A DNA stretch of 64,000 nucleotides, taken from Microbacterium sp. GTDB lineage: Bacteria > Actinomycetota > Actinomycetes > Actinomycetales > Microbacteriaceae. Below, one piece after another: positions 1-64,000 of the stretch. The stretch is taken from the NCBI RefSeq assembly GCF_049650565.1, contig NZ_JBASAK010000054.1, positions 3,218 to 67,217 on the forward strand, given 5' to 3'. The translations under genes were made by a program, and so were the position numbers. The notes beneath the pieces are model-generated. The model had not been told where the DNA came from, did no database searches, and worked only from the letters and a program-made list of their open reading frames with translations. Each line of letters starts with the position of its first letter. The first letter of the stretch is position 1.

Positions 1-905
1 ACGGGCACAGCATCCTGGTGACCGATGCCGACGTCTCCTCGCAGCTGTCCCAGACCGCGCAGCTCACCGACCCCACCCGTATCGACCTCGGCATCGCAGG
101 CGCCGCCGGGCACCTGTACTTCGCATCCCAGGCATCGCCCACCGTGCTGGTGGGGCTGAATCGCTCCGAGACGCGATCGCCCGTCGCGCTGCGCGAGCTG
201 CTGAGCGCCTTCGCCACCCCGGGTGTGCGACTGTCGTCACTGAAATCCTCGCCGGCGGCATCCGCCACTCTGGTCACCACGGCCGACACCGTGCGTTCGA
301 CCGCGCTGACGTCGATGCTGGCGGGTGAGCAGCAGCTGGTGACGTTCTCGTCGATCCTCGACACTCCAGCGCTGATGCTGGCGCCCGAGCGCATCCGGAT
401 CCTGCGGGCCATCGCCGTCGGGCTCAGCGACAAGCAGTTCGCCGCCGCCGTCTCGGATCGGACCGCTCGCGTGCAGAAGCTGCTGGGCTCGGTCAGCATC
501 CAGCGCCCCAAGCCCGTGCAGCTGGTCACCTCCGCGGCGCCGCTGCCGGTGTGGGTGCGCAACGAGCTGCCGTGGGACGTGCATGTGGTGCTGAACAGTG
601 AGCCGTCCCAGCCCCGCCTGGACATCCAGCCCCGAACCACCGTCGAGGCCCTCGCGGACGGCACGACGCGCGTGGACGTTCCGATCTCAGCGCGCGTGGC
701 CAGCGGCGAGGTGAAGGTGGACTTCCGGCTCACCAGCGCCACAGGCGTGCCGATCTCACAGCCGGCCGTCGCCGAGGTCACGCTGCGTGCGGACTGGGAG
801 GGCATCGGCCTGGGCATCCTCGGCGGGGTGATCGCGCTGCTGTTCGTGCTCGGTCTCATCCGCACGGTGCGGCGTCGACGTCGTAAGGCGGATGCCGCAG
901 TCTGA
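1..905 (+). CDS. C-terminal part of a conserved actinobacterial membrane-anchored protein (DUF6049-like); 5' end lies outside the window
   Basis: The frame is open from the window edge, with no stop before the listed start at 18, up to the stop at 903-905. The protein ends in a hydrophobic helix GIGLGILGGVIALLFVLGLI followed by RTVRRRRRK. It sits just upstream of trxB-trxA. The family name is from memory and was not searched. Confidence 0.6.
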   Translation, partial: GHSILVTDADVSSQLSQTAQLTDPTRIDLGIAGAAGHLYFASQASPTVLVGLNRSETRSPVALRELLSAFATPGVRLSSLKSSPAASATLVTTADTVRSTALTSMLAGEQQLVTFSSILDTPALMLAPERIRILRAIAVGLSDKQFAAAVSDRTARVQKLLGSVSIQRPKPVQLVTSAAPLPVWVRNELPWDVHVVLNSEPSQPRLDIQPRTTVEALADGTTRVDVPISARVASGEVKVDFRLTSATGVPISQPAVAEVTLRADWEGIGLGILGGVIALLFVLGLIRTVRRRRRKADAAV

Positions 906-1019
906 GCGATCGGCCGTTGCGATCAGCTGGGGGGAATGCCGCGCGGTTACCATGGGTTGAAGCAGTCGTGGCGGGTTTCCTCGCGTCCTGGTGACGCACT
1001 CGCCGGCAGAGGAGAGCAC

Positions 1020-1973
1020 ATGCGTCAGGTCATCATCATCGGCTCGGGACCGGCCGGGTTCACCGCCGCCATCTACGCGGCGCGCGCCAACCTGGAGCCC
1101 CTGCTGATCGCGAGCTCCGTCGAGGTCGGCGGCGAGCTGACCAAGACCACTGACGTGGAGAACTTCCCAGGCTTTCCCGAGGGCATCCAGGGCCCCGACC
1201 TGATGGTCAAGCTCCAGGAGCAGGCCGAGAAGTTCGGCACCGAGGTCGTCTACGACGACGTCGTCTCGCTCGAGCTGGACGGTCCGGTCAAGAAGGTCGT
1301 GCTGGGCACGGGCGCCGAGCACGAGGCATCCGCCGTCATTTACGCGACAGGATCCGCGTACCGCAAGCTCGGCGTCGAAGGAGAGGAGCGCCTCTCCGGG
1401 CACGGTGTCTCCTGGTGCGCCACCTGCGACGGCTTCTTCTTCCGCGAGAAGGCCATCGCCGTCGTCGGCGGCGGGGACTCCGCCATGGAGGAGGCCACGT
1501 TCCTCACGCGCTTCGCGTCGAAGGTGTACGTGATCCACCGCAAGGACACGCTGCGCGCCTCGAAGATCATGCAGGAGCGCGCGTTCGCCGACCCGAAGAT
1601 CGAGTTCATCTGGAACAGCGAGGTCGACGAGATCCTCGGTGAGTTCGAGACCACCGGCGTACGACTGCGTTCCACGGTCGACGGCTCGCTGCGCGAGCTG
1701 GACGTGCAGGGCGTGTTCGTCGCCATCGGCAACGACCCGCGCACGCACCTCGTGCACGACAAGCTCGAGCTCACGCCCGAGGGGACCATCTGGGTCGACG
1801 GCCGCTCGTCGCGCACCTCGCAGCCCGGCGTCTTCGCCGCAGGCGATGTCATCGATCCCACCTACCGCCAGGCTGCCACTGCGGCGGGTTCGGGTGTGGT
1901 CGCGGCCCTCGACGTGGAGCACTTCCTCGCAGGACTCGCGGATGCCGTGCCCGCGGCTGTGGCCGCCAACTGA
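1020..1973 (+). CDS. trxB: thioredoxin-disulfide reductase
   Basis: The product has an N-terminal FAD fold MRQVIIIGSGPAG, the redox centre WCATCDG, and a second dinucleotide fold VVGGGDSAMEEA. The ATG at 1020 is preceded by GGAGAG. The track start at 936 only adds a non-protein-like leader. Confidence 0.95.
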   Translation: MRQVIIIGSGPAGFTAAIYAARANLEPLLIASSVEVGGELTKTTDVENFPGFPEGIQGPDLMVKLQEQAEKFGTEVVYDDVVSLELDGPVKKVVLGTGAEHEASAVIYATGSAYRKLGVEGEERLSGHGVSWCATCDGFFFREKAIAVVGGGDSAMEEATFLTRFASKVYVIHRKDTLRASKIMQERAFADPKIEFIWNSEVDEILGEFETTGVRLRSTVDGSLRELDVQGVFVAIGNDPRTHLVHDKLELTPEGTIWVDGRSSRTSQPGVFAAGDVIDPTYRQAATAAGSGVVAALDVEHFLAGLADAVPAAVAAN

Positions 1974-2035
1974 TCGTTCGGAACACCTGACCTGCATCCG
2001 GTGTTGAACCGGGTGACATCCAACTAAGGAGAATC

Positions 2036-2359
2036 ATGACTGCCAAGGCAACCACCGAGGCGACCTGGGAGCAGGACGTCCTCCAGGCCGAAGGACCCGT
2101 GCTCGTCGACTTCTGGGCCGCGTGGTGCGGTCCGTGTCGGATGGTCTCGCCCATCCTCGACGAGATCCAGTCCGAGCACTCGGAGAAGCTCACCATCCTC
2201 AAGCTCAACGTCGACGAGAACCCCAACCTCGCGATGAAGTACCAGATCACCTCGATCCCCGCGATGAAGGTGTTCCAGGGTGGTGAGGTCAAGACGACCA
2301 TCATCGGCGCCAAGCCCAAGTTCGCACTCGAGCAGGATCTGGCCGCGTTCATCGGCTGA
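2036..2359 (+). CDS. trxA: thioredoxin
   Basis: The 107-aa product carries the WCGPC active site. An AAGGAG ribosome-binding site lies at 2026-2031. Confidence 0.95.
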   Translation: MTAKATTEATWEQDVLQAEGPVLVDFWAAWCGPCRMVSPILDEIQSEHSEKLTILKLNVDENPNLAMKYQITSIPAMKVFQGGEVKTTIIGAKPKFALEQDLAAFIG

Positions 2360-2371
2360 GTGCCTTCGGAT

Positions 2372-2444
2372 CGCTGAGCTCGACTCAGTCCTGGGTCGCT
2401 GAGTTCGACTCAGTCCTGGGTCGCTGAGGCTGTCGAAGCGTCGA
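2372..2444. repeat. tandem 25-bp repeat (about 2.9 units) of hairpin repeat family B
   Basis: Unit 1 is CGCTGAGCTCGACTCAGTCCTGGGT (2372-2396) and unit 2 is CGCTGAGTTCGACTCAGTCCTGGGT (2397-2421). A third variant unit CGCTGAGGCTGTCGAAGCGTCGA follows. The last unit matches 60488-60517 at 29 of 30 positions. Confidence 0.85.
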
Positions 2445-2482
2445 GAAGCCCGTCACCTCACGAGGTGGCGGGCTTCTTCTGC
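2445..2482 (+). terminator. intrinsic terminator after trxA
   Basis: The hairpin is GAAGCCCGTCACC / loop TCACGA / GGTGGCGGGCTTC (13-bp stem with one G-U pair), followed by TTCTGC. Confidence 0.65.
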
Positions 2483-2761
2483 GAGCGGATGCCGGTGGGC
2501 ATGAAGGGCATGACCCGGTGAGTGCGCACTGAGCTGCCCGCCAGCCGTGCGATTCGGGTGGCACCGATGAACGTCGAAGTCCGCGGTGCCTCTGAGCCGC
2601 ACCACGATGTCGATGACGGGTTCGGCTCTCATCTTGGGAATCGCGGTGGATGTACTCGATGTCCCAGTTCGGGTCGCCCGCGGCACGCAGCTCGTCAGCG
2701 ACTTCTTCGAACCCGCCAGGGCCAGTCCGGACCGTCATCGACGAGCATTCGACCGCCGACC

Positions 2762-3094
2762 TCAGGACGCGTCGGCGACGGTGGGATCCCAGCGGCGATG
2801 ACGCCGCTCCCCCAGCATCCCCCACACCGTCTTCGTCAGACCTGGGTACTCCAGGGCGATCTGACGCAGCACGCGATAGTGTCGGGCAGCATTAGGACGG
2901 ACGCCGTCGTTGGCCTTGATGTTCTCGGCGCGCAGCAGGTAGACGACCAGTTCGTCGACGCTGGGCAGGTCATCCATGAAGTCCCACGGGTCCTCACCGG
3001 CGCGCAGTCGCTCTTGGATCAGCACCGCGAGCTCGTCGGATGCCTCAGCACGGAGCACCTCGAGACTCGCACGGCGTGGAACGGAATCTGTCAC
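2762..3094 (-). CDS. hypothetical protein (110 aa), function unknown
   Basis: This is an open frame with protein-like composition (MTDSVPRRASLEVLRAEASDELAVLIQERL...). The overlapping ORFs in other frames are Arg/Gly-rich. I recognise no motif. Confidence 0.5.
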   Translation of the reverse strand: MTDSVPRRASLEVLRAEASDELAVLIQERLRAGEDPWDFMDDLPSVDELVVYLLRAENIKANDGVRPNAARHYRVLRQIALEYPGLTKTVWGMLGERRHRRWDPTVADAS

Positions 3095-3259
3095 CGTTCC
3101 AGCCTAAAGGAGACAGGTTGCGCCGGCTGCGCTGAAGCTTCGCGTGTGGAACCGCGCTTGTCGATGCCGGGCGGGCCGCCGGGATCGATATTTCGCAACT
3201 CGTGGTGCACCCCAGAGGTGTGCGGATCAAACGGATGCCAGCGAGCGTGTGCGGAGCGA

Positions 3260-3275
3260 TGTTTCACGTGAAACG
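3260..3275. promoter_or_regulatory. parS (ParB binding site)
   Basis: TGTTTCACGTGAAACG matches 15 of 16 positions of the palindromic parS consensus TGTTNCACGTGAAACA. Confidence 0.85.
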
Positions 3276-3287
3276 CGCAGCGAATTC

Positions 3288-3359
3288 GTTTCGTCTCGCT
3301 GCGCTCGCTCAACGACCGAGGCTCCTTCGGTCATTGAGGGACGAGCGAAGCGAGAAGAC
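3288..3359. repeat. hairpin repeat family A, full (two-arm) copy
   Basis: GTTTCGTCTCGCTGCGCTCGCTCAACGACCGAGG is followed by an imperfect inverted partner, CGGTCATTGAGGGACGAGCGAAGCGAGAAGAC. Confidence 0.8.
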
Positions 3360-3372
3360 CATATTCCTCAAC

Positions 3373-3414
3373 GACCGAAGCGCACCGTTTCACGTGTAAG
3401 GGTGCGCTTCGGTC
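3373..3414 (-). terminator. parB terminator hairpin; the loop carries a degenerate parS half-site
   Basis: A perfect 14-bp stem GACCGAAGCGCACC / GGTGCGCTTCGGTC encloses the loop GTTTCACGTGTAAG. The hairpin begins 10 nt beyond the parB stop. Confidence 0.6.
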
Positions 3415-3423
3415 TGACGAGTA

Positions 3424-4395
3424 TCAGCGGGATCCGTACTCCTCTTCGCCGAGCTCCGCGAGAATGCGGTTGAGATCCTGAATCGAAGCGAATTCGATCT
3501 TGACCTGGCCCTTTCGTGCTCCCAGAGCGATCTGGACCCGGGTGTTCAGCCGGTCACCGAGCTTGCCGGCAACCTCGTCGAGGTAGGCGCGACGCGCTCC
3601 GGCCTGAGGCTTGGTCTTGCTGCCCGGCGCAGCCGGGAGGCTCTTCGCTGCCGCCTCGGTGGCGCGCACCGACAGGTCTTCGTTCACGACCTTGTCCGCC
3701 AGTCGCTGCATCCTCTCCGGATCCTCGACCGACAGAATCGCACGCGCATGACCAGCGGAGAGCACACCCGCGGCGACCCGCTGCTGCACGGGAACCGGCA
3801 GGCGCAGCAGGCGAATCGTGTTGCTGATCTGCGGACGCGACCGGCCGATCCTCGTGGCCAGCTCTTCCTGCGTGATTCCGAAGTCGTCAAGCAGCTGCTG
3901 ATACGCGGACGCCTCTTCAAGAGGATTCAGTTCCGAGCGATGCAGGTTCTCGAGCAGAGCATCCCGCAGCAGGTTCTCGTCCGCCGTCTCACGAACGATC
4001 GCCGGGATCTCGGCCAGTCCGGCCTCGCGAGCAGCGCGGGTGCGCCGCTCCCCCATGATGAGCTCGTAGTCGCCCGCGGAGTTCTTGCGAACAACGACCG
4101 GCTGCAGAACTCCGAACTCCCGCACGCTGTGCACGAGCTCGGCCAATCGCTCCTCATCGAAGACCGTTCGCGGCTGACGAGGATTGGGGACGATCGCGTT
4201 CGGATCGACTTGGATCAGCTGAATCCCTGGAACGGCAGTGAGCTCGGCCTCTTTCGCCGCATCGCCCATGGATGCCGCATCCGCATTCTGCTTCGGTGCA
4301 CCCGGGAAGAACACGTCCACCGGCCGCTCCGAATGATCCGCGGTGGGAATGAGGGCGCCGATTCCCCGACCGAGTCCGGTGCGTTTGGCCATCAC
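3424..4395 (-). CDS. parB: chromosome partitioning protein ParB
   Basis: The product has the N-terminal GLGRGIGALI motif, the ParB box ELIMGERRTRAAREAG, and the HTH TQEELATRIGRSRPQISNTIRLL. The start is either GTG at 4395 or the adjacent ATG at 4392, which overlaps the parA stop. Confidence 0.95.
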   Translation of the reverse strand: MMAKRTGLGRGIGALIPTADHSERPVDVFFPGAPKQNADAASMGDAAKEAELTAVPGIQLIQVDPNAIVPNPRQPRTVFDEERLAELVHSVREFGVLQPVVVRKNSAGDYELIMGERRTRAAREAGLAEIPAIVRETADENLLRDALLENLHRSELNPLEEASAYQQLLDDFGITQEELATRIGRSRPQISNTIRLLRLPVPVQQRVAAGVLSAGHARAILSVEDPERMQRLADKVVNEDLSVRATEAAAKSLPAAPGSKTKPQAGARRAYLDEVAGKLGDRLNTRVQIALGARKGQVKIEFASIQDLNRILAELGEEEYGSR

Positions 4396-5324
4396 TGCTC
4401 CTTCTTCTGCGGAGAGAGTGCCCCGCGCTGTGCGATCTCGACTGCTGCTTCCCGATACGCGATGGCTCCCGCCGACGAGCTGTCGTAGGTGATCACGGTC
4501 TGTCCGAAGCTGGGAGCCTCGGACACGCGGACAGATCGCGGGATGATGGCGCCGAGCACCTGCTCGGGGAAGTGGTTGCGCACCTCGTCAGCGACTTGCT
4601 GCGACAGGCGCGTGCGCGCGTCGAACATCGTCAGCAGGATCGTGGTGAGGTGAAGCTCAGGGTTCAGATGCTTCTGAATCATCTGGATGCTGCCGAGGAG
4701 CTGACTCAGACCCTCCAGTGCGTAGTACTCCGCCTGAATCGGAATGAGAACCTCGGATGCCGCCGTGAAGGCGTTGATGGTGAGAAGCCCCAACGATGGC
4801 GGACAGTCGATGATCACGATGTCCGTGGGGTGATCATCCAGGTAGGTCTGCAGAGCACGCCGCAGTCTGAACTCCCGTGCGACCTGAGAGACCAGCTCGA
4901 TCTCCGCACCGGCAAGGTGGATCGTGCTCGGCGCGCAGAGCAGGTTGGGGGACTCGGGACTGGTCTGCACGATCTCTGCGAACGGCAGGTCGTCGATGAG
5001 CACGTCGTAGATGCTGGAGACATCAGCGGAGTGGGTGATGCCCAGTGCCGTGGAGGCGTTGCCCTGCGGATCGAGGTCGATCACCAGCACCTTGGCGCCG
5101 AGTTCCGCAAGAGCGGTAGCCAGATTCACCGCTGAAGTGGTCTTGCCCACGCCACCCTTCTGGTTGGACACCGTGAAGACGCGGGTCTCCCCGCTGAAAT
5201 CAACAGTGACCCCTTTGAGAGCCCTGCGTCGGCTGCTGAGATCAGCGAGTTCGCGCGCGAGCGGCGTATCCATCCCGAAATCGTCGTTCGGCAATGCGTT
5301 GTCGGATGGTTTCACGTGAAACAT
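4392..5324 (-). CDS. parA: ParA/Soj partitioning ATPase
   Basis: The product has the deviant Walker A NQKGGVGKTTSAVNL and the IIDCPPSLG motif. The start is uncertain. The ATG at 5324 is encoded inside a parS site (MFHVK), and an alternative ATG lies at 5273 (MDTPLAREL). Confidence 0.93.
   Translation of the reverse strand: MFHVKPSDNALPNDDFGMDTPLARELADLSSRRRALKGVTVDFSGETRVFTVSNQKGGVGKTTSAVNLATALAELGAKVLVIDLDPQGNASTALGITHSADVSSIYDVLIDDLPFAEIVQTSPESPNLLCAPSTIHLAGAEIELVSQVAREFRLRRALQTYLDDHPTDIVIIDCPPSLGLLTINAFTAASEVLIPIQAEYYALEGLSQLLGSIQMIQKHLNPELHLTTILLTMFDARTRLSQQVADEVRNHFPEQVLGAIIPRSVRVSEAPSFGQTVITYDSSSAGAIAYREAAVEIAQRGALSPQKKEQ
5308..5323. promoter_or_regulatory. parS
   Basis: GGTTTCACGTGAAACA matches the consensus at 15 of 16 positions. 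The site overlaps the longest possible parA start. Confidence 0.85.
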
Positions 5325-5389
5325 CGACTCCTTTCGGGACCGTCTACCACTCTAATCGCACCCACCCACACTCCCCGTCGCAGGCCACC

Positions 5390-5454
5390 GTTTCGACTCG
5401 CTCCGCTCGCTCAACGACCGGTCATTGAGCGACGAGCGAAGCGACGAGACGAAA
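5390..5454. repeat. hairpin repeat family A, full copy
   Basis: The sequence is GTTTCGACTCGCTCCGCTCGCTCAACGACCGGTCATTGAGCGACGAGCGAAGCGACGAGACGAAA. The two arms are inverted and meet at GACCGGTC. Confidence 0.85.
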
Positions 5455-5477
5455 TGCCTACGCCACCACGAGGACTC

Positions 5478-5510
5478 GTTTCGACTCGCTGCGCTCGCTC
5501 AACGACCGAG
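5478..5510. repeat. hairpin repeat family A, single arm
   Basis: The sequence is GTTTCGACTCGCTGCGCTCGCTCAACGACCGAG. Its last bases supply the final codons and the stop of the GIY-YIG gene on the opposite strand. Confidence 0.8.
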
Positions 5511-5801
5511 GGAGCGGAGGGCACGTTCCCGAGCGCTCCAGCCCTTGATTGCATCGAACCCACCCTCAATGAACGCGAGTCTCTTTGCGTGACTCCAGCC
5601 TTGGATTCTCTTCTCCAGACCGAAGGCCTCGTCTATCCGGTTGAACTCTGCGAACCAGACGAGCTCGACGGGCAACCGACACGACGTGTAATCACTCCCC
5701 AGTCCCTGTGCATGCGTAGCCAGGCGTCGATCCAGATCCCACGTGCTTCCGGCGTAGAACGTGCCGTCCGAACATCGGAGGATGTAGGTGTATGCGGTCA
5801 T
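5499..5801 (-). CDS. small GIY-YIG domain nuclease family protein (100 aa)
   Basis: The motifs are YTYILRCSDGTFYAGSTWDLDRRLATH (GIY...YxG...R) and FGLEKRIQGWSHAKR. The track ORF extends to 6107, but that extra part is translated repeat and parS sequence. The in-frame ATG at 5801 gives the typical ~100-aa length. Confidence 0.8.
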   Translation of the reverse strand: MTAYTYILRCSDGTFYAGSTWDLDRRLATHAQGLGSDYTSCRLPVELVWFAEFNRIDEAFGLEKRIQGWSHAKRLAFIEGGFDAIKGWSARERALRSLGR

Positions 5802-5858
5802 CCCCAGATCGTAGGCATTGCGGGGCCTCCGCTTCACGCGGTTCCCATGTCCTGTGGA

Positions 5859-5874
5859 TGTTTCACGTGAAACA
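5859..5874. promoter_or_regulatory. parS (perfect palindrome)
   Basis: TGTTTCACGTGAAACA matches the consensus at 16 of 16 positions. It lies 58 bp upstream of the GIY-YIG start. Confidence 0.9.
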
Positions 5875-5905
5875 GCGTGTTGTGGATGAGAGTTCCTGCA
5901 TCTGC

Positions 5906-5971
5906 GTTTCGACTCGCTGCGCTCGCTCAACGACCGGTCATTGAGCGACGAGCGCCAGCGAGGAGACGAAA
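5906..5971. repeat. hairpin repeat family A, full copy
   Basis: The sequence is GTTTCGACTCGCTGCGCTCGCTCAACGACCGGTCATTGAGCGACGAGCGCCAGCGAGGAGACGAAA. Confidence 0.85.
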
Positions 5972-5989
5972 TGTGGATCCCACAGGCGC

Positions 5990-6017
5990 GTTTCTCGCTC
6001 CGCTCGCTCAACGACCG
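5990..6017. repeat. hairpin repeat family A, single arm
   Basis: The sequence is GTTTCTCGCTCCGCTCGCTCAACGACCG. Confidence 0.7.
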
Positions 6018-6038
6018 ACGAGCGCAAGCACCTGTGGA

Positions 6039-6054
6039 TGTTTCACGTGAAGCA
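6039..6054. promoter_or_regulatory. parS
   Basis: TGTTTCACGTGAAGCA matches the consensus at 15 of 16 positions. It shares the extended 21-mer CCTGTGGATGTTTCACGTGAA with the site at 5859. Confidence 0.85.
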
Positions 6055-6082
6055 GTCGGATGTGAAATCTGCTCTGTTAGGC

Positions 6083-6114
6083 GTTTCGACTCGTTGCGCT
6101 CGCTCAACGACCGG
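6083..6114. repeat. hairpin repeat family A, single arm
   Basis: The sequence is GTTTCGACTCGTTGCGCTCGCTCAACGACCGG. It ends 2 nt before the rsmG stop codon. Confidence 0.8.
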
Positions 6115-6116
6115 CG

Positions 6117-6743
6117 TCAGGAGCGGACGCGGGCGCGGAAGACGCGAGTCGTCTCCGTGAGGGTGCCCTCCCCCAGTACCTGGACAGACACCTCCGACAC
6201 CTTGTGCTTCTTGAGAACCTTCTGCGCGGCCGCGATCTCGGCATCCACGTTCTGACCCTTGAGGAAGATCAGTTCGCCAGCATCCTTCGCGAGAGGTGCG
6301 GTGATCGGGATCAACGTACGAAGCGCGCTCACGGCACGAGCGGTGACGACGTCGAACTCGAGGCCGACGTCCTCTGCTCGAGCTCGCATGATCCGCACGT
6401 TGTCGAGGCCCAGCGAATCCACCTGCTCGGTGAGCCAGGCGATGCGCCGCTCCATGGGTTCGATCAGCGTCCACTCCACCTCGGGACGTGCGATGGCGAG
6501 CACCAGCCCGGGCAGGCCGGCGCCCGAGCCCACATCGGCGACCGACCCGTGGAAGAGTGGTGCCGCGATCGCGGAGTTCAGCACATGACGAGTCCACAGG
6601 CGTGGAAGCTCCAGCGGACCGATCAGGCCACGAAGCTCGCCCTCGGCAGCGAGGGAGGCAGTGAAACGGCGGGCGAGAGCGATGCGGTCGCCGAAGAGCT
6701 CCGCTGCGGCGGATGGTTCGGCTTCGACAGGGGATTCTGGCAT
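6117..6743 (-). CDS. rsmG: 16S rRNA (guanine527-N7)-methyltransferase RsmG (GidB)
   Basis: The product has the SAM-binding motif VADVGSGAGLPGLVLAI. The gene occupies the conserved position next to parA. Confidence 0.9.
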   Translation of the reverse strand: MPESPVEAEPSAAAELFGDRIALARRFTASLAAEGELRGLIGPLELPRLWTRHVLNSAIAAPLFHGSVADVGSGAGLPGLVLAIARPEVEWTLIEPMERRIAWLTEQVDSLGLDNVRIMRARAEDVGLEFDVVTARAVSALRTLIPITAPLAKDAGELIFLKGQNVDAEIAAAQKVLKKHKVSEVSVQVLGEGTLTETTRVFRARVRS

Positions 6744-6799
6744 TTCGTCTCGCTTCGCTCGCTCAATGACCGGGGAGGGTGAAATCGCTCAATGACCGG
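6742..6799. repeat. hairpin repeat family A, one arm plus a partial second copy
   Basis: ATTTCGTCTCGCTTCGCTCGCTCAATGACCGG starts at the rsmG start codon. A second CGCTCAATGACCGG lies at 6786-6799. Confidence 0.7.
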
Positions 6800-6828
6800 A
6801 CGGCGACCCACACGCTCGACGACCGGAC

Positions 6829-6844
6829 CGTTTCACGTGAAACA
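6829..6844. promoter_or_regulatory. parS
   Basis: CGTTTCACGTGAAACA matches the consensus at 15 of 16 positions. Confidence 0.85.
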
Positions 6845-6857
6845 TCCTCGAGAAGTC

Positions 6858-19659: not shown

Positions 19660-20373
19660 TCAGACCACGCCGGTGGTGCCGAGCAGGGTGCCGATCAGCC
19701 AGGTGGCGCCCAGCGCGAGTGCGCCGCCGACCACCAGACGCAGGGATGCCCGGATCGGGTTCGCACCGCCGATCCTCGCGGAGATGAACCCCGTCAGCCA
19801 CAGTGCGACCAGCACGGCGAGGAACGTGATGGGCACCCGCACCGAAGGAGGCGGCAGCAGAATGGCCAGCAACGGCAGCAGTGCGCCGATCGTGAACGAG
19901 ATGGCCGACGAGATCGCGGCGTGCCAGGGGTTGACCAGGTCGTTCTGATCGATCCCCAGCTCCACCTCCAGGTGCGCGGCCAGGGCATCGTGCTCGGTGA
20001 GCTCGACCGCCACCTGGCGAGCGGTCTGCTCGCTGAGCCCCCGCTCGCGGTACAGGTCGACGAGCTCCGCGAGCTCCTCGTCGGGCATGGTGCGCAGCTC
20101 TTCGCGCTCCTTGTGGATCAGCGCCTGCTCGGTGTCGCGCTGGCTGCTGACCGACACGTACTCGCCCAGGGCCATCGAGATCGCACCGCCGACCAGGCCA
20201 GCCAGGCCCGCCACCAGCAGAGCGGCGTTGTCGGTGGTGGCGCCGGCCACGCCGACCACCAGCGACGCCACCGAGACGATGCCGTCGTTCGCGCCGAGCA
20301 CACCCGCCCGCAGCCAGTTCAGTCGTTGGCTCAGGCCGGCCCCGTGTGGCTCGTCGTCATGCGCATCCGTCAT
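19660..20373 (-). CDS. VIT1/CCC1 family iron/manganese transporter
   Basis: The motifs are LNWLRAGVLGANDGIVSVASLVVGVAGA and GGAISMALGEYVSVSSQRD, followed by C-terminal transmembrane helices. Confidence 0.85.
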   Translation of the reverse strand: MTDAHDDEPHGAGLSQRLNWLRAGVLGANDGIVSVASLVVGVAGATTDNAALLVAGLAGLVGGAISMALGEYVSVSSQRDTEQALIHKEREELRTMPDEELAELVDLYRERGLSEQTARQVAVELTEHDALAAHLEVELGIDQNDLVNPWHAAISSAISFTIGALLPLLAILLPPPSVRVPITFLAVLVALWLTGFISARIGGANPIRASLRLVVGGALALGATWLIGTLLGTTGVV

Positions 20374-20456
20374 GGTGACAGTGTAGGGAAAACCCGAATC
20401 CAGCTGGGGGGCTGGCCCCGTGTCGCCGGCATGCGCGTCACCGTAGCGTATTAGCC

Positions 20457-21767
20457 ATGACCACGAATCCGACTCCCCTGGTGCCGCCGACAGCGGCTCC
20501 CGCCGCAGGACGGCCGGCGGATGCCGAACGACCGCCGTTGCGCATCCTCCTGACCATCCTCGAACTCGCCGCGCTCGGCGTGGTCGGATCCGCGGTGCTG
20601 GGCATCCTGTCCGCGGCCCTCGGCGTGGGACTGGGCATGCTGTTCGTCCTCGGCGCCGGCGTGTTCGTGCTGCTGGGGCTCGTCTACGCGCTCTACGGCG
20701 TGGCGTGGTTCGAGGTGCGCCGGGTCGGCGACCTGTACGCGCAGGACCTGACGGATCTGCAGTGGCGTCCGCGGACGCGCCCCGGATTCTGGGGCTGGGT
20801 GCGCAACGTCGCCCGGCAGAGCATCGACGGACGCATGTGGAAGGTCATCCTCAACTTCGTGCTGGCCGCCGTCGCCGGAACGATCGTGCTGCGCCTGGCC
20901 TGGGGCGCGGTGTGGTCGGGCTTCACCGCTTTCGCGCCACTGACCGGCCGGGGCGAGGTGGAGGGCCCGTGGGGTTCCCTCATCGCCACCCCGTGGGCTC
21001 CGCTCGTCGGCATCCTGGGCGTGCTCGCCTCGCTGGCCGGCATCGTGGGCCTGGCACTGCTGCACCGCACGCTCAGCCGGAGTCTGGTCATCCCCGACCG
21101 CGCCGCTCAGCTGAGCGAGCAGGTGCGCACCACGTCAGCGCAGCGGGAGGGCGCCGTCCGCGCGGCCGATCTGGAGCGCACCCGCATCGAACGCGACCTG
21201 CACGACGGCGTCCAGCCGCGGCTGGTCTCGGTGGGCATGACGCTCGGACTCGCACAGCAGAAGATCGACACCGATCCGGTGGCGGCGAAGGCCCTGATCG
21301 ACGAGGCGCACACCTCCACCAAGGCCGCCATCACCGAGCTGCGGCAGCTGGCCCGCGGCATCCACACCTCCGTGCTCGACGACCGCGGTCTGGACGCCGC
21401 GCTCTCGGCGCTGGCCGGCCGGTCGCACATCCCCGTGCAGCTGGACGTGCGCATCGAGCCCGGCGTGACAGGTGCGGGCAGCGGATGCCGGGATGCCGAG
21501 GCCGCCGTGTACTTCGCCATCGCGGAGTCGCTGACCAACGCGGCCAAGCACTCCCGGGCCAGCGAGTGCCGCATCGTGGTGCGCTCACGTGACGGCGGGC
21601 TGTGGGCGCGCGTCGAGGACAACGGCATGGGCGGCGCGCAGGTGCAGCCCGGAGGCGGACTGGACGGCATCACCAACCGCATCCTCGCCGCCGGCGGCAC
21701 GTTCCGCCTGGACAGCCCCGCCGGCGGCCCGACCAGCCTGGAGGTGATGGTGCCATGCGCATCCTGA
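20457..21767 (+). CDS. sensor histidine kinase (HisKA_3/NarL-partner type)
   Basis: The product has an N-terminal multi-TM region, the H-box RIERDLHDGVQPRL, the N-box AESLTNAAKHS, and the G-box VEDNGMGG. Confidence 0.88.
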   Translation: MTTNPTPLVPPTAAPAAGRPADAERPPLRILLTILELAALGVVGSAVLGILSAALGVGLGMLFVLGAGVFVLLGLVYALYGVAWFEVRRVGDLYAQDLTDLQWRPRTRPGFWGWVRNVARQSIDGRMWKVILNFVLAAVAGTIVLRLAWGAVWSGFTAFAPLTGRGEVEGPWGSLIATPWAPLVGILGVLASLAGIVGLALLHRTLSRSLVIPDRAAQLSEQVRTTSAQREGAVRAADLERTRIERDLHDGVQPRLVSVGMTLGLAQQKIDTDPVAAKALIDEAHTSTKAAITELRQLARGIHTSVLDDRGLDAALSALAGRSHIPVQLDVRIEPGVTGAGSGCRDAEAAVYFAIAESLTNAAKHSRASECRIVVRSRDGGLWARVEDNGMGGAQVQPGGGLDGITNRILAAGGTFRLDSPAGGPTSLEVMVPCAS

Positions 21768-22441
21768 TCTGCGAGGATTCCGTCCTGCTCCGCGAGGGCC
21801 TGGTTCGCCTGCTGGAGGATGCCGGTCACGAGGTGATCGCCGCCCTCCCGGACACCCACGGACTCACGGATGCCGTGGTCGAGAAGAATCCTGAGCTGTG
21901 CATCCTGGACGTGCGGCTGCCGCCGACGTTCACCGACGAGGGCATCCGCGCGGCGCTGGAGATCCGCGCCGCGCATCCGTCCCTCCCCCTGCTGGTGCTC
22001 TCCCAGTACGTCGAGGAGCGCTACGCGAGCGACTTGATCGCGGCGCAGGGCGGGGCGCTCGGCTACCTGCTGAAGGACCGGGTGGCGGATGTCGCCGAGT
22101 TCATCGAATCCGTCCGGCGGATCGAGGCGGGCGCCACCGTGCTCGACCCCGAGGTGGTCGCGCAGCTGCTGACGCGCCGCAACAGAGACGAGCGGATGCT
22201 GCGCCTGACCGAGCGCGAGCGCACCGTGCTCGCGCTGATCGCGGAGGGCAAGCAGAACAGCACGATCGCCGAGCTGCTGTTCCTCAGCGAGGCCAGCGTC
22301 GAGAAGCACATCACGGCCATCTTCCAGAAACTCGGGCTGGAGCCCGAAGACGGCAACCGGCGGGTGCTCGCAGCACTCGCCCACATCGAGAGCACCGGAT
22401 CTGCGGATGCCGGACACGAGACTCAGGGAGGTCTGCGATGA
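21755..22441 (+). CDS. LuxR/NarL-family response regulator
   Basis: The receiver domain is MRILICEDSVLLREGL...ILDVRLPP. The HTH is LTERERTVLALIAEGKQNSTIAELLFLSEASVEKHITAIFQKLG. The ATG overlaps the kinase 3' end. Confidence 0.92.
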   Translation: MRILICEDSVLLREGLVRLLEDAGHEVIAALPDTHGLTDAVVEKNPELCILDVRLPPTFTDEGIRAALEIRAAHPSLPLLVLSQYVEERYASDLIAAQGGALGYLLKDRVADVAEFIESVRRIEAGATVLDPEVVAQLLTRRNRDERMLRLTERERTVLALIAEGKQNSTIAELLFLSEASVEKHITAIFQKLGLEPEDGNRRVLAALAHIESTGSADAGHETQGGLR

Positions 22442-23232
22442 GCAGCACGAAGAAGAGCGTCGGAGCGCTCACGGTGGTTCTGGCGGTGGTCGGCGGCGTG
22501 GCGCTGCTGGGCGCCGGAGGGACGGCGGCGTTCGCGGGGGCGCGGCAGATGGTGACCTCGGACGGCGCCCTGCAGGCCGACGTGCAGGGGGTCTCGTCGC
22601 TGGACCTCGAAGTCGGCGTCGCGGATGTGACCGTGGAGTTCAGCGCCGGAGTGGAGAAGGCCGAGCTGACCATCGAGCGGGGCTCCATCAGCGGCTGGTC
22701 AGTGAATCGCGACGGCGATGAGCTGAAGGTCCGCAGCCCGAGAACCGATTTCTGGGTGTTCCGCCCGTTCTGGACAGGGGAGGACCAGCGCGCCACGCTG
22801 CTGCTGCCGGAGTCGCTGCGCGGCATCGACGCTGACCTCACCCTGGATGCGGGATCCCTCTCGGTCGACGGGGACTTCGCCGAACTGGACCTGAGCGTGA
22901 GCGCCGGAGCGCTCACCGTCACCGGGACGGCGAGGGCGGTGGATGCCGAGGTGAGCGCCGGCCGCGCAGAGCTGAACTTGGGTCGCGCGCAGACCGTGGA
23001 GTACACGATCAGCGCCGGGCGGCTGACCTCGACGCTGACGACCGTGCCGGACGAGGTCGACATCGAGGCGTCGGCCGGCGCCGCGCAGGTGACGCTGCCG
23101 AGGGCGGAGTACGACGTGCGGCGCGAGCTCTCCGCCGGATCGCTGGACAGCCGTCTCACGGAGCGGCCCGGCAGCGGACACGTGGTGAAGGTCTCCGCCT
23201 CGGCCGGCAGCGTGACTCTGCGCGAGGGATGA
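22438..23232 (+). CDS. DUF4097-type beta-strand repeat protein (LiaG-like) with N-terminal signal/anchor
   Basis: The ATG overlaps the regulator stop (ATGA). The product has repeated xSAGxhxh strands: VSAGALTV, VSAGRAEL, ISAGRLTS, ASAGAAQV, LSAGSLDS and ASAGSVTL. Confidence 0.75.
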   Translation: MSSTKKSVGALTVVLAVVGGVALLGAGGTAAFAGARQMVTSDGALQADVQGVSSLDLEVGVADVTVEFSAGVEKAELTIERGSISGWSVNRDGDELKVRSPRTDFWVFRPFWTGEDQRATLLLPESLRGIDADLTLDAGSLSVDGDFAELDLSVSAGALTVTGTARAVDAEVSAGRAELNLGRAQTVEYTISAGRLTSTLTTVPDEVDIEASAGAAQVTLPRAEYDVRRELSAGSLDSRLTERPGSGHVVKVSASAGSVTLREG

Positions 23233-23250
23233 CTCCGCGCGAGGGATGAC
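23220..23250. repeat. 17-bp-period direct duplication spanning the stop codon of the DUF4097 gene
   Basis: GCGCGAGGGATGAC occurs at 23220-23233 and again at 23237-23250. Confidence 0.8.
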
Positions 23251-23282
23251 CGGGTGGGCGGAGACGCGGCCCCGCCCACCCG
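23251..23282 (+). terminator. GC-rich hairpin after the two-component operon, with no U-tract
   Basis: The stem is CGGGTGGGCGG / CCGCCCACCCG (11 bp) with a 10-nt loop. Confidence 0.5.
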
Positions 23283-23363
23283 GCGCGCCACGCCCGGCGT
23301 GCGCGCGGTGGTCGCCCGATTCGCTTTTCACCCGCGAGATCCGGTAAAGTCTTGGAGGTTGAC

Positions 23364-23437
23364 GGGGCTATAGCTCAGGCGGTTAGAGCGCTTCACTGAT
23401 AATGAAGAGGTCCCAGGTTCAAGTCCTGGTAGCCCCA
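23364..23437 (+). tRNA. tRNA-Ile (anticodon GAT)
   Basis: I folded GGGGCTATAGCTCAGGCGGTTAGAGCGCTTCACTGATAATGAAGAGGTCCCAGGTTCAAGTCCTGGTAGCCCCA by hand. It gives a 7-bp acceptor stem, the anticodon loop CTGATAA, and a T-arm with GGTTCAAGTCC. Confidence 0.95.
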
Positions 23438-23474
23438 CTCCGTTCGCGGAACTCCTGCGGTGTCCGCGCCGTTC

Positions 23475-23547
23475 GGGGCCTTAGCTCAGTTGGTAGAGCG
23501 CCGCCTTTGCAAGGCGGATGTCAGGAGTTCGAATCTCCTAGGCTCCA
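23475..23547 (+). tRNA. tRNA-Ala (anticodon TGC)
   Basis: The sequence is GGGGCCTTAGCTCAGTTGGTAGAGCGCCGCCTTTGCAAGGCGGATGTCAGGAGTTCGAATCTCCTAGGCTCCA. It has the G3-U70 Ala identity pair and the anticodon loop TTTGCAA. Confidence 0.95.
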
Positions 23548-23555
23548 CAGTCAGG

Positions 23556-23586
23556 GCCCCGGCATATGCTGGGGCTTCTTGTTTCT
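23556..23586 (+). terminator. terminator after the tRNA pair
   Basis: The hairpin is GCCCCGG / loop CATATG / CTGGGGC, followed by TTCTTGTTTCT. Confidence 0.6.
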
Positions 23587-23698
23587 GCGCCGCAGTCGTA
23601 TCCTTCCGGGATCACACCCACCCGGGAAGAGCCCATCGGGCGCTCTGCGTGCAGTCGCCGGGATCGGCGACGGACAGCCCACCGTCCCGCAGTGCAGC

Positions 23699-24538
23699 TC
23701 AGCCCGGCCCCGTGAGGTGGTCGAAGTCGCCGCGCACCCAGGCGGCGTGCCGTCGTGCCGACGCGAACATCTTCTCGCGCGCACCGCTCGCGAGCCGGTG
23801 CCGGAAGTTTCCGTACAGACGATCGAACTCGTAGCGACCCACGTGCGCGGCGATGCGCTCGGCCACGGCGCCCGAGAGCGGCAGGTGGTTCGGGTACGAG
23901 CGCATGAACGTCACGGTCTCATGGTCGGGGTTCACGAACATGGTGTCGCCGGCCAGCACCACGCCCGCCCCGTCCCGCCCCGACCAGTGCACCACCACGC
24001 TGCCGGGGAAGTGCCCTCCCGGCTGAGAGGCCACGACGCCGGGAACGATCTCGATCGTGTCATCCCACACCCGCAGCTGGGCGGGTTCGTAGCCGAGCCA
24101 GGTGCGATCCAGCGTCGACACGTAGACGGGGGCATCGCCGAGCGCGTGCGACCACGCGGACTGCAGGCCGTACATGTGCGGATGCGATGCGATGATCCCG
24201 TGCACGTCGCCCAGTCGGCGCACGGCGTCCACCGCCTCGCTCGTGATCGCGCCGGGAACGTCGAACAGGACGTTTCCGCCGTCGGTCACGATCAGCTTGG
24301 CCTGCTGGCCGATACCGACACCGTCCAGGACATCGATGCCCCACAGTCCCGGCTCGCGCTCAGTCAGCTCGATGCGGCCGGTGAAGTCGGCGGGGTCCAC
24401 CCACCGCTGCCCGCCTTCGCCGACGTACTGGCGCTCGTCGGCGCAGATCGGACAGACGTCGGGCAGGCCGTCCGTGGACCGCTCGACACCGCAGGTCGCG
24501 CACTGAACGAGGTGAGGAGGAAATTCTGTCATAGTCAT
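23699..24538 (-). CDS. MBL-fold metallo-hydrolase with an N-terminal Cys4 zinc-ribbon-like motif
   Basis: The motifs are CATCGV...CPICADERQY followed by HGIIASHPHMYG (HxHxDH-like). The start is taken at MTMTEF (24538), because the longer ORF would start inside the SoxR box. Confidence 0.8.
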   Translation of the reverse strand: MTMTEFPPHLVQCATCGVERSTDGLPDVCPICADERQYVGEGGQRWVDPADFTGRIELTEREPGLWGIDVLDGVGIGQQAKLIVTDGGNVLFDVPGAITSEAVDAVRRLGDVHGIIASHPHMYGLQSAWSHALGDAPVYVSTLDRTWLGYEPAQLRVWDDTIEIVPGVVASQPGGHFPGSVVVHWSGRDGAGVVLAGDTMFVNPDHETVTFMRSYPNHLPLSGAVAERIAAHVGRYEFDRLYGNFRHRLASGAREKMFASARRHAAWVRGDFDHLTGPG

Positions 24539-24551
24539 GAGGCCAGCATCC

Positions 24552-24572
24552 GACTTCAAGCGCACTTGAAGT
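24552..24572. promoter_or_regulatory. SoxR-box-like perfect inverted repeat
   Basis: GACTTCAAG-CGC-CTTGAAGTC has 9-bp perfect arms and resembles the ACCTCAAG-N-CTTGAGGT SoxR operator. It lies 14 nt from each of the two divergent start codons. Confidence 0.7.
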
Positions 24573-24586
24573 CAACCCCACCTGCG

Positions 24587-25045
24587 ATGCAGACTCGTGT
24601 CGTGCTGAATGACGAGCTCACGATCGGCGAGGTCGCGGACCGCGCGGGCGTTGCGACGTCGGCGATCCGCCACTATGAGCAGCTGGGGCTGCTCACCAGC
24701 ACGCGCACGACCGGCAATCAGCGGCGCTTCGCGCGCTCCGTGCTGCGCCGGATCGCCGTGATCCAGGCCGCCCAGCACGTGGGACTCTCGCTCGCCGAGA
24801 TCAGGGATGCGTTCTCGCGGTTCCCCGCCGAGCACGCCCCTACCAAGCGCGACTGGGCGCGGCTCGCCCGCGAATGGCGTCCCCGGCTCGATCGTCGCAT
24901 CGCCGAGCTCGAGCAGGTGCGCAACGGCCTGGCGATGTGTGTGGGATGCGGATGCCTGTCCATGCGCCAGTGCGCCATCTACAACCCCGACGATGCTCTC
25001 GCCGAGGGCGGCTCGGGCGCGAGGCGGATCTTCCCGCCGCACTGA
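24587..25045 (+). CDS. soxR: redox-sensitive transcriptional activator SoxR (MerR family, 2Fe-2S)
   Basis: The product has the MerR HTH LTIGEVADRAGVATSAIRHYEQLGLL and the diagnostic cluster motif CVGCGCLSMRQCAIYNP. Confidence 0.92.
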   Translation: MQTRVVLNDELTIGEVADRAGVATSAIRHYEQLGLLTSTRTTGNQRRFARSVLRRIAVIQAAQHVGLSLAEIRDAFSRFPAEHAPTKRDWARLAREWRPRLDRRIAELEQVRNGLAMCVGCGCLSMRQCAIYNPDDALAEGGSGARRIFPPH

Positions 25046-25134
25046 TCCAACCCCTTGGCGACCATGTCGGGAACCTCAGCCTCAATGAGCTGCGTGCGGT
25101 CGACGCGGCTCTGCGTCTGGTGCTGAGTCTCTGA
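25042..25134 (+). pseudogene. possible relic of a PemK/MazF-type toxin C-terminus
   Basis: The frame reads LIQPLGDHVGNLSLNELRAVDAALRLVLSL-stop, which resembles the conserved C-terminal ending of MazF-family toxins. No upstream body of the gene is present, because soxR occupies that space. Confidence 0.3.
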
Positions 25135-25153
25135 TCGTCGAATCCGTGCCGGC

Positions 25154-25351
25154 TCACAGGGTCTGTCCCGCGAGGAAGTGCCAGCCCAGCCACCACCAGA
25201 TCACGATCACGGCGAGGCGCACGGCGCGGTCGGCCAGCAGCCGGTCGAAGAGCGCGGTGACGGTGGCCTCGCGGTCGCGCAGGCGGATGCGCCAGGACGC
25301 CAGCACCAGGGCTGCCGCGCAGAGCAGGAAGAACGCGGTGCTGACGATCAT
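25154..25351 (-). CDS. small membrane protein (65 aa), unknown function
   Basis: The sequence is MIVSTAFFLLCAAALVLASW...VIVIWWWLGWHFLAGQTL, with two hydrophobic segments. The ATG overlaps the stop of the upstream gene (ATGA). Confidence 0.6.
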   Translation of the reverse strand: MIVSTAFFLLCAAALVLASWRIRLRDREATVTALFDRLLADRAVRLAVIVIWWWLGWHFLAGQTL

Positions 25352-25983
25352 CGCGTCCCCCTCCCCCGCAGCACCAGGAACGCCCCGCACGCCAGCCAGG
25401 CCATCGCGAACACGGCCTTGCCGAGCGGCACGTCCATCAGCGGATCCACCAGGTCGCTGAGCGCGAAGCTCGGCTGCGTGGGGGCGATGCGCCCGACGAT
25501 GAACTGGGCCAGCTCCCACAGGCATCCGGCCACCAGGATCACCGCCCACGCCACCGCCAGCCGGCGCAGTCCCGGCGTCCACGGACGGACAGCGGATGCC
25601 GTGCCCGCCCATCCCGCGATCAGCGCGACCACCCCGGTCACCAGCACCGCCGCCACCATCCCGGCACTGTGCCGCGGCAGCAGAGCGACCGTCACGGTCA
25701 GCACGGTGGCGGTGATCACGACCACGCTCGTGTGCACGTGCCGGCCCGCGCGCTGCGGCATCAGGATGCCGGCGATGACCAGCACGATGGCCACGGCGAA
25801 CGCGACGGCGTCGAACGCGTCCCCACGCACGACCTGCACGATCCCGATCAGCGCCAGGATGATCAGCCAGCACACGACCGGCCAGCGCAGGGCGCGTGCG
25901 CTCTGCGATGACGCGTGCCCACCGGCATCCGATCCGGGCTTCATCAGTGCTCCCACCTGCATGGTAGAACGCGTGCAGGACAC
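25348..25983 (-). CDS. polytopic membrane protein, unknown function
   Basis: I see five or six hydrophobic helices. The start is ambiguous, with in-frame ATGs at 25983, 25962 and 25944. Confidence 0.6.
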   Translation of the reverse strand: MSCTRSTMQVGALMKPGSDAGGHASSQSARALRWPVVCWLIILALIGIVQVVRGDAFDAVAFAVAIVLVIAGILMPQRAGRHVHTSVVVITATVLTVTVALLPRHSAGMVAAVLVTGVVALIAGWAGTASAVRPWTPGLRRLAVAWAVILVAGCLWELAQFIVGRIAPTQPSFALSDLVDPLMDVPLGKAVFAMAWLACGAFLVLRGRGTR

Positions 25984-26100
25984 GAGTCAGCCTGGATCAC
26001 AAACGCATCGCGGACCACGAACTCCGATGCACCGTTGATCCATCCTGCGCAGGAAGGCGTGCGAGAGGTTCCGCTTCGTGGAAGCCGGGTACCGAAACGC

Positions 26101-27018
26101 TCAGGCGGCCGGCTGCGCGGCCGCCTCCATGATGGGGCGGTAGCCGCCGCCGCGGATGTCGTCCAGCAGTGAGCCGCCTGCCGGCGTCCAGGCGAACGTC
26201 GTCCTGGCTCTGTCGCCGTCGAGCGTGCCCGGCGCTCCGAGGATCAGCGCCAGCGGACCCAGCACGTCGGCCGCACTCGCCGGAGACAGTGACACCGGCT
26301 GCGCACCCGTGAGGGCGCTGATCGCCTCGGCGAGCTCGCGCTGCGTGAACGGATGGGCGCCCTTGGCGTTGTACACGCCGGCGCGGGGCTTCGCCAGCGC
26401 CGCGAGGTAGAGGCTCGCGAGGTCGTCGACATCGATCGCGTCCCAGACCTGAGCGCCGTCGCCGATGTACCCGGCGGTCCCCGAGGATGCGGCGCCGGCG
26501 ATCAGGCCCGTCAGCAGTCCCGAGCCGCCGCGACCGTGCACGAGCGCCACGCGCATCACGATAGGGGTGATGCCGGCGGTGCCGAGGAGCTCACGTTCGG
26601 CGTGCGCCTTGACGGGCTGGGCGCTGCGCTCAGGAAGCCGTGCGTCTTCGTGCCGCTCCTGGCCGGGGTCGATGCCGTAGACCAGAGCGGTGCTCGTGTA
26701 CAGCACCGGCTTGCCGCTGCCCGACGCGCCCGCACCGGCGGCGAGGGCACGGATCGCCGTGAGCTCGGTCGCTGCCGCATCCTCGGACATCGTGGTGTCG
26801 AACGCTGCGTGGATCACGGCATCCGCTCTCACCGCAGCGGCGCGGAGCAGCTCGGCATCCGCCAGGGACCCATGCACGGCGCTCGCCCCTGCCTCCGTGA
26901 GCCGCGCGGCGCCGGCGGCGCTGCGCGTGAGCGCCTCGATGTCGTGCCCTGCGTCGATCAGATGCTCCAGCAGCACCGATCCCACGTATCCTGTGCCGCC
27001 CGTGAGGAAGATCTTCAT
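26101..27018 (-). CDS. NAD(P)-binding SDR/NmrA-like oxidoreductase or epimerase
   Basis: The N-terminal Rossmann fold is MKIFLTGGTGYVGSVLLEHL. An RBS precedes the ATG at 27018. The track ORF is over-extended to 27654. Confidence 0.8.
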   Translation of the reverse strand: MKIFLTGGTGYVGSVLLEHLIDAGHDIEALTRSAAGAARLTEAGASAVHGSLADAELLRAAAVRADAVIHAAFDTTMSEDAAATELTAIRALAAGAGASGSGKPVLYTSTALVYGIDPGQERHEDARLPERSAQPVKAHAERELLGTAGITPIVMRVALVHGRGGSGLLTGLIAGAASSGTAGYIGDGAQVWDAIDVDDLASLYLAALAKPRAGVYNAKGAHPFTQRELAEAISALTGAQPVSLSPASAADVLGPLALILGAPGTLDGDRARTTFAWTPAGGSLLDDIRGGGYRPIMEAAAQPAA

Positions 27019-27108
27019 TTCCGTCCTTTCCGTGCGAGCCCGCTGCCCGCCGGATTCGACGCTAAACTGTGACGCTGACGTCAAGGTCAAGTCGGAAGGC
27101 GGGATGCC

Positions 27109-27459
27109 GTGAGAATCGGAGAGCTCAGTCGCGAGACCGGTGCGAGCCCACGGGCGATCCGCTACTACGAGCAGACCGGGCTGCTGAAGTCGAAGCGCCG
27201 CACCAACGGGTACCGCGAGTTCGACGACGCCGCCGTCCAGACCGTCATCACGATCCGCACGCTGTTCGAGCTCGGATTCCCGTCCGAACTCGTCTCCCGC
27301 GTCCTTCCCTGCACGGGGGATTCGGGTCCGGTCGCCGGGGAATGCAGGGCGCTCATGCAGCGCGTCTCCGAGATCCGCGACGAGATGGATGCCAAGGCCC
27401 GGCGCCTCGACGCCACCCGCGATCAGCTGACCCGGTTCATCGCCGCGAATCAGCCGTAG
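27109..27459 (+). CDS. MerR family transcriptional regulator
   Basis: The HTH is MRIGELSRETGASPRAIRYYEQTGLL. The gene is divergent from the SDR gene across 90 bp. Confidence 0.88.
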   Translation: MRIGELSRETGASPRAIRYYEQTGLLKSKRRTNGYREFDDAAVQTVITIRTLFELGFPSELVSRVLPCTGDSGPVAGECRALMQRVSEIRDEMDAKARRLDATRDQLTRFIAANQP

Positions 27460-27529
27460 CCGGTACCCGGGCCTTCCACGTCGCGGAACGCCCCTGGCCG
27501 GACGCGGAGTGCAGTGCCAGCCTGGGAGC

Positions 27530-28660
27530 ATGAGCCTTCCCCACGACGACATCGACCCCGACGGCCTGCTGGAGTACTCGGTGGTCTTCACCGACCGCTC
27601 GCTCAACCACATGTCGGCGCGGTTCGTCGGCATCATGCAGCAGACGCTCGCCATCCTGTGCGAGACCTACGGCGCCGACAGCGCGGCCGTCGTCAATGGC
27701 GGTGGCAGCTACGCCATGGAGTCCGTCGCCCGGCACCTGGCCACCGGCAAGAAGGCCCTCGTCGTGCGCAACGGGCTGTTCTCGTATCGCTGGTCGCAGA
27801 TCCTCGAGCAGGGGTCCATCGCATCCGCCACGACGGTGTGCCAGGCCCGTCCCGACGGCGATGACCCGCAGGCCGCATGGAGTCCCGCGCCCATCGGCGA
27901 GGTCACGTCCGCCATCCGCTCAAGCCGACCGGATGTGGTCTTCGCCCCGCACGTGGAGACCGCCGCCGGCATCCTGCTCCCCGACGACTACGTGCGCGCC
28001 CTCGCCGACGCCGTGCACGAGGTCGGCGGTGTGCTGGTGCTGGACTGCATCGCCTCCGGCGCGATGTGGGTGGACATGCGCGCGCTCGACGTCGACGTGC
28101 TGCTGAGCGCTCCGCAGAAGGGCTGGTCGGGCACCCCGGCGGTCGGGTTCGTCATGCTCAACGAACGCGGGAGGGATGCCGTGGCCGCAGGCATCCCGAC
28201 CAGCTTCGCCCTGGACCTGAACCGCTGGCTGGCCATCTCCGACGGCTACCGCGACGGGAAAGCGGGCTACCATGCCACGATGCCCACCGACTCGATCGCG
28301 GCCAACCTCACGCAGATGATCGAGACCCGCGAGTGGGGCCTGGAGAACCTGCGCCGGGCGCAGATCGACCTCGGCACTCGGGTGCGTGCGCTGCTCGCCG
28401 AGCGCGGGCTGCCGTCGGTGGCGGCATCCGCCGTCGCCTCACCCAGCGTGGTCGTCGTGCACACCGCCGACGAGGGCCTGCGCACCGGCGCGGCCTTCAA
28501 GGCCCACGGCCTGCAGATCGCCGCCGGGGTGTCGCTGCACTGCGGCGAGCCGGAGTCGTTCTCCACGTTCCGGATGGGCCTGTTCGGCCTGGACAAGCTC
28601 GGCGATGTGGCCGGCACCGTCGCACGCCTGGCGGCTGCGCTCGACGCGATGGGCGTCTGA
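27530..28660 (+). CDS. class V pyridoxal-phosphate aminotransferase (alanine-glyoxylate/serine-pyruvate type)
   Basis: The product has LVLDCIASGA and the PLP-lysine context LLSAPQKGWSG. It is 376 aa from the ATG at 27530. Confidence 0.8.
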   Translation: MSLPHDDIDPDGLLEYSVVFTDRSLNHMSARFVGIMQQTLAILCETYGADSAAVVNGGGSYAMESVARHLATGKKALVVRNGLFSYRWSQILEQGSIASATTVCQARPDGDDPQAAWSPAPIGEVTSAIRSSRPDVVFAPHVETAAGILLPDDYVRALADAVHEVGGVLVLDCIASGAMWVDMRALDVDVLLSAPQKGWSGTPAVGFVMLNERGRDAVAAGIPTSFALDLNRWLAISDGYRDGKAGYHATMPTDSIAANLTQMIETREWGLENLRRAQIDLGTRVRALLAERGLPSVAASAVASPSVVVVHTADEGLRTGAAFKAHGLQIAAGVSLHCGEPESFSTFRMGLFGLDKLGDVAGTVARLAAALDAMGV

Positions 28661-28741
28661 CCGGGTTATCCACGGCGCACGTCCGAGCAGCAACCGTGCG
28701 GAGCCAATAGAGTGGAGGCCCCGCACAGATGGGAGCCGGAG

Positions 28742-29587
28742 ATGTCGGAGAAGATCGTCGTCGGTGTGATCGACGCGCAGGAGAGCCGCCGTGCCATCGA
28801 CTGGGCGGTGTCGCGAGCCCAATCACGCGGACAGTCCGTCGAGCTGCTCAGCGTCGTGGGTGGTGCAGTGGGCATGGTCGGCGAGGGCATCGTCATCCAG
28901 GCGGCGCTCGAGACCACCGAGCAGATCCTCGCCGAGGCTGCCGGCGGCATCCGGGTTCCGAACCTGACCGTCACCACCCGCGTCGCGATCGGGGATCCGG
29001 CAGGGGTCCTCGTCGAGGCGTCGAAGGATGCCGCGCTGCTGGTCATCGGCAGCGACTACCGCGGCCCGGGCGAGGGACCGGCGCGCGGATCGCACGGCAT
29101 CCGCATCGCGGCCGCCGCACAGTGCCCGGTCGTGGTCGTGCCGGGATTCGATCTGGGCGCCGACCGTCATGGCGTGGTCGTGGGCGTGGACGGCTCCCCC
29201 GTCTCCGAGGCCGCGATCGCGTTCGCCGCGGCAGAGGCCGACCGGCTGAGCGAACCGCTCACCGCCGTCATCGTGTGGACGCCGATCACGGCGCCGCGCC
29301 ACGCGCTGATGGTCAACACCGAGGACTATCGCAACGGCATGGAGCAGGCCGCCCGCGAGGCCCTCGCACTGTCCCTCGCGGGGCTGCACAGCAGGTATCC
29401 GGGCATCGAGATCGTCGAGGCGGTCGCGCAAGGATATCCCTCGCAGGTCATCAACGAGCTCGCGTCAGAAGCACGCCTGACCGTCGTGGGCAGCCGGGGG
29501 CACGGGGCCGTGCGGCGGTTCCTTCTCGGCTCCATCGGCCACGAGGTGCTGCAGCGCCTGGCATCCGTGACGGTCATCGTACGCTGA
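28742..29587 (+). CDS. universal stress protein (tandem Usp domains)
   Basis: There are two Usp units: IVVGVIDAQESRRAIDWA...LLVIGSDYRG and VVVGVDGSPVSEAAIAFA...VVGSRGHGAVRRFLLGSIGHEV. Confidence 0.88.
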   Translation: MSEKIVVGVIDAQESRRAIDWAVSRAQSRGQSVELLSVVGGAVGMVGEGIVIQAALETTEQILAEAAGGIRVPNLTVTTRVAIGDPAGVLVEASKDAALLVIGSDYRGPGEGPARGSHGIRIAAAAQCPVVVVPGFDLGADRHGVVVGVDGSPVSEAAIAFAAAEADRLSEPLTAVIVWTPITAPRHALMVNTEDYRNGMEQAAREALALSLAGLHSRYPGIEIVEAVAQGYPSQVINELASEARLTVVGSRGHGAVRRFLLGSIGHEVLQRLASVTVIVR

Positions 29588-29699
29588 TCGGGCTCAGCCC
29601 GCCGAGCGCAGCTCGTGCGGGGCGACATTGAGCCTGCGGCGTCCGGGCGCGATGTACGGCTCCTCGTGCACCGAGACGCCCGCGGCCTACGACCCCGGG

Positions 29700-30155
29700 T
29701 CAGGATGCCGCGAGGCGGACCCGCTCGCCGAGGAACGCCAGCTGCTCGTCGCCGAGCGCCGTCACCGCGTACGAGACCGGCCAGACAGCGCCATCGTCGA
29801 GGTTCGCGGCCTGATCGAACTCGAACGTCGAGTAGCGCACCGTGAACTTGGAGCGCGGCTTGTAGAAGCACACGACCTTTCCGGCCTCGTTCGCATATGC
29901 CGGCATCCCGTAGTACGTGCGCGGCACCAGGTGAGGTGCGACCTCGGCGACCAGCGCGTGCAGCGCCTCACCCAGCGCCCGATCGTCATCGGGCATCTCG
30001 GCCAGCTTTGCTCGCACCTCGGCTTCGCCCTCGCGGCGGAGCTCTTCCGCATCCTCCTTGCCCCTCGAGCGGGCCTTGCGCCGCTCGGTCGAGGCGGCCT
30101 TCATCGCCGCGCGCTCCTCGTCCGAGAACACCACTGTCTTGTCGGTAGTCGCCAT
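29700..30155 (-). CDS. DUF1801 (YdhG-like) domain protein
   Basis: The 151-aa product contains LVPRTYYGMPAYANEAGKVVCFY, typical of the family. The assignment is from memory. Confidence 0.6.
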   Translation of the reverse strand: MATTDKTVVFSDEERAAMKAASTERRKARSRGKEDAEELRREGEAEVRAKLAEMPDDDRALGEALHALVAEVAPHLVPRTYYGMPAYANEAGKVVCFYKPRSKFTVRYSTFEFDQAANLDDGAVWPVSYAVTALGDEQLAFLGERVRLAAS

Positions 30156-30246
30156 GTCGGCCTCCTTGTGTCATCTCCCACGCTACGAAAGCGGGGCGGG
30201 AGCCGCTTCTCGACTCCTGACCGGTATGTGGCGCTACTGTGAGTCC

Positions 30247-30669
30247 ATGGACCTGCGCGTCGCCGCCTACGCCGTCGTCACCGACGAGCACGACCGCATC
30301 CTGCTGGCCCGCTGGACCGAGGGCAGGCGCGTGGCGTGGACCATGCCGGGCGGCGGCCTCGAGGAGGGCGAGGCCCCTGAGCTGGCGGTGCGGCGCGAGC
30401 TGCGCGAGGAGACCGGCTTCCACATCGAGACGACCGAACTGCTGGGCATCCACTCCCGCGTCATCCCCGGCTCACGGCGTGTGCACAAGGCCGAGTCGCC
30501 GCTGCACACCCTGCGCATCGTCTATCGGGCCGACATCACCGGTGGCACGCTGCGCTTCGAGACCAACGGCTCCACCGACATGGCGGCGTGGTTCACCCTG
30601 TCCGAGGTCGCGAAGCTGCAGCGCGTGAAGCTCGTCGACATCGCCCTGCGCATGGCGGGCATTCTCTGA
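30247..30669 (+). CDS. NUDIX hydrolase
   Basis: The Nudix box is PGGGLEEGEAPELAVRRELREETGF. Confidence 0.9.
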   Translation: MDLRVAAYAVVTDEHDRILLARWTEGRRVAWTMPGGGLEEGEAPELAVRRELREETGFHIETTELLGIHSRVIPGSRRVHKAESPLHTLRIVYRADITGGTLRFETNGSTDMAAWFTLSEVAKLQRVKLVDIALRMAGIL

Positions 30670-30685
30670 TCACAGGCCGCCAGGC

Positions 30686-31210
30686 TCAGGCCGGCGGCTG
30701 CTCGGGAGACGTGATATCGGCGACCGTGGCGCCGTAGGCGCGGATGAGGTCGTCGGCGTCGACGAACAGGCTGTAGCCGTGCGCACCCGCGCCCATGGCC
30801 ACACGCCGACCCACGATGGTCTCGTCGGCGTACACCGGCCAGTCGGTGGTGCTGCCGATGGGCACGATCGTGCCGCGCTCGTAGCCGGTCGCGGCCAGCG
30901 CGAGCTCGGGCTCCGGCAGCCGCAGTTTGTTCACGCCCACGAGCGCGCGCAGCTTGGGCCACGAGATCGACCTGCCGCCGGGCACCAGCACGAACAGGTA
31001 CTGATCGGTCTTCTGGGCACCTGACCCCGTCGAATGACGCTTCACCACCAGGGTCTTCACGATGTCGGACGGCTGCAGGCCCAGCAGATCGGCGGCCTCC
31101 TGCAGGCTGTTCGCGGCGGGACGCTCGCGGATCTCGATGGCGAGGTCTCGAGCGGATGCCGCAGAGCGCACCCGCTCGAGACCGCCGTCGCGGTCAGGAA
31201 CCGCCGACAT
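30686..31210 (-). CDS. YbaK/EbsC-type aminoacyl-tRNA editing domain protein
   Basis: The product contains IVKTLVVK...YLFVLVPGGRSISWPKLRALVG...GTIVPIGS. Confidence 0.75.
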   Translation of the reverse strand: MSAVPDRDGGLERVRSAASARDLAIEIRERPAANSLQEAADLLGLQPSDIVKTLVVKRHSTGSGAQKTDQYLFVLVPGGRSISWPKLRALVGVNKLRLPEPELALAATGYERGTIVPIGSTTDWPVYADETIVGRRVAMGAGAHGYSLFVDADDLIRAYGATVADITSPEQPPA

Positions 31211-31212
31211 GC

Positions 31213-31710
31213 TCAGGCGTTGGGAGTGGACAGCGGGTCATCCGCGACCCACAGCTCGTCATCCGCGCGCAGCGCCTGCCACGCGGCGACGACCACGCCG
31301 ATCGCCGCCGCGGCGCCCAGCACGAGTGCGATGACCGAGCCCAGGCCGGGGCCCTTCTTCTGTGAGACGGCGGGGGCGGGAACGCCCAGCACACTGCGGC
31401 GCTTGGCGTTGGCGACATCCCAGGCCGACAGGGCGGTGCCCACGACGCCGCCCACCATGGGGACGACGCGCTGGTCGACGACCTTCCTCCCCATCTTCAG
31501 ACCGCGATCGAGAGTCGGCGCCACACGGCGGCTGTAGGTGTCCTGTACGACGGGCACGACCTGCTCGCGGTTGAAGTGGCCGAGCTGGCGACCGGCCTCG
31601 CGTGCGATGTCGGCGGCGTGGCCGACCAGCACCTGCTGAGCCTCCCACAGCTGACCCGCATCGTCCTGAAGCTTGCGCAGCTCCTTCTTGCGCTTGCGGC
31701 TGAGATTCAC
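31213..31710 (-). CDS. hypothetical membrane-anchored protein
   Basis: The product has a basic N-terminus and a C-terminal helix GLGSVIALVLGAAAAIGVVVAAW. The gene is tightly packed with the downstream gene. Confidence 0.6.
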   Translation of the reverse strand: MNLSRKRKKELRKLQDDAGQLWEAQQVLVGHAADIAREAGRQLGHFNREQVVPVVQDTYSRRVAPTLDRGLKMGRKVVDQRVVPMVGGVVGTALSAWDVANAKRRSVLGVPAPAVSQKKGPGLGSVIALVLGAAAAIGVVVAAWQALRADDELWVADDPLSTPNA

Positions 31711-31842
31711 GTTGCTCTCCCGTCGGTCTGAGTCCGTAGGTTCCTACATCTTGTCAGACGAGGCTGTATGCGGGCAGGGATCTGGCGCACACCCTCCTGA
31801 TGTGCGACTATACGCGCGCGCACAGACGCGCTCTGAGAGAAT

Positions 31843-32406
31843 GTGAGCATGCCTCACGCTTCTCACGTCGCAACACTGCACACCAACCACGGCGACATCG
31901 TCGTCAACCTGTTCGGCGACCACGCCCCGAACACCGTCGCCAACTTCGTCGGGCTGGCCGACGGCAGCAAGTCCTGGACGCACCCGGCCACCGGCAAGCC
32001 CGGCGAGGGTCCGCTGTACAAGGACGTCATCTTCCACCGCATCATCCCGAACTTCATGATCCAGGGCGGCGACCCGCTCGGGCAGGGCATCGGCGGCCCC
32101 GGCTACAACTTCGACGACGAGATCAACATGGAGCTGAACTTCAACGAGCCCTACATCCTCGCCATGGCCAACGCGGGCCTGCGCCGCAACGCCATCACAG
32201 GCAAGGCCGAGGGCACCAACGGCTCGCAGTTCTTCATCACCACCGACCCGACGCCGTGGCTGCAGGGCAAGCACACCATCTTCGGCGCCGTCGCCGACGA
32301 CGCCTCCAAGAAGGTCGTCGACGCCATCTCCGCCGTCCGCACCGGCGCCCAGGACCGCCCGGTCGAGGACGTCGTGCTGCAGTCGATCGACGTCGCAGCG
32401 GCCTGA
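31843..32406 (+). CDS. ppiA: peptidyl-prolyl cis-trans isomerase (cyclophilin)
   Basis: The motifs are FHRIIPNFMIQGGDP, GTNGSQFFIT and GKHTIFG. Confidence 0.93.
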   Translation: MSMPHASHVATLHTNHGDIVVNLFGDHAPNTVANFVGLADGSKSWTHPATGKPGEGPLYKDVIFHRIIPNFMIQGGDPLGQGIGGPGYNFDDEINMELNFNEPYILAMANAGLRRNAITGKAEGTNGSQFFITTDPTPWLQGKHTIFGAVADDASKKVVDAISAVRTGAQDRPVEDVVLQSIDVAAA

Positions 32407-32424
32407 GAGCGCGAGCCGATCCGG

Positions 32425-33306
32425 ATGACGACCCCAGAGTTCACGAGAAATCGAGACAACTTCTGCTACCGGCATCCGGATCGGCAGAGCTTCGTGCTCT
32501 GCCAGCGCTGCATGCGCACGATCTGCCCCGAGTGCCAGACGCAGGGCCCCGTCGGGGTGATCTGCCCGGAGTGCATGAAGGAGCAGCGCAAGGCGGAGTC
32601 CCCCGCGCAGCGCAGGGCGCGTCGCGCCTGGGGCCGCGGGCCCGTCGCGATGGCGGGCCGCAGCGGCAGGCCCGTCGTGACCTACGTGCTGCTGGCCATC
32701 ACCACGGCCATCGGGCTGCTGCAGCTGATCCCGGGGCTCGGCAACGCGATCTCCCAGGCGCTGCTGTTCAACGCGGTCTACCTCTACCCCGAGCTCTCGG
32801 GGTTCCCGTTCGAGCCCTGGCGTCTGCTCACCACCGTCTTCGTGCACGGCGGCCTGCTGCACCTCGGGCTGAACATGCTCGCGCTGTGGATGCTGGGCCA
32901 GATCCTCGAGCCGATGCTGGGGCGCGGCCGATTCCTGGCGATGTATCTCATCAGCGGACTGGGCGGATCGGTGGCCGTCGCGCTGCTGGCACCCGGCATC
33001 TCGACGGTGGGCGCATCCGGCGCGCTGTTCGGAATGATGGCCGCGCTGCTGATCATCGGCCGACACATCGGGGCGAATGTCACCGGCATCCTGGTCGTGC
33101 TGGGGATCAACTTCGCCTACGGGTTCATCGTCACCGGCATCGCCTGGCAGGCCCATCTCGGCGGCCTCATCGTCGGGGCCCTCGTCGCCCTGATCTACGT
33201 TCGCACCAAGCGCAGGGATCAGCGCACCTGGCAGATCGTGCTGCTCTCAGTGCTGACGATCCTGGTGCTCGGGCTGGCCGTCGCCGGGCAGTGGATTCTG
33301 GCTTAA
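32425..33306 (+). CDS. rhomboid family intramembrane serine protease with an N-terminal zinc ribbon
   Basis: The zinc ribbon is CYRHPDRQSFVLCQRCMRTICPECQ. The catalytic contexts are GASGALFG (Ser) and AHLGG (His). Confidence 0.88.
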   Translation: MTTPEFTRNRDNFCYRHPDRQSFVLCQRCMRTICPECQTQGPVGVICPECMKEQRKAESPAQRRARRAWGRGPVAMAGRSGRPVVTYVLLAITTAIGLLQLIPGLGNAISQALLFNAVYLYPELSGFPFEPWRLLTTVFVHGGLLHLGLNMLALWMLGQILEPMLGRGRFLAMYLISGLGGSVAVALLAPGISTVGASGALFGMMAALLIIGRHIGANVTGILVVLGINFAYGFIVTGIAWQAHLGGLIVGALVALIYVRTKRRDQRTWQIVLLSVLTILVLGLAVAGQWILA

Positions 33307-33331
33307 GGCTGATCAACGGTTGTTAACAGGG

Positions 33332-33395
33332 TTATCCCCCCGTGTGAATAACACCCGTGTAATTCTCCCCACCTGTGGATAAGTGCTGTGGATAA
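33332..33395. promoter_or_regulatory. DnaA-box cluster outside oriC
   Basis: The boxes are TGTGGATAA at 33374-33382 and 33387-33395 (both perfect), TGTGAATAA at 33343-33351, and TTATCCCCC at 33332-33340. The local DNA is visibly AT-richer than its surroundings. Confidence 0.65.
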
Positions 33396-33451
33396 CTTTG
33401 GGGAATTCTTCTCGTGGGTGGGCGCAGGGATGTTCCCGGTTGGGGGTACGG

Positions 33452-33484
33452 GAAAGGGCTCCTCGTTTCGCGAGGAGCCCTTTC
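33452..33484. terminator. bidirectional terminator between rhomboid and crgA
   Basis: The hairpin is GAAAGGGCTCCTCG / loop TTTCG / CGAGGAGCCCTTTC (14-bp perfect stem), flanked by A/T runs. Confidence 0.75.
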
Positions 33485-33501
33485 GGAGTCTTGGATGCCG
33501 G

Positions 33502-33747
33502 TCAGCGCCAGCGGGTGGTCATGAGGAAGCCGGCGAGGGCGATGCCGAGGCCGATGCCGAGGTTCCAGCCGCTGAGACCGGGGATCGGGTAGATCGAGCC
33601 GGAGATGTAGTACACGAGGATCCAGGCCAGGCCCAGCAGCATGAGGGTCACCATGAGCGGCTTGAACCAGACGGCGTTGGGAGCATCGCCCGCCGTCTCC
33701 GGACGGTCGACGGGCTCTTCGGGTACGCGAGATCGTGCCATGGGCAT
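33502..33747 (-). CDS. crgA: cell division protein CrgA
   Basis: The 81-aa product has two TM helices and contains NAVWFKPLMVTLMLLGLAWILVYY. It sits in the conserved location. The track ORF is over-extended. Confidence 0.88.
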   Translation of the reverse strand: MPMARSRVPEEPVDRPETAGDAPNAVWFKPLMVTLMLLGLAWILVYYISGSIYPIPGLSGWNLGIGLGIALAGFLMTTRWR

Positions 33748-33778
33748 CAGTCTAGCCGGGACGAATAGACTTCCACTC

Positions 33779-34570
33779 ATGCATGCTGTCGATCGGAGTC
33801 GGCGCGCTCGCCGCGCGCGCCCTCGATCGCAGGCGACCGTCACGAGCATCATCGGCGAGTTGCTGCTGACGGCCGGCGTCATCGTGCTGCTGTTCGTGTC
33901 GTGGCAGATGTGGATCGGCGACATCATCATCGGCGCGCAGAACAACGACAAGGGCGTCGCGCTGTCGCAGAAGTGGGCGCAGCAGAAGCCTGCACCGCTC
34001 CCCTCGGCGACCCCTCCCACGGAACCCGACGACGGCGCCGTCTGGTACGACCCGCCCATCCTCCCGCATCCGGCGAACGCGCAGATCTTCGCCAACATGC
34101 ACATCCCCCGCTTCGGCGCCGACTACAACGTCAACATCGCGGGCGGCACCACCCGCTCCGGCACTCTGGACCACATCGGCATCGGCCTGTACACGCAGTC
34201 GAAGATGCCGGGCGAGGTCGGCAACTTCTCGCTGGCCGGCCACCGCACCACCTGGGGCCGCCCGTTCAACAAGCTCGACAAGCTGCGCGTAGGCGACGCC
34301 ATCGTCGTGGAGACCCCCGAGGGCTGGTACACGTACCGGTTCCGCACTCTCGAGTACGTCAGACCCACGCGCGTGGACGTGCTCGACGACGTACCGCAGA
34401 TGCCCGCCCAGCAGACGGGCGAGCGCTACATCACCCTCACCGCCTGCTCGCCCCTGCACTCGCTGGCCGAGCGCATCGTCGCGTACGGGGTGTTCGAGGG
34501 ATTCCAGCCCCGTGCGGCCGGCCCGCCGGCATCCCTCGCCCCCGTCGAAGTCGCCCCGCCGTCGCTGTAG
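33779..34570 (+). CDS. class E sortase
   Basis: The product has an N-terminal anchor, the motif FSLAGHRTTWGRPF, and the catalytic TLTACSP. The start is taken at the ATG at 33779. Confidence 0.85.
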   Translation: MHAVDRSRRARRARPRSQATVTSIIGELLLTAGVIVLLFVSWQMWIGDIIIGAQNNDKGVALSQKWAQQKPAPLPSATPPTEPDDGAVWYDPPILPHPANAQIFANMHIPRFGADYNVNIAGGTTRSGTLDHIGIGLYTQSKMPGEVGNFSLAGHRTTWGRPFNKLDKLRVGDAIVVETPEGWYTYRFRTLEYVRPTRVDVLDDVPQMPAQQTGERYITLTACSPLHSLAERIVAYGVFEGFQPRAAGPPASLAPVEVAPPSL

Positions 34571-34584
34571 GAAGGAGAACGCCG

Positions 34585-34740
34585 ATGTATGCAGCCCTGT
34601 GGCGCCTGCTGCCAGGACCGTGGTGGGTGCGCGTGATCATCCTGCTGATCGTGGTGGCCGCGATCCTGTATGCCCTGTTCTTCTACGTCTTCCCCTGGGT
34701 GAGCCCGTTCATCACGCCCGGCGAGGTCGACGTGTCGTGA
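34585..34740 (+). CDS. small conserved membrane protein (51 aa)
   Basis: GGAAGGAG precedes the ATG at 34585. The sequence is MYAALWRLLPGPWWVRVIILLIVVAAILYALFFYVFPWV. The stop overlaps the next gene's start. Confidence 0.6.
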   Translation: MYAALWRLLPGPWWVRVIILLIVVAAILYALFFYVFPWVSPFITPGEVDVS

Positions 34741-35341
34741 CCGTGCGCGTGCTGGTGGTCGACAACCACGACAGCTTCGTGCACACCCTGATCGGCTACC
34801 TGACCGAGCTGGGTGCGGACGTGACGATGGTCGAGGCGGATGCGCTGGATGCCGACAACCTGTCGGCCCGGCTCAGCGGTCACGACGCCGTCATGATCTC
34901 CCCCGGACCGGGCACGCCTGCCGACGCCGGTGCCTCTCTCGCGGTCGTGCGCGTCGCGGCGGAGAGGCGGATGCCGCTGCTGGGCGTGTGCCTGGGTCAT
35001 CAGGCCATCGCCGAGGCCTTCGGCGGCACGGTCGGGCGCGCCCCCGAGCTCATGCACGGCATGGTCTCGCAGGTCACTCACGACGGGTCGGCGCTGTTCG
35101 CCGGCATCCGCTCCCCCTTCGCCGCCGGTCGCTACCACTCGCTGGCCGTCGACGAGGAGACCCTGCCGCGCGTCCTGCGGGTGACGGCGAGAGCAGAGCG
35201 CGGCACGATCATGGGCGTCGAGCACGAGAGCCTTCCCATCGTGGGCGTGCAGTTCCACCCCGAGAGCGTCCTCACCGAGCGCGGGCACCGGCTGCTGGGC
35301 AACTGGCTGGCGCGCGCCGCGCAGGCGGGATCAGCGACGAG

Positions 35342-35348
<7 letters not shown>
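34737..35348 (+). CDS. trpG: glutamine amidotransferase subunit of anthranilate/aminodeoxychorismate synthase
   Basis: The motifs are VLVVDNHDSFVHTL, LLGVCLGHQAI (catalytic Cys) and GVQFHPES. I cannot separate trpG from pabA by sequence alone. The symbol follows the Rv0013 position. Confidence 0.8.
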
Positions 35349-37042
<1,694 letters not shown>

Positions 37043-37102
37043 GTCCCGTCTCCCCCTTGGTGCTCCTGAAACTCTCCAGCCAGATTACCCGGCCGTTCCT
37101 GA

Positions 37103-38860
37103 CTATTGAGCGGGAGGCGGGTTGACGCCCTGAACCGGATCGGTGACCGCCGGCTGGATGCTGGTGGACGTGCCGGAGTTGGACATGTCGGATGCCCGGT
37201 CGCCGCAGTACGCGAGGTAGGTGGCCGTGACGGTCTTGCCGGCCGTGCCCGCGTCGACGACGATCACGGCGGAGCCGGTGCCCGGGGTGAAGCTCATGGT
37301 GGTCTTGGTCGGATCCGCCTTGAACTTGGCGTTGGTGAGCGTGACCTCGTACGAGGTGAGCGGGCCGGCGCCGGACGGGCAGACGTAGCTGTTCCAGTTG
37401 ACGGTCGCCTCCTTGCCCTCGGTCACGGTGCCCGGGATGCTCGGCGCCGTCTGTGGCTTGGGGATGGCCACCTGATCGGTGTAGTAGAACATCCGGATGG
37501 TGGCTCCCACGTCCTGGTTGCCGCCGTCGTCGATCTGGTAGATCTTGCCGACCTGGTCCTGCGACTCGGCCGGGTTGCCCGGCTGGCAGTCTGCGATCAG
37601 GCCATTGTCATCCAGCGTCTTGGTGGCTTCGTCGCATTTCATGCCCTTGAGGTTCAGCGAGTCCACGTTCACGGTCGCCGGGGTGGTCGGAGTGGGCGAG
37701 TCCTCCGGTGTCGGCTCAGTCGACGGCGTCGTGATCGAACTCTTCGTCTTCGCCGGGGTCTTGTCGTCCTGGTTGGACAGCAGGCCGATCAGCGTGCCGC
37801 CCAGCGCCAGCACCAGAAGCGCGATCAGGGCGATCAGCGGCCACGTCCACGGGCTGCGCTTCTTCTTCTTCTTGGTCTCGCCGTCGAGCTCCGCGGCCTG
37901 CTCGGTGGGCAGCTGCGCGGTGGTCGGCATGATGGTTGTGGCGGCGCCGTCGCCCATCCCGGTGAGGATGCGCGTCGCGTCATCCGCGTTCGCCACACCG
38001 GCTCCGGCGATGGCCGGAACGGCGATGGCGGCGGAGTTGAGGTCGCCGCGCCGCAGCGCCTGCGCGGCGCGTGCGACGGTCGCCGCCGACGAGGGCCGGT
38101 CGGCGGGCTTCTTCGCGATCATCGACATCACGAGGTTCTGCACGGGCACGGGAACCGTCTGAGGCAGCGGCGGGGGCTGCTCGTTGATCTGCGCCATCGC
38201 GATGGCCACCTGCGACTCGCCCGTGAACGGGCGTTTGCCCGCCAGGCACTCGTAGGCGACGATGCCCAGCGAGTACACGTCGGTGGCGGGGGATGCCGAG
38301 TGGCCGGACGCCTGCTCGGGCGAGAGGTACTGCACGGTGCCCATCACCTGGCCGGTGGCGGTGAGCGGAACCTGGTCGGCGATGCGGGCGATGCCGAAGT
38401 CGGTGATCTTCACGCGGCCGTCGGGCGTGATCAGCAGGTTGCCGGGCTTGATGTCGCGGTGCACCAGTCCCGCGGCGTGGGCGGCCTGCAGAGCGGATGC
38501 CGTCTGCGCGACGTAGTCGAGCGTCTTGTCGGCGCTCAGCGCGCCGTCGCGCTCGAGGATCGTCGACAGCGCCTCGCCGGGCACCAGCTCCATGACCAGG
38601 AAGGCCGAGCCGTTCTCCTCGCCGTAGTCGAACACGCTGGCGATGCCCTCGTGGTTGACCAGAGCGGCGTGACGGGCCTCGGCGCGGAAGCGCTCCAGGA
38701 AGCCCGGATCGCCCATGTACTCGTCCTTGAGGATCTTGATGGCGACCGTGCGTCCGATGACGTGATCGGTCGCCTCCCACACCTCGCCCATGCCGCCGAT
38801 CGCGATCCGCGACTGCAGCTCGTAGCGCCCACCGAACGACACACCCTGCGTCGGCCTCAT
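37103..38860 (-). CDS. second Ser/Thr protein kinase (PknA position) with a TM helix and extracellular domain
   Basis: The kinase motifs are GGMGEVWEA, VAIK, HRDIKPGN and DFGIA. The TM helix is WTWPLIALIALLVLALGGTLIGLL. After it come one PASTA-like unit and a beta-rich domain. Confidence 0.9.
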   Translation of the reverse strand: MRPTQGVSFGGRYELQSRIAIGGMGEVWEATDHVIGRTVAIKILKDEYMGDPGFLERFRAEARHAALVNHEGIASVFDYGEENGSAFLVMELVPGEALSTILERDGALSADKTLDYVAQTASALQAAHAAGLVHRDIKPGNLLITPDGRVKITDFGIARIADQVPLTATGQVMGTVQYLSPEQASGHSASPATDVYSLGIVAYECLAGKRPFTGESQVAIAMAQINEQPPPLPQTVPVPVQNLVMSMIAKKPADRPSSAATVARAAQALRRGDLNSAAIAVPAIAGAGVANADDATRILTGMGDGAATTIMPTTAQLPTEQAAELDGETKKKKKRSPWTWPLIALIALLVLALGGTLIGLLSNQDDKTPAKTKSSITTPSTEPTPEDSPTPTTPATVNVDSLNLKGMKCDEATKTLDDNGLIADCQPGNPAESQDQVGKIYQIDDGGNQDVGATIRMFYYTDQVAIPKPQTAPSIPGTVTEGKEATVNWNSYVCPSGAGPLTSYEVTLTNAKFKADPTKTTMSFTPGTGSAVIVVDAGTAGKTVTATYLAYCGDRASDMSNSGTSTSIQPAVTDPVQGVNPPPAQ

Positions 38861-40317
38861 CTGCCCAGCACCGCCTCTATGACTTTCTTCGCAATCGGGG
38901 CGGCGATCCCATCGCCGGAACCCGACTGTCCCTTACCACCGCCGTCTTCGACGGCGACTGCCACCGCAACCTTCGGATTCTCCGCCGGCGCGAAACCTGT
39001 GAACCACAGGGTGTATGGATTCCCGCCGTTCTCTGCGGTTCCCGTCTTTCCGGCGACGTCGACGCCGTCTATTCTTGCACCCGTCGCGGCTCCCGAAGCC
39101 ACGCCCTGCACCATCGCGGCGGTCAGCGTCTTGGCCTGCTCGGCGCTCATCACCTGGTCGAGAGCCTCGTCGGTGTACTTCTTGTAGGGCGCGAAGTCGT
39201 CGGCGATGATCGCGTCCACCATCCGCGGCTTCATCACCGCTCCCCCGTTGGCGATGCCGGCGGCCACCATGGCCATCTGCAGCGGCGTCGTTCGAACATC
39301 GCCCTGGCCGAATCCGGTCAGCGCGGTCTGCGGGGCATTGAGCCCGTCCGGGTACGTGGACGGCGTCACGGCGAGCGGGACGTCGAGCTCGGAGTTGAAC
39401 CCGTACTTCTCGGCCGTGGCACGGACCGTGTCATCCCCCAGCTCGACGGCCAGCTCGGCCATCGGTATGTTGCAGCTGAGCCGGATCGCGTCAGCGATCG
39501 TGGCGGTCTCGCCGGGCCCGCAGGTGCCGCTCCAGGCGTTGGAGATCTGCCGCGAGGTGCCCGGCAGCGTGTAGCGCGCGGGGTTCGGCAGCGTCGACTC
39601 CATCGTGTACTTGCCGGACTCCAGGGCGGCCGTCGCGACCACGAGCTTGAACGTGGAGCCGGGAGGGTTCAGATTGCCGGCGATGGCCCGGTTGTACAGC
39701 GGCTTCAGCGGGTCGGCGACCAGCCGATCGTGCTCCGCGTCGACTGCGGAGGTGTCGTGTGCGGCCAGCTTGTTGGTGTCGAAACCCGGGGTGGAGACCA
39801 TGGCCAGCACGCGGCCGGTGGACGGCTCGAGCGCCACCACCGCGCCCTTGTAGCCGTTCTCGTTCAGCGCATCCCATGCGGCCTTCTGCACCGCCGCGCT
39901 CATGGTCAACTGGGCGCTGAGTCCCTGCTGGGGCTGGCCGGACAGGATGCGCTCCACCTCGGCGACCAGCGAGTTCGAGCTCGAGCCGGAGAGCTCGGGG
40001 TTCAGCGCCCGCTCGATGCCGGTCGAGGACTGCAGCGCCGGGTTGTAGTAGCCGGTGACGGGCGCCCACATCGCCGCATCCGTGTAGACCCGCTGGTACT
40101 GGTAGCGATCCGCCACCGGCACGGACGTGGCGATGGCGTTGCCGCCGACCAGCAGCGACCCGCGCTGGATCTGGTAGCTGTCCAGCCGCGTGCGGGTGTT
40201 GGCCGGGTTCTGCGCGAGGTTGTCGGCATCCACCACCTGGATCCAGCTCGTGGCGATGAACAGGGCGATGAACATCGCGAGGATGACGAAACTGAGACGT
40301 CGCAATTCTCTAGTCAT
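38857..40317 (-). CDS. pbpA: class B penicillin-binding protein (transpeptidase)
   Basis: The active-site motifs are STFK (GSTFKLV), SxN (LSCN) and KTG (GKTGTAE). Confidence 0.9.
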   Translation of the reverse strand: MTRELRRLSFVILAMFIALFIATSWIQVVDADNLAQNPANTRTRLDSYQIQRGSLLVGGNAIATSVPVADRYQYQRVYTDAAMWAPVTGYYNPALQSSTGIERALNPELSGSSSNSLVAEVERILSGQPQQGLSAQLTMSAAVQKAAWDALNENGYKGAVVALEPSTGRVLAMVSTPGFDTNKLAAHDTSAVDAEHDRLVADPLKPLYNRAIAGNLNPPGSTFKLVVATAALESGKYTMESTLPNPARYTLPGTSRQISNAWSGTCGPGETATIADAIRLSCNIPMAELAVELGDDTVRATAEKYGFNSELDVPLAVTPSTYPDGLNAPQTALTGFGQGDVRTTPLQMAMVAAGIANGGAVMKPRMVDAIIADDFAPYKKYTDEALDQVMSAEQAKTLTAAMVQGVASGAATGARIDGVDVAGKTGTAENGGNPYTLWFTGFAPAENPKVAVAVAVEDGGGKGQSGSGDGIAAPIAKKVIEAVLGR

Positions 40318-40351
40318 GCGACACCCCCCGGGGTGGAGTGCACACCGGCTC

Positions 40352-40381
40352 CTGAGCGAGGAGCGGAGCGACGAGTCGAAG
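40352..40381. repeat. hairpin repeat family A, single arm (reverse orientation)
   Basis: CTGAGCGAGGAGCGGAGCGACGAGTCGAAG resembles the second arm TGAGCGACGAGCGAAGCGACGAGACGAAA, with about 4 mismatches. It lies in the 72-bp rodA-pbpA spacer. Confidence 0.6.
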
Positions 40382-40389
40382 GCCCTTCG

Positions 40390-41772
40390 TCATCCGATCA
40401 CCACCCGGGGCTGACGGCGCACGCCGTCGCTGATGCGCAGCAGCAGTGCGACGATGAGCCAGTTGGCGACCAGCGACGAGCCGCCGGCCGCCAGGAACGG
40501 CGTGGTCAGACCCGTCAGCGGGATGACGCGGGTCACGCCGCCGACCATGATGAACACCTGCAGCGCGAGCGTGAACGAGAGGCCGGTGGCCAGCAGCTTG
40601 CCGAAGTCGTCTTGACCTGCCAGTCCGATGCGCAGGCCGCGGCTGACGAACACCATGTACAGGCAGAGGATCGCGAACAGCCCGACGATGCCGAGCTCTT
40701 CGCCGAGGCTCGGGATGATGTAGTCGCTGTTGGCGAGCGGCGTGATCTGCGGGCGGCCCTGGCCCCAGCCGGTGCCGATGAGGCCGCCGCGTGCCAGGCC
40801 GAAGATGCCCTCGACGAGCTGGTAGCTGCCGCCCTGCTTGCCGATGATGTCGGGGTTGAATGCGTCCAGCCAGTTGGTGAAGCGGCGCTGCACGTACGCC
40901 AGCACCCGTGTGGCCAGGAACGCGCCGATGGCGACACCGGCCAGGCCGATGAGCACCCAGCTGGTCTTGCCGGTGGCGACGTAGAGCATGGCGATGAACA
41001 TGCCGAACAGCAGCACGCCGGTGCCGAGGTCGCGCTGGGTGACGATGATCAGCAGCGACAGGAGCCACACCACCAGCACGGGACCCAGCTCGCGCATGCG
41101 CGGCCACGTCATCCCGAGGAAGCGGGTGCCGACCGAGCTGAGGCTCTCGCGGGTGCGCACCAGGTAGCCGGCGAAGAAGACGGCCAGGCAGATCTTGGCC
41201 AGCTCTCCCGGCTGGAATGAGATGAAGCCGCCCAGCGACACCCACACGTCGGCGTTGGAGCCGCGGGCCTTGAGCCCCGGGATGAACGGCAGGATCAGCA
41301 GCACGATCCCGGCCAGGCCGAAGATGTACGTGTACCGGTACAGCACGCGGTAGTTGCGCAGCGCGATCACCAGGGCGATGACGCCCGCCAGCGAGATGGC
41401 GGTCCACGCGAGCTGCTTGTTGGAGAAGGCCGGCCAGCCGGAGAGCTGCTTGGCGATGTCGATGCGGTAGATCATCGCGATGCCCAGGCCCGTCAGCAGG
41501 GTCGCGATGGGGAGCACGAAGGGGTCGGCATCGGATGCCACGGCGCGCAGCACCACGTGCACGGCGAACACGAGCACGGCGAGGCCGCCGCCGATGACGA
41601 GGATCATCGGGTCGATGGTGTGCAGGGCGCCCAGCTGCACGAGCGTGAGGGCGCCGCCTGCCAGCAGCAGGGCGAACAGCAGCAGCCAGAACTCCCGGTT
41701 GCGCTGCTTCTGCGGCATCCGGGTCCTCTTCAGCGCCTTCAGGACGCTGGTGTCGGCGGCGACGTCGGTCAT
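40390..41772 (-). CDS. rodA: SEDS family peptidoglycan polymerase (FtsW/RodA)
   Basis: The polytopic product contains ISFQPGELAKI, SDYIIPSLGEELG and TGLTTPFLAAGGSS. The ATG at 41772 overlaps the pstP stop. Confidence 0.9.
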   Translation of the reverse strand: MTDVAADTSVLKALKRTRMPQKQRNREFWLLLFALLLAGGALTLVQLGALHTIDPMILVIGGGLAVLVFAVHVVLRAVASDADPFVLPIATLLTGLGIAMIYRIDIAKQLSGWPAFSNKQLAWTAISLAGVIALVIALRNYRVLYRYTYIFGLAGIVLLILPFIPGLKARGSNADVWVSLGGFISFQPGELAKICLAVFFAGYLVRTRESLSSVGTRFLGMTWPRMRELGPVLVVWLLSLLIIVTQRDLGTGVLLFGMFIAMLYVATGKTSWVLIGLAGVAIGAFLATRVLAYVQRRFTNWLDAFNPDIIGKQGGSYQLVEGIFGLARGGLIGTGWGQGRPQITPLANSDYIIPSLGEELGIVGLFAILCLYMVFVSRGLRIGLAGQDDFGKLLATGLSFTLALQVFIMVGGVTRVIPLTGLTTPFLAAGGSSLVANWLIVALLLRISDGVRRQPRVVIG

Positions 41773-43067
41773 GGCGTCGGCGCCTCCGTCGGGGTCGGCG
41801 TCTCCGGCACGGGCGACGGGATCGGGACGGGCACGGGCGGCAGCGCGCTGACGCGCAGGCGCTCGGTGATGGCGATCGCGTCGGCGTACGAGCGGGCGTT
41901 GATGGTGCGCTCCACTGACGCGCGCTGGTAGTTGGGCAGGTCGGCCAGCAGGATGAACGTGTCCTTGACCTCGGTGGACAGCTTGATGGGGCCGAGGTCC
42001 TGCTGAACGCCGCGGTAGATCACCACGCTGTCGTCGTCGGCGCCGACGAAGTAGCGCGTCTGCGTCCAGTTGTAGGCGAGGATGCCGGCTCCCACCAGTG
42101 CGAGCAGCACGACCACCAGCGCCGCCAGCCAGGCGATGCGGCGGCGGTTGCGGCGGCGCTTGTCCTCTTCGATGATCTCCTCGAAGTAGTCCGAGTCGGG
42201 CTCGAAGTGGCTGGGCTCGTTGGCGGCCTGCAGCACGGGGTGCAGCCACCCGCTGAGCGAGGCGCGCGCGGCGGGCACCGGGAGGCTGGTCGGGTTGGAT
42301 GCCGCGCCGACGACCGTCGGGGTGCCGGAGGAGAGCGGATGCGCGCCGCCGACGTCCACGAGCACGACCGTGACGTTGTCGGGGGCGCCGCCGTCGAGAG
42401 CCTGCTTGAGCAGGATGTCGGCGGTGCGGCCGGGGGCGAGCCCGTGGCTCATGGCCTTCGCGATGTGCACGTCGTCGACCACACCGGACAGGCCGTCTGA
42501 GCACAGCAGCCACCGGTCTCCGGGGCGGGTGGGCATGACGAACAGGTCCAGGTCCGGGGCGATGTCCATGTCGCTGAGCACGCGCATGAGCACGGAGCGG
42601 CGGGGGTGGTACCTGGCCTCCTCGAGCGTGATGCGGCCCGAGTCGACCAGCCGCTGCACGAACGTGTGGTCGGTGGTGATCTGGGTGAGGGCGTCGTCGC
42701 GGTACAGGTAGATGCGCGAGTCGCCGATGTGGCCGATGACAGCGTGGTCATCGACCATGATGATGGCGCTGAGCGTGGTGCCCAGGCCCGCCAGCTCGGG
42801 GCGCTCCTTCGACGCGCGCACCAGATCGCCCGCGGCGGTGGTGGCGGCGGCCTGCAGGGTCGCCTGCGCGTCGTCGGTGGAGTCGTAGTGCTGGTCCAGG
42901 TCCTTCATGCGGCCGATGGCGATGCTCGAGGCGACGTCTCCGCCGGCGTGTCCGCCCATGCCGTCGGCGACGACGAACAGGTTGGCCCCGGAGTAGCCGG
43001 AGTCCTGGTTGTTGGAGCGGACCTTCCCGGTGTGGGAGATCGCGACGCTGGAGCCCTCGAAGACCAT
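41769..43067 (-). CDS. pstP: PP2C Ser/Thr phosphatase PstP
   Basis: The motifs are HTGKVRSNNQDS, VADGMGGHAGGDVAS and LCSDGL. The C-terminal part has a TM helix and a Pro-rich tail. Confidence 0.92.
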   Translation of the reverse strand: MVFEGSSVAISHTGKVRSNNQDSGYSGANLFVVADGMGGHAGGDVASSIAIGRMKDLDQHYDSTDDAQATLQAAATTAAGDLVRASKERPELAGLGTTLSAIIMVDDHAVIGHIGDSRIYLYRDDALTQITTDHTFVQRLVDSGRITLEEARYHPRRSVLMRVLSDMDIAPDLDLFVMPTRPGDRWLLCSDGLSGVVDDVHIAKAMSHGLAPGRTADILLKQALDGGAPDNVTVVLVDVGGAHPLSSGTPTVVGAASNPTSLPVPAARASLSGWLHPVLQAANEPSHFEPDSDYFEEIIEEDKRRRNRRRIAWLAALVVVLLALVGAGILAYNWTQTRYFVGADDDSVVIYRGVQQDLGPIKLSTEVKDTFILLADLPNYQRASVERTINARSYADAIAITERLRVSALPPVPVPIPSPVPETPTPTEAPTP

Positions 43068-43080
43068 CGGGATGCGGGCC

Positions 43081-43578
43081 CTACGCTCGCAGCTCGAAGG
43101 TCGTGGCGCCCACCTTGATGGGGGTGCCGATCTGCACCTGCACGGGCTTGTCGCTGAGCTTCTGGCCGTTCAGAAAGGTGCCGTTGGTGGAGCCGAGATC
43201 CTGCAGCGTCCAGATGTCGCCGCGGCGGGTGAGCCTGGCGTGGTGGCTGGAGGTGTAGTCGTCGCGGATCACCAGGCCCGATTCGCTGGAGCGCCCGATG
43301 GAGAGGGAGTCGGCGGTGCCCAGCGGCACGTCGAGACCCTCCTTGGGGCCGGAGGTGATGACCAGATGCGATGCGGCCTTGGCGTGCGAGCCGCTGCCCG
43401 GGCGCGGAGCCTGGTGCACGGGCGCGGGAGGTGCGGATGCTGCGGCTTCGCCGGCGGGCATCTTGCGCACGCGGACGCCGAACAGATCGGCGCGCAGCGA
43501 GTAGACCACCGCGAACACGAAGAACCACAGCATCACCAGGAAGACGATGCGAAGGACCAGCAGCAGGAGCTCGCTCAT
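43081..43578 (-). CDS. fhaB: FHA domain protein FhaB/FipA (N-terminal TM helix)
   Basis: The TM helix is LLLLVLRIVFLVMLWFFVFAVV. The FHA core is IGRSSESGLVIRDDYTSSHHARL...DLGSTNGTFLNG. Confidence 0.9.
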   Translation of the reverse strand: MSELLLLVLRIVFLVMLWFFVFAVVYSLRADLFGVRVRKMPAGEAAASAPPAPVHQAPRPGSGSHAKAASHLVITSGPKEGLDVPLGTADSLSIGRSSESGLVIRDDYTSSHHARLTRRGDIWTLQDLGSTNGTFLNGQKLSDKPVQVQIGTPIKVGATTFELRA

Positions 43579-44279
43579 CGCAGGGCCCCCGCTCTGCTTC
43601 CGGGGGTTCCTGAGCCCGTCGAAGGGACGACGCGGAAGGTCAGCTGCGTGCGCCCGATGGTGAAGGTGGAGCCGGGGGCGAGCGGGGCCTCGCGCACCTT
43701 CTGCCCCTCGACCTTGGTGCCGTTGGTGGAGCCCAGATCACGCAGCATCGCGCGTTCGCCGTCCCACAGCACCTCGGCGTGGCGGCGGCTGGAGCCGGCA
43801 TCCGAGATGGTGATGGTCGCATCGCTGCCGCGGCCGATGATGGTCCGCGCGCTGGTGAGGACGTGCTGCCCGCCGTCGACCTCGATGACGCCCTGCCAGG
43901 TGACGCCGCTCTCCACCGAGGAGGAGCTCACGCGCACCGTGCCGGTGGCGACGTGCTCGTCGGCCTCGATGATGATGTGCAGCGGGCCGGCGAAGCTGTA
44001 CCCCTGGGTGCGGGCGTGCTTGGTCAGCAGGGCGTACAGCTCGTCGTTCAGGGCGCCGCCGAGGCCCCGCATCCGCTCGTCGTCGTCGGGGCTGAGGCGC
44101 ACGAGGTAGTCGCTGGGGGTGATGATGCGGTCGCGGCTGACCACGGCCGCCCTGGTGTCGGCCTCGCGGCGCAGGGCGGAGGCGATCTCGACGGGCTGGA
44201 TGCCGCTGCGGAAGGTCTTGGCGAACGCGCTGTTCACTGCGCGCTCGAGACCTTTCTCAAAGCTGTCAAGTAGTCCCAC
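43575..44279 (-). CDS. fhaA: FhaA (DUF3662 plus FHA domain)
   Basis: The N-terminus is MGLLDSFEKGLERAVNSAFAKTF. The C-terminal FHA core is IGRGSDATITISDAGSSRRHAEV...DLGSTNGTKVEG. Confidence 0.9.
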   Translation of the reverse strand: MGLLDSFEKGLERAVNSAFAKTFRSGIQPVEIASALRREADTRAAVVSRDRIITPSDYLVRLSPDDDERMRGLGGALNDELYALLTKHARTQGYSFAGPLHIIIEADEHVATGTVRVSSSSVESGVTWQGVIEVDGGQHVLTSARTIIGRGSDATITISDAGSSRRHAEVLWDGERAMLRDLGSTNGTKVEGQKVREAPLAPGSTFTIGRTQLTFRVVPSTGSGTPGSRAGALR

Positions 44280-44394
44280 AAGGTTCCTCTGGCATGCCGA
44301 CTGGTACGGCCATCGTAGCCAGCCCCGCTGAATGCGCGCTTCATCGGGCGTGATTCCGGCGGGATGGCGGGGACGGGCGCTGTCTGGAGGTGAC

Positions 44395-44416
44395 GCGCGC
44401 GGAGTGCGCGCGGAGT
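44395..44416. repeat. perfect 11-bp tandem duplication
   Basis: GCGCGCGGAGT occurs twice, at 44395-44405 and 44406-44416, between the fhaA start and tRNA-Leu. Confidence 0.85.
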
Positions 44417-44476
44417 ATGAGGCACGCGTTTCGTCATGTTAGTGTTAGCAGGTTGAGTTCTCCGGAACGAGACACT

Positions 44477-44560
44477 GCGCGAGTGGCGGAATAGGTAGAC
44501 GCGCTGGCTTCAGGTGCCAGTGCCTGCAAGGGCGTGGGGGTTCAAGTCCCCCCTCGCGCA
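44477..44560 (+). tRNA. tRNA-Leu (anticodon CAG)
   Basis: The sequence is GCGCGAGTGGCGGAATAGGTAGACGCGCTGGCTTCAGGTGCCAGTGCCTGCAAGGGCGTGGGGGTTCAAGTCCCCCCTCGCGCA. It has a long variable arm and the anticodon loop TTCAGGT. Confidence 0.93.
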
Positions 44561-44565
44561 CAAAC

Positions 44566-44603
44566 GAGAAAGACCCCGGTCCGAAGGATCCGGGGTCTTT
44601 CTC
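44566..44603 (+). terminator. terminator after tRNA-Leu
   Basis: The stem is GAGAAAGACCCCGG / CCGGGGTCTTTCTC (14 bp), followed by ATTTGTG. Confidence 0.8.
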
Positions 44604-44792
44604 ATTTGTGAACGCAGGGTGGCACCTTGGAGCGGCCGCGAGGGAATCAAGCCCCCCTCGCGCACCTTCTGGGAAGCGATCCTCATGACCGATTCATACG
44701 CCGCCACCGGCCGACGGATGTGAACGCAGCTCACCGTCTCTTGCATCTGTACCACTGTTGTAATACAGTGAGACAAGAACGAAGGAGAGCGG

Positions 44793-45185
44793 ATGCTGAT
44801 CGACGACTCCCGTCCGATCTGGGCTCAGCTCGCCTCCGAGTTCCGCCGCCGGATCGCGGCGGGCGAGTGGTCGCCGGGGGCGAAGGTCCCCTCGGTGCGC
44901 GAACTGGCCCTCGAGCTCGGCGTGAACCCCAACACCGTTCAGAAGGCGCTCGGCGAGGTGGACCGGCAGGGTCTGACCACGACCGAGCGCACGGCCGGCC
45001 GATTCGTCACCCAGGACGAGGGGGCCGTCGCCGCCGGGCGCGCCGCGCTCGCAGCATCCACCGCCGACGGCTTCGTCCAGGCGGCACACGGCCTCGGCAT
45101 GTCGCTTGAGGACGCCACCGACCTGCTGGCCCGCCGTTGGGCCGACGCCGAGGGCACGCACACCACCGGAGAGGAAGCGCGATGA
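44793..45185 (+). CDS. GntR family (YtrA-like, short) transcriptional regulator
   Basis: The wHTH is KVPSVRELALELGVNPNTVQKALGEV. The 130-aa size fits, and the gene is coupled to a downstream ABC ATPase. Confidence 0.88.
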   Translation: MLIDDSRPIWAQLASEFRRRIAAGEWSPGAKVPSVRELALELGVNPNTVQKALGEVDRQGLTTTERTAGRFVTQDEGAVAAGRAALAASTADGFVQAAHGLGMSLEDATDLLARRWADAEGTHTTGEEAR

Positions 45186-45886
45186 CCACGCAATCCGCCA
45201 TCAAGATCACCGGACTCACCAAGTCCTACCGCGGCAGACCTGCCCTGAACGGCCTGGACCTGAACCTGGCTCCCGGCCAGATCGTCGGACTGATGGGCGA
45301 CAACGGCTCGGGCAAGACCACGTTGCTGAAGATCCTGGCCGGTGTGCTGGCCGACTGGCAGGGCGAGGTGCGCGTCGTCGGACACGTTCCCGGACCGGAG
45401 TCCAAGGCTCTGGTGTCGTTCCTTCCGGACGCGTCGTTCCTGCCCGACTCGCATGAGCCGGCGGACTCCATCGCCCAGTTCGCGCGCTTCTTCGCGGACT
45501 TCGATGCGGCGAAGGCCCGGGAGATGGTCGACTTCTTCGGCCTCCCGTGGGACCGCACGCTCAAGGAGATGTCCAAGGGCATGCGTGAGAAGCTGCAGAT
45601 CTCACTGGCCATGTCGCGCCGCGCGGAGGTCTATCTGCTGGATGAGCCCATCTCGGGCGTCGATCCGGCATCGCGCGACGTGATCCTGCGCGGCATCCTT
45701 CAGAACTTCGACGAGGACGCCCTGATGCTCATCTCCACCCATCTCATCCAGGACGTCGAGCAGATCGTCGACTCTGTGCTGTTCCTCAAGGACGGGCGGA
45801 TGCTGCTGCAGGGCGAGGCCGACGCGCTTCGCGCCGAGCACGGCTCCAGCCTGGACGCGCTCTTCCGAAAGGTGTACGCATCATGA
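45182..45886 (+). CDS. ABC transporter ATP-binding protein
   Basis: The motifs are Walker A GDNGSGKTTLLK, signature MSKGMREKL, and Walker B VYLLDEP. The ATG overlaps the GntR stop. Confidence 0.92.
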   Translation: MTTQSAIKITGLTKSYRGRPALNGLDLNLAPGQIVGLMGDNGSGKTTLLKILAGVLADWQGEVRVVGHVPGPESKALVSFLPDASFLPDSHEPADSIAQFARFFADFDAAKAREMVDFFGLPWDRTLKEMSKGMREKLQISLAMSRRAEVYLLDEPISGVDPASRDVILRGILQNFDEDALMLISTHLIQDVEQIVDSVLFLKDGRMLLQGEADALRAEHGSSLDALFRKVYAS

Positions 45887-46698
45887 TCGGCACACTGCTC
45901 GCGCAGGAGTTCCGCTCCACGCGCAAGAACCTGCTCTCGACCGTCGGGGTCGCGCTGCTCGTGGTCCTCGTCTCGCTCACGCTCACCGCCCTGAAGGTGC
46001 CCGTGCTCGGATCCGTGACGATGCTGCTCGGGATCGCCGTCGCCGTCGCTGTCACGCCGATCGTGCTGGGGCTGCTGGTGGAGAACTACTGGCGCTCGAT
46101 GTACGGCCGCGAGGGCTATTTCACCATGGCGCTGCCGGTGCGCGGGCGCACGCTGTTCGCGGCCAAGGCTCTCTACGGGTTCGTGGTCGCGCTGGTCGCG
46201 CTGCTGATCACTCTCGCGGGACTGCTGGGCGCGGGGACCGCCTACGCGCTCGCCATCGGTCGCGACCCCGGCGAGTTCCTCCGCGAGGGCCTCGCCATGA
46301 TCCAGCCGTGGATGGTGTGGTTCGGCGTGATCGTCGCGCTGCTGCAGGTGGGCTACCTGGTGGTCGCCGGCGCCGCCATCATGAGCATCGGCGCTCAGGG
46401 CCGGTTCAACCACCTCGGCTTCGGCGCGCCGGTCATCGGCGGCGTGATCGTGTACGTCGTCATGCAGATCGTCACGTTCGCGGCGATCCTCTTCATCCCT
46501 CTCGGCGTGGTGCTCACAGGAGAGGATGCCGGCAGCGTCGCTGCCGACGGGATGCTGCCCGGTTTCATCGCCTCGATCCAGCACCAAGCGGCCCCGCACG
46601 TGCTGGGCCTGGGCTTCGTCGTCACGAGCCTCGCCGCGATCGTGCTGCTGGCCTGGTGGGGCATCCGCTCGATCGAACGGCACACCTCGCTGCGCTGA
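45883..46698 (+). CDS. ABC-associated membrane protein (permease-like)
   Basis: I see six hydrophobic helices. The start overlaps the ATPase stop. Confidence 0.7.
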   Translation: MIGTLLAQEFRSTRKNLLSTVGVALLVVLVSLTLTALKVPVLGSVTMLLGIAVAVAVTPIVLGLLVENYWRSMYGREGYFTMALPVRGRTLFAAKALYGFVVALVALLITLAGLLGAGTAYALAIGRDPGEFLREGLAMIQPWMVWFGVIVALLQVGYLVVAGAAIMSIGAQGRFNHLGFGAPVIGGVIVYVVMQIVTFAAILFIPLGVVLTGEDAGSVAADGMLPGFIASIQHQAAPHVLGLGFVVTSLAAIVLLAWWGIRSIERHTSLR

Positions 46699-46780
46699 CG
46701 CGGGTCTCCTCGATGAGATGGTGAGAGCAAGAGCAGCGCGCCGGGCATCCCTCAGAGGAAGGTCGCCAGGGGGCTCTCAT

Positions 46781-46808
46781 GATTTGTCCCCCAAAAGGGG
46801 GACAAATC
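46781..46808 (+). terminator. perfect 12-bp stem hairpin downstream of the ABC operon, with no U-tract
   Basis: The hairpin is GATTTGTCCCCC / loop AAAA / GGGGGACAAATC. Confidence 0.5.
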
Positions 46809-47064
46809 GGCGCGAAGTTGTGTACACTGAAGTCTGACGCACCCTCCGGTCGTCTTCGGCCCTCATCGCTCCCCCCGCGGTGAGGGCCAACTTATTCTGC
46901 CTCGGAGCGGTCCCGACCCTTTCAGGCGTGCATCGAGTCCATCTCCTCATGCAACATTTCGGTCACCTTCTGCTGACCACTGTTGCCGGGCGCGTCGGCT
47001 GGGATAGCGTTAGCGACAGTCGGTGCATCCTGCGTCGGCATCGCAACAAGCAGAACGGCAGTAA

Positions 47065-47271
47065 ATGAGCACCCAGGGCACGGTCAAGTGGTTCAACTCG
47101 GAGAAGGGCTTCGGCTTCATCTCCCCCGACGACGGAGGCGCTGACGTGTTCGCGCACTACTCCGCAATCCAGTCTTCCGGCTACCGCTCCCTCGACGAGA
47201 ACCAGCGCGTCGAGTTCGATGTGGCGCAGGGCCCCAAGGGCCTGCAGGCTGAGAACATCCGCCCTATCTGA
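47065..47271 (+). CDS. cspA: cold-shock protein (CspA family)
   Basis: The sequence begins [35 protein letters not shown] and carries the RNP1 and RNP2 motifs. Confidence 0.96.
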
Positions 47272-47280
47272 GGCGAATGA

Positions 47281-47325
47281 CAGAAGAACCCCGCCGGTCC
47301 TCTCGGATCCGGCGGGGTTCTTCTG
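47281..47325. terminator. bidirectional terminator between cspA and the ParM-like gene
   Basis: The stem is CAGAAGAACCCCGCCGG / CCGGCGGGGTTCTTCTG (17 bp). Confidence 0.85.
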
Positions 47326-47339
47326 CATGAGGAGTCGGG

Positions 47340-48662
47340 TCAGGCGTCGACCTTCTCGCTCTTGCGCACGGCGCGGCGGCTGCCCTCGGGTGCCTTCTGC
47401 GCTGCGGCCTGGGCGGCCTCGAAAGCCTCCTGCGCGGCACGGGCGGCCAGGAACAGGCCCTCGCGGTTCAGGTGGCGCGAGTAGCGGGCATCCAGGTACA
47501 GCACCGGCACGTCGCCGGCGGCCTTGATCAGCTCGGGGTACAGCTCGTCCTTGATGGGGCCGGAGCCGCCGCCGTAGACGTACACGACCTCGGTGGACTC
47601 GCCGGACTGGCTCAGTGTCTCGCTGAACGCGCGGCGGATCTGCTCGACCAGGTGCTTCACGTCGGGTTCCACCAGGTGCACTGCACGGGTGTGGCGGTTG
47701 CGCTGCAGCACCGACGGGGTGGACTGCAAGAAGTCCGCGAGCTGCTTGCGGCTGGTGAAGCGCAGGTCGGCCTCGTCCTGACGGTCCAGGGCGTTCTCGA
47801 GGATGGTGCCGTAGCCCATGTCGAGGGTCGAGGCGGCCTCGGCGTTGAACCTGCCGTTGGTGAACACCGGGAAGTTCACGGTGCCCTCGCCGATGTCGAT
47901 GCCCACGGTGTTCTGCGCGGCGACGAGGTCGGCGCCGGTCACCCCGGGGAGGATGTCGGCCTCGCGGGTGCGCAGGTCGGCCAGCAGGGCGTCGGCCAGG
48001 GGCTCGCCCTTCTCGGAGATGGCGTACTGGGCGGAAGCGCCCTCGGCCACGACCTGCACATCGTCGAACTCGATGCGCACGCTGACGGGGGTGTTGAAGT
48101 TCTTGATCGTGACCAGGTGCACGGCCGAGCCCTTGGAGCCGATGAACTCGCCGGCGTAGCCGTAGCGGCGGGCGACGAACTCGCTGATCGGCAGGGCGAG
48201 GCCCGTGCGCACGCGCACGCGCAGCTCGTGGTCGGGCAGCGCGTCGTGCTCGCGCACGTAGTCGCGCAGCGCCTTGGCCGCGTACACGCCCAGCACGAGG
48301 ATCTTGCTGAGCTGCTGGTCGGCCTTGCTGGCGTGGCCGTCGTGCACCTCGAACTCGCTGAACACCGAGCCGCGCACGCTGAGCGCGGAACGGCCGAAGA
48401 TGCGGCGGTCGTTGTCGGACACCAGTGGCGACGAGAACGAGGCGTCGAGGCGGTTGTAGAAGTCCTCCTCGGCATCGCTCATGGTCTGCGGCGCCTCGGC
48501 GTCCTCCAGCGGCACCTTCGGCGACTGCCGCGGGGTGGCCACGATCGCGCTGGGCAGGTCGATGCGGTCCCGCACCCCGGTGTCGGTGTTGAGGATCATG
48601 CCCTTGACGTAGCCGTTTCCGACGTCGATGCCGCCGGTCAGGTGGATGATGTCCGAGCTCAT
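47340..48662 (-). CDS. actin-fold ATPase, ParM/StbA/Alp-like (440 aa)
   Basis: The motifs are phosphate-1 GGIDVGNGYVKG, phosphate-2 VGIDIGEGTVNF, and an adenosine-type VYVYGGGSGP. The ATG at 48662 is preceded by GAAAGG. The track ORF has a 53-aa non-protein-like extension. Confidence 0.8.
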   Translation of the reverse strand: MSSDIIHLTGGIDVGNGYVKGMILNTDTGVRDRIDLPSAIVATPRQSPKVPLEDAEAPQTMSDAEEDFYNRLDASFSSPLVSDNDRRIFGRSALSVRGSVFSEFEVHDGHASKADQQLSKILVLGVYAAKALRDYVREHDALPDHELRVRVRTGLALPISEFVARRYGYAGEFIGSKGSAVHLVTIKNFNTPVSVRIEFDDVQVVAEGASAQYAISEKGEPLADALLADLRTREADILPGVTGADLVAAQNTVGIDIGEGTVNFPVFTNGRFNAEAASTLDMGYGTILENALDRQDEADLRFTSRKQLADFLQSTPSVLQRNRHTRAVHLVEPDVKHLVEQIRRAFSETLSQSGESTEVVYVYGGGSGPIKDELYPELIKAAGDVPVLYLDARYSRHLNREGLFLAARAAQEAFEAAQAAAQKAPEGSRRAVRKSEKVDA

Positions 48663-48708
48663 GGGAAGGCCTTTCGTTCCGAGTCGTCGGTGTAATTGTG
48701 GAGGATGC

Positions 48709-49128
48709 TCATAGACCGAGCAGGTCGTCGATGGTCGCCGTCGCCGCGCTGGGAGCCGCACGCTCCCGGCGGGTCCTCGCCGGGGCGGGTTCGGCATCCG
48801 GCTCCTCGTCGGGTTCGGCATCCGCGGGGGCGGGCGCCGTGCGCGCCGCCGGCCGGGGCTTCTTCGAGGCGGGCAGCGGCGCTGCGGTGGGCTCGGGGGA
48901 TTCCGGCCGATCGTCGTCGGGCAGCTGCTCCCCGACGTACACGGGGATCGCCGGTGGGCGCACCGGACGGTTCGCCACGTCGACGAAGCCCTCGCGGGCG
49001 ACGGACTCGCGGATCAGCCGACGCACGGACTCGGAAGCCGAGAACTGCAGATCGAGCCATTCGGTGACAGTGGTATCGGCAGCGGGCACGATGAGCTGCA
49101 CCTTGCGCATGCTCGGCGCTTCAGCCAC
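48709..49128 (-). CDS. small protein upstream of the ParM-like gene; possible DNA-binding adaptor (ParR/AlpA analogue)
   Basis: GTG at 49128 lies 5 nt after GAAGGAG. The N-terminal KVQLIVP...TVTEWLDL...SVRRLIRESVARE has a strand-helix-helix look. The middle is a Pro/Asp/Glu/Ala-rich linker, and the protein ends in ATIDDLLGL. The functional call is an inference. Confidence 0.55.
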   Translation of the reverse strand: MAEAPSMRKVQLIVPAADTTVTEWLDLQFSASESVRRLIRESVAREGFVDVANRPVRPPAIPVYVGEQLPDDDRPESPEPTAAPLPASKKPRPAARTAPAPADAEPDEEPDAEPAPARTRRERAAPSAATATIDDLLGL

Positions 49129-49199
49129 TGCTGCTCCTTCACGTCATGGCGCGCGTCATCGGCAATGTCGCGCCTAGATCACGGTACAGTACCCGGCTG

Positions 49200-49868
49200 T
49201 CAGTCGAGCAGTGCGCGCCTCAGTGCGACGGTGTCGGAGACCTTCTGGTGCGCGAGGTCGGCCTCGTGAGGCCCGCCGAACCCCCAGCCCACGAAGATGA
49301 CCGGGATGCCGTGCTCGGCGGCGCCGTCGACGTCGTGATGCCTGTCGCCGATCAGCACGGGGCGGGACGTGTCGACCCCGGCGGCGCGCAGTCGATCGAG
49401 CGCCTGAGTGATCACGAACGCCTTGCCGTCGGCGCGCCCCTCGGGCAGCGGGCGCGCGCCGGAGATCGCGGTGAACAGACCGGTCAGCGCGTAGTGGTCG
49501 AGGATGGCGCGCACCTGGTTCTCGGGTTTGGTGCTGGCCGTGGACTGCGGGATGCCGGCATCGTGCACCTCCTGCAGGAGCTCGGCGACGCCCGGGTAGA
49601 TCCGCACCGAGGCGGCGTAGCCGTCGGCCTTGGCCAGCCCGCGGTAGCGGTCCACGGCTTCGTGAGCGCGCTGCTCGTCGAGGCCCGCGCGCAGCTGGAA
49701 CGACTCGTGCATGGGCGGGCCGATCCAGAGCGACAGCTCAGCGGCATCCGGCTCCGGCAGTCCGTACGAGGCGAACACCTTGCGCAGCCGCGGCATGATG
49801 CCGGCCGACGCGTCGGCGATGGTGCCGTCCACGTCCCAGAGGATGCAGGAATAGGGCGATGACGGCAT
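49200..49868 (-). CDS. HAD family phosphatase (phosphoglycolate phosphatase-like)
   Basis: The motifs are motif I ILWDVDGTI, motif II STAST, and motif IV LIGDRHHD. Confidence 0.85.
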   Translation of the reverse strand: MPSSPYSCILWDVDGTIADASAGIMPRLRKVFASYGLPEPDAAELSLWIGPPMHESFQLRAGLDEQRAHEAVDRYRGLAKADGYAASVRIYPGVAELLQEVHDAGIPQSTASTKPENQVRAILDHYALTGLFTAISGARPLPEGRADGKAFVITQALDRLRAAGVDTSRPVLIGDRHHDVDGAAEHGIPVIFVGWGFGGPHEADLAHQKVSDTVALRRALLD

Positions 49869-49901
49869 GGCTCCAGCCTACGGGCGGGCGGGAGCGCTGT
49901 T

Positions 49902-50597
49902 TCAGAAGAGGCGGGGAGCGCCGGATTCGGTGCCCTTCATGCCCTCGTAGTCGAGAACGACGCAGCGGATGCCGCGGTCCTCGGCCAGCACGCGGGCCTG
50001 CGGCTTGATCTCCTGAGCGGCGAACACGCCGGTGATGGGCGACAGGTGCGGGTCGCGGCCCAGCAGCTCCAGGTAGCGGGTGAGCTGTTCGACGCCGTCG
50101 ATGTCGCCACGGCGCTTGACCTCCACCGCGATGGCCGCTCCTTCGGCATCCCGGATCATCAGGTCCACCGGGCCGATGGCGGTCGGGAACTCGCGGCGCA
50201 CGAGCTTGCCGCCCTCGCTGATCAGGTCGACCTGCTCGGCGAGCAGCCGCTGCAGGTCGGCCTCCACGCCGTCCTTCTGCAGGCCGGGGTCGATGCCGAG
50301 GTCGTGGTTGGAGTCGTGCAGGATCTCGTAGATCTGCACGCGCAGCGCATCGCCGGTCTTCTTGTGCGTGACGCGCCACACCTCGATGACGCCGGCCGTG
50401 GCCTCGTCCTCACCCGGCTCCTCGGAGGCCAGGGTGCACGGTGGACTCATCCAGTTCAGCGGCTTGTAGCTGCCGCCGTCGGAGTGCACGAGCAGGCTGC
50501 CGTCGCCCTTGTGCACCAGCAGGCGCGTGGCGAGCGGCAGATGGGCATGGAGCCGCCCGGTGTAATCGACGGAGCAGCGGGCGATGACGAGGCGCAC
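49902..50597 (-). CDS. nucS: endonuclease NucS (EndoMS)
   Basis: The sequence begins [16 protein letters not shown]. It also contains [22 protein letters not shown] (PD-(D/E)xK core) and a C-terminal clamp-binding-like tail. Confidence 0.9.
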
Positions 50598-50606
50598 CCG
50601 ACGAGC

Positions 50607-51830
50607 CTACTTCGTCGTGACCGGGGCGCCCTCGCGCAGCGGCTTCGCCGCACTGGAGAACAGCCCTGACATGACCACCAGTGCCACCAGGATGAACAGC
50701 GTGTTCAGCAGGCCGATGTGCTCGCTGATCACCCCCAGCACCGGGGGGCCGCCGAGGAACGCCACGTAGCCGATGGTGGCGGCGGCGCTCACGCGCGCGG
50801 CAGCCTTGGTCGGATCGTCGGCCGCGGCCGACATCCCCAGTGGGAAGCCCAGCGATGCGCCGATCCCCCACAGAGCCGCTCCCACCAGCACCAGCGGCAG
50901 GTTCGGGCCGAGGATGAACAGCAGGATGCCGGCTGCCGCCGTCCCCGACAGCACGCGCAGCACCGTCACGCGGCCGAACCGGTCGACGAGCGGCCCGCCG
51001 AACAGGCGCACCACGCTCATGCCGACAGAGAACACGGCCAGCGCCAGGGCGCCCATTCCGGACGGCTGGTGGTGCCCCTCGACCACGCCCAGGGCGATCC
51101 AGTCGTTGGCGCCTCCCTCCGCGAACGACATGCCCAGCATGACGATCCCCAGCGCGTAGGTGCGGGGCTCGCGCCAGGCCTCCAGTGCCGTGTGCATGCG
51201 CTGGCGGAAGGTGGGCCTGATCTCGTCGGTGGGGTCGAGGGCGACCTCGCGCACCGGCACCTGGAAGAAGCACACGACTGACGCCGCGACGATGACCGCG
51301 CTGATGATGCCGGCGTGCGCGGCGACATCCAGTCCCCCGCGTGCGGCGAGCACGCCGATGCCCGCGCCGATCACGGTGCCGAAGCTGAAGAAGGCGTGGA
51401 ACACCGGCAGGATCGTGCGGCCCATGTGCTGCTCGATGGCCGTAGCCTCGACGTTCATCATCACGTCGACCGCGCCGTTGCCGAAGCCGAACAGTATGAG
51501 CCCGGCCATGACGACGGGGATCGAGCCGAGCAGGTCGGTGCCGAGGCCGATCAGCAGCACGCCGGTGCCGAACATCAGCATCGCGATGAGCATCCCCAGC
51601 CGCGCCCCGGTGCGGGCCATGACCAGGGGCCCGGTGGAGATGCCGATGATCGACGAGACCCCCATGCCCAGCAGCAGCAGGCCGATCTGCGCCTTGTCGA
51701 TGCCGAGTGCGGCCGCGATGTCGGGCACGCGGGACGCCCACGTGGCGATCGAGAGGCCGCTGGCCAGGAAGATCGCGAAGATGGCCGCGCGCCAGCGCAC
51801 GAACTGGGAGCGGGTGAGCGCAGTATCCAT
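50607..51830 (-). CDS. MFS transporter
   Basis: I see about 12 hydrophobic helices. The start is taken at the ATG at 51830 (MDTALTRSQF), because the track extension is non-protein-like. Confidence 0.8.
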   Translation of the reverse strand: MDTALTRSQFVRWRAAIFAIFLASGLSIATWASRVPDIAAALGIDKAQIGLLLLGMGVSSIIGISTGPLVMARTGARLGMLIAMLMFGTGVLLIGLGTDLLGSIPVVMAGLILFGFGNGAVDVMMNVEATAIEQHMGRTILPVFHAFFSFGTVIGAGIGVLAARGGLDVAAHAGIISAVIVAASVVCFFQVPVREVALDPTDEIRPTFRQRMHTALEAWREPRTYALGIVMLGMSFAEGGANDWIALGVVEGHHQPSGMGALALAVFSVGMSVVRLFGGPLVDRFGRVTVLRVLSGTAAAGILLFILGPNLPLVLVGAALWGIGASLGFPLGMSAAADDPTKAAARVSAAATIGYVAFLGGPPVLGVISEHIGLLNTLFILVALVVMSGLFSSAAKPLREGAPVTTK

Positions 51831-51841
51831 CCCGGCATTGT

Positions 51842-51857
51842 ATCGAATCGATTCGAT
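51842..51857. promoter_or_regulatory. perfect 16-bp palindrome, candidate LacI-family operator
   Basis: ATCGAATCGATTCGAT lies in the 59-bp divergent MFS/LacI spacer. Confidence 0.6.
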
Positions 51858-51889
51858 GCCGCGACACCGCAGCGCGTTATCCTCGGAGG

Positions 51890-52963
51890 ATGAGCAGCAC
51901 CGCACGCCGCGCGACCATCGCCGACGTGGCCCGAGAAGCCGGCGTGTCCACGTCGACGGCATCCGTCGTGTTCAGCGGCAAGGTCAACGTCGCCGACGCC
52001 ACGCGCGAGAAGGTGCTGACGGCCGCGGCGGCGCTGGGCTACGCCGGCCCCGACCCCCGGGCTGCCTCGCTGCGGCTCGGTCGCAGCGGCATCGTCGGTG
52101 TGGTGCTCGGCGGCGAGCTGCGGTACGCATTCCTGGACCCGGTGACGACGGCCATGATGGACGGGCTCTCTGACGCGCTCGCCGCGGACAGCACGGGCAT
52201 TCTGCTCCTCCGCGACGATCCGCAGGGTGATGAGGCGCCGCCCATCACCGAGGCTCCGGTGGATGCCGTGGTGCTGATCGGATGCTCGGGACGAACTCGT
52301 AGTGCCCTGGAGACCGTGCGCCAGCGCGGCCTGCCGGTCATCGTGATCGAGGGGGATGCAGGGGAGGGGGTCCCGCAGATCACGCTGGACAACCGCGAGG
52401 CGAGCGCGGAGATCTCGAGGTACGTATTCCAGCTCGGGCATACGGACGTCGCGACGGTGACGCTCTCTCTGGACGCCGAGCGCGAGCGCGGGCCGATCAC
52501 GCCCGAGCGCGTCGCGGCGGCGACCGTCGATGTGACCCTGCACCGGCTGGCCGGGTTCCGCGAGGTCTACCCGGATGCCGACGGCGTGACCGTCGCGGCG
52601 AGCCTGGTCGACGAGGGAATGATCGCCGCGCGATCGCTGCTGACCGATGCATCCGGTGCGCTCCGCGCGAATCGCCCGACGGCGATCGTCGCGCAGAGTG
52701 ACCTGCTCGCGGTGGGCGTGATCCGCGCGGCCGAGGAGCTGGGGCTGCGTGTGCCCGAGGATCTGACCGTCGTGGGCTTCGACGGCATCAACGCTGACGG
52801 CCTGGGCTCGCTGAAGCTCACCACCGTCGCTCAGCCCGCCGTGGACAAGGGCCGTGCGGCGGGCGAGCAGGTGATCCGCATGCTGGCAGGCGACCCGGGG
52901 GAGTCCGTGCACTTCACCTGCACGTTCCGGGAGGGACAGACCACGGCTCCGCCCGCGCGCTGA
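51890..52963 (+). CDS. LacI family transcriptional regulator
   Basis: The N-terminal HTH is ATIADVAREAGVSTSTASVVFSG, followed by a periplasmic-binding-protein-like core. Confidence 0.9.
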   Translation: MSSTARRATIADVAREAGVSTSTASVVFSGKVNVADATREKVLTAAAALGYAGPDPRAASLRLGRSGIVGVVLGGELRYAFLDPVTTAMMDGLSDALAADSTGILLLRDDPQGDEAPPITEAPVDAVVLIGCSGRTRSALETVRQRGLPVIVIEGDAGEGVPQITLDNREASAEISRYVFQLGHTDVATVTLSLDAERERGPITPERVAAATVDVTLHRLAGFREVYPDADGVTVAASLVDEGMIAARSLLTDASGALRANRPTAIVAQSDLLAVGVIRAAEELGLRVPEDLTVVGFDGINADGLGSLKLTTVAQPAVDKGRAAGEQVIRMLAGDPGESVHFTCTFREGQTTAPPAR

Positions 52964-52980
52964 CCCGCCTCACCGGACCT

Positions 52981-54591
52981 TCAGGAGCGCTGTGAACCGA
53001 GCTGAAGAGGATGGGTCGCATAGTCGAGGATGCGGTAGCGGCCGCAGGAGATGACGTCGTCGGGCTGCGGCGAGCCGGCGATCCTCCACGGGACGGTCTG
53101 CGCATCCTCCACGAGGAACGTCACCTCGCCGGCGGCGAAGTCCGTGCGGTTGGTGAGCCAGTTGTAGCCGCGCAGTGTGTGATCCACCTGCACGAGTTGC
53201 GCGGGATGCGCGAGAAGCAGCTTCGGCAGGCGCACCGTCCAGAACTGACCGGCTCCCATGCGGCCGGAGGCGTTCACCCAGTCCACGACGCAGGCGACGT
53301 CGGGGTCCGGAGCCGTCACCGCGGCGTGGATGCGCGGAACCGACAGCACGGCACCGGCACCCAGCAGCACGGCGCCGGCGGCGGCGATGATCCGCGTGGG
53401 AGAGGGGAGTCTCAGCGACAGCGGATACGCGACGAGCCCGAGCACGGGCGCGAAGGCGATCGGCTGCAGATATCGCGCGGCGTGCGTGCCCAGCAGGATC
53501 GCGCCGACGACGGTGGCGATCGGCGCCAGCCAGCCGTAGGCGGCGAGCAGCATGCCGCGCGTACCGGGGCCGCCCTCGCGGGGCCGGGGACGGACGGTCC
53601 GCAGCACGCACATCAGCATCAGAGTCAGCGTCAGAGCGGTCGCGGCGATGCCGCCCGCCGTGGCCAGACGCTCGCCGGCGAGCCCGCCGTAGTACCCCAG
53701 CGACACCAGTGCCTCGGCCGGGTGCGCGTAGCCGTCGCCCGGATCCGCGATCCATGCCGAGAGCGGAATGCGTGCCAGCATCCCGAGTCCGGAGCCGGCC
53801 GTGAGTGCGATCAGCGGCGGCAGGGCAAGGCGTCCGGCGAATCGCGGATGCAGAGCCACGAGCAGCAGGACTGTCAGCGGAGCGGCGGCCCACGCGAGGA
53901 AGAGCAGGTTGGTGGTCGTCGAGACCAGCGACACGACGCACAGCCACCCGAGCAGCGGGCGGCGGGGTGCGCGGCCGTCCACCCCGCCCCTGCCGGCCGT
54001 CGCAGCCCCTGCTGAGCGGCGTCGCCGAGCAGGGGCACCGACGCTGAGCAGGGGCGCGGCCCGCGCTGGTGCGTCGAACCAGCGACGCACCAGTCCCGCC
54101 GCCAGCACGGCGCCGACCACGGTCGCCGAGTAGTAGGAGGTCGTCAGCAGCATGGATGCCGGATCCAGGGCATCCCGCGAGGAGGAGGTCTCGGTGATCG
54201 CGAGGATGCCGAACGCGCCCAGCGCAGCCAGCGACCATCCCACCGGCGCCCGACCCGGACCGCGCCTGCCTGCGGCCAGGCGGATCGCCCCGTAGAGGGC
54301 CACCAGATTCATGACGGCGTTCACCGCCAGCACGCCCATGATCGACACTGTCGGGAGCAGCATCCGCAGCAGAGTGAACACTGCCGTCTCGGGCAGGAAC
54401 AGCACGCCGGAGAACATCCAGTCCAGCCCGTCGCCGTCCAGGATCGACCGCCCGACCATGGCGACGATCAGGGAGTCGCCGTCGCGGAACATCAGCTCCG
54501 AGCGCGGCGTGGACGCGACCTGGCCGACGATGATCGTCGACATGGCGATCGCCGACGCCCACCCGGCGGCCTCGCGCCATGCCCCACGCAT
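52981..54591 (-). CDS. large polytopic membrane protein with a C-terminal soluble domain, function unknown
   Basis: The 536-aa product has more than 10 hydrophobic segments, then a ~130-aa non-hydrophobic tail (VDWVNASGRMGAGQFWTV...). The rest of the 1032-aa track ORF is antisense to mrpA. Confidence 0.6.
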   Translation of the reverse strand: MRGAWREAAGWASAIAMSTIIVGQVASTPRSELMFRDGDSLIVAMVGRSILDGDGLDWMFSGVLFLPETAVFTLLRMLLPTVSIMGVLAVNAVMNLVALYGAIRLAAGRRGPGRAPVGWSLAALGAFGILAITETSSSRDALDPASMLLTTSYYSATVVGAVLAAGLVRRWFDAPARAAPLLSVGAPARRRRSAGAATAGRGGVDGRAPRRPLLGWLCVVSLVSTTTNLLFLAWAAAPLTVLLLVALHPRFAGRLALPPLIALTAGSGLGMLARIPLSAWIADPGDGYAHPAEALVSLGYYGGLAGERLATAGGIAATALTLTLMLMCVLRTVRPRPREGGPGTRGMLLAAYGWLAPIATVVGAILLGTHAARYLQPIAFAPVLGLVAYPLSLRLPSPTRIIAAAGAVLLGAGAVLSVPRIHAAVTAPDPDVACVVDWVNASGRMGAGQFWTVRLPKLLLAHPAQLVQVDHTLRGYNWLTNRTDFAAGEVTFLVEDAQTVPWRIAGSPQPDDVISCGRYRILDYATHPLQLGSQRS

Positions 54592-54620
54592 GAGTTCATG
54601 TTCGCACGGGCGACCCTTCA

Positions 54621-54648
54621 CTTCGACTCGCCGGCGCTCGCTCAGTAC
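54621..54648. repeat. degenerate copy of hairpin repeat family A (single arm)
   Basis: CTTCGACTCGCCGGCGCTCGCTCAGTAC resembles TTTCGACTCGCTGCGCTCGCTCAACGAC. Confidence 0.5.
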
Positions 54649-54765
54649 AGACGACAGGCTCGGGGGCCGGATATCCGAGGAGCGCAATCCAGCGCGCCGG
54701 TAGACTGGCCGGAAGAACCGCCCGCCTGCGCCGGAAGGCCCCGAGACGAGCTTGAGGAGCCGCTG

Positions 54766-57719
<2,954 letters not shown>

Positions 57720-57720
<1 letters not shown>

Positions 57721-58358
57721 TGGACGTCTCGCTGACCCTGATCATCATCATGGCCGTGCTGTTCGCCGCCGGCGTGTACGCCATGATGGAGCGCAGCCTC
57801 ACCCGCGTGCTGATCGGATTCCTGCTGCTCGGCAATGCCACCAACCTGCTGCTGCTGATCGTGATGGGCGTGCCGGGCAAGGCACCGTTCTTCGGCGAGG
57901 ACGGAGCGCTCAGCGACCCGCTGCCGCAGGCGCTGACCCTCACGGCGATCGTGATCACGTTCGCTGTCTCGGCGTTCCTGCTGGCGCTCATCTACCGCTC
58001 CTGGCAGCTGGGCCAGGCCGACACCGTCGAGGACGACGAGGACGACGTCGCGCTGCGCGAGAGGACGGATGCCGAGGACGAGATCATCGAGGACGAGTCG
58101 ACGCCCGAGGAGGAGGAGGCCACCACGGACTTCCTCGGAACCGTCACCTCGCCCATCACCGTGCTGAACATGCGCGATTACGCATACATCCACGACGACG
58201 CTCCGGTGGACGTTCCGGATGCTGTGAGAAGCGACCCTTCGCTCCCCATGGCACCCTCCGACCGTCGCTCCGCGCCGGCCGGAACCTCCGGGCTGCGGGG
58301 CCCCGGCTCAGGGACCCAGGTGGTCGAGGACCACGATGACGAGGAGGACCGCCCGTGA
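57720..58358 (+). CDS. mrpC: Na+/H+ antiporter subunit C with a long acidic C-terminal extension
   Basis: The NuoK-like core is MDVSLTLIIIMAVLFAAGVYAMMERSLTRVLIGFLLLGNA. The ATG overlaps the mrpA stop. The stop overlaps the mrpD GTG (GTGA). Confidence 0.85.
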
Positions 58359-59908
58359 CCGCGCTGGTCCCCCTGGTCGTGATGCTGCCGCTGCTGGGCG
58401 CCGCCATCACCCTGATCTACGGCCGCAACCCGCGCCTGCAGATGCTGGTGACCGCCGGCACCCTGGCATCCGTCTCGGTCATCGCGGCGATCCTGCTGGC
58501 GACGGTCGACGGATCGGGCAAGCCGCTGGCGGTCTCGGTGGGCGGCTGGCCGGTGCCGTTCGGCATCGTGCTGTACGTCGACCGGCTGGCGGCGCTGATG
58601 GTGCTGGTCTCCAGCATCGTGCTGCTGGCAGTGCTGCTGTTCTCGATCGGCCAGGGCGCGGCCGACGGGATCGAGGAGACCCCGATCTCCATCTTCAACC
58701 CGACGTACCTGATCCTCGCGGCGGGCATCTTCGACGCGTTCATCGCGGGCGATCTGTTCAACCTGTACGTCGGGTTCGAGATCCTGCTGGTGGCCTCCTA
58801 CGTGCTGATCACCCTGGGCAGCACCGAGTCCCGCATCCGCACCGGCGCGGTGTACATCGTCGTCTCGCTGGTGTCGTCGATCCTGTTCCTGGCCGCGATC
58901 GCGATGATCTACGGCGCCGTCGGCACGGTGAACATGGCGCAGATCGCCGAGCGGGTGTCGCAGCTGCCGCCCGAGACCCAGCTCGTACTGCACCTGATGC
59001 TGGTGATCGCGTTCGGCATCAAGGCCGCGGTGTTCCCGGTGTCGTTCTGGCTGCCGGACTCCTATCCGACCGCACCCGCGCCGGTCACCGCGGTGTTCGC
59101 GGGACTGCTGACCAAGGTGGGCGTGTACGCCCTGATCCGCACCGAGACGCAGCTCTTCGCCTCGAGCGACATCAACACGCTGCTGCTGATCGTGGCTCTG
59201 GCGACCATGGTGGTGGGGGTGCTGGGCGCTGTCGCGCAGGCCGAGCTCAAGCGCATCCTGTCGTTCACGCTGGTCAGCCATGTCGGGTACATGGTCTTCG
59301 GCCTGGCCATCGCCACCGAGGCCGCCATCGGCGCCACGGTGTACTACATCGTGCACCACATCGTCGTGCAGACGACGCTGTTCCTCGCCGTCGGGCTCAT
59401 CGAGCGCAAGGCCGGCAGCACGTCCATCCTGCGGGTGAGCGGGCTGATGAAAGCCGCTCCGCTGCTGGCCATCCTGTACTTCGTGCCGGCCATCAACCTC
59501 GGCGGCCTGCCGCCGTTCTCCGGTTTCATCGGCAAGATCGCGCTGTTCGAGGCCGCCGCGCAGGTCGGCACGCCGCTGATGATCGTGCTGATCCTGGGCG
59601 GCATCCTCACCTCCCTGCTGACCCTGTACGCGCTGATGCGCGCCTGGAACCTCGCATTCTGGCGCGAGGGCGACGACTTCTCCGAGATCGAGGGGCGCGT
59701 CGGCTACCTCGGCAAGGCGCCCGCTGCCGACGTGCAGCAGGAGACTCGCCGCATCCCGGCGATCATGACCGTGGCGACGGCGGGCATGGTGGCCGTCACG
59801 GTGTCGCTCACCGTGTTCGCCGGCCCGCTGTACGCTCTGTGCGACCGGATCGGCGCCGGACTGCTGCAGCCGGTCTCGCTCGTGCAGATCGACGAGGAGG
59901 CGGGATGA
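58355..59908 (+). CDS. mrpD: Na+/H+ antiporter subunit D
   Basis: The product has a NuoN/NuoM-like core (FNLYVGFEILLVASYVLI, KAAVFPVSFWLPDSYPTAPAPVTAVFAGLLTKVG). Confidence 0.9.
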   Translation: MTALVPLVVMLPLLGAAITLIYGRNPRLQMLVTAGTLASVSVIAAILLATVDGSGKPLAVSVGGWPVPFGIVLYVDRLAALMVLVSSIVLLAVLLFSIGQGAADGIEETPISIFNPTYLILAAGIFDAFIAGDLFNLYVGFEILLVASYVLITLGSTESRIRTGAVYIVVSLVSSILFLAAIAMIYGAVGTVNMAQIAERVSQLPPETQLVLHLMLVIAFGIKAAVFPVSFWLPDSYPTAPAPVTAVFAGLLTKVGVYALIRTETQLFASSDINTLLLIVALATMVVGVLGAVAQAELKRILSFTLVSHVGYMVFGLAIATEAAIGATVYYIVHHIVVQTTLFLAVGLIERKAGSTSILRVSGLMKAAPLLAILYFVPAINLGGLPPFSGFIGKIALFEAAAQVGTPLMIVLILGGILTSLLTLYALMRAWNLAFWREGDDFSEIEGRVGYLGKAPAADVQQETRRIPAIMTVATAGMVAVTVSLTVFAGPLYALCDRIGAGLLQPVSLVQIDEEAG

Positions 59909-60546
59909 ACCCCGAGTCGAAGCGCGGCTTGGGCCGCGACCTTCTGCTGCAGCTGCCGTTCCTGCTGTGGCTGATCCTGCTGTGGATGCTGCTGTGGAAC
60001 CAGTTCACGCCGCTGGCGCTGGTCACCGGCATCGTGGTCGCGTTCTTCGTGACCCGCGTGTTCCGGCTGCCGACCGTCGAACTCGTCGGCCGCGTCAACG
60101 TCTGGTACTCGCTGGTGTTCGTCGTGCTGTTCCTGGGCGCCGTGGTCGCGGGCGCCATGAGCGTGGCGATCCAGGTGTTCGACTTCCGCCGCCAGCCGGG
60201 CGCCGCCATCGTCGAGGTGCCGCTGCGCTACGCCGACGACATCATCACCACGCACGTCGCGGTCACGGCATCCCTGATCCCGGGTTCTCTGGTGGTGGAG
60301 AGCGATCGGAACCGGCGCACGCTGTACCTGCACGTGATCGGCATGCACACGTCCGAGGACGTTGACCGGTTCCGCGCCGAGGTGCTGCGCTGGGAGCGCC
60401 GGATCGTGCGCGCCGTGGGCACGCCCGCGCAGTATGCGGCGCTGAAGGCGGATGCTGCGGTCGGGGGTGCTTCGACAGGCTCAGCAGCCCCTGGGTCGCT
60501 GAGCCTGTCGAAGCGTCGTGCCCAGACGAACGGAGACGTCCGATGA
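59905..60546 (+). CDS. mrpE: Na+/H+ antiporter subunit E
   Basis: The ATG overlaps the mrpD stop (ATGA). The motifs are LLWLILLWMLLWNQFT and TASLIPGSLVVE. Confidence 0.8.
   Translation: MNPESKRGLGRDLLLQLPFLLWLILLWMLLWNQFTPLALVTGIVVAFFVTRVFRLPTVELVGRVNVWYSLVFVVLFLGAVVAGAMSVAIQVFDFRRQPGAAIVEVPLRYADDIITTHVAVTASLIPGSLVVESDRNRRTLYLHVIGMHTSEDVDRFRAEVLRWERRIVRAVGTPAQYAALKADAAVGGASTGSAAPGSLSLSKRRAQTNGDVR
60469..60514. repeat. hairpin repeat family B, full two-arm copy inside the mrpE 3' coding region
   Basis: The arms GCTTCGACAGGCTCAGC (60469-60485) and GCTGAGCCTGTCGAAGC (60498-60514) form a perfect 17-bp inverted repeat around the loop AGCCCCTGGGTC. Confidence 0.85.
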
Positions 60547-60812
60547 ACCCGCTGCTCATCGCGATCATGGTGGTGTTCGGCGTCGCCGCGATCCTCACGG
60601 TGATCCGGATCGTGCGCGGACCGTCGATCCTGGACCGCACCGTGGCATCCGACGTGCTGCTGACCGAGGTGATGTGCGTGCTGGGTGCCGACATGGCCAT
60701 CAACGGGCACACCCGCAACATCCCGGTGATGCTCATCATCGCGGCCGTCAGCGTGTTCGGGTCGATCGCCGTGGCCCGCTACGTCGCACGGAGGGACAAC
60801 CCCACGCCATGA
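60543..60812 (+). CDS. mrpF: Na+/H+ antiporter subunit F
   Basis: The 89-aa product has three hydrophobic helices and contains RIVRGPSILDRTVASD. It is translationally coupled on both sides. Confidence 0.85.
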   Translation: MNPLLIAIMVVFGVAAILTVIRIVRGPSILDRTVASDVLLTEVMCVLGADMAINGHTRNIPVMLIIAAVSVFGSIAVARYVARRDNPTP

Positions 60813-61201
60813 CCTCCTTCCTCGAGCTCGCGATCCCGCAGCAGGTGGCCGATGTCGCCGTGCTGGTGCTGGTGCTGATCGGCGCGATCCTGTGCCTCTC
60901 GGCGGCCGTGGGGCTGCTGCACTTCCGCGACGTGCCCAGTCGGCTGCACGCCGCCACCAAGCCTCAGGTGCTGGGCCTCGTGCTGATCTGCGTGGCGATC
61001 GCCGTCGCGCAGCGCACCATCGGCGGGATGCTGATGGGACTGCTCATCGTGATCCCCGTGATCCTGCTGCAGTTCGCGACCGCCCCGCTGTCGGCGCACA
61101 TGGTGGGCAGGCAGGCCTACCGCAACGGCACCATCAACCAGCGCGCCCTCGTGGTCGACGAGTACGCCGAGTCCAAGACCACGCCGCCGGGGGCCGGCTG
61201 A
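60809..61201 (+). CDS. mrpG: Na+/H+ antiporter subunit G
   Basis: The ATG overlaps the mrpF stop. The product contains LLHFRDVPSRLHAATKPQVLG, typical of MnhG. Confidence 0.85.
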   Translation: MTSFLELAIPQQVADVAVLVLVLIGAILCLSAAVGLLHFRDVPSRLHAATKPQVLGLVLICVAIAVAQRTIGGMLMGLLIVIPVILLQFATAPLSAHMVGRQAYRNGTINQRALVVDEYAESKTTPPGAG

Positions 61202-61222
61202 CGCACTCACGGCGGTTGACTC

Positions 61223-62551
61223 TCAATACACGGTGAATTCGAACGGCAGGTCGCCGCCGATCGACGCAGGCAGCAGCGCGCGGTGACGATCTGTCAGTTC
61301 ATCGCACATCAGCCAGATCCGCTCCGGTGTCGCCGACGAGGAGGCATTGCCATCCGCGAGAACCGCCTGACGCACCATTCGCGCATCTCCGGTCTTCAGC
61401 GCTTCGACGGTGAGCTCGGCGACGGAGAGATAGGTGCGGTTCAGCGCGGCGCCGAAGGCAGGGATCCGGCCCATCGGCTGCGGGTGCACTCCGTCTCGGT
61501 CGACGGAGGCCGGAACCTCCACCGGCGTGCCCTCGGGAAGGTTGTCGATGAGCCCGTCGTTGAGCACGTTTGCGTGGATCGTCCGCGTGGAGCCGGTCAG
61601 TAGCGAGTGGATGATGAGAGGGGCGTACTCGGCGGCGTCGCCGGAGTCGGGAAGGGTAAGGTTCTCGCCCGCTGACAGCAGTCGCTTTGCCTCGGCGACC
61701 TCGGCGAGGTTCTCGTCCGAGATCCCCAGGTACTCCAGAGGCGTGATCCGGAAGCGCTCGATCTGCTCGGGGGAGCGCATGAACCAGGGCAGGTACTCCG
61801 CCGAGTGCTCGCTGCTCTCCGTGGGGAAGCGTCCGATGCGGGAGTACATCTCGACGCGTACGCGTCTGCGGAGTTCCGGATCATCGGCGAACAGGGCATC
61901 CAGCCTCGGGTAGAGGTCCTCACCCTGGTGGGAGAGCTCCATCATCCACGCCTGGTGATTGACGCCGGCTGCGCGGTAGGTCACCTCGCTCAGCGGAACG
62001 TCCAGCAGTGCGCACAGGCCCTTCGCTGTCCAGTACACGCTGTGGCACAGGCCGACCGACTTCAGATCCGGCGCGACGGTCTTCCACCACCAGACGTTCA
62101 TCGCCATCGGGTTGGTGTAGTTCAGCACCCATGCATCGGGGCAGATCGCGCGGATGTCGGCGGCGATCTCCGAGATCGCCGGGAATGTGCGCAGAGCGCG
62201 GAACACGCCGCCGACGCCTGTCGTGTCTCCGATCGTCTGCAGCACGCCGTGCTTCTCCGGTACCTGCAAGTCGATCTGGGTGGCGGGCACGCCACCGACC
62301 TGGATCATGATGACCACGGCGAGAGCTCCTTCGAGTGCCGCTCGTCGATCCTGCGTGGCGATGACAGTCAGCGGCTTGCGGAGCTGGGCGGCCACGTTCT
62401 CGGCGGTCAACCGAGCGATCTCCAGTCGCTCGGGATCGATGTCGTGCAGTGCGACTTCGAGGTGGGGAACGTCATCGAAACGAAGCAGGTCGACCAGCAG
62501 TTGGCGGGTGAACACCGCGGAGCCGGCGCCGAGGAAGACAATACGGGTCAT
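61223..62551 (-). CDS. glycoside hydrolase family 4 (NAD/Mn-dependent alpha-galactosidase or alpha-glucosidase type)
   Basis: The product has the N-terminal Rossmann fold IVFLGAGSAVFTRQL, the motif NYTNPMAM, and the GH4 Cys-His context VGLCHSVYWT. Confidence 0.85.
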   Translation of the reverse strand: MTRIVFLGAGSAVFTRQLLVDLLRFDDVPHLEVALHDIDPERLEIARLTAENVAAQLRKPLTVIATQDRRAALEGALAVVIMIQVGGVPATQIDLQVPEKHGVLQTIGDTTGVGGVFRALRTFPAISEIAADIRAICPDAWVLNYTNPMAMNVWWWKTVAPDLKSVGLCHSVYWTAKGLCALLDVPLSEVTYRAAGVNHQAWMMELSHQGEDLYPRLDALFADDPELRRRVRVEMYSRIGRFPTESSEHSAEYLPWFMRSPEQIERFRITPLEYLGISDENLAEVAEAKRLLSAGENLTLPDSGDAAEYAPLIIHSLLTGSTRTIHANVLNDGLIDNLPEGTPVEVPASVDRDGVHPQPMGRIPAFGAALNRTYLSVAELTVEALKTGDARMVRQAVLADGNASSSATPERIWLMCDELTDRHRALLPASIGGDLPFEFTVY

Positions 62552-62658
62552 GACCCAGATAATCGCCAACTCTGTTTACATGCGCAAGGATTATGGCGAT
62601 ATCGTTGGGAACTGCTCAATCTGGCTGAGCGGTCGGATCTTCAGGAAAGGTGCTCACT

Positions 62659-63474
62659 GTGTCGTCACCGAATTCTGCGCCCACGGACCACGTGTCACGA
62701 AAGCGCGGGATGCGCTTCGTGGCGATCCTCGATCTGGTCGCCGAGCGGCGGGTGCTGTCGATGCATGAGCTGGTCTCAGCGCTGGGCGTCTCTCCGGCGA
62801 GCGTCCGGCGTGATCTCGTGGAACTCGAGCGCCGCCGTCTGATCGCGCGAACGCATGGCCATGTGCGGGCCCTGGATGAACCGGAGATCCCTCCGGCGCT
62901 GCGGCGCACGCGTGGTGAGGTCTTCAAGCGCAGGATCGCTCGCGCCGTGGCCGATCGGCTCCCTGACGAACGCTGCGCTGTCGCGCTGTCCGGCGGCACG
63001 ACGACGGCAGCCGTCGCGGCTGAGCTCATCGGTCGCCAGCGTCTGACACTCGTGACGAACTCGCTGACAATCGCAGAACTGGTGCACAGTCAGCCGTCCG
63101 CGAGGATCGTCCTGACGGGTGGAGCGCTCCGACCGCAGTCGCTGGAGATGGTCGGCCCGATCGCCGAGCACACCTTCAGCGGTTTCAACGTGGGCTGGGC
63201 GATCCTCGGCGCGGATGGCGTTGACGCCGAAGCCGGCGTCACGACGCACGACGACACGGAGGCTCGCACGAACCGCGCGATGATGACCAGCGCGCAGCGC
63301 ACGATCGTCGTCGCCGACGGTTCGAAGATCGGCATGGTGACGCTCGCCCAGATGGTCCCGATCGGCGACGTCGACCTGCTGGTCACGGACACGTCCGCCG
63401 ACACCTCGCACCTGGACCGCATCCGGGCCGCGGGTATCGAAGTCGTCGTCGTGAGCGACGAAGTCATCATCTGA
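62659..63474 (+). CDS. DeoR/GlpR family transcriptional regulator
   Basis: The HTH is LSMHELVSALGVSPASVRRDLVELE, followed by a C-terminal sugar-phosphate sensor fold. GTG at 62659 lies 8 nt after AGGAAAGG. Alternative starts are at 62650 and 62710. Confidence 0.85.
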   Translation: MSSPNSAPTDHVSRKRGMRFVAILDLVAERRVLSMHELVSALGVSPASVRRDLVELERRRLIARTHGHVRALDEPEIPPALRRTRGEVFKRRIARAVADRLPDERCAVALSGGTTTAAVAAELIGRQRLTLVTNSLTIAELVHSQPSARIVLTGGALRPQSLEMVGPIAEHTFSGFNVGWAILGADGVDAEAGVTTHDDTEARTNRAMMTSAQRTIVVADGSKIGMVTLAQMVPIGDVDLLVTDTSADTSHLDRIRAAGIEVVVVSDEVII

Positions 63475-63615
63475 AGTGAGCGATTTGGGACCGAGCGTTG
63501 ACGAATGTTCATTTGTGCACTTGAGTGTGGGGCAATGACGACGGGCACGAAGGTGCGCTCTCGTCATCCCGCGGCATGACTCCTCGTGCCGCGGCCAGCG
63601 CGAGAAAGGGCTCCC

Positions 63616-64000
63616 GTGGCAAGTTCGAAGCAGAAGACGAACCGGGCACGACAGCTGGTAAGCATCGGCGCGACGACGGCCGTCGTGGCAATGGTGCTGG
63701 CCGGTTGCTCCAGCTCGGGTGCGCCCGCCGGTGGCAGCGATGCGACGACAGGCGTCACCATCACCGTCGCATTGGCGCAGGATGCACCACCGCAGGCGGC
63801 GCTGGATGCGTTCAAGAAGGACACCGGCATCACGGTGAAGTGGGTCAATCTCGATTGGGACAGCCTGCAGACGAAGATCTCCGCGGCGGCTTCCGCCAAC
63901 TCCTACTTCGCTGACGCCACCAACGTCGACTGGTCACGCGTGGGCCAACTGGGCAGGCTCGGCTGGTTCCAGCCGATGGAGGATCTGGTCGACACCGAGG
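63616..64000 (+). CDS. ABC sugar transporter substrate-binding lipoprotein, 3' end outside the window
   Basis: This gene is not in the ORF track because there is no stop inside the window. GTG at 63616 follows GAGAAAGGG. The translation is VASSKQKTNRARQLVSIGATTAVVAMVLAGCSS (lipobox LAGC), then TITVALAQDAPPQAALDAFKKDTGITVKWVN. Confidence 0.75.
   Translation, partial: MASSKQKTNRARQLVSIGATTAVVAMVLAGCSSSGAPAGGSDATTGVTITVALAQDAPPQAALDAFKKDTGITVKWVNLDWDSLQTKISAAASANSYFADATNVDWSRVGQLGRLGWFQPMEDLVDTE

Follow-up and report, generated by a model that had tools for sequence, protein, structure and literature searches.

Why does the chromosome of a Microbacterium sp. carry, between ordinary core genes and about 37 kb from the replication origin, a pair of genes that looks like the partition module of a plasmid? 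The pair, an open reading frame of 139 codons followed by one of 440, lies in a stretch of 64,000 nucleotides that was analysed as a whole (the window). A preliminary description of the window had read the two as an orphan actin-like ATPase with a dedicated small adaptor, set between cspA and the HAD-nucS genes. The coordinates and flanks in Table 1 confirm two co-directional minus-strand genes, 46 nt apart, at that position.

Table 1. Features of the adaptor-ATPase locus, in window coordinates
Feature	Position	Strand	Basis or remark
cspA	47065-47271	+	flank
G+C-rich hairpin, arms 47283-47297 and 47309-47323	47283..47323	.	between convergent ATPase gene and cspA
Actin-like ATPase gene, 440 aa	47340..48662	minus	ATG at 48662
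ATPase adenosine motif YVYGGGSG	47556-47585	minus	within 47340..48662
ATPase phosphate-2 motif	47871-47906	minus	within 47340..48662
ATPase phosphate-1 motif	48600-48635	minus	within 47340..48662
Spacer between adaptor and ATPase genes, 46 nt	48663-48708	minus	read off sequence
Adaptor gene, 139 aa	48709..49128	minus	GTG start
Adaptor residues 126-139, C-terminal helix ending IDDLLGL (acidic-hydrophobic)	48712-48753	minus	alignments
Adaptor residues 57-125, Pro/Glu/Ala-rich linker, predicted disordered		minus	alignments, AlphaFold
Adaptor residues 1-56, conserved strand-helix-helix region	48961-49128	minus	alignments
Promoter/leader region, 71 bp, HAD stop codon to adaptor start codon	49129..49199	minus	sequence
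Shine-Dalgarno GAAGGAG	49134-49140	minus	sequence
Promoter-like core TGTACCGT	49181-49188	minus	conserved across loci
Palindrome GGTACAGTACC, candidate adaptor operator	49183-49193	.	one exact copy in window
HAD hydrolase gene	49200-49868	minus	flank
nucS	49902-50597	minus	flank

The adaptor and ATPase genes presumably form one operon. The spacer between them is 32-60 nt long in most related loci (75-80 nt in L002 and L008). A longer ATPase frame, reaching 48821, was rejected; it overlaps the adaptor gene, and homologs begin at the MSS.. position. The hairpin past the end of the ATPase gene is probably a terminator common to that gene and cspA. A related hairpin is also found 3' of cspA in genomes without the pair; we therefore assign the hairpin to cspA and place the right-hand boundary of the insertion there. 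The G+C content of the cassette (0.697) is within the spread of the window (0.679, SD 0.023 in 1.8-kb windows), and the composition is therefore host-like, as first described. Similarly, mobile-element genes had been reported absent, and a Pfam scan of approximately 25 of the proteins encoded in the window found no integrase, relaxase, replication or phage family. The scope of that scan is made less critical by the comparison with empty sites between HAD and cspA in other genomes (below).

As had been proposed from its motifs, the larger protein (440 aa) has the actin fold and belongs with the ATPases of the ParM/Alp7A/AlpC type. It matches PF21522 (34.1 bits, cut-off 27.8) and PHROG 691, 'partition protein' (1.3e-16), and has a sub-threshold match to PF17989, ALP_N (21.7, cut-off 26.3); no NCBIfam model matches it. 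Its AlphaFold model has a pLDDT of 86 and a pTM of 0.84, and the first 27 Foldseek matches to this model in the PDB are all ParM-type proteins, Alp-type proteins or the archaeal actin homolog Ta0583. BtParM, pCBH ParM, pSK41 ParM, Ta0583, Alp7A, Alp12, Dh-cParM1, R1 ParM and CorM are the top matches, and actin, MamK, MreB and DnaK rank below. The three nucleotide-binding motifs in the preliminary description were found (GGIDVGNGYVKG at residue 10, VGIDIGEGTVNF at 253 and VYVYGGGSGP at 360), and D13, G15, D256, G258 and G364-366 are invariant in 38 homologs. The nucleotide site is intact and the predicted structure is ParM-like, with a C-terminal helix that ends in a basic tail. The protein is indeed longer than classical ParM, if R1 ParM (approximately 320 aa) is the standard, but this is not an oddity; homologs are approximately 400-440 aa long, BtParM has 419 residues and Alp7A 379, and 440 aa is normal for the subfamily.

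The small protein has a three-part anatomy, defined by alignments A1, A3, A4 and A6. The N-terminal peptides that had been pointed out (KVQLIVP, TVTEWLDL and SVRRLIRESVARE) begin at residues 9, 20 and 34, the tail ATIDDLLGL occupies residues 131-139, and the AlphaFold model has an extended segment (8-20) and helices at 21-28, 31-46 and 126-137, separated by a linker with pLDDT below 50, where a Pro/Glu/Asp/Ala-rich linker had been described. In the alignments the terminal motifs are invariant while the linker drifts. Nearly all of the 47 homologs come from Microbacterium, and one homolog has a UniRef name that reads 'CopG family'; tblastn finds further copies, 39-57% identical, in Arthrobacter, Saccharothrix, Streptomyces and Paenarthrobacter. 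The N-terminal profile (A6) matches the adaptor of the Gordonia pGKT2 and Rhodococcus plasmids by hhalign (probability 89%, E 2.1e-6); a pairwise BLASTP comparison with the pGKT2/Rhodococcus protein was not significant.

The Actinomycetota loci that were inspected have a small gene with the shared motifs directly upstream of the ATPase gene, and seven of eight low-GC IMG/VR contigs have one too, with the same N- and C-terminal motifs. The exceptions are L097, where the upstream frame lacks the family motifs, and L. salivarius pMP118, which has no annotated gene upstream. The notion of a dedicated partner is thus upheld. Judged by these motifs, the adaptor family accompanies the ATPase across phyla, keeping its N-terminal domain and short C-terminal helix and leaving the linker free. 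It had also been suggested that the N-terminus is a ribbon-helix-helix domain. The predicted topology (segment 8-20, helices 21-28 and 31-46) is compatible with this, but no sequence or fold search supports it. Pfam gave no match in 32 adaptor-family members, PDB profile searches with the adaptor returned no such entry, Foldseek gave 0 matches to the model, and hhalign against an Arc sequence gave a probability of 1%.

The pair was inserted between two core genes that were ancestrally adjacent. The gene order LacI-MFS-NucS-HAD-cspA is widespread. In 13 genomes without the pair (L012-L015, L017-L020, L022, L024, L027, L029 and L048), HAD and cspA are 22-866 bp apart, and in related Microbacterium about 90 bp. 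Because the two genes are adjacent in related genomes, the pair represents an insertion of approximately 1.9 kb, with junctions directly after the HAD stop codon and directly before the cspA hairpin. The empty sites, and the absence of room in the pair for element genes, support the orphan status first assigned to the locus. Among 80 NucS loci only three contain the pair (L010, L016 and L011, which is M. arabinogalactanolyticum JCM 9171); with the window, L001 and L092, six genomes carry it between HAD and cspA, and most Microbacterium species do not. In Microbacterium the pair is always alone, at no fewer than four chromosomal sites, including unrelated ones in M. indicum, M. mangrovi, M. gilvum and strain G2-8. 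The Microbacterium copies are 83-97% identical to one another and at most 77% identical to those of any other genus.

Purifying selection acts on both genes. The dN/dS ratio of the ATPase gene (0.12-0.17) is similar to that of nucS (0.11-0.16) and below those of the neighbouring HAD, MFS and LacI genes, and that of the adaptor gene is 0.29-0.37. Both frames are intact in more than 10 species.

The region upstream of the pair is short and contains no repeat field. Searches for direct, inverted and tandem repeat arrays found none in 49100-49260 or in any Microbacterium copy, in agreement with the earlier statement that no iteron array is present. A core, TGTAC(C/G)(G/T)T, precedes the start codon by 55-75 nt in all Microbacterium copies, whichever of the four kinds of locus they occupy, and we infer that it is a promoter element; a sigma-70 consensus scan of the region found nothing. 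The palindrome that had been noted is present at its stated place, and all six genomes in which the pair separates HAD from cspA retain it as GTACTGTAC or GTGCTGTAC. It is not kept at other loci, however, and the element common to all loci is the TGTAC(C/G)(G/T)T core. Matches to the palindrome with two mismatches or fewer number 12, compared to 4.2 expected. Two direct CGTCAT repeats, also noted before, are present at 49142 and 49154, but they are probably due to chance, since the window contains CGTCAT 31 times and the other genomes that carry the pair here do not conserve it.

The relatives of the pair on mobile elements are organized differently. The ATPase family is found on plasmids of Streptomyces, Rhodococcus and Gordonia and on many actinobacterial chromosomes. 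The ATPase is 68% identical to a Streptomyces plasmid protein and, by tblastn, 44.6% identical to a product of pGKT2 of Gordonia KTR9 (E 4e-90), 29.6% to one of pMP118 of L. salivarius UCC118 (E 2e-43) and 29.7% to one of L. mucosae LM1 (E 6e-43). KTR9_4800 of pGKT2, LSL_1868 of L. salivarius and the L. mucosae protein have been described as AlpC homologs (PMC4446434). Relatives on plasmids and integrated elements are preceded by fields of 400-800 bp of 11-bp-phased repeats; for example, in two of them 11 of 26 and 12 of 32 heptamer sites lie within approximately 810 bp upstream, with 11-bp phasing. The elements on which relatives of the pair reside encode an Lsr2-type silencer as well. The repeat field is absent near the Microbacterium genes. 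The term centromere-less as used here applies to the gene neighbourhood; adaptor sites could lie outside the 64 kb. The residues of the putative DNA-reading strand also differ, R-W-S/T in the mobile-element copies as opposed to Q-L/I-T/I/S in Microbacterium.

We think it probable that the pair is a domesticated, centromere-less module of the AlpA/AlpC type, derived from modules that serve partition in plasmids and large integrated elements of actinobacteria and kept for a task at the level of the host. We postulate that a bare unit of approximately 1.9 kb, made up of the two genes and their promoter, was fixed in a lineage of Microbacterium. The adaptor would dimerise through its N-terminal strand-helix-helix region and bind DNA, at least at its own promoter, and could thereby regulate its own expression. 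Its C-terminal helix would dock on the ATPase and couple to, or tune, ATP-driven filaments, as we propose by analogy with ParR and ParM, AlpA and AlpC, and CorR and CorM. Since there is no iteron field, a classical multi-adaptor centromere complex would not form beside the pair, and the pair would not partition its own replicon in cis. Retention would then most likely reflect a host task, either the positioning of DNA with adaptor sites elsewhere or a repurposed cytoskeletal role. It is possible, although we suggest this only tentatively, that the bare pairs of Microbacterium are a domesticated cytoskeletal system that spread as a useful cassette, with roles in nucleoid or origin organisation, cell shape or division control. 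This would be the second independent case, after CorMR, in which the partition machine of a plasmid or phage was converted to a use in host cell biology.

The pair might instead position the chromosome or origin region actively in cis, with the adaptor at the palindrome, or at a small number of sites close to it, and filaments that push or anchor the origin-proximal domain, supplementing ParABS. The locus is in the oriC region (dnaA at 9453-10988; parA and parB spanning 3424-5324), the six genomes in which the pair separates HAD from cspA share the palindrome, which has more near-matches than expected, and a chromosome role was raised by the authors of the cParMR work (PMC12270681). We consider this reading unlikely, however. 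Pairs of the same clade are found at unrelated sites, so proximity to the origin is not a trait of the family, and at those sites the palindrome is not conserved; one dimer site contrasts with the 10-24 repeats of known centromeres (PMC4446434), canonical ParAB is present, and most Microbacterium species have no pair at this locus. Action in trans, by which the pair would help a plasmid or episomal prophage with adaptor sites, or exclude or destabilise related incoming elements in an incompatibility- or defence-like manner, seems to us quite improbable. Its relatives are indeed partition modules of plasmids and large integrated elements, free AlpA inhibits polymerisation of AlpC (PMC5539076), which could allow a copy on the chromosome to disturb a related system, and some loci have defence-type neighbours (DO-GTPase2, GAP1 and TIR in L002, MazG-like and SLFN-type helicase genes in L094, and SLFN_AlbA_2 in L001). 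But these neighbours are anecdotal, PADLOC had no family matching either protein at E values up to 0.1, the collections searched contained no close relative on Microbacterium plasmids or phages, and the differing residues of the putative DNA-reading strand argue against shared sites.

That same inhibition by free AlpA would fit an addiction module of the toxin-antitoxin kind, in which the small protein, with an N-terminus that binds DNA and a disordered tail that binds its partner, would neutralise a harmful filament-former and repress the operon. Such a module would explain the persistence of bare pairs, which are solitary at several sites. The likeness to type II antitoxin-toxin operons extends to the order of the genes, to how the domains of the small protein are arranged and to a palindrome that overlaps the promoter. 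Partition adaptors fully explain the same layout, however, and relatives of the pair have clear centromere-like fields. Neither PADLOC nor Pfam detected a toxin or antitoxin family, and we know of no actin-fold toxin; we therefore regard an addiction module as the most improbable of these explanations. A non-functional leftover of a decayed integrated element, not yet lost, is already disfavoured and very improbable. Relatives do occur in mobile contexts, all other element genes are gone here, and the region beyond cspA is variable and starts at a tRNA-Leu gene with a 14-nt repeat near its 3' end. However, a decaying remnant is hard to reconcile with intact frames in so many species, with a dN/dS ratio of the ATPase gene as low as that of nucS and below those of HAD, MFS and LacI, with invariant catalytic motifs, with adaptor ends that stay fixed as the linker drifts, and with a pair kept alone at four kinds of site.

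Functional chromosomal ParMR systems have already been published (cParMR, PMC12270681; CorMR, bioRxiv 10.1101/2025.06.27.661541), and the Microbacterium pair overturns nothing. As a pair of probable element origin, kept by selection without centromere repeats or element genes, it adds an actinobacterial case to the few chromosomal systems of the ParM type. Actin-like partition systems are barely charted in Actinomycetota, and a 2026 plasmid survey reported type II systems only in Pseudomonadota and Bacillota (PMC13245405). The Microbacterium copies also offer a natural experiment, since one adaptor-motor pair is found both on mobile elements, where a large iteron field accompanies it, and as a selected chromosomal cassette that has none. 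Comparison of the two forms could reveal what job a ParM-type machine does once it is free of a centromere, a question recently opened by cParMR and CorMR. The problem is tractable, since carriers such as M. arabinogalactanolyticum JCM 9171 can be cultured.

Among known systems, that of plasmid R1 has an adaptor that autoregulates at its own promoter. Like the Microbacterium pair, R1 ParMRC combines an actin-fold ATPase (PDB 4a62, among the structural matches) with a small adaptor, which binds the ATPase through a peptide at its C-terminus. It differs in being plasmid-borne, in having ten iterons flanking the promoter and in having the motor gene first (PMC4446434). The preliminary description had taken the adaptor-first order to be the layout of ParR-ParM as well as of AlpA-AlpC; for ParR-ParM of R1 this is incorrect, and the order is that of AlpAC. 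R1 ParM is 12% identical to the ATPase in the structural alignment and has no match to it at the sequence level. The best structural agreement is with Alp7A (5ec0; TM 0.63/0.72), and the best E-value is for BtParM (4xe7; 1.7e-17). Alp7A (pLS20 of B. subtilis), BtParM and pCBH ParM are of similar size (379-419 aa), but they belong to Bacillota plasmid systems, with 14-16% identity, adaptors unrelated in sequence, as with Alp7R, and centromeres present.

The chromosomal systems resemble the pair in other ways. Dh-cParMR-1 of Desulfitobacterium and Cb-cParCMR of Clostridium botulinum combine a ParM-type ATPase with a small adaptor in cassettes that are conserved among related species and proposed to have a role other than plasmid partition, as here (PMC12270681), and Dh-cParM1 (8x1i) is among the structural matches. 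They represent a different phylum and ParM subfamily, with 12% identity in the structural alignment. Cb-cParCMR retains a parC in which three palindromic repeats are bound by its ParR (PMC12270681), whereas the Microbacterium pair has no array; the adaptor gene of Dh-cParMR-1 is downstream of the ATPase gene rather than upstream. CorMR of Anabaena is likewise chromosomal and without parC-like repeats, its proteins are also longer than those of R1, and CorM (9rmi) is among the structural matches. CorR contacts CorM through a C-terminal helix, and deletion of residues 150-162 abolishes the interaction (bioRxiv 10.1101/2025.06.27.661541). In contrast, the cyanobacterial CorMR has a link to multicellularity and the Min system. 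CorR no longer binds DNA and has acquired an amphipathic helix that binds membranes; nothing similar was seen in the Microbacterium adaptor.

AlpA-AlpC-alpS of the C. glutamicum prophage CGP3, in which AlpA is Cg1891 and AlpC is Cg1890, is, like the pair, actinobacterial, with the adaptor gene first and the ATPase gene second (PMC4446434, PMC5539076). The AlpAC genes are inside a prophage, unlike the Microbacterium pair, and alpS consists of 24 repeats, for which the pair has no similar field. AlpA is weakly AlkA-N/HhH-like (PMC5539076), whereas the Microbacterium adaptor is predicted to be strand-helix-helix, so the two folds may differ. Other features agree. The size of AlpC, approximately 50 kDa as inferred from GFP-AlpC (77.5 kDa), fits that of the 440-aa ATPase. 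CGP3 has an Lsr2-type silencer (PMC5137423), as do the elements with relatives of the pair. The small protein of pGKT2, which the adaptor profile matches, has been called an alpA homolog, and the likeness of the ATPase to AlpC runs through its plasmid relatives, which are the published AlpC homologs of Gordonia pGKT2, L. salivarius and L. mucosae (PMC4446434). The comparison with AlpA-AlpC drawn in the preliminary description is thus an apt one.

We conclude that the two minus-strand genes between cspA and HAD encode an intact adaptor and a ParM-type ATPase of mobile-element ancestry. The pair has been reduced to a putative promoter and two genes, is inserted between core genes with no local centromere field, and is under purifying selection. 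On re-reading the sequence, we found the two open reading frames, their sizes and the gap between them as a preliminary description had given them, along with all of its quoted peptide motifs, a palindrome at 49183-49193 and two CGTCAT hexamers. The base composition is host-like, as had been claimed: the G+C content of the cassette is 0.697, compared to 0.679 for the window (SD 0.023 among 1.8-kb windows). The window covers a Microbacterium chromosome's origin region. The parA-gidB block is normally tight and conserved, and an ORF of 202 aa within it, which encodes a GIY-YIG nuclease domain (E 2.6e-14), may therefore be an inserted gene.

Features of the origin region, in map order
Feature	Position in window	Strand	Remarks
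parB	3424-4395	-	
parA	4392-5324	-	
GIY-YIG ORF	5499-6107	-	between parA and gidB
gidB	6117-6743	-	
yidC	7346-8422	-	
dnaA	9453-10988		followed by dnaN, recF
gyrB	14343-16490		
gyrA	16676-19234		
tRNA-Ile, tRNA-Ala; pknB, pknA, pbpA, pstP, fhaB, fhaA			after gyrA, in this order
tRNA-Leu, GntR regulator and ABC transporter, cspA, pair			next, in this order
ATPase ORF	47340-48662	-	440 aa; 46 nt downstream of adaptor ORF
adaptor ORF	48709-49128	-	139 aa; GTG start, preceded by GAAGGAG
HAD, nucS, MFS transporter, LacI, Mrp antiporter			beyond the pair, in this order

The 440-aa protein had been called actin-like from its motifs, and Pfam, PHROGs and the predicted structure all agree with that fold. 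In Pfam, PF21522 (MreB-like_C) matches above its curated cut-off and ALP_N just under its own; the protein resembles a 'partition protein' family in PHROGs (1e-16), and no NCBIfam model covers it. Across 38 homologs the nucleotide-binding residues do not vary. AlphaFold, run on the homolog alignment, gave a confident model (pLDDT 86, pTM 0.84), for which the 27 top-ranked solved structures are all ParM-type or Alp-type proteins or the archaeal actin homolog Ta0583. These include BtParM, pCBH ParM, pSK41 ParM, Alp7A (best TM, 0.63/0.72), Alp12, chromosomal Dh-cParM1, R1 ParM, CorM and AlfA; actin, MamK, MreB and DnaK rank lower. An exhaustive search found only 334 homolog clusters at 50% identity, nearly all of 400-440 aa. 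The family is thus a compact subfamily, and the ~120 aa by which the protein was said to exceed classical ParM, although a real excess over R1 ParM, is nothing unusual but the ordinary size of this subfamily. At the C-terminus (window 47340-47400) a long helix leads into a basic tail, whose sequence in most Microbacterium copies is ..SRRAxRKxxKxxA; in other genera it is basic too. This tail could bind DNA or membrane; we know of no comparable tail in R1 ParM.

The adaptor matches no family in Pfam, NCBIfam, PHROG or PADLOC, and a PADLOC search for a defence system was negative. Its association with the ATPase is nevertheless widespread. The ATPase gene is immediately preceded by a gene of 117-170 aa in all Actinomycetota loci examined (Microbacterium, Arthrobacter, Saccharothrix, Streptomyces, Paenarthrobacter, Rhodococcus and Gordonia) and in seven of the eight large, low-GC contigs that are the only IMG/VR matches to the ATPase (41-49% identity). 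The exceptions are one low-GC IMG/VR contig (L097), in which the upstream ORF is without the family motifs, and L. salivarius pMP118, where no upstream gene is annotated. The adaptors share a three-part anatomy. The N-terminal region has the pattern basic-x-hydrophobic-x-hydrophobic-x-hydrophobic-P-x-x-D...W-L-x-x-Q...S-x-S-hydrophobic-R-x-L-I-R/K...G, the linker has a biased composition and cannot be aligned between homologs, and the extreme C-terminus is an acidic-hydrophobic motif (IDDLLGL, MDAIFSN, IDEIMAS, FEDLFRR, MDAIFGH or INELFRMI). Taken as a profile, the N-terminal region matches the pGKT2/Rhodococcus protein (hhalign probability 89%, E 2e-6), a similarity that pairwise BLASTP did not detect; the pGKT2 protein has been described as an 'alpA homolog' (PMC4446434). 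In the AlphaFold model of the adaptor, an extended segment is followed by helices at 21-28 and 31-46, then by a linker without ordered structure, and finally by a helix at 126-137. This predicted topology is compatible with a ribbon-helix-helix dimer to which a partner-binding helix is tethered. The earlier suggestion of a ribbon-helix-helix fold agrees with this topology but gains nothing from Pfam (32 members), three PDB profile searches, Foldseek or hhalign against Arc. The linker also contains a 15-nt exact direct repeat, CGGGTTCGGCATCCG, with copies 24 nt apart (window 48786-48824) that encode a repeated DAEPD. Linker length appears to change through short duplications, and the 117-166 aa span of the adaptor homologs is consistent with such growth and shrinkage.

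The closest known system to the pair is AlpA-AlpC, the adaptor and actin-like protein of C. glutamicum prophage CGP3. Searching plasmids with tblastn, we found relatives of the ATPase on a 639-kb Streptomyces plasmid (68%), in Rhodococcus and on Gordonia KTR9 pGKT2 (45%), on megaplasmids of L. salivarius, L. mucosae and L. reuteri (30-33%), and on plasmids of Bacillus, Geobacillus and Clostridium. Donovan et al. list as AlpC homologs Gordonia KTR9_4800, L. salivarius LSL_1868, L. mucosae LM1 and a Geobacillus pGS18 protein (PMC4446434). The alpA-alpC and pGKT2 pairs are adaptor-first, whereas known ParM/ParR loci are motor-first (PMC4446434). The layout had been likened to both systems; the likeness to AlpA-AlpC stands and that to ParR-ParM does not. 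Since the plasmid relatives are named AlpC homologs and the gene order is adaptor-first, we place the pair, by homology, with AlpC and its kin. C. glutamicum AlpC itself was not identifiable in a homolog search seeded with Rhodococcus and Gordonia proteins or in the IMG/VR scan. We rejected a phage origin, as tblastn of 50,697 phage records gave no match and IMG/VR yielded just the eight low-GC contigs. A 2026 plasmid survey confined type II partition systems to Pseudomonadota and Bacillota (PMC13245405); the presence of this actin-like family on Streptomyces, Rhodococcus and Gordonia plasmids indicates that seed-based surveys have missed an actinobacterial branch.

Outside Microbacterium, the pair is found in a mobile-looking backbone common to Saccharothrix, Streptomyces and Paenarthrobacter (five loci, one of them on a Streptomyces plasmid). 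The order is Rce1-like protease, DHH/RecJ-like protein, Lsr2, SLOG/YAcAr, iteron field, adaptor and ATPase; also present are genes for DUF5906, Mom, a serine recombinase, SSB and a nuclease, along with numerous small ORFs. CGP3 likewise carries an Lsr2-type silencer together with alpAC (PMC5137423). The backbone has the look of an undescribed mobile element, widespread in actinobacteria and resembling CGP3. In these copies, 0.4-2 kb of non-coding DNA ahead of the adaptor gene is dense in short repeats in both orientations with 10-11-bp spacing, which is the pattern of parC and alpS, the repeat fields of ParMR and CGP3. In one Streptomyces locus (L004), 11 of 26 G[AG]GAC[AG]C sites are within 813 bp; the corresponding field of the Streptomyces plasmid NZ_CP109461 (L009) has 12 of 32, and Paenarthrobacter has phased runs of [AG]GACC hexamers. 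The repeats overlap a good TTGCAT-17-TAGAGT promoter. A Tn7-like block on NZ_CP109461 (L009:3664-10305; TnsA-like protein, integrase, ATP-binding protein and TniQ) lies between the SLOG gene and the pair, the interval of the iteron field in related elements. Conflict-system genes (DO-GTPase2, GAP1 and a TIR/AAA_16 protein) lie beside the Arthrobacter pair (L002:3686-6750 and 18073-21171).

In Microbacterium, the pair stands alone. A NucS query of 185,579 species genomes returned 80 loci, among which the order LacI-MFS-NucS-HAD-cspA is general in the genus. In 13 listed genomes the HAD-cspA gap is only 22-866 bp and holds no pair; among the 80 loci the pair is there only in L010, L011 (M. arabinogalactanolyticum) and L016. 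The same site is occupied in the window and in strains ARD32 and KUDC0406. The junctions are tight: the HAD stop codon directly precedes the insert, and 10-40 nt separate its far end from a hairpin that genomes with an empty site also have after cspA. This comparison supports the claim that the pair is an orphan, and more strongly than does the lack of integrase, relaxase and replication families among ~25 window proteins scanned. We rejected an integrated element at this locus, as there are no element genes among those proteins and the cassette is not enclosed by repeats. An exact second copy of the final 14 nt of tRNA-Leu(cag) (44548-44561, CCCCCCTCGCGCAC) is present at 44652-44665 (within window 44477-44665). 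This could be an attachment-site scar, but both copies lie beyond cspA as seen from the pair and cannot enclose it. The GntR/ABC-transporter genes after tRNA-Leu (44.8-46.7 kb) are missing from all related loci.

Other Microbacterium genomes carry the bare pair elsewhere. In M. indicum it separates an SRAP gene from a peptidase M18 gene, and the start of the next gene overlaps the ATPase stop codon. Strain G2-8 and M. gilvum both have it downstream of purL, though the genes immediately next to it differ between the two; in M. mangrovi it lies between sucCD and purNH. Because, irrespective of site, the ATPases share 83-97% identity within the genus and no more than 77% with those of any other genus, sequence comparison points to a single capture in Microbacterium, after which the bare unit was relocated or lost. 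Directly upstream of the M. mangrovi pair is a 345-aa gene with an HSP70-superfamily match (L093:6846-7883), which would be a second actin/Hsp70-fold protein adjoining the ATPase. The M. gilvum pair is beside a MazG-like gene and an SLFN-type helicase (L094:5336-7391).

The Microbacterium copies have 62-373 bp of upstream DNA in which we found no repeat field, in keeping with an initial impression that there is no obvious iteron array. Copies at all loci share a core, TGTAC(C/G)(G/T)T, and a following hexamer, which we read as a putative promoter. The palindrome GGTAC-N-GTACC is kept only at the HAD/cspA locus, the promoter-like core alone being kept everywhere, and we rejected it as a family-wide operator or centromere. 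CGTCAT, with 31 copies in the window and no conservation in sister genomes, was rejected as an iteron. A one-mismatch copy of the palindrome, GGTACAGCACC, at 47495-47505 falls on invariant PVLYLD codons of the ATPase gene; L010 and L011 also have a near-copy in this gene, and it is probably a coding coincidence. In the putative DNA-reading strand, mobile-element copies have R-W-S/T and Microbacterium copies Q-L/I-T/I/S, each conserved within its group.

The pair, ~37 kb from dnaA, might position the origin in cis, although the same genome encodes a canonical ParAB. Having no iterons, the pair cannot be a self-contained cis-partition locus. It might instead act in trans on other replicons, and plasmids do carry its relatives. 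An addiction module or a dead remnant is less likely still. Compared with four sister genomes, dN/dS is 0.12-0.17 for the ATPase, 0.11-0.16 for nucS and 0.11-0.41 for HAD, MFS and LacI; the adaptor, at 0.29-0.37, has its changes concentrated in the linker. The pair is kept for a reason. In L016, dS is 0.34 for the ATPase, 0.36 for nucS and 0.55-0.79 for other flanking genes, which bears on recent horizontal replacement.

All of these readings are less likely than the leading one, that the pair is a domesticated module. Free AlpA inhibits AlpC filaments and DNA-bound AlpA stabilises them (PMC5539076). By analogy with ParR-ParM, AlpA-AlpC and CorR-CorM, the adaptor would repress its own promoter, and its terminal helix would couple to or tune ATP-driven filaments. 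The target of the domesticated pair could be DNA sites elsewhere, or its role might not involve DNA.

A host-level function, if shown, would raise the interest of the finding; what is already informative is the paired comparison between iteron-bearing relatives and a bare cassette at multiple sites. Chromosome-encoded ParMR cassettes were described in 2025 (PMC12270681), as was CorMR, a chromosomal ParMR without parC that has been repurposed for cell shape (bioRxiv 10.1101/2025.06.27.661541). The pair in the window is a further system of this sort, from another phylum and another actin-like subfamily.
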